DNA from: an uncultured Actinomycetes bacterium
Lineage (GTDB): Bacteria > Actinomycetota > Acidimicrobiia > Spongiisociales > DATADW01
Length of the DNA stretch: 20,000 nucleotides
Reading direction: 5' to 3'
NCBI GenBank assembly: GCA_963824995.1
Contig: CAWGRK010000006.1
Span: 498,860 to 518,859, forward strand
Shown: piece after piece, positions 1-20,000 of the stretch
Layout: every line of letters starts with the position of its first letter
Position numbering within the stretch: position 1 is the stretch's first letter
Made by a program: the position numbers and the translations under genes
The notes under the pieces: model-generated
The model's database searches: none
Told to the model about the DNA's origin: nothing
The model's input: only the letters and a program-made list of their open reading frames with translations

Positions 1-35
1 GAGTAGTTGAACACCGTCGCTATCAGCTTCCGCAT
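1..35 (-). CDS. 5' end of a probable dihydrofolate reductase/RibD C-terminal family protein (runs off the window)
   Basis: Reverse strand reads ATG CGG AAG CTG ATA GCG ACG GTG TTC AAC TAC TC = MRKLIATVFNYS, resembling the MRKL...SLDG start of the family. GGAG RBS about 9 nt upstream. Only 12 codons are visible. Confidence 0.6.
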   Translation of the reverse strand, partial: MRKLIATVFNY

Positions 36-125
36 GATCAGAGCTCCAACGTCTCGGGTCGGGGCCACCGTGTTGCTGGGACCTTTGCCTCTCCCAGGTC
101 CGGTGGTGTGCCTCTCGGTGAACGC

Positions 126-156
126 TTTAGACGTCATTGCCACCCGAAAGTCATCG
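126..156 (-). promoter_or_regulatory. Putative ECF (SigG/ECF56-like) promoter CGATGA-N18-GTCTAAA
   Basis: Reverse strand CGATGA ctttcgggtggcaatgac GTCTAAA. The same motif and spacing occur at 2203-2233. Confidence 0.55.
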
Positions 157-350
157 GTGCACGGTCAACAGGCCGGTTGCGCGGTCAGGGACCGCGCCCC
201 TGCATTGACGCCTGACAGCACGCCCCGAGCGCAAACCCCGGGACGGCGGGATTCCGGTCGAAGCCAATCGGCAGGTTTGTGAAACAGGTCAGACGGACCG
301 GGAATCAGAACGTACCCGCGCTTGAATCCCACGGCCGACAGGGAAACCAA

Positions 351-814
351 CTAGTCGTCGCCTACGGGGACCTCTTGTCTATCGCCACGGGAACCGAAGC
401 CCTCATCGCCCTCGACGTCGTGGGTCTCGTCCAGAGTGGCGGTCACATCACCGTATGTCGCCTGTCTCCCACGGCCAAGGTGTCGCCAGCGGTAGCAGCC
501 GTGGTTGACACCACGGTGGTTGCTGGCGGCACGGTGGATTCCGGAGTGGTTTCTGCTGCAGTGGTCGTCTCAGACACGTCTTCGGGTGCCGTCGTGCCTG
601 TTGGACCGACCGTGGTGGCCGATTCAGGTGACGTCGTTTCGGAACCCTGTCCCACTGTGGTTCCGGTACCCGTATCGGGCTCTCCGCCGTCCCTCATCAC
701 CAGCCACACCACCAATAGCACAAGGGCAATCACCGCCAGAACGATGAACCAGGGGCGGTTCCAGATCCGTGGCTCCGGCGGGGGTGTCGTAGGTTCCATT
801 CCGGACTCAGTCAT
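351..814 (-). pseudogene. Membrane-anchored Thr/Pro/Glu-rich protein with an apparent 1-nt deletion near 462 (uncorrected ORF 443-814)
   Basis: One TM helix (WFIVLAVIALVLLVVWLVM), then a T-rich linker. After TLAVGD another frame continues ATYGDVTATLDETHDVEG... to TAG at 351-353; adding one base joins the frames. GGAGG RBS upstream of ATG 814. Confidence 0.55.
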
Positions 815-932
815 AGGACCCTCCTTAGATGCCTGACCAATCCCTCGTCGAGACTACGCAATCGAACGGCGCCAACCCAGCCAGTAGCAAATCCGCCGGC
901 CCGCGGCCGCGGTCCGCGTCACACTGACCGCG

Positions 933-1649
933 ATGGGTTCGCTCATGTGGGGAAAGGACATCGCCGAGATCTACGACGAGACCTCGGCTGCGGAGTTCTC
1001 GCCGTCGGTCCTCGAACCGATCGTTGACTTCCTCGCCGATCTGGCCGGAGTGGGTCCTGCTCTGGAGTTCGCCGTTGGGACCGGACGCGTGGCATTGCCG
1101 CTGAGTAAACGAGGAATCGCGGTACACGGCATTGAGCTATCCCCGCACATGGCGGCGCAGCTACTCACCAAGGAAGGCGCTGAGGCGGTGCCGGTGACCA
1201 TTGGTGACATGACGACCACCCATGTACCCGGCACGTTCAGGCTCGTCTACTTGGTGTGGAACACGATCATGAACGTGACCACGCAGGAAGAGCAGATCGC
1301 CGTCTTTACCAATGCAGCCGCCCACCTAGGGACGGGCGGGTGCTTCGTGGTCGAAGTGGGCGTCCCTCAGCCCAGCAAGGTCCCGAGCGTCTTCGCCCTC
1401 GAGCCCGGCCATGTCGGGGTCGACACGTATGACGACCTGGTCGGGCAGATCATGTCGTCGCACCACTGGGTCGAGGAGGGAGGTCACCTGGTGCGCCACT
1501 CCGCCCCGTACCGCTACGTATGGCCATCCGAGCTCGACCTGATGGCGAAGCTGGCCGGCCTCCGGCTGCGGGAGCGTTGGGCGGGATGGGACCGCGCACC
1601 GTTCACCTCGGAGAGCACGACCCAGGTCGTCGTATACGAGAAGGCTTGA
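933..1649 (+). CDS. Class I SAM-dependent methyltransferase
   Basis: Motif I ALEFAVGTGRVA, then GIELS, IGDM, YLVWNT. Probably leaderless (CACACT at 920-925, 7 nt before ATG). Confidence 0.9.
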   Translation: MGSLMWGKDIAEIYDETSAAEFSPSVLEPIVDFLADLAGVGPALEFAVGTGRVALPLSKRGIAVHGIELSPHMAAQLLTKEGAEAVPVTIGDMTTTHVPGTFRLVYLVWNTIMNVTTQEEQIAVFTNAAAHLGTGGCFVVEVGVPQPSKVPSVFALEPGHVGVDTYDDLVGQIMSSHHWVEEGGHLVRHSAPYRYVWPSELDLMAKLAGLRLRERWAGWDRAPFTSESTTQVVVYEKA

Positions 1650-1652
1650 TAA

Positions 1653-2189
1653 TCAACCTGCAGCCATCTCCGCCAGCTTGAGGACGGTCCGCCAGTTGCG
1701 GGCGGTCCCCGTCACCCCGGCAGGGTCCTTGGCCATGGCGGCAGCCAGCGGGCTCCTCCCGAAGCCGTCGGGAGTGTTGAGGTAGAGCTCCTTCCCCACG
1801 GCCTTCACCTCGTCGGAGCCGATAGCTGACGCGGCCAACTTCTTCACCGCGGCAGCGCTCGCTGCCTTCTCGAGGAAGACGACGTGGAGAAGGCGCGGGT
1901 CGGAAGGTTCGGGGAACGGGTTGGCGGAGATCGCCGCGTCCAGCTGCTTGCGAGTCCGCACGATCACCGGGACCGCGAACCCGAAGCGGTCCTCGATCAG
2001 CTTCTCCAGTTCGGTGCGCAGAGCCGCGGCCGACTTCCCGCTGTCGAGGACGAGGTTGCCGCTCTGGATGTAGGTGGCCACATCCTCGAACCCGGCCTCG
2101 GACAGCGTTTCGCGCAGTGCGGGCATCGCCACCTTGCGGCGTCCCGCCAGGTTGATGCCACGCAGCAGAGCGATGTAGGTGGTCGCCAT
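1653..2189 (-). CDS. DUF1697 family protein
   Basis: N-terminal YIALLRGINLAG, then TYIQSGNLV and C-terminal TARNWRTVLKL. Start reassigned to ATG 2189. Confidence 0.9.
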   Translation of the reverse strand: MATTYIALLRGINLAGRRKVAMPALRETLSEAGFEDVATYIQSGNLVLDSGKSAAALRTELEKLIEDRFGFAVPVIVRTRKQLDAAISANPFPEPSDPRLLHVVFLEKAASAAAVKKLAASAIGSDEVKAVGKELYLNTPDGFGRSPLAAAMAKDPAGVTGTARNWRTVLKLAEMAAG

Positions 2190-2202
2190 CACCAACCCTG
2201 TC

Positions 2203-2233
2203 CGATGATTCGCCTCCTCGGGCACAGTCTTAG
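2203..2233 (+). promoter_or_regulatory. Putative ECF (SigG/ECF56-like) promoter CGATGA-N18-GTCTTAG
   Basis: CGATGA ttcgcctcctcgggcaca GTCTTAG, about 30 nt upstream of the DHFR-family ATG at 2265. Confidence 0.55.
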
Positions 2234-2264
2234 GCTCTCAACGTAGACGGAAGGGAGACTCGAA

Positions 2265-2822
2265 ATGGCGAATCTGATGTACACGACGAACACAACGCTG
2301 GATGGCTACATCGAGGACGAGTCCGGCGGGTTCGACTGGTCTGAGCCCGACGAAGAGGTCCACCGCTTCATCAACGAACTAATGAGCAGCACGGGAACCC
2401 ATCTGTACGGCCGCCGTCTCTACGAAGTCATGTCGGTGTGGGAGACCATGGACACGGTTCCGGGGCAGCAGCCCTACGAGGCTGAATTTGCCCGCATCTG
2501 GCAGGCCGCGGAGAAGGTCGTCTACTCGCGCACGCTCGAAACGGCCTCAACCGCCAACACCAGGATCGAGCGGGAGTTCGACCCCGAGGCTGTGCGCCAG
2601 ATCAAACAAGAAGCGTCCTCGGACCTCTTCATCGGTGGCGCTGCGCTGGCCGGCGACGCGCTCAGAGGCGGGCTTGTCGACGAGATCCACCTTTTCGTGG
2701 GACCCATTCTGGTGGGAGGGGGCAAGAAGGCCCTCCCGGACCGGTTCCGACAGAGACTCGAACTGGCAGACGAGCGTCGCTTCAGTTCCGGGACGGTCTA
2801 CCTCCGCTACCGCACGGTCTAG
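2265..2822 (+). CDS. Dihydrofolate reductase family / RibD C-terminal domain protein
   Basis: TLDGYIED, LYGRRLYEVM, KVVYSRTL, IGGAALA, GLVDEIHLFVGPILVGGG, GTVYLRY. GGGAG RBS. Confidence 0.9.
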   Translation: MANLMYTTNTTLDGYIEDESGGFDWSEPDEEVHRFINELMSSTGTHLYGRRLYEVMSVWETMDTVPGQQPYEAEFARIWQAAEKVVYSRTLETASTANTRIEREFDPEAVRQIKQEASSDLFIGGAALAGDALRGGLVDEIHLFVGPILVGGGKKALPDRFRQRLELADERRFSSGTVYLRYRTV

Positions 2823-3091
2823 CCACGGATCTCGAACGACGAGAGCGCGGGGTCGGTGGCCGTCGGTTCCACCGCCACCGATCGCACCAGCGCCCCCGGC
2901 GGGCCTGACGCCAGCCACTCTGCAAGCTCGTCGACGGCCGCGGGTTCACCCTGTGCCACCACGTCCACCGCCCCGTCCCATCGGTTGCACACCCATCCGG
3001 TGACCCCGAGCCGGCGGGCGGCCCGACAGGTGGCCACGCGGAAACCGACCCCCTGCACGTGACCGGTGACAATCGCTCTTATCGCCTTCAC
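2819..3091 (-). CDS. acyP: Acylphosphatase
   Basis: VTGHVQGVGFR and GWVCNRWDGAV signatures. GTG start overlaps the mutM stop (GTGA). Confidence 0.92.
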   Translation of the reverse strand: MKAIRAIVTGHVQGVGFRVATCRAARRLGVTGWVCNRWDGAVDVVAQGEPAAVDELAEWLASGPPGALVRSVAVEPTATDPALSSFEIRG

Positions 3092-3915
3092 CGCTGACAG
3101 ACCGGGCACCAATGGGTGGACCGGTCGCGCAGCACCGCCCTCTCGATCGGGGTGCCGCAGCGCCGGCACGGTTCACCGGCCCGTCCGTACACGGCGAGCC
3201 GGTCGAGGTGCTCGCCCGCCCGGCCGTCGGGGAGCAGGTAGGCAAGGTCCCCCAAGCTGGTCCCTCCGTCGGCCAGCGCAGCCGCCACCACCGGGGGAAT
3301 CGCCTCGACCAGGCGGGCGATGTCCTCCTCGTCGAGCGAGCCACCGGGGCGGTGGGGTTTGATCCCGGCGCGGAACAGCGCCTCGTCGGCATAGATGTTG
3401 CCCAGGCCGGCGACGATCCGCTGGTCGAGCAGCAGGGGTTTGATCGGGGCGGTGCGGCCCTTCAGGCGTGCACCCAACTCGGCGGCGGTGAGCGGTTGCT
3501 CCCAGACGTCGGCCCCGAGGAGCCGCAACGGTGAGTCGGCAATCTCCTCGTCGGTGTAGACCGCGGTGAAACCGAAGGTCCGGGGATCGATCAACCGCAG
3601 CTCGACCCCGGTATCGAAACCCACCACCAAATGGGTGTGCGGGGTGCGCTCGGAGTCAGGCGGATCGAGCGAGACCCGGCCCGACATCCCGAGGTGGATG
3701 ACCCAGGTGAAGTCGCCGACGTCGATCATGAGGAACTTGCCCCGCCGTCCCACCTTCTCGACCCTCCGCCCCACCAGTCGATCGACCAGGTCGGCCGGGT
3801 TCGGTTGGCGTCTTGCGGTGCGGGGATGCCCGACCTCGACCGAGATGACGGTTGCCCCCTCGATGCCCTCGGTGAGGTGACGGCGCACCGTCTCCACTTC
3901 GGGAAGCTCAGGCAC
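3088..3915 (-). CDS. mutM: Formamidopyrimidine-DNA glycosylase/AP lyase (Fpg)
   Basis: MPELPEVE, RRGKFL, HLGMSG, LLDQ..VAGLGNIYADEAL and C-terminal zinc finger CRRC...CPVCQ. Confidence 0.97.
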   Translation of the reverse strand: MPELPEVETVRRHLTEGIEGATVISVEVGHPRTARRQPNPADLVDRLVGRRVEKVGRRGKFLMIDVGDFTWVIHLGMSGRVSLDPPDSERTPHTHLVVGFDTGVELRLIDPRTFGFTAVYTDEEIADSPLRLLGADVWEQPLTAAELGARLKGRTAPIKPLLLDQRIVAGLGNIYADEALFRAGIKPHRPGGSLDEEDIARLVEAIPPVVAAALADGGTSLGDLAYLLPDGRAGEHLDRLAVYGRAGEPCRRCGTPIERAVLRDRSTHWCPVCQR

Positions 3916-3924
3916 GTCCCGTGG

Positions 3925-4623
3925 TCACCCCTCCGCCTGGAGTGACTCCAGGGCGCGGCGGGCGGCCTCCTGCTCGGCCTCTTTCTTGGAATGGCCTTCG
4001 CCCACCCCCATCACTCGGCCCTCCGCCCGGAGCCGGGCGCGGAAGCTGCGCCGGTGATCGGGTCCTTCCCCCTCCACCAGGTAGACCGGACGAGACCCGC
4101 GGCCCGCCAGCACCTCCTGCACCCGGGTCTTGTAGTCGCGCCTCCCGGGTTCTGAAGCCCTCTCGGCCACGCGATCCGCCCATTGGCCCACGATGAAGCG
4201 GCGCGCCGCTTCGATGCCCCCATCGAGGTAGAGGGCGGCGAGCAGCGCCTCCATCGTGTCGGCCAGGATCGACCCCTTCTTGCGCCCGCCGGAGGCGTCC
4301 TCGCCCCGCCCCAGAAGCAGGTGGTCACCCAGGCCGATCCCCATCGCCACCTCGGCGAGTTCATCGCGGTTGACGGTGGCGGCGCGCACCTTGGCCATCT
4401 CACCCTCCACCAGGTGCCGGTAGCGGGAAAGGAGCAGATCGCTGACCACTAGCGATAGAACGGCGTCGCCGAGGAACTCGAGCCTCTCATTGGACGCCTC
4501 TTCGGGATGCTCGGCGGTGTAGGAGCGGTGGACGAGGGCGCGGTGCAGCAGTTCAGCGTCGGCGAACCGGTGACCGAGGAGCGACTCGAGTGGGTGTCCT
4601 CCGGCCGGAGAAGGACTGCTCAC
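3925..4623 (-). CDS. rnc: Ribonuclease III
   Basis: NERLEFLGDAVL signature, LADTMEALLAALYLDGG, dsRBD DYKTRVQE...GEGHSKKEAEQEAA. Confidence 0.97.
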   Translation of the reverse strand: MSSPSPAGGHPLESLLGHRFADAELLHRALVHRSYTAEHPEEASNERLEFLGDAVLSLVVSDLLLSRYRHLVEGEMAKVRAATVNRDELAEVAMGIGLGDHLLLGRGEDASGGRKKGSILADTMEALLAALYLDGGIEAARRFIVGQWADRVAERASEPGRRDYKTRVQEVLAGRGSRPVYLVEGEGPDHRRSFRARLRAEGRVMGVGEGHSKKEAEQEAARRALESLQAEG

Positions 4624-5594
4624 CGGGCGGCGAGCCGGGCCGCCACCCGCCCCACGAGATCCTGGTCGATGCCGTTGCGCGCCAGAGCAAGGGCGTTGAC
4701 GATGGCGGTGCTGGAGGAAGAGCCGTGGGCAATCACCGCGACCCCTTTCAGCCCGACCAGATGGGCGCCGCCGGTCGACTCGGAGTCCGTCAGATGGCGC
4801 ACGCGACGAAGTGCGGGGAGCACCGCTTGCAGGTGGGTCTGCTCCAAAGTCCCCAGTGCTTCCATCGCCAGACCAATCACCCAGAGAGCGGCCCCCTCGG
4901 CGGTCTTGAGCAAGACGTTCCCGGTGAACCCGTCGGTGACGATCACATCTGCCTTGCCGGACGCCAGGTCGCGGCCCTCGATGTTGCCCACGAAGTTGAT
5001 GGGAGCGGCTTTCAACATGTTGAACGCCGTCTTCTCCAGGTCCCGCCCTTTTGCCTCCTCCTCGCCGATGTTGAGCAGCCCGACCCGGGGCGTGTCCAGG
5101 CCCACGTAGATCTCGGCCACTACCGAGCCCATCACCCCGAACTGGGCGAGATGGTCGGGCTTGACCTCGGTGTTGGCGCCCGTGTCGAGGACAACCGTGG
5201 CGTTCCCAGGCGTGGGGAAGATCGTGGCGAGGGCGGCCCTTTGCACACCCTTGGCCCGACCGATCACAACCGATGCCGCCGCCATGGCTGCGCCGGTGGA
5301 GCCAGCCGAGACAAAGCCGGCCGCCTCACCTTGACGAACGAGGCGGGCACACCGCACCACGGATGCGTCGGGCTTCTCTCGAACTCCCTTGCCAGCGTCC
5401 TCCCCCATGCCGATCACCTCGGAGGCATGGACCACAGGGATGGTGGCACCGTGCTCGCCGAGAAGGTCCTTGCAGATGACCTCGTCGCCCACGAGGACGA
5501 CGTCGATTCCGTCATTGGCTGCCATGACGGCACCGGCGACGATCTCCTCAGGGGCGTTGTCGCCACCCATGGCGTCGAGAGCGATCCGCGCCAT
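4620..5594 (-). CDS. plsX: Phosphate acyltransferase PlsX
   Basis: IALDAMGGDNAP, SAGSTGA, LDTGAN, VGLLNIGEEEAKG, VTDGFTGNVLLKTAEG, AHGSS. Confidence 0.97.
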   Translation of the reverse strand: MARIALDAMGGDNAPEEIVAGAVMAANDGIDVVLVGDEVICKDLLGEHGATIPVVHASEVIGMGEDAGKGVREKPDASVVRCARLVRQGEAAGFVSAGSTGAAMAAASVVIGRAKGVQRAALATIFPTPGNATVVLDTGANTEVKPDHLAQFGVMGSVVAEIYVGLDTPRVGLLNIGEEEAKGRDLEKTAFNMLKAAPINFVGNIEGRDLASGKADVIVTDGFTGNVLLKTAEGAALWVIGLAMEALGTLEQTHLQAVLPALRRVRHLTDSESTGGAHLVGLKGVAVIAHGSSSSTAIVNALALARNGIDQDLVGRVAARLAAR

Positions 5595-5612
5595 CAGCCT
5601 GCCGTCACCGGA

Positions 5613-5792
5613 TCAGGCTCCGGTGTTGACGACCTCACGGCCGCGGTAAATGCCGCAGTTCCGGCAAGCGCGGTGGGGCTGCTTGGGTGCATGGCACTGG
5701 GGGCAGGTCGAGAGGCGGGGCTTGTGCAGCTTCCACTCGGCCTTCCGTCGCCGGGTGCGCATTCGCGACATCTTCTTCTTGGGCACCGCCAT
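5613..5792 (-). CDS. rpmF: 50S ribosomal protein L32 (Zn-ribbon form); not in the ORF track
   Basis: Hand translation: MAVPKKKMSRMRTRRRKAEWKLHKPRLSTCPQCHAPKQPHRACRNCGIYRGREVVNTGA*. GAGGGAG RBS. Lies between yceD and plsX. Confidence 0.96.
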   Translation of the reverse strand: MAVPKKKMSRMRTRRRKAEWKLHKPRLSTCPQCHAPKQPHRACRNCGIYRGREVVNTGA

Positions 5793-5833
5793 TGGTGCGT
5801 GCTCCCTCGACTAGTCGGTCGGTGAACCAGGAC

Positions 5834-6352
5834 TCATCGGTCCAGTAGCTGCCCGAGTGCTGAAAACGGCGACGTCGGATCGGGAGGCGATTCGTCGTCA
5901 TGGCCCGAGCAGGGCTCCACATTCAAGTCGGTTCCGCACACAGGACAAAGTCCCGCGCAATCGGGCCGGCAAAGCGGCGTCATGGGCAGCGCCAGCACGG
6001 CCTCGTCGTGAACCACTTCGGAGAGATCGATCGATCCGTCCGGTTGGATCGGGTCGGCCTCCTCATCGAGCCGATCGGCGAAGACATGGACGAACCGAGC
6101 CGGCAGCCGCGCCTCCCACTCGACGAGGCAACGGTTGCAGGTCAGGTGGACGGGGACATCCAGGTCGACCGTCGCAACGATCCCGTCGACCATCGCCTCG
6201 AGGACGCCGGTCACGGTGACGGCACTGCTCACCCGGGCCGATTCCAGGGAGCCCTCGACCTCCGCTTCTGTCGAGATGTCGCGCCGGGCGCCGACGCGGT
6301 GGAGCAGGTCGCCCACGGAAAAGCGGAGTGGGGATATCGTCTCCACGGTCAC
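5834..6352 (-). CDS. yceD: YceD/DUF177 family protein
   Basis: CNRCL, IDLSEVVHDEAVLALPMTPLCRPDCAGLCPVCG, SPFSAL. GTG start overlaps the upstream stop. Directly upstream of rpmF. Confidence 0.9.
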   Translation of the reverse strand: MTVETISPLRFSVGDLLHRVGARRDISTEAEVEGSLESARVSSAVTVTGVLEAMVDGIVATVDLDVPVHLTCNRCLVEWEARLPARFVHVFADRLDEEADPIQPDGSIDLSEVVHDEAVLALPMTPLCRPDCAGLCPVCGTDLNVEPCSGHDDESPPDPTSPFSALGQLLDR

Positions 6353-6879
6353 TCCGGTACCTCGTCGACTTGCCGCGCCTCGTAAAGCTCGGCGCGGGCA
6401 TCGCGCAACTGGTTGACGACACCGGTGAACACCGCATCGAGGCGGACGAACCAGCGGTCGATCTCGTCCTCGGCCTCGAGCCTGATCCGGCTCCCCTCGG
6501 CTTCCGCCTGACGGATCAGTGCGTTGGCCTCCTCCACCGCTTCGGCCATGATGCGCGACTGAGAGACCAACTCGTTGGCCCGAGCACGGGCCTTGTCCAT
6601 GACGTCGCGGGCCTTCTCGTTGGTGCGGCCGATGAAGGCCTCGCGTTCCCGCACCATCCACCTGGCGGCCCTCATCTCGTCGGGGAGGTCCTGGCGGAGG
6701 CGCTCGAGGTGGGCGAGGAACTGCTCGCGGTCCACCAGGACGTTGCTCGACAGCGGGACCGTCCGGGCCTCCTGCAACGCCACGACCATCTCGTCGACGA
6801 GCTCCTGCAACTCCCCGACCGAGGCGATCGGCACCCGCTCCTCCTCTACTCCTTCCTCGATGAGTTCGTCGTCAACCAT
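6349..6879 (-). CDS. Coiled-coil protein, SepIVA (Rv2927c)-like
   Basis: EARTVPLSSNVLVDRE...LPDEMRAARWMVREREA followed by an Ala/Glu/Arg coiled coil. Conserved position between coaD and yceD. Confidence 0.8.
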   Translation of the reverse strand: MVDDELIEEGVEEERVPIASVGELQELVDEMVVALQEARTVPLSSNVLVDREQFLAHLERLRQDLPDEMRAARWMVREREAFIGRTNEKARDVMDKARARANELVSQSRIMAEAVEEANALIRQAEAEGSRIRLEAEDEIDRWFVRLDAVFTGVVNQLRDARAELYEARQVDEVPE

Positions 6880-7351
6880 CGGCGAGCTTCTCCGCTAGAG
6901 CCTTGGCCACCACGCCGGGAACCAGGTCCTCGATCGAACCGCCGAGGCGGGCGATCTCGCGTACCAGCGATGACGAGAGATATCCGTACTCGGGATTGGT
7001 GGCGATGAACACGGTGTCGAACCCCTCGAGGCGGAAGTTCATCTGAGCCATCTGCAGCTCATAGTCGAAATCGCTCATGGCTCGCAGTCCCTTGACGATC
7101 ACGTCCGCGCCCCGATCCCGGGCGAACTGCACCAGGAGCCCTTCGAACGAGGCTACCTCCACGTTGGGGGTATCGGCGAGCACTTCCTCGAGGAGCAGCA
7201 CCCTCTCCTCGGTGGTGAACAGGGCCGACTTCGACGGGTTGCGGACCACGGCGACGACCACCTGGTCGAAGATGCTGGCGGCGCGCTCGATCACGTCAGC
7301 GTGCCCATGGGTGGGCGGGTCGAAGCTCCCCGGGCAGAGGGCACGGGTCAA
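6872..7351 (-). CDS. coaD: Phosphopantetheine adenylyltransferase
   Basis: PGSFDPPTHGH, KGLRAMSDFDYELQMA, LSSSLVREIA. TTG start. Confidence 0.97.
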   Translation of the reverse strand: MTRALCPGSFDPPTHGHADVIERAASIFDQVVVAVVRNPSKSALFTTEERVLLLEEVLADTPNVEVASFEGLLVQFARDRGADVIVKGLRAMSDFDYELQMAQMNFRLEGFDTVFIATNPEYGYLSSSLVREIARLGGSIEDLVPGVVAKALAEKLADG

Positions 7352-7397
7352 GGGCAGGTCTCCCGGCTACCCGACCGGGTGGCCACATTTGAGATCC

Positions 7398-7940
7398 TCA
7401 CGTCGTCTCCTTCAGATATCGGAGGATCCGGCTGTCACCTATGCGCCGATCATCGTCCAGTTCCAAGGATTGGGGGACGACCGGGAGATCCTCTCCCGCC
7501 CGGCGGTGGAGGATCACCACACTGTCTCGGCCCACCGTGCGGTCCACCAGACCGATGATCTGCTCTACCGAAGCTAGCGACAGGGCATAAGGCGGGTCAA
7601 CGAAGACCAGGTCGTAGCCCTTGGTGTTTCGTTCGAGGAATCGAACCACATCATCGACGGCGACCTCGCCACCGAGTTTGATCGCCGCAATATTCCGTCG
7701 AAGCACGCCGACAGCTTCACGGCCCCGCTCGACGAACGTGGCTGAGTCCGCTCCCCTGCTGAGCGCTTCCAATCCGAAGGCACCGGAGCCGGCATACAGA
7801 TCGAGGACACGGGCGCCCACCACCCGATCACCCAGCGAGGAGAAGATCGACTCCTTGGCCCGGTCGGTGATCGGCCTGGTGTCAGAGGTACGCGGCGCCT
7901 CGAGCCGCCTTCCCTTGGCGGACCCAGCGATGATCCTCAT
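7398..7940 (-). CDS. rsmD: 16S rRNA m2G966 methyltransferase
   Basis: MRIIAGSAKGRRL, TRPITDRAKESIF, LDLYAGSGAFGLEALSRGA, VFVDPPY. Start reassigned to 7940. Confidence 0.96.
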   Translation of the reverse strand: MRIIAGSAKGRRLEAPRTSDTRPITDRAKESIFSSLGDRVVGARVLDLYAGSGAFGLEALSRGADSATFVERGREAVGVLRRNIAAIKLGGEVAVDDVVRFLERNTKGYDLVFVDPPYALSLASVEQIIGLVDRTVGRDSVVILHRRAGEDLPVVPQSLELDDDRRIGDSRILRYLKETT

Positions 7941-7943
7941 GGG

Positions 7944-7978
7944 TAAGACGGAAGACGGAAGACGGAAGACGGAAGACG
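7944..7978 (+). repeat. Heptamer tandem array TAAGACG + (GAAGACG)x4
   Basis: Read directly; lies immediately upstream of the rsmD start. Confidence 0.95.
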
Positions 7979-7992
7979 GAAGTCTCCGCTCC

Positions 7993-8041
7993 GTCCCCGG
8001 AGGGGGGAAGGGCCCCGCTGCGCCAGCAGCGGGTAGGGGGG
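7993..8041. repeat. REP-like GC palindromic element
   Basis: CCCC-gga-GGGG mini-hairpin, perfect 8-bp stem CCCGCTGC-gcca-GCAGCGGG (8014-8033), then a G-run. Confidence 0.5.
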
Positions 8042-8060
8042 CTACCGGACCTTCCGCCGG

Positions 8061-8109
8061 GCGGACGGCGGACGGCAGACGGCGGACGGCGGACGGCAGA
8101 CGGCAGACG
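8061..8109 (+). repeat. Heptamer tandem array (GCRGACG)x7
   Basis: Four GCGGACG and three GCAGACG units abutting the recG stop. Confidence 0.95.
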
Positions 8110-8110
8110 C

Positions 8111-10327
8111 TCATGACCTGAACAGCCATTGGACGTCTTCGCCGAGGAAGGCGGTCACTTCGTCTTTGAGTTCGGGGTTGTGGTCGAGGGTGGGGTCGGC
8201 GCCGACCAGGCGGAAGGCCTCGCGCCGTGCCGTGACCAACAGGTCGGCGTCGCGCAGGATGTCGGCCAGGCGTAGATCGGGCAGTCCGGACTGGCGGGTG
8301 CCGAAGACGGTTCCCTGTCCGCGGATCCTCAGGTCCTCCTCAGCGAGGACGAAGCCGTCGGAACTGGCGATCATGGCGGCTACCCGTTGTTCGCCCTCCT
8401 CGGTGGTCGGCTCGGACATCAGAACACATGTGGAAGGGAACTTCGCCCGGCCGACTCTGCCGCGGAGTTGGTGGAGCTGGCTGAGACCGAACCGGTCGGC
8501 ATCCTCGATCACCATCACGGTGGCGTTGGGGATGTCGATCCCGACCTCGATAACGGTGGTGGCGACGAGCACGTCTACCTCGCCGTCCCTCATCGCCCCC
8601 ATCACCGATTCCTTCTCGACCGAAGGCATCTGCCCGTGGATCAGCCCCACCCGCAACCCGCTGAGCACCTCTTGCAGCCGCTTGTGCTCGGTGGTGGCCG
8701 ATGCGGCTTCGACCTTTGCGCTGTCCTCGACCAGAGGGCATACGACGAACGCTTGCCGTCCCTCGGTGACCTGTTCGCGGATGAGTTGCTCTACCCGAGC
8801 CCAATCCGTCGGGCCCTTTCCCAGATGAATCGTGGTCACCAGTGCCCTGCCGGGGGGCATGGCATCGAGCAACGTGACATCCAGGTCGCCGTAGAGGGTC
8901 ATCGCCAGCGTCCGCGGGATGGGGGTTGCGGTCATGATGAGCAGGTCGGGGTCAACGTCCCCGGCCTTCTCCTTGAGGTCCACCCGCTGATGGACACCGA
9001 AGCGGTGCTGCTCGTCAACCACGGCGACACCCAGACGGTGGAAGTGGACGCCCTCCTGGATGAGGGCGTGGGTCCCGATCACGAGGTCCACCTCGCCGGT
9101 CGCGATCATGTCGAGCAGTTCCTGCCGGCGTACCCCACCCCGGGGCCGGCTGGTCACCTCGGCGCTCGAACCGGTGAGCAGCGCCACCACCACCGGCCGG
9201 GCGGCGCCCTCGCCTGGGGGACCGGCGAAGAGCGAATCCATGCCCAGTCGACTTCCTTCGCCCTCGACCTCGGGGGTCATCCCGGCAAGGTCGAGCAAAC
9301 CCGTGATGCTGAGGAAGTGCTGCCCGGCGAGAACCTCGGTGGGGGCCATCACCGCACCCTGGTAGCCCCCCTCGACACCGGCGAGCAGGGCGGCGACCGC
9401 CACGACCGTCTTCCCCGATCCCACCTCGCCCTGAAGCAGGCGATGCATCGGGTCGGCCGAGGCGAGGTCGGCATCGATCTCCTCCAGCGCCCGTAACTGG
9501 GCCTCTGTCAGCCGAAAAGGAAGGTGTTCCACGAAGTGCGTTGCGAGTCCGCGCCCGGCGTCGTGGACGATTCCCTTGCTGGTGACGCGCCGGTGGCGCT
9601 GCTGCGCCGCCAGCGCCACTTCGAGCCGGAACAACTCGTCGAAGGCGAGCCGGCGCCGGCTCGCCGCCACCTCGTCGAGCGACTCGGGAAAGTGGATCCC
9701 GCCGAATGCGGCGTCCCGATCCATCAGCCCAAGCTCGGCGAGTATCACATCGGGGACCGGGTCCGAGACTGGCCGCGCCACTTTCAGGGCTTCGAATATG
9801 GCTCGCCGGAGGTGGCCGGCGCTCACCTCCTGGACCGACGGGTGGATGGGGACGATCCGCCCGGTGATCAGGCTCTCCTTGCCACCGAGCAGGTCCACGG
9901 CCGGGCTCTTCATCTGCGGGCTCCCCTGGAACCACTCGATCTTCCCCGAGAGCGCCACCTCGGCACCGGGCTGGAGCTGGCGCTCACGGAACTCCTGGTT
10001 GAACCAGGTCGCCTTCAGGCGTCCGGTGCCGTCGGTGATTACCGCGTCCACGATCACCAGGTTGCGGCGGGGACGCCGCTTCGACACCTTGACGACCTCG
10101 GCGAGGACGGTCACCTCGGTGTCGCGGGGAAGCTCGGCAATCCGGACGCTGCTGCTCCGGTCTATGTAGCGGCGCGGGACATGGAGGATCAGTTCTGCGA
10201 CGGTCTCGATACCTCCCTTGCGCAAAAGCGCGACGCGCTTGTCCGACACCGTCGGTACGCGGTCCACGGTGACCGTGGCGAGGTAGGCCAGAGACCTGCC
10301 TGGGCCGTCGAAGGGGGGGTCTGTCAT
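8111..10327 (-). CDS. recG: ATP-dependent DNA helicase RecG
   Basis: Wedge domain ([12 protein letters not shown]), [74 protein letters not shown]. Start at ATG 10327 with TACAGT -10 8 nt upstream. Confidence 0.97.
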
Positions 10328-10335
10328 CGGGCGAC

Positions 10336-10371
10336 ACTGTACGATGCGGCCCCCACAGCGGGTGCTATCCT
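10336..10371. promoter_or_regulatory. Back-to-back promoters: recG -10 TACAGT (minus, 10336-10341) and rpmB extended -10 TGcTATCCT (plus, 10363-10371)
   Basis: Matches to TANNNT and TGnTANNNT within the 76-bp divergent intergenic region. Confidence 0.55.
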
Positions 10372-10403
10372 CCCTGTCCCACCCCCACGAGGTCTGTCCA
10401 CCC

Positions 10404-10592
10404 ATGTCTTACCGCTGCGAAGTCTGTGGCAAGCAGCCCGGTTACGGGAACATTGTCAGCTTCTCGCACAAGCGGGCCAACCGCCGCTGGCTGCCCAACA
10501 TCCAGCGGGTCCGCGTCCGTCACGGCTCCAACACCAGGCGTGCCCGGGTGTGCACCTCGTGCCTCAAGGCGGGCAAGGTCGAGAAGGCTTGA
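10404..10592 (+). CDS. rpmB: 50S ribosomal protein L28 (Zn-binding form)
   Basis: [22 protein letters not shown]...[10 protein letters not shown]...[18 protein letters not shown]. Confidence 0.97.
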
Positions 10593-10596
10593 GCTG

Positions 10597-10809
10597 ATGC
10601 AGGGCGTGGTCAAGGTCTACGACCCCAACACCGGCGCCGGCATCGTGGTACTCGACAGCGATCGCTCCGAGGTATACCTCCGCCCCGGCTCGCTGAAGGG
10701 GAGCATCTTCCGCACCCTCCGCCAAGGGCAGCGCATCGTCTTCGAGCTAGAGGACGAGGACGACCGCCGCTTCGTCACCGGCGTCCGCATCGGCTCCGAC
10801 GGCTACTGA
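10597..10809 (+). CDS. Divergent cold-shock/OB-fold small protein
   Basis: MQGVVKVYDPNTGAGIVV...FRTLRQGQRIVFEL resembles the CSD pattern (G.VK; F.tL.eGQ.V.F). 70 aa, starts 4 nt after the rpmB stop. Confidence 0.8.
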   Translation: MQGVVKVYDPNTGAGIVVLDSDRSEVYLRPGSLKGSIFRTLRQGQRIVFELEDEDDRRFVTGVRIGSDGY

Positions 10810-10971
10810 GCTAGGTGAGGGAATTGGTGGGCTCACCGTCGCGCGCCTTCAATGATCATCTGGTCAGTTTTGGCGGTTGAGCGAGGGGGCCGTGCTGACA
10901 TGATGGGCTGCTGACGCACGGGAAGCGCCCCGTCGGTAGAGTCGCCGGCACGCTGCAGTGAAGGAGGGCGC

Positions 10972-11205
10972 GTGGTCCAGGCGTACGTCTTGATCCAGAC
11001 CGAGGTCGGCAAGGCCGCCATGGTCGCCGATGAGGTCCGCCGAATCGCCGGTGTCGAGGCCGCCGACGACGTGACAGGTCCCTATGACGTCATCGTCAAG
11101 GCGACCGCAGACGACGTCGACCAACTGGGCAAGCTCGTGGTGGCCAAGATCCAGGCGGTCGAAGGGATCACCCGCACCCTGACCTGCCCCATCGTCCATC
11201 TCTGA
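10972..11205 (+). CDS. Lrp/AsnC ligand-binding (RAM) domain protein
   Basis: VQAYVLIQTEVGKA...VTGPYDVIV...IQAVEGITRTLTCPIVHL. AAGGAGG RBS. Confidence 0.93.
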   Translation: MVQAYVLIQTEVGKAAMVADEVRRIAGVEAADDVTGPYDVIVKATADDVDQLGKLVVAKIQAVEGITRTLTCPIVHL

Positions 11206-11211
11206 GCTGAG

Positions 11212-12291
11212 TCAGCCGCCCAGCTTCTGGGCAATGCTGGATGCGCTGCGTAGCGCGCTGCCATCGGCGCCCACGGTGACGAAACGTCGAACCGGGTCAC
11301 GGCGCGCTTCTTCCACCATGTCTGCCAGCAGCCGATCCCGTGGTATCGGGGGGTCCACCCACAGGTAGTGGGCCAGGCTCCCCGGGATCGTGTTGACCTC
11401 GTTGAGCCAGACCTCGCCGGCGCGATGGAGGAAGTCGATCCGGGCGATCGAGCGGAGCCCGAGGAGCGCTGTGATCTGACGGGCGATGTCGTACACCCGC
11501 TCCTCCACCGGTGCCGCCAGACCTGACCCGCCACCGGGGTTCGCCTGGCCGCCCCAGTCGAGGTACTTCTCCGAGTAGGTGTATATGGCGTCGCCGCTCC
11601 GCTCGGGGGCGCGGATTGCGGAGAGTTGCAGATCGGGGTAGGTGCGTACCCCGATCTCGAGGTCGCTTCCGCCTTCGAGGAACGGCTCGATCACCGCCCC
11701 GCCGACGAGATGTGGCGAGACCCGCAGAAGTGCCCGGGCAGCGTCGAGGTCGGCGACAACCTCCACCCCGATCGACGACCCACCGAAACGCGGCTTGACG
11801 ATGAACGGCGGTGCGAAGCCGGGCTCGGTGCCCGGTGTGAGGTGTAGCCGGGGTAGCACCGGCATCCCGGCGGATGATGCGACGGCGGCGAAGGCGAGCT
11901 TGTCCATGCCGAGCGAAGCGCCCACCATTCCCGGCCCCGTTGCACGCAACCCCACGAGTTCGAAAACCCCCTGAAGGGTGCCGTCCTCGCCGGGACCGCC
12001 ATGGCAGCAGTTGACCACCACATCGATGTCGAGCGGACGACGGCGGGCCACGAACCCGCCTCCCGGCGCTGCCACCAACTGCAGTTCCCGGGCTTTGCGG
12101 GGCACTCCTTCGACGAAATCGGACGCCTCGAGTCCGGGGTCCACACCGTGCCACGACCCCGACTTCGCCCAGTAGAGCGCCTCGACCGGCGACCCCGCCT
12201 CGGCGAGCGTCCGGGCAGCCTGGAGCCCGGTGAGGATCGAGATGTCGTGCTCGGGCGAGGGCCCCCCAAAGACGACCGCAGTGCTGCTCAT
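11212..12291 (-). CDS. ddl: D-alanine--D-alanine ligase family ATP-grasp enzyme
   Basis: VFGGPSPEHDIS, HGGPGEDGTLQG, GMDK, IVKPRFGGSSIG, YTYSEKY, ARIDF, NEVNTIPGS. ATGA overlap with the upstream gene. Confidence 0.88.
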   Translation of the reverse strand: MSSTAVVFGGPSPEHDISILTGLQAARTLAEAGSPVEALYWAKSGSWHGVDPGLEASDFVEGVPRKARELQLVAAPGGGFVARRRPLDIDVVVNCCHGGPGEDGTLQGVFELVGLRATGPGMVGASLGMDKLAFAAVASSAGMPVLPRLHLTPGTEPGFAPPFIVKPRFGGSSIGVEVVADLDAARALLRVSPHLVGGAVIEPFLEGGSDLEIGVRTYPDLQLSAIRAPERSGDAIYTYSEKYLDWGGQANPGGGSGLAAPVEERVYDIARQITALLGLRSIARIDFLHRAGEVWLNEVNTIPGSLAHYLWVDPPIPRDRLLADMVEEARRDPVRRFVTVGADGSALRSASSIAQKLGG

Positions 12292-13796
12292 GGGTAGTGG
12301 TCGGGGAGGTCGTTCTCGTAGAGAACGGCGTCGCCCTCCCCGAGATGCGAGCGCGTCCAGTCCACCGCCTGGTCGCGGGTGGCCAGGGCGACGATGTTGG
12401 CGGTTGAACCCTCTGCGCCCCTCAGCAGCGCGTGCCGGTTGGTGTGTCCCACCACGAGTAAGTCGCTGGCAATCCCGACTGCGGCCCGGGCGAAAGCCTC
12501 GTTCTCGGCGTGCTGTCGGGGACCCAACTCGACCATCCCCGGAGTGACGACTACCCGCCGACCGCCGTTCTCCCCAAGAGCGGCCAAGGTCTCGAGCGCC
12601 GCGGCGGCGCCCGCGGGATTGGCGTTGTAGGTGTCGTCCACTATCGAGAACCCCCCGGAGGTGGCGACCACGGTACGGCGGTGCTCGGGAGAGGACAGTC
12701 GAGAGACTGCCGCACCGACTTCCCCGGGCGCCATCCCGGCGGCCAGCGCCGCCCCGATGGCACAAGCCAGGTTCCCCCGGAACAGTGAAGAGGAGTCCAC
12801 GGTGGCGACCCGGTTGCCATCGACGCAAACGGCGCCGTCAGGCTGCACCACGACGTCGGCTCCCCTGTCGAAGGCCGAACAGCTGATCACCCGGCCGCCA
12901 AAACCGGCGGCGACCGCGGCGAGACGCGGGTCGTCGATGTTGAGAACGGCGATATCCGCGGTGCCGAGGATCTCCTGTTTTGCCCTGGTCGTCGCCTCGA
13001 GCGAGCCGAAGCGCTCGAGGTGGACCGGTCCGATGGCGGTGATCGCCGAAATGCTGGGCCGAACCCACCTGACCAGATCGGCGATCTCGCCCGGGCCGTA
13101 CGTGCCCATCTCGGCCACGAACACCTCGACGCCCGGGGAAAGCTGCTCGTTGATCGCCCTGGCGAGGCCCATTGCGTTGTTGAAGCTGGCCGGGGTGGCG
13201 ACGGTGTTGAACCGCGTGGCCAGGAGCGAGCGGAGGTACTCCTTGGTGGTCGTCTTGCCGTAGGAGCCGGTGATGGCGATGACGATCGGCGCGACCGACC
13301 GCAGCCGGGCCTCCGCATCATCGACGAACCGCGCGCCGAGTCGGCGCTCCAGCGGCGCCAGCAACCAGAGCGCCAGGTCTGTCAGCAGCGGGAAGAACAG
13401 GGCGGCGACCGACCCCACGGCGACTGATGCTTCGACCCCGAGCGGCAGCGCCGCCGCGGTGATGCCGACGGCGAGCAGCGCGGTCAGTGCGGCCAGGCGG
13501 CGCAGCCGAGAGGTCCACCTCAACGGCGAGGTCCGGCCGCGCAAGCCGAGACCCAGGGGACCGATGGCCCCGGCGAGCATCGCGCCCACCCCTGCGACCG
13601 GCCACCAGAAGGCAGCGATCCCTGCCGCCGTCCCGATGACAAGAAGGGCGGGGTTGGCGGGCGGCACCCGCCACCAGCGAATGGCGAACCGCGTCACCGA
13701 GCCGGCGAGGTAGTGCTCGCGCTGCGCCACGCGCAGCCAGCGGACTCCGGCGAGGGAAGCGGCCGCGGCGGCGGGTACGAGGAGCCAGGCGATCAC
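12288..13796 (-). CDS. murF: MurF-like Mur ligase with an N-terminal multi-TM domain
   Basis: ITGSYGKTTTKE P-loop, TPASFNN, EMG, GPVHLERF, DDTYNANP, TPGMVELG, VLYENDLPDHY. About 150 hydrophobic N-terminal residues. GTG start overlaps the hydrolase stop. Confidence 0.8.
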   Translation of the reverse strand: MIAWLLVPAAAAASLAGVRWLRVAQREHYLAGSVTRFAIRWWRVPPANPALLVIGTAAGIAAFWWPVAGVGAMLAGAIGPLGLGLRGRTSPLRWTSRLRRLAALTALLAVGITAAALPLGVEASVAVGSVAALFFPLLTDLALWLLAPLERRLGARFVDDAEARLRSVAPIVIAITGSYGKTTTKEYLRSLLATRFNTVATPASFNNAMGLARAINEQLSPGVEVFVAEMGTYGPGEIADLVRWVRPSISAITAIGPVHLERFGSLEATTRAKQEILGTADIAVLNIDDPRLAAVAAGFGGRVISCSAFDRGADVVVQPDGAVCVDGNRVATVDSSSLFRGNLACAIGAALAAGMAPGEVGAAVSRLSSPEHRRTVVATSGGFSIVDDTYNANPAGAAAALETLAALGENGGRRVVVTPGMVELGPRQHAENEAFARAAVGIASDLLVVGHTNRHALLRGAEGSTANIVALATRDQAVDWTRSHLGEGDAVLYENDLPDHYP

Positions 13797-14536
13797 AGGT
13801 GAACCCCGGCCAAAGTCGAGCGCAGCACATCCGGGTGTGTGGTGGGCAGGTGGTGGCCGGCGCCCGGCACCACCTCTAGCGTCGCATCGATGCCGCGGTC
13901 CTCGAGGATGGCGAGGGCGCTCCGGGCGACCGACACCGGCACCTCGGTGTCGTCCTCGCCCCACAACAACCGCACGGGACACCGCAGCACGGCCAATTCC
14001 GCCTCGTAGCTCTCCCCGACGGTCTCGACCAGAACCGAGCGCATGATCCCCTCGGCCGCCCGGTAGTCGGCAGAGCCGTATCGGTTTCGGGCTTCCTCGA
14101 GCCTCTGTTCGGAGACCAGCCCGGCCCGCCGCAGCGTCCGCACCAGGCGATATCCCCATGGGACCGACCGCCGCGGTCCGGTCTTGAGGAGCGGGGTCCC
14201 GACGAGAACGAGACTCCCGATCCGGTCGCCGTGGGCAGCCGCCATGCAGACCGCCACCCTGCCCCCGAAGGAGTGACCAACGAGAGTCGCCGGTGTTCTC
14301 AATTCGCCGAGAACCGGCGAAAGTGAGGCGGCATAGGTCCGTGCCCCGCCTGACTGCACGGGTGGCGGCGAGGCGCCGAACCCGGGTAGATCGAGGGCGA
14401 ATGCGTCCAAACCGCCGAGGGCAGGTGAGAAATCGGCTCGGCTCCTCCCCCAGCCGTGGAGGGCCAGGATCCCGGGCACGCCATCACCGAAGCGCTCGCC
14501 GAAGAAGGTGCCGTCGCAGAAGGCTTTGAGTGCCAT
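13793..14536 (-). CDS. Alpha/beta-fold hydrolase
   Basis: LHGWG, DLPGFGAS, nucleophile elbow GHSFGG, LLWGEDD (Asp), GAGHH (His). Confidence 0.9.
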   Translation of the reverse strand: MALKAFCDGTFFGERFGDGVPGILALHGWGRSRADFSPALGGLDAFALDLPGFGASPPPVQSGGARTYAASLSPVLGELRTPATLVGHSFGGRVAVCMAAAHGDRIGSLVLVGTPLLKTGPRRSVPWGYRLVRTLRRAGLVSEQRLEEARNRYGSADYRAAEGIMRSVLVETVGESYEAELAVLRCPVRLLWGEDDTEVPVSVARSALAILEDRGIDATLEVVPGAGHHLPTTHPDVLRSTLAGVHL

Positions 14537-14628
14537 GCGACCCCTGAGGGTACCGGCAAGGCTCGCTTCGCTCGCTGCATGGCTCTCGCCGCGCACGCCT
14601 CATGGGTCTTGGGAAGTTCGCTTGCCGT

Positions 14629-15414
14629 CTACTCGGTCGGTGTCGCCGCCGCCACCGCATGGAAGCCGCCGTCCACGTGGACGACCTCCCCGGTGGTCAT
14701 GGCGGACCAGTCGGAGAGGAGGACGCAGACCATGCGTGCCACCGGGGACGGATCGGCGAGGTTCCAGCCGAGCGGCGCCCGCTCTCCCCAGACCTGCTCG
14801 AAGAGGGCGAAGCCGGGTATCGACTTGGCTGCCACGGTGCTCAGCGGGCCTGCTGATACCGCGTTGACCCGGATCCCATCGGCGCCGAGGTCGCGGGCCA
14901 GATAGCGGGTCACCGAGACGAGAGCCGACTTGGCCACACCCATCCAGTCGTATGCGGGCCAGGCCTGCCGGTTGTCGAAATCGAGCGTCACCAGTGCCCC
15001 TCCGCCCGCCTTGCGCAGCAACGGGAGCAGTCCCACGGCGAGCGTCTTGTAGGAGAACGCAGAGGTGACGAAGGCGGTCTGGGCACTCTCGGGCGGGGTG
15101 GTGAGGAAGTTGCCCCCGAGCGCATCATCGGGAGCGAAGGCGATGGCGTGCAGCGCGCCGTCCACCGCCCCCCAGCGCGACCTGAGGTCTTCGGCGACAC
15201 GGTCCATGTCCGACGGGTCGTTGATGTCGAGTGGGAGGACGTCAGCGGGCCTGGGCAGACGTTGCACCGCCCGTTCGGTGAGCCGCATGCCCCGACCGAA
15301 ACCGGTGGCGACGATCTCGGCGCCCTCCTCCTGGGCGATTCGTGCGGCGTGCCATGCAATCGAGTCGTCGGTCAGGATCCCCGTGACGAGCAGGCGTTTC
15401 CCCTCGAGCAGCAC
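14629..15414 (-). CDS. fabI: Enoyl-ACP reductase FabI (InhA-like)
   Basis: LEGKRLLVTGILTDDSIA, HAIAFAP, AWPAYDWMGVAKSAL (Y..M...K), VSAGPL, VHVDGG. GAGGAGG RBS before GTG 15414. Confidence 0.95.
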   Translation of the reverse strand: MLLEGKRLLVTGILTDDSIAWHAARIAQEEGAEIVATGFGRGMRLTERAVQRLPRPADVLPLDINDPSDMDRVAEDLRSRWGAVDGALHAIAFAPDDALGGNFLTTPPESAQTAFVTSAFSYKTLAVGLLPLLRKAGGGALVTLDFDNRQAWPAYDWMGVAKSALVSVTRYLARDLGADGIRVNAVSAGPLSTVAAKSIPGFALFEQVWGERAPLGWNLADPSPVARMVCVLLSDWSAMTTGEVVHVDGGFHAVAAATPTE

Positions 15415-15548
15415 AGTCCCTCCTCGCAGTCGGTCGGTGCCCGATGCTACGAGGCCGATGAGGTCTTGGTTTGGTCGGCTTCGTCCCTGGTTCTGTGGGC
15501 TCGAAGCGCTGCTGTGCGACCATCCGAACCCGGGGTTCGCAGGTGCCC

Positions 15549-15875
15549 TTAACCGGCGAACGTCTGGATCGCCCTGAGACCGAGACCCATGACGAATAGC
15601 AGCAGAACACCGTATCCGAGGGCGGGACGGGTGCGGATCTGGGCGCGGTAGGCATAGGCGATTGCGAAGGTGGCGGCGATGACCACTCCGTAGAAGGTGT
15701 GGAGCCCCACCGGGCGGGCGCCCTGTGAATAGAGCACCAGACCGCTGGCCACCTGGATCAGCGCAGCCGCGATGGCAAGCCCGACTCCCCAGGCGAAAGC
15801 CTGCGGTGGTGAACGCTTGGCGATAGCCAGGACGATCCCCCACAAACCCACCACCCCGGTCACCGCCACCGCCAC
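15549..15875 (-). CDS. Small multi-TM membrane protein (start uncertain, may extend to 15905)
   Basis: About four hydrophobic segments and an HTFYG motif. The frame is open upstream to a CTG overlapping the previous stop. Confidence 0.8.
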   Translation of the reverse strand: MAVAVTGVVGLWGIVLAIAKRSPPQAFAWGVGLAIAAALIQVASGLVLYSQGARPVGLHTFYGVVIAATFAIAYAYRAQIRTRPALGYGVLLLFVMGLGLRAIQTFAG

Positions 15876-15901
15876 CCAGGCGGAGGTGGCATGGAACCCG
15901 C

Positions 15902-16180
15902 TCAGGTGACCTCGACCAGCTCGCCGCTCAGCAGGTCGAGTACGAACTCCTTATCGGAGTGGGCATCGGCGATCCACTCCGCCAGGGGCGACCCCTCGGC
16001 GCGAACCACCCACCAGGCGAAGTCCCGCCTGCCGCTCCTCCGGAACTGTGCCCGGGCACTTCGGGCCGCTTCCGCTGCCGCGACCGGGGTCTCGAAGGCG
16101 CCGAGGACGCGTGGTCTGGCGACCGCCGGGGTGCCCCCCACACGGCCCCACACCTCGACGAACTCGACCGCTTCATACAT
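15902..16180 (-). CDS. Hypothetical protein (92 aa)
   Basis: Fills the gap in the same orientation as its neighbours, natural composition, TACACT -10 at 16197-16202 (minus). Confidence 0.7.
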   Translation of the reverse strand: MYEAVEFVEVWGRVGGTPAVARPRVLGAFETPVAAAEAARSARAQFRRSGRRDFAWWVVRAEGSPLAEWIADAHSDKEFVLDLLSGELVEVT

Positions 16181-16240
16181 CGGGCTCTCTTGGCGAGTGT
16201 ATCCCCGACCGGGGCCTGACCCACGGCAGGGCGACGGGGG

Positions 16241-17860
16241 TCAGCCGGCCTCGTCCTCCAGCAAGCTGGAGTACTGGTCGCGCACCACCTTCTTGTCGAA
16301 CTTGCCGGTGCTCGTCTTAGGGATCTGCTCGACGAGAAGGACCTTGTCGGGCAGCCACCACTTGGCCACACGCTCGGCGAGGAACCCGAGCAGATCTTCC
16401 TCTGCGGCCTCAACCCCCGGTTTGAGCACCGCCAACGCGACCGGCCGCTCCTGCCATCGCGGGTGCTTGAGCCCCACGACCGCCGCTTCGGCCACAGCGG
16501 GATGCCCCATGAGCGTGTTCTCCAACTCGACCGATGAGATCCACTCTCCGCCGGACTTGATCAGGTCCTTGGCCCTGTCGGTGATCTTGATGTAGCCGTC
16601 GGGCGTGATCTTGCAGACATCCCCGGTCCGCATCCAGCCGTCGGCGAAGGTCTGGGCGCTGCGAGGGTCGCGCAGGTATTCGGCGGCGACCCAAGGACCG
16701 CGGATCAGCAGCTCGCCGAACGCCTCACCGTCCTGGGGAAGCTCATCGCCCATCTCGTCGACGATCTTCACCTGGAGGCCAGGCAGCGGCCGCCCGGCAG
16801 TCTCCAGCCGGTCTAGTTGCTGCTCGAAGTCCCAGTCCTCCATCTCCGGTGTCAGGAGGGCGACGGAGGCGACCGGGTTGGTCTCGGTCATCCCCCAACC
16901 CTGGAGCACCCGGATGCCGCGGTTCTTCCAGTACCAGTCGATCATCGCCCGGGGTACCGCCGACCCGCCGCAGAGAAACCCCTGGATGCTCGACACGTCG
17001 GCCTCGGGGTGCTCGGCCAGGTACTGGGCGATCCCCAGCCATACCGTCGGCACACCGGCCGAGAAGGTGACCCGCTCCCCTTCGATCAGGTCGACGATCC
17101 CCTTGGGGGACAGATCGGGACCCGGGTAGGTGATCTTGGCCCCTGTCGTGGTGGCGCTGAAGGGGTATCCCCAGGCGGCGGCGTGGAACATGGGGACCAC
17201 CGGCAAGACATTGTCTTCGGTCCCGATGTGGAAGTTGGCCAGCCCGGAGATCGTGTGGAGATAGGTGGAGCGCTGCGTATAGGCGACACCCTTGGGGTTG
17301 CCGGTGGTGCCCGACGTGTAGCAGTACATCATCGGGCTCCGCTCATCGAGCGTCGGCCAAGCCCCGTGCGGCTCGATGTCTTCGATCAACTCCTCGTATG
17401 CGATGGCGCTGGGGAGAGCCGAGGCGTCGTCGCCCATGACGACGTAGTGCTCGACGGTCTCCAACTGGGGCGCGAGCGACTCGACGAGCGCGACAAGGTC
17501 GGGATCCACGAAGAGGACACGGTCGCCTGCATGGTTGATGATGTAGACGATCTGGTCGGCGAACAACCTGATGTTGATCGTGTGGCAGATCCTGCCCGTG
17601 TTGGCGGTGCTCCAGTAGAGCTCGTGATGACGCTGGTTGTTCCAGGCGAAAGTCCCGACCGGATCGCCGACATCCACCCCGAACCGCTCGCCCAACGCCG
17701 TCGCCAGCCTGCGCACCCTGTCGTCGGTCTCGCCGTATGTTGTGCGGCGGATGCTCCTGTCAGCCTCGACCGAGACGATCTCCTGCTCCGGGTAGAGCCG
17801 TACGGCTCTGTCGTAGAGGGTCGAGAGCAGCAGCGGGAAGTCGTCCATCATGTGCGGCAC
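16241..17860 (-). CDS. Long/medium-chain fatty acid--CoA ligase (AlkK/DmdB-like ANL enzyme)
   Basis: YTSGTTGNPKG, VPMFHAAAWG, QGWGMTET, WMRTGD, DRAKDLIKSGGEWISS, PKTSTGKFDK. GAGGGAG RBS before GTG 17860. Confidence 0.95.
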   Translation of the reverse strand: MPHMMDDFPLLLSTLYDRAVRLYPEQEIVSVEADRSIRRTTYGETDDRVRRLATALGERFGVDVGDPVGTFAWNNQRHHELYWSTANTGRICHTINIRLFADQIVYIINHAGDRVLFVDPDLVALVESLAPQLETVEHYVVMGDDASALPSAIAYEELIEDIEPHGAWPTLDERSPMMYCYTSGTTGNPKGVAYTQRSTYLHTISGLANFHIGTEDNVLPVVPMFHAAAWGYPFSATTTGAKITYPGPDLSPKGIVDLIEGERVTFSAGVPTVWLGIAQYLAEHPEADVSSIQGFLCGGSAVPRAMIDWYWKNRGIRVLQGWGMTETNPVASVALLTPEMEDWDFEQQLDRLETAGRPLPGLQVKIVDEMGDELPQDGEAFGELLIRGPWVAAEYLRDPRSAQTFADGWMRTGDVCKITPDGYIKITDRAKDLIKSGGEWISSVELENTLMGHPAVAEAAVVGLKHPRWQERPVALAVLKPGVEAAEEDLLGFLAERVAKWWLPDKVLLVEQIPKTSTGKFDKKVVRDQYSSLLEDEAG

Positions 17861-17911
17861 TCGTCTCTCCCTCGCCTCGAGTTGGTCGATGCTATTCCGC
17901 GGACGACGGCC

Positions 17912-18064
17912 AAACGCGGGAGAACCCCGAGTGAGCCTCGGCGCGAACGCCGCCACCCTCTCGGGGCTCCCGGTCCCGCCCGCCTCCGACCGGGCGAACC
18001 CGGCCATCTGGCTGGCGGTGCGGTCTTTCGACCGCTGTCGCCTCCGGGGTGAGCCTTTGGCGAC
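17912..18064 (-). ncRNA. Candidate structured RNA, copy B (family not recognised)
   Basis: Four hairpins: GUCGCC/GGCGAC; GCGGUC-GAAA-GACCGC; GGCCGGG-UUCG-CCCGGUC; GGGAGCCCCGAG...GGCG-UUCG-CGCC...CUCGGGGUUCUC. Homologous to copy A. Confidence 0.7.
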
Positions 18065-18071
18065 GGGGGGA

Positions 18072-18100
18072 AACATAGACCGAGCGGGGTGGCCTTACAG
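18072..18100 (-). promoter_or_regulatory. Putative sigma70-type promoter of RNA copy B
   Basis: CTGTAA-N17-TATGTT. The G that opens the first stem (18064) follows the -10 after 7 nt. Confidence 0.55.
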
Positions 18101-18127
18101 CCCGAACCCAGGGTGCCTTTTCGCGAC

Positions 18128-18638
18128 TCAACCAGGAATTTCGCGCCCCGGCGGGACCGGTAGCCCGTCCTCGAGGTAGCTCGGGGCGTCTCCGATCCCG
18201 ACGGCGAGCGCAGCCTTCATCCGCTTCATGAGATCGGGTTCGACCATCTCGAGTGCTTCCGAATGGCTGAGGAAGGCGTGACCCTTCAACTCGATTCGCG
18301 GCAACCGGATCCGGGCGATCTCGTCAGGCGTCAGCACGCCACCATCGAAGATCATCATCACCGCCTCGCTCCTGGTACCGGCCGCCGAGAGGTAGTCGAC
18401 GCAGAGCAGGCGGCCAGGTGAGCGGCGGAGCCCAACCTCTTCCTCGACCTCGCGTTCGAGGGCGCTGTCGCGGCGACTCATTCCGCCCGATCATCCCTCC
18501 TGGGATGCTCCATCCCCGCCGATATGTCGGGTCGACGACCAGCAGCCTGCCTTCGCCGTCGTGGAGCAGCGACCCGACCGCCATCCGCTTGCCGGGGAAT
18601 GGTCTGGCGACCCGCCTGACCAAATCGATCATGGCCAT
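18128..18638 (-). pseudogene. Nudix hydrolase with a 1-nt insertion at about 18468 (pseudogene or sequencing error)
   Basis: Removing one base gives PGGMIGRNESPRSALEREVEEEVGL, a perfect GX5EX7REUXEEXGU Nudix box, flanked by LLVVDPTYRRGWSIPGG and LLCVDY...MIFDGG. Confidence 0.88.
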
Positions 18639-18698
18639 ATGCCAGAGTTTTGCACCTGGAATGCACCGGAGGGGACGGCGCCAGCTGCACAGTGGCGC

Positions 18699-18758
18699 AA
18701 CAAATGAGAAGCCCCGAGGGAGCTCGCAGCCGAAGCTGCCAACCCTCTCGGGGCTCTC
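18699..18758 (-). terminator. Terminal hairpin plus U-rich tail of RNA copy A (probable intrinsic terminator)
   Basis: GAGAGCCCCGAG...CUCGGGGCUUCUC followed by AUUUGUU. Confidence 0.55.
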
Positions 18759-18857
18759 CGTCGGTCGTGACTCCGACCCGAAGGTCGTTCTTCCGACCGA
18801 TCTCCCGGCTGACCCTCTCAGGTCCTCCGGTTCCTCCGGGGGTTGCCCCCCAGCGGC
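18699..18857 (-). ncRNA. Candidate structured RNA, copy A (family not recognised)
   Basis: GGGGG-GCAA-CCCCC; CCGG..GACCU-GAGA-GGGUC..CCGG; UCGGUCG..CGACC-UUCG-GGUCG..CGACCGA; long terminal hairpin with GCAGC-UUCG-GCUGC. Preceded by a strong promoter and followed by a U tail. Confidence 0.78.
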
Positions 18858-18864
18858 AAGCGGA

Positions 18865-18893
18865 AATGTAGGGCACCCCAACGGCGGCGTCAA
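18865..18893 (-). promoter_or_regulatory. Near-consensus sigma70/SigA promoter of RNA copy A
   Basis: TTGACG-N17-TACATT on the minus strand; predicted +1 G at 18857. Confidence 0.8.
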
Positions 18894-19007
18894 CCTCCAG
18901 GCCATCTTTGGTTTCGCGACCTGTCACCTTTTTTCGCGTTCCGTCTTGATGGCCTGTTCGGACCGAGAATCCCAGGCGTGTCATTCCCATGTCGTAGAGT
19001 GCTCGAC

Positions 19008-19811
19008 ATGGGACTTGAGACACTCTCACCGAGCCGAGCGAGCGACTTCAAGGTCTGCCCGCAGCTCTTCAAGTTCCGCGCCATCGACCGGTTGCCCGAG
19101 CCCACCACGGTGTGGCAGGCACGGGGGACCACCGCCCACCTCGCCCTGCAGCGGCTCTACGATCTCCCTTCCGACGAGCGCAGTCCCGAGGCACTGTTCG
19201 ATCTCTTCCGGGCGGCGTGGACCGAGTTGCGCAACGAGGACGAGTTCGCCGGGCTGTTCGCATCGCTCGAGGATGAGCGTGCCTGGGGACTCGACAGCCT
19301 GACCGTCCTCGCCAACTACTTCGGGCTCGAGGACCCGAGTGCGCTCCAACCGCTCGATCGTGAGCTCGACATGCTCGAAGATCTCGACGGAATCACGATC
19401 CGGGGGATCCTCGACCGTATCGACGAGCTACCCGACGGCAGCCTGGTCATCACCGACTACAAGTCGGGCAAAGCACCGCCCGAGGCTTTCGCCCTCCCGG
19501 CCTTCTTCGCCATGAAGATCTACGCGGTCCTTATCAGGCGGCGCCTGGGCAAGACGCCCACCGAGCTTCGCCTGCTCTACCTATCCGGCCCCACTATGTA
19601 CCGGCTGATGATCGACGACCGCCAGCTGGACGCCATGGAAAGGCAGCTCAGGGCGCTCTGGCAGGCCATCTTCATCTGCGCCATTGACCGTGAGCAGTTC
19701 CCGCCCCGCCCGGGGCGGCTTTGCGACTGGTGCTCGTTCCGCTCGATGTGCCCGGCCTGGGAGGTCGTTGAGGTGGCGGATCCGGCCTTGCCGTTGGTGG
19801 TCAACGGGTAG
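19008..19811 (+). CDS. RecB-family PD-(D/E)XK nuclease with an Fe-S Cys motif (Rv2119-like / Cas4-like)
   Basis: LSPSRASDFKVCP, GTTAH, RGILDRID, ITDYKSG, IYA, CDWC..C. Probably leaderless (TAGAGT at 18995-19000, 7 nt before ATG). Confidence 0.92.
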   Translation: MGLETLSPSRASDFKVCPQLFKFRAIDRLPEPTTVWQARGTTAHLALQRLYDLPSDERSPEALFDLFRAAWTELRNEDEFAGLFASLEDERAWGLDSLTVLANYFGLEDPSALQPLDRELDMLEDLDGITIRGILDRIDELPDGSLVITDYKSGKAPPEAFALPAFFAMKIYAVLIRRRLGKTPTELRLLYLSGPTMYRLMIDDRQLDAMERQLRALWQAIFICAIDREQFPPRPGRLCDWCSFRSMCPAWEVVEVADPALPLVVNG

Positions 19812-19815
19812 GAGC

Positions 19816-19857
19816 GCGGACGGCGGACGGCGGACGGCGGACGGCGGACGGCGGACG
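19816..19857 (+). repeat. Heptamer tandem array (GCGGACG)x6
   Basis: Six perfect units starting 4 nt after the nuclease stop. Confidence 0.97.
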
Positions 19858-19872
19858 ATTCTCGGTCTCCCG

Positions 19873-19989
19873 GTTCTTGCGTGGTTGAGGTACCAGAACG
19901 GTCACTCAGCCACGCAAGAAATGGTGGACCGACAACCGCCACAGTTCTTGCGTGGTTGAGGTACCAGAACGGTCACCCAGTCACGCAAA
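19873..19989. repeat. Two direct copies of a ~48-bp palindromic unit, 71-bp period (REP/BIME-like)
   Basis: GTTCTTGCGTGGTTGAGGTACCAGAACGGTCACTCAGCCACGCAAGAA at 19873-19920; a degenerate copy starts at 19944; 23-nt spacer. Confidence 0.9.
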
Positions 19990-20000
19990 GTCCGGTTCCA

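Follow-up and report, generated by a model that had tools for sequence, protein, structure and literature searches.

Two copies of a structured RNA element, copies A and B, lie on the minus strand on either side of a Nudix gene in the window, the 20,000-nt stretch of an uncultured Acidimicrobiia genome that was analyzed here, and they belong to a new orphan family of non-coding RNAs (ncRNAs), a conclusion that can be regarded as solid. The explanation that we prefer, at a probability of roughly 0.55, is that both copies are genes for structured ncRNAs of about 150 nt, that they represent an undescribed family spread throughout the Acidimicrobiia, and that each forms a self-contained unit whose last hairpin, hairpin 4, is bound by a protein. 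Soils, sediments, waters and wastewater harbor Acidimicrobiia in abundance, but few members have been cultured. With more than 100 examples and strong covariation, the class would gain its first lineage-specific structured RNA, and the material could support an Rfam entry and a better annotation of metagenome-assembled genomes (MAGs), in which the corresponding regions are now blank or lie under spurious open reading frames (ORFs).

Two units flanking a broken Nudix gene

The initial annotation had described two minus-strand elements with a common four-hairpin layout on both sides of the Nudix gene, and both were recovered at these places. Copy A corresponds to a predicted RNA of about 155 nt (18704..18857, minus strand) and copy B to one of about 149 nt (17917..18064, minus strand), the 5' start and the 3' end of each being placed by prediction. 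Minimum free energy (MFE) folding yields four hairpins in either copy, at -98.9 kcal/mol for copy A (z -7.3) and -98.3 kcal/mol for copy B (z -4.3), with 0 of 200 shuffles as good in both cases; transcripts of the plus strand fold more poorly, with z-scores of -4.3 and -2.4, respectively. In copy A, hairpin 1 (18856-18833), hairpin 2 (18830-18805) and hairpin 3 (18800-18761) are followed by hairpin 4 (18758-18706) with a U-rich tail, and the corresponding hairpins of copy B span 18064-18037, 18035-18020, 18018-17976 and 17975-17913, all on the minus strand. The tetraloops are those that had been read from the sequence, namely GAGA and GAAA on hairpin 2 of copies A and B, UUCG on hairpin 3 in both, and UUCG (copy A) or GUUC (copy B) on hairpin 4. 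A GCAA loop on hairpin 1 of copy A can be added to them.

The two copies share more than their layout. A search of the 20 kb for the hairpin-4 words and the spacer common to both gives exactly two occurrences, where 200 shuffles lead one to expect 0.00. R1, a covariance model of hairpin 4, scores 66.6 bits on the forward and 26.7 bits on the reverse strand of copy A, and 61.1 and 18.6 bits, respectively, on copy B, while the full-length model R2 gives 109.6 bits for copy A and 78.6 bits for copy B, E-values from the covariance models built here being rough. The covariation that had been proposed for the apical stems holds in part: in hairpin 4 the apical stems of A and B differ on both sides, whereas hairpin 3 shows, by inspection, mostly one-sided change to G:U and a 3-bp insertion, with an identical GGUCG 3' strand. 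A terminator scan called a site in copy A (18725-18709) and none in copy B.

Upstream of each promoter lie dual CGCGAAA boxes, a feature that the initial annotation had missed. Located on the minus strand at 18912..18938 for copy A (an exact match) and at 18119..18145 for copy B, where they reach into the Nudix reading frame at its 3' end, the boxes of each pair are 20-21 nt apart (start to start), and the window holds 2 such dual-box matches against 0.00 expected by chance. They end 157 nt (copy A) and 150-151 nt (the clade of copy B) before hairpin 4, within the range of the short forms of the family. Promoters with a 17-nt spacer had been proposed for both copies. For copy A, this was borne out by TTGACG-17-TACATT (18865..18893, minus strand), the sole promoter-like site called by a scan of 17600-19200, whereas the promoter region of copy B (18072..18100, minus strand) combines a clear -10 (TATGTT, 18077-18072) with a weak proposed -35 (CTGTAA, 18100-18095) and was not called in the same scan; its distance from the boxes agrees with that in the family.

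The Nudix gene between the copies (18128..18638, minus strand; Pfam NUDIX on its first piece) is split by a frameshift that falls within the Nudix box. The two resulting ORFs (18638-18324 and 18481-18128) align with residues 10-67 and 68-131 of an ORF that is intact in the relative L065. Downstream of copy B follows the gene for an AMP-binding acyl-CoA ligase (16241..17860, minus strand; Pfam AMP-binding and AMP-binding_C), and the -10-like TAGCAT that lies between hairpin 4 and its GTG start is conserved in the close relatives L062, L065 and L126. Divergent from copy A lies a PD-(D/E)XK nuclease gene (19008..19811, plus strand; Pfam PDDEXK_1, 3.3e-36), the syntenic anchor of the locus, whose start was placed at 19008 from the frame and the length of orthologs. 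No tRNA or tmRNA was found in the window.

Family extent, architecture and covariation

Searching genomes for the hairpin-4 words that both copies share yielded at least 131 loci, and among those matches that were listed, about 111 contigs of Acidimicrobiia-type MAGs bear the same hairpin. The order of elements in a unit is constant: behind the dual CGCGAAA boxes and the promoter (TTGACG-17/18-TACNTT) comes a variable body, and a 3' hairpin that hardly varies, with its U-rich tail, closes the unit. A dual box precedes nearly every unit among the matches listed, in which the boxes, -35 and -10 (consensus CTTGACG-17/18-TACNTT) also stand at fixed spacing. This conserved promoter motif would point to a regulator and a regulon. 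As a rule for family membership we propose an R1 match downstream of CGCGAAA-N11-16-CGCGAAA on the same strand, an arrangement that is present in both copies A and B.

Between promoter and 3' hairpin, the units vary widely. Short forms have three hairpins in the body, whereas long forms have up to about 15. Body lengths lie between about 100 and about 700 nt, and the boxes stand between 95 and about 500 nt, sometimes more, from hairpin 4. Exactly four MFE hairpins are formed by 60 of 66 short family units among the matches listed. Tetraloops make up 206 of the 256 loops of the short units (UUCG 132/256, GNRA 68/256) and hexaloops are rare; one of them, the C-rich CCCGCU, is invariant in class I units and present in 38 of 62 distinct short units, and copies A and B have no loop of its type. 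By k-mers, the bodies 5' of hairpin 4 split into 38 classes with no common core.

The near invariance of hairpin 4 has to be read together with the search itself: the scan demanded 21 exact hairpin-4 bases, which are thus invariant by construction in the 121 pattern hits and are tested only by the 40 additional copies that the covariance model found outside the search pattern. In these 40 copies, the basal stem shows the changes C:G to U:A, G:C to A:U and G:U to A:U. Across 117 distinct copies, 96.6% of the cells in the hairpin-4 alignment are paired and 7 pairs have changed on both sides, a level reached by 0 of 500 shuffles, with slid partners just 36-64% paired. The full-length alignment is 89.4% paired against 70.4% when shuffled, with 49 of 58 pairs changed on both sides and slides at 36-56%, although this alignment, which comes from a covariance model of 21 non-class-I units and is fitted to the structure of that model, leans towards it. 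When 58 short units were analyzed with MAFFT and RNAalifold, hairpins 1 and 4 alone were recovered, since the sequences of hairpins 2 and 3 do not align. Compensatory changes keep the four-hairpin structure in the homologs and, together with these homologs and the negative Rfam searches described below, support the initial proposal of an undescribed ncRNA family.

Hairpin 4 also retains irregularities, namely an A that faces C or U, and a constant G:U pair, the latter (301:328 in the full-length alignment) being nearly invariant there at 142 of 144. Its tail is weak, with the consensus UUUCUC, which pairs with the GAGA preceding the stem, and it approximates the reverse complement of the upstream box, exactly so in L008-type units. 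On inspection, a small alternative CCCC-GAGA-GGG hairpin is possible within the 5' arm.

Most copies among the matches listed occupy one syntenic locus, between the divergent PD-(D/E)XK nuclease gene and a pair of genes for bPH_2/SHOCT and acyl-CoA ligase. The PD-(D/E)XK neighbor is present in at least 30 of the 56 related loci examined, and flanks in relatives encode an ELFV dehydrogenase, PD-(D/E)XK, bPH_2/SHOCT and AMP-binding proteins. No recurrent regulator gene or candidate protein partner was found among the top five ORFs of the 56 loci.

Forward and reverse strands of the family sites differ markedly. With R1, the sites reach 48-86 bits forward and no more than 37 bits in reverse, and the mean folding z-score is -5.8 forward versus -3.4 reverse, with the forward strand better in 21 of 23. 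This asymmetry and the invariant G:U pair agree with the function at the RNA level, on the minus strand, that had initially been suggested. A DNA-level element, such as a REP/MITE-like repeat or a palindromic operator in which the hairpins are incidental, would account for the imperfect palindrome of hairpin 4, for the likeness of its tail to the upstream box and for the direct repeats that flank the Nudix gene. We give it only a very small chance, as pairs are kept through G:U, which amounts to a C-A mismatch on the other strand, and as the strand asymmetry, the seemingly few copies per genome, their constant orientation with the promoter and their concentration, among the matches listed, in one syntenic locus all speak against it. 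The 97 family loci (352,530 nt) hold 115 exact dual boxes among the matches listed, 106 of which are followed on the same strand by a hairpin 4 within 560 nt; four of the remaining nine stand at the end of a locus, and the other five have no hairpin 4 within 560 nt but, as worked out from the coordinates of boxes and hairpins, one about 590-770 nt on. With promoters at both copies in the window as well, the family does not behave like dispersed promoterless REP/MITE repeats. A blastn search of 72,556 plasmid and 50,697 phage records returned no match; on this ground, an origin from mobile elements was rejected.

Proposed modes of action: self-contained units, leaders and others

In the mechanism that we favor, the dual boxes, which lie about two helical turns apart, would be the site of a transcription factor acting on the sigma-70-type promoter that comes after them. 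The transcript, probably starting just behind this promoter, would fold into three fast-evolving hairpins with GNRA or UUCG tetraloops and, last, into a hairpin of about 23 bp that hardly varies and bears a U-rich tail; this last hairpin may stop transcription and protect or mark the 3' end. The RNA would work through a protein bound at hairpin 4 and not through antisense pairing. This is a guess that builds on the conserved sequence of hairpin 4 and on a body that is paired almost throughout while its sequence drifts.

That the units are self-contained is suggested by their surroundings. In L008, tandem units of about 315 nt each have their own boxes and promoter and leave no room for a gene, and in L017, L018 and L071 convergent, Pfam-confirmed genes end 19-114 nt from hairpin 4, so that the transcripts are argued to end at this hairpin. 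Both observations weigh against the alternative that the units are cis-acting 5' leaders or attenuators, i.e., the true promoters of the genes downstream (Nudix and ligase in the window, bPH_2/SHOCT elsewhere), with hairpin 4 as a conditional terminator and its conserved 5' arm as the site of an antiterminator factor. We consider this alternative unlikely. In its favor, among the matches listed, Pfam confirms as genes 37 of the 63 co-directional ORFs that start no more than 300 nt behind hairpin 4, bPH_2 accounting for 24 rows (23 genes) of these 37, and the long "class II" units consistently precede the pair of bPH_2/SHOCT and ligase genes; moreover, protein-controlled antitermination is known to give rise to a terminator 5' arm that is conserved in sequence. 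Against it, 14 of the 23 downstream bPH_2 genes have a -10 box of their own (TANNNT, located downstream of hairpin 4, with its end 5-9 nt upstream of the start codon), as does the ligase gene with its conserved TAGCAT. The RNAs would not be obligatory leaders, since the neighboring protein genes are served by separate promoters. The initial annotation had left the choice between sibling small RNAs (sRNAs) and leaders of the Nudix and ligase genes; the former fits better, and the latter is disfavored by the tandem arrays, the convergent genes and these -10 boxes.

In favor of a leader, an alternative pairing could be envisaged for hairpin 2. The C(C/U)GAGAGG word of the 5' arm of hairpin 4 is repeated in hairpin 2 of the type of unit to which copy A belongs (20 occurrences versus 0.5 in shuffles; 19 of 62 distinct short units), where it could compete for the 3' arm of hairpin 4. 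The repeat is absent from class I (0/36) and from the clade of copy B (0/3), and a second hairpin-4 arm of this kind is therefore not a family feature and was discarded. An antiterminator formed by ACCCCGGAGG of hairpin 1 with the 5' arm of hairpin 4, seen by eye in the two copies of the window, was likewise set aside, having no family-wide motif. ANTAR leaders consist of two small hairpins with hexanucleotide loops, and RAT leaders of a hairpin that overlaps the 5' arm of a terminator; leaders of the ANTAR/RAT type were rejected in view of the rare hexaloops and the prevalence of tetraloops.

Antisense base-pairing sRNAs offer another reading, in which the variable body would recognize targets and the conserved 3' hairpin would serve only as terminator and chaperone site. 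Several sRNA families do combine a variable 5' part with a conserved terminator-proximal module and occur as adjacent paralogs, and the invariant C-rich hexaloop of class I would fit this reading as well. Nevertheless, it appears improbable: copies A and B have no such hexaloop, and the bodies are base-paired almost throughout, with UUCG and GNRA tetraloops closing off their stems, a structure that leaves hardly any free seed.

The case for a ligand-sensing riboswitch, in which hairpins 1-3 or hairpin 4 would be an aptamer controlling the terminator, draws on the metabolic genes downstream (Nudix, AMP-forming ligase, F420H2-dependent reductase) and on the conserved irregularities of hairpin 4. 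It is very hard to reconcile with hairpins 1-3 that fall into so many k-mer classes without a common core, in bodies of such unequal length, with gene associations that are loose and genes that have their own promoters, and with the lack of any match to an Rfam riboswitch. An aptamer core was accordingly not recognized, given the 38 body classes and the variable distance from the boxes to hairpin 4.

A bolder reading, which we hold to be doubtful, is that one factor reads CGCGA(N)AAA both upstream and, inverted, in the tail, with hairpin 4 as a protein handle or conditional terminator and the whole as a new modular class of ncRNA. Its units would sometimes be large, up to about 750 nt with 7-15 hairpins, and would form a self-contained cassette from promoter to terminator with no described counterpart. 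Next to it lies a conserved neighborhood with PD-(D/E)XK nuclease and UvrD-type helicase genes, a setting that would hint at a connection with nucleic-acid stress.

Relation to known RNA families

At the gathering threshold, Rfam 15 gave 0 hits in the whole window and 0 hits in 20 related loci; at E<=10, region 17700-19100 yielded snoRNA noise inside the Nudix gene only, and at E<=5 the best scores in the related locus L012 were 13-24 bits, compared with gathering scores of 42-100. As this release covers 6C, 6S, SRP, tmRNA, RNase P, riboswitches, MDR-NUDIX and raiA, the initial impression that no known family is present was confirmed. A literature search for ncRNAs of Acidimicrobiia found no description.

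Qrr, OmrA/B and LhrC are adjacent paralogous sRNAs with a conserved terminator-proximal module, and sRNAs of this type expose single-stranded seeds and depend on Hfq. The new family resembles them in its adjacent sibling genes, in the same type of regulated promoter and in a common 3' module, and differs in its nearly fully paired bodies. The TRIT motif of Mycobacterium tuberculosis, a sequence-conserved intrinsic terminator, is similar in being a GC-rich, terminator-like hairpin in which sequence as well as pairing is conserved over many copies. In contrast to TRIT, hairpin 4 does not serve protein genes in general as a terminator; nearly all copies have a dual-box promoter on the same strand within about 770 nt upstream.

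Ms1 and 6S each form one long, irregular hairpin that has a bubble at its center and binds RNA polymerase. The new family consists of rows of separate tetraloop hairpins with several copies per locus, and an RNA of the structural type of Ms1 or 6S was rejected on account of the four separate MFE hairpins in copies A and B and in 60 of 66 short units. The likeness lies elsewhere: according to the available parts of the two reports, Ms1/6S RNAs of Actinobacteria also show low sequence conservation, are best traced by synteny and are candidates for binding protein rather than for antisense action (PMC9130861, PMC4191392). In the available part of PMC9130861, which contains 0 occurrences of "Acidimicrobi" and thus leaves the Acidimicrobiia unmentioned, Ms1 is flanked by genes for a HAD-IB hydrolase/phosphoserine phosphatase and an oxidoreductase. 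The flanks here are the PD-(D/E)XK nuclease, Nudix and AMP-binding ligase genes, and an identity with Ms1 was rejected on this synteny.

The raiA motif RNA of Actinomycetota and Bacillota is comparable as a conserved, highly structured orphan RNA that occurs in Actinomycetota and, in the available part of its description, is defined by covariation and a recurrent gene neighborhood (PMC10861870). Compared with raiA as described there, just the 3' hairpin and the promoter are conserved in the new family, and the body is modular, the number of its hairpins varying between 3 and about 15. The design, in which a stack of tetraloop hairpins evolves freely ahead of a 3' hairpin that hardly changes, is unusual and invites a search for the protein that may read it.

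Two structured elements around a Nudix gene

The window carries two elements of ~150 nt each on the minus strand, one in each of the intergenic regions on either side of the Nudix gene. Both fold into four hairpins (numbered 1 to 4 from the 5' end), copy A at 18857-18704 with -98.9 kcal/mol and a z-score of -7.3, and copy B at 18064-17917 with -98.3 kcal/mol and a z-score of -4.3, which bears out the shared layout described in the initial annotation. None of 200 dinucleotide shuffles folded as well as the real sequence for either copy, and the plus-strand transcripts of the same DNA give poorer folds (z -4.3 and -2.4, respectively). The loop types are also those described, with an additional GNRA loop in hairpin 1 of copy A. 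The two copies have short exact words in common, the longest being the 15-nt 5' arm of hairpin 4, and this word, followed by a gap and the 3'-arm word, occurs exactly twice in 20 kb, with no occurrence expected. Of the promoters proposed for the two elements, that of copy A (TTGACG-17-TACATT) was the sole promoter-like site called in the region by a scan, which also called hairpin 4 of copy A as the sole terminator-like site; for copy B the -10 holds up well, but the -35 is poor.

The neighborhood consists of ordinary chromosomal genes (fpg, rnc, plsX, yceD, rsmD, recG, ddl, a Mur ligase and an enoyl-reductase-like SDR), and no tRNA was found in the window. After the SDR follow, on the minus strand and in this order, an AMP-binding acyl-CoA ligase (17860-16241), copy B, the Nudix gene (18128-18638) and copy A, while a PD-(D/E)XK nuclease gene lies on the plus strand, divergent from the elements. 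In place of one Nudix ORF there are two overlapping frames (18638-18324 and 18481-18128). Aligned with the intact ORF of the related locus L065, they cover its residues 10-67 and 68-131; this comparison places the frameshift inside the Nudix box, and the split gene is either a pseudogene or the product of a sequencing error. Heptamers of the GGACGGC / GGAAGAC type are repeated in tandem at 7932-8123 and at 19797-19871, the latter right at the end of the nuclease gene. Furthermore, a 45-nt direct repeat with a 71-nt period (19873-19917 and 19944-19988, plus strand; 96% identical) contains an inverted repeat (TTCTTGCGTGG ... CCACGCAAGAA) within each copy and may represent a further structured element of small size or an operator.

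Dual boxes, hairpin 4 and a variable body

Upstream of the -35 lie two CGCGAAA boxes, 20-21 nt apart, a feature that the initial annotation had missed. They belong to a unit of fixed order (boxes, ~15 nt, CTTGACG, 17-18 nt, TACNTT, RNA), and each of the two elements has one such dual box; no others occur in the window, where none would be expected by chance. A species-representative genome collection was scanned with hairpin-4 words, 21 bases being forced to match, and this returned at least 131 loci. The matches listed, together with the window, comprise 142 distinct hits, namely 121 hairpins of the same kind (118 past an automatic filter and three restored by eye) and 21 chance hits in coding regions of other phyla. 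Among the matches listed, 97 family loci (352,530 nt) hold 115 exact dual boxes, 106 of which are followed within 560 nt by a hairpin 4 on the same strand. Four of the other nine lie at a locus end, and for the remaining five, hairpin 4 is absent within 560 nt and placed ~590-770 nt further on, a figure obtained by hand arithmetic from box positions and hairpin-4 coordinates rather than by a separate computation. Boxes and hairpin 4 are ~153 nt apart in class I (short units), 157 nt in the clade of copy A, 150-151 nt in that of copy B and 325-473 nt in class II (long units). Given this pairing and these variable distances, boxes and hairpin 4 delimit the unit, and what lies between them can vary freely. 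The tail that follows hairpin 4 approximates the reverse complement of the box and matches it exactly in units of the L008 type. Just past a class II hairpin 4, at 2975-2995 of locus L012 (minus strand), there is a perfect palindrome, TTTCTCG-G-CGAGAAA, whose half-site resembles both the CGCGAAA box and the hairpin-4 tail and which may be an extra binding site for the same putative factor as the boxes.

The conserved positions of hairpin 4 reach outside the 21 forced bases, as assessed on 96 hairpins of 43 nt: the GA preceding the stem is kept in 87/96 and 77/96, the CU in the 3' arm in 96/96 and 95/96, and the tail reads UUUCUC and then GCGU. In a MAFFT alignment of 117 distinct copies, 96.6% of the cells of the 20-pair structure are paired, with two-sided changes at seven pairs; slid partners pair in 36-64% of cells, and none of 500 shuffles reached the observed values. 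A covariance model of hairpin 4 (its E-values being rough) found 40 further copies in 35 loci outside the search pattern, with compensatory changes in the basal stem (C:G to U:A, G:C to A:U and G:U to A:U), and scored 48-86 bits on the element strand against at most 37 bits on the opposite strand at the same sites. One G:U pair is nearly invariant, and the adjoining A faces C or U. From the strand-asymmetric scores, the compensatory changes and the near-invariant G:U it follows that the hairpin-4 structure is under selection at the RNA level and on the element's strand, in agreement with the initial proposal of RNA-level function on the promoter strand.

The sequences upstream of hairpin 4 fall into 38 k-mer classes, and the layout is kept despite this divergence, with exactly four minimum-free-energy hairpins in 60 of 66 short units and, among their 256 loops, 132 of the UUCG and 68 of the GNRA type. 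The mean folding z is -5.8 on the element strand versus -3.4 on the opposite one, and in 21 of 23 representatives the element strand folds better. When a plain MAFFT alignment of 58 units was given to RNAalifold, hairpins 1 and 4 were recovered, the former with many two-sided changes, and hairpins 2 and 3 need structure-aware alignment. When 150 matches were aligned to a full-length covariance model built from 21 units, 89.4% of cells were paired versus 70.4% in shuffles, 49 of 58 pairs had two-sided changes and slid partners paired in 36-56%, figures that lean towards structure because the alignment is fitted to the model. Long forms have 5-15 hairpins, with tetraloops in 382 of 440 loops. 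Examples are the one at L012 2990-3470 (minus strand) and the class II units of L003, L009, L013, L026, L044 and further loci; these share the dual-box promoter and the 3' hairpin and have a body of ~330-700 nt with 7-15 tetraloop hairpins. Usually located just upstream of a bPH_2 plus SHOCT gene, the long form would by itself constitute a large structured ncRNA.

Genomic context and proposed transcription of the units

Pfam searches with the five longest non-overlapping ORFs of each of 56 loci revealed one recurrent locus. It begins with a UvrD-type helicase, a Glu/Leu-type dehydrogenase (26/56) and the PD-(D/E)XK nuclease (at least 30/56), which is divergent from the units, and goes on to one to five RNA units separated by variable small genes (F420H2-dependent reductase, Nudix, MFS, DUF2306, methyltransferase, HNH). 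A long unit comes next, and then the genes for a ~205-aa membrane protein (bPH_2 plus SHOCT), the AMP-binding ligase (21/56) and the SDR. The window has the layout of this locus but lacks the bPH_2 gene. In a few genomes a second locus occurs amid other neighbors, TetR/MMPL in L018 and L095 and SpoIIE in L071. With one recurrent locus and an occasional second, there appear to be a few units per genome, mostly at one syntenic place, and a dispersed DNA repeat is improbable.

The elements had initially been read as sibling sRNAs or cis-regulatory leaders. That the units lead downstream genes, possibly as conditional attenuators, is supported by the 37 real genes among 63 co-directional ORFs starting within 300 nt after hairpin 4. 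An obligatory leader, however, is at odds with the tandem arrays of four or five units at L008 1928-3700 (minus strand) and L060 2350-4111 (plus strand). In L008, every unit comes with boxes and a promoter of its own, and the units are too tightly packed to accommodate a gene; four of the five are nearly identical, at ~315 nt each. Upstream of the boxes there are heptamer-like repeats (GTACTTC / GGTACTG type). In L017, L018 and L071, moreover, a Pfam-confirmed opposite-strand gene ends 19-114 nt from hairpin 4, and the RNA must therefore stop there. Downstream genes also possess -10-like words of their own: TAGCAT is conserved between hairpin 4 and the ligase start in the window's clade, and TANNNT ends 5-9 nt before the start codon in 14 of 23 bPH_2 genes (L005, L013, L016, L019, L021, L026, L029, L033, L041, L044, L053, L067, L075, L080). 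This spacing is of the leaderless type common in Actinobacteria and suggests leaderless mRNAs; other bPH_2 genes have a TAGGCT-type word and a Shine-Dalgarno sequence. On balance, we take the units for self-contained RNA genes that presumably terminate at hairpin 4; read-through into the next gene is possible and not required.

For RNA genes with the fold, family relationships, promoter architecture and synteny established here, we propose that the two phased boxes are the site of a factor that would switch a strong sigma-70-type promoter, transcription probably starting ~7 nt after the -10 and ending at hairpin 4. Rivals to a protein-binding RNA gene are, besides the conditional attenuator and the DNA repeat, a riboswitch and a base-pairing sRNA. 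Our guess is that the RNA would act through protein binding, with hairpin 4 as the handle, rather than through antisense pairing, because nearly all of the body is base-paired, its stems end in closed tetraloops and its sequence drifts, and because hairpin 4 keeps its sequence, including the G:U and the A-C irregularity. No partner or regulator gene recurs among the five longest ORFs of the 56 loci.

Distribution and relation to known RNAs

The initial annotation had suggested a search of Acidimicrobiia, and the family comprises at least about 111 loci, titled mostly as Acidimicrobiia, Acidimicrobiaceae, Acidimicrobiales or Actinomycetota MAGs. Among the matches listed, L062/63, L065/66, L125/126 and L127/128 are closest to the window and share its Nudix and ligase arrangement. 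Fourteen of the loci listed carry the title 'uncultured Acidobacteriota' (L003, L018, L023, L026 with the overlapping L027, L043, L046, L053, L071, L073, L080, L092, L095, L131), and one (L076) is titled Kiloniellales. Their units and synteny are nearly identical to those of Acidimicrobiia-titled MAGs, and the titles probably reflect labeling or binning problems in the records. Plasmid and phage collections gave no match to the elements.

In keeping with the undescribed family suggested in the initial annotation, Rfam 15 gave no match at the gathering threshold in the whole window, nothing relevant at E<=10 around both elements, no match in 20 related loci and sub-threshold noise only at E<=5 in one related locus. 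No published description was found in the literature on the motif strings, on Acidimicrobiia riboswitches and small RNAs or on Ms1 synteny. The family is well supported and ready for description, and should be of interest to RNA and Actinobacteria specialists rather than startling. The elements constitute a new RNA family whose general kind, the orphan structured small RNA, is familiar, and its design is unusual in that a near-invariant 3' hairpin and a promoter motif of its own surround a modular, fast-evolving hairpin stack.
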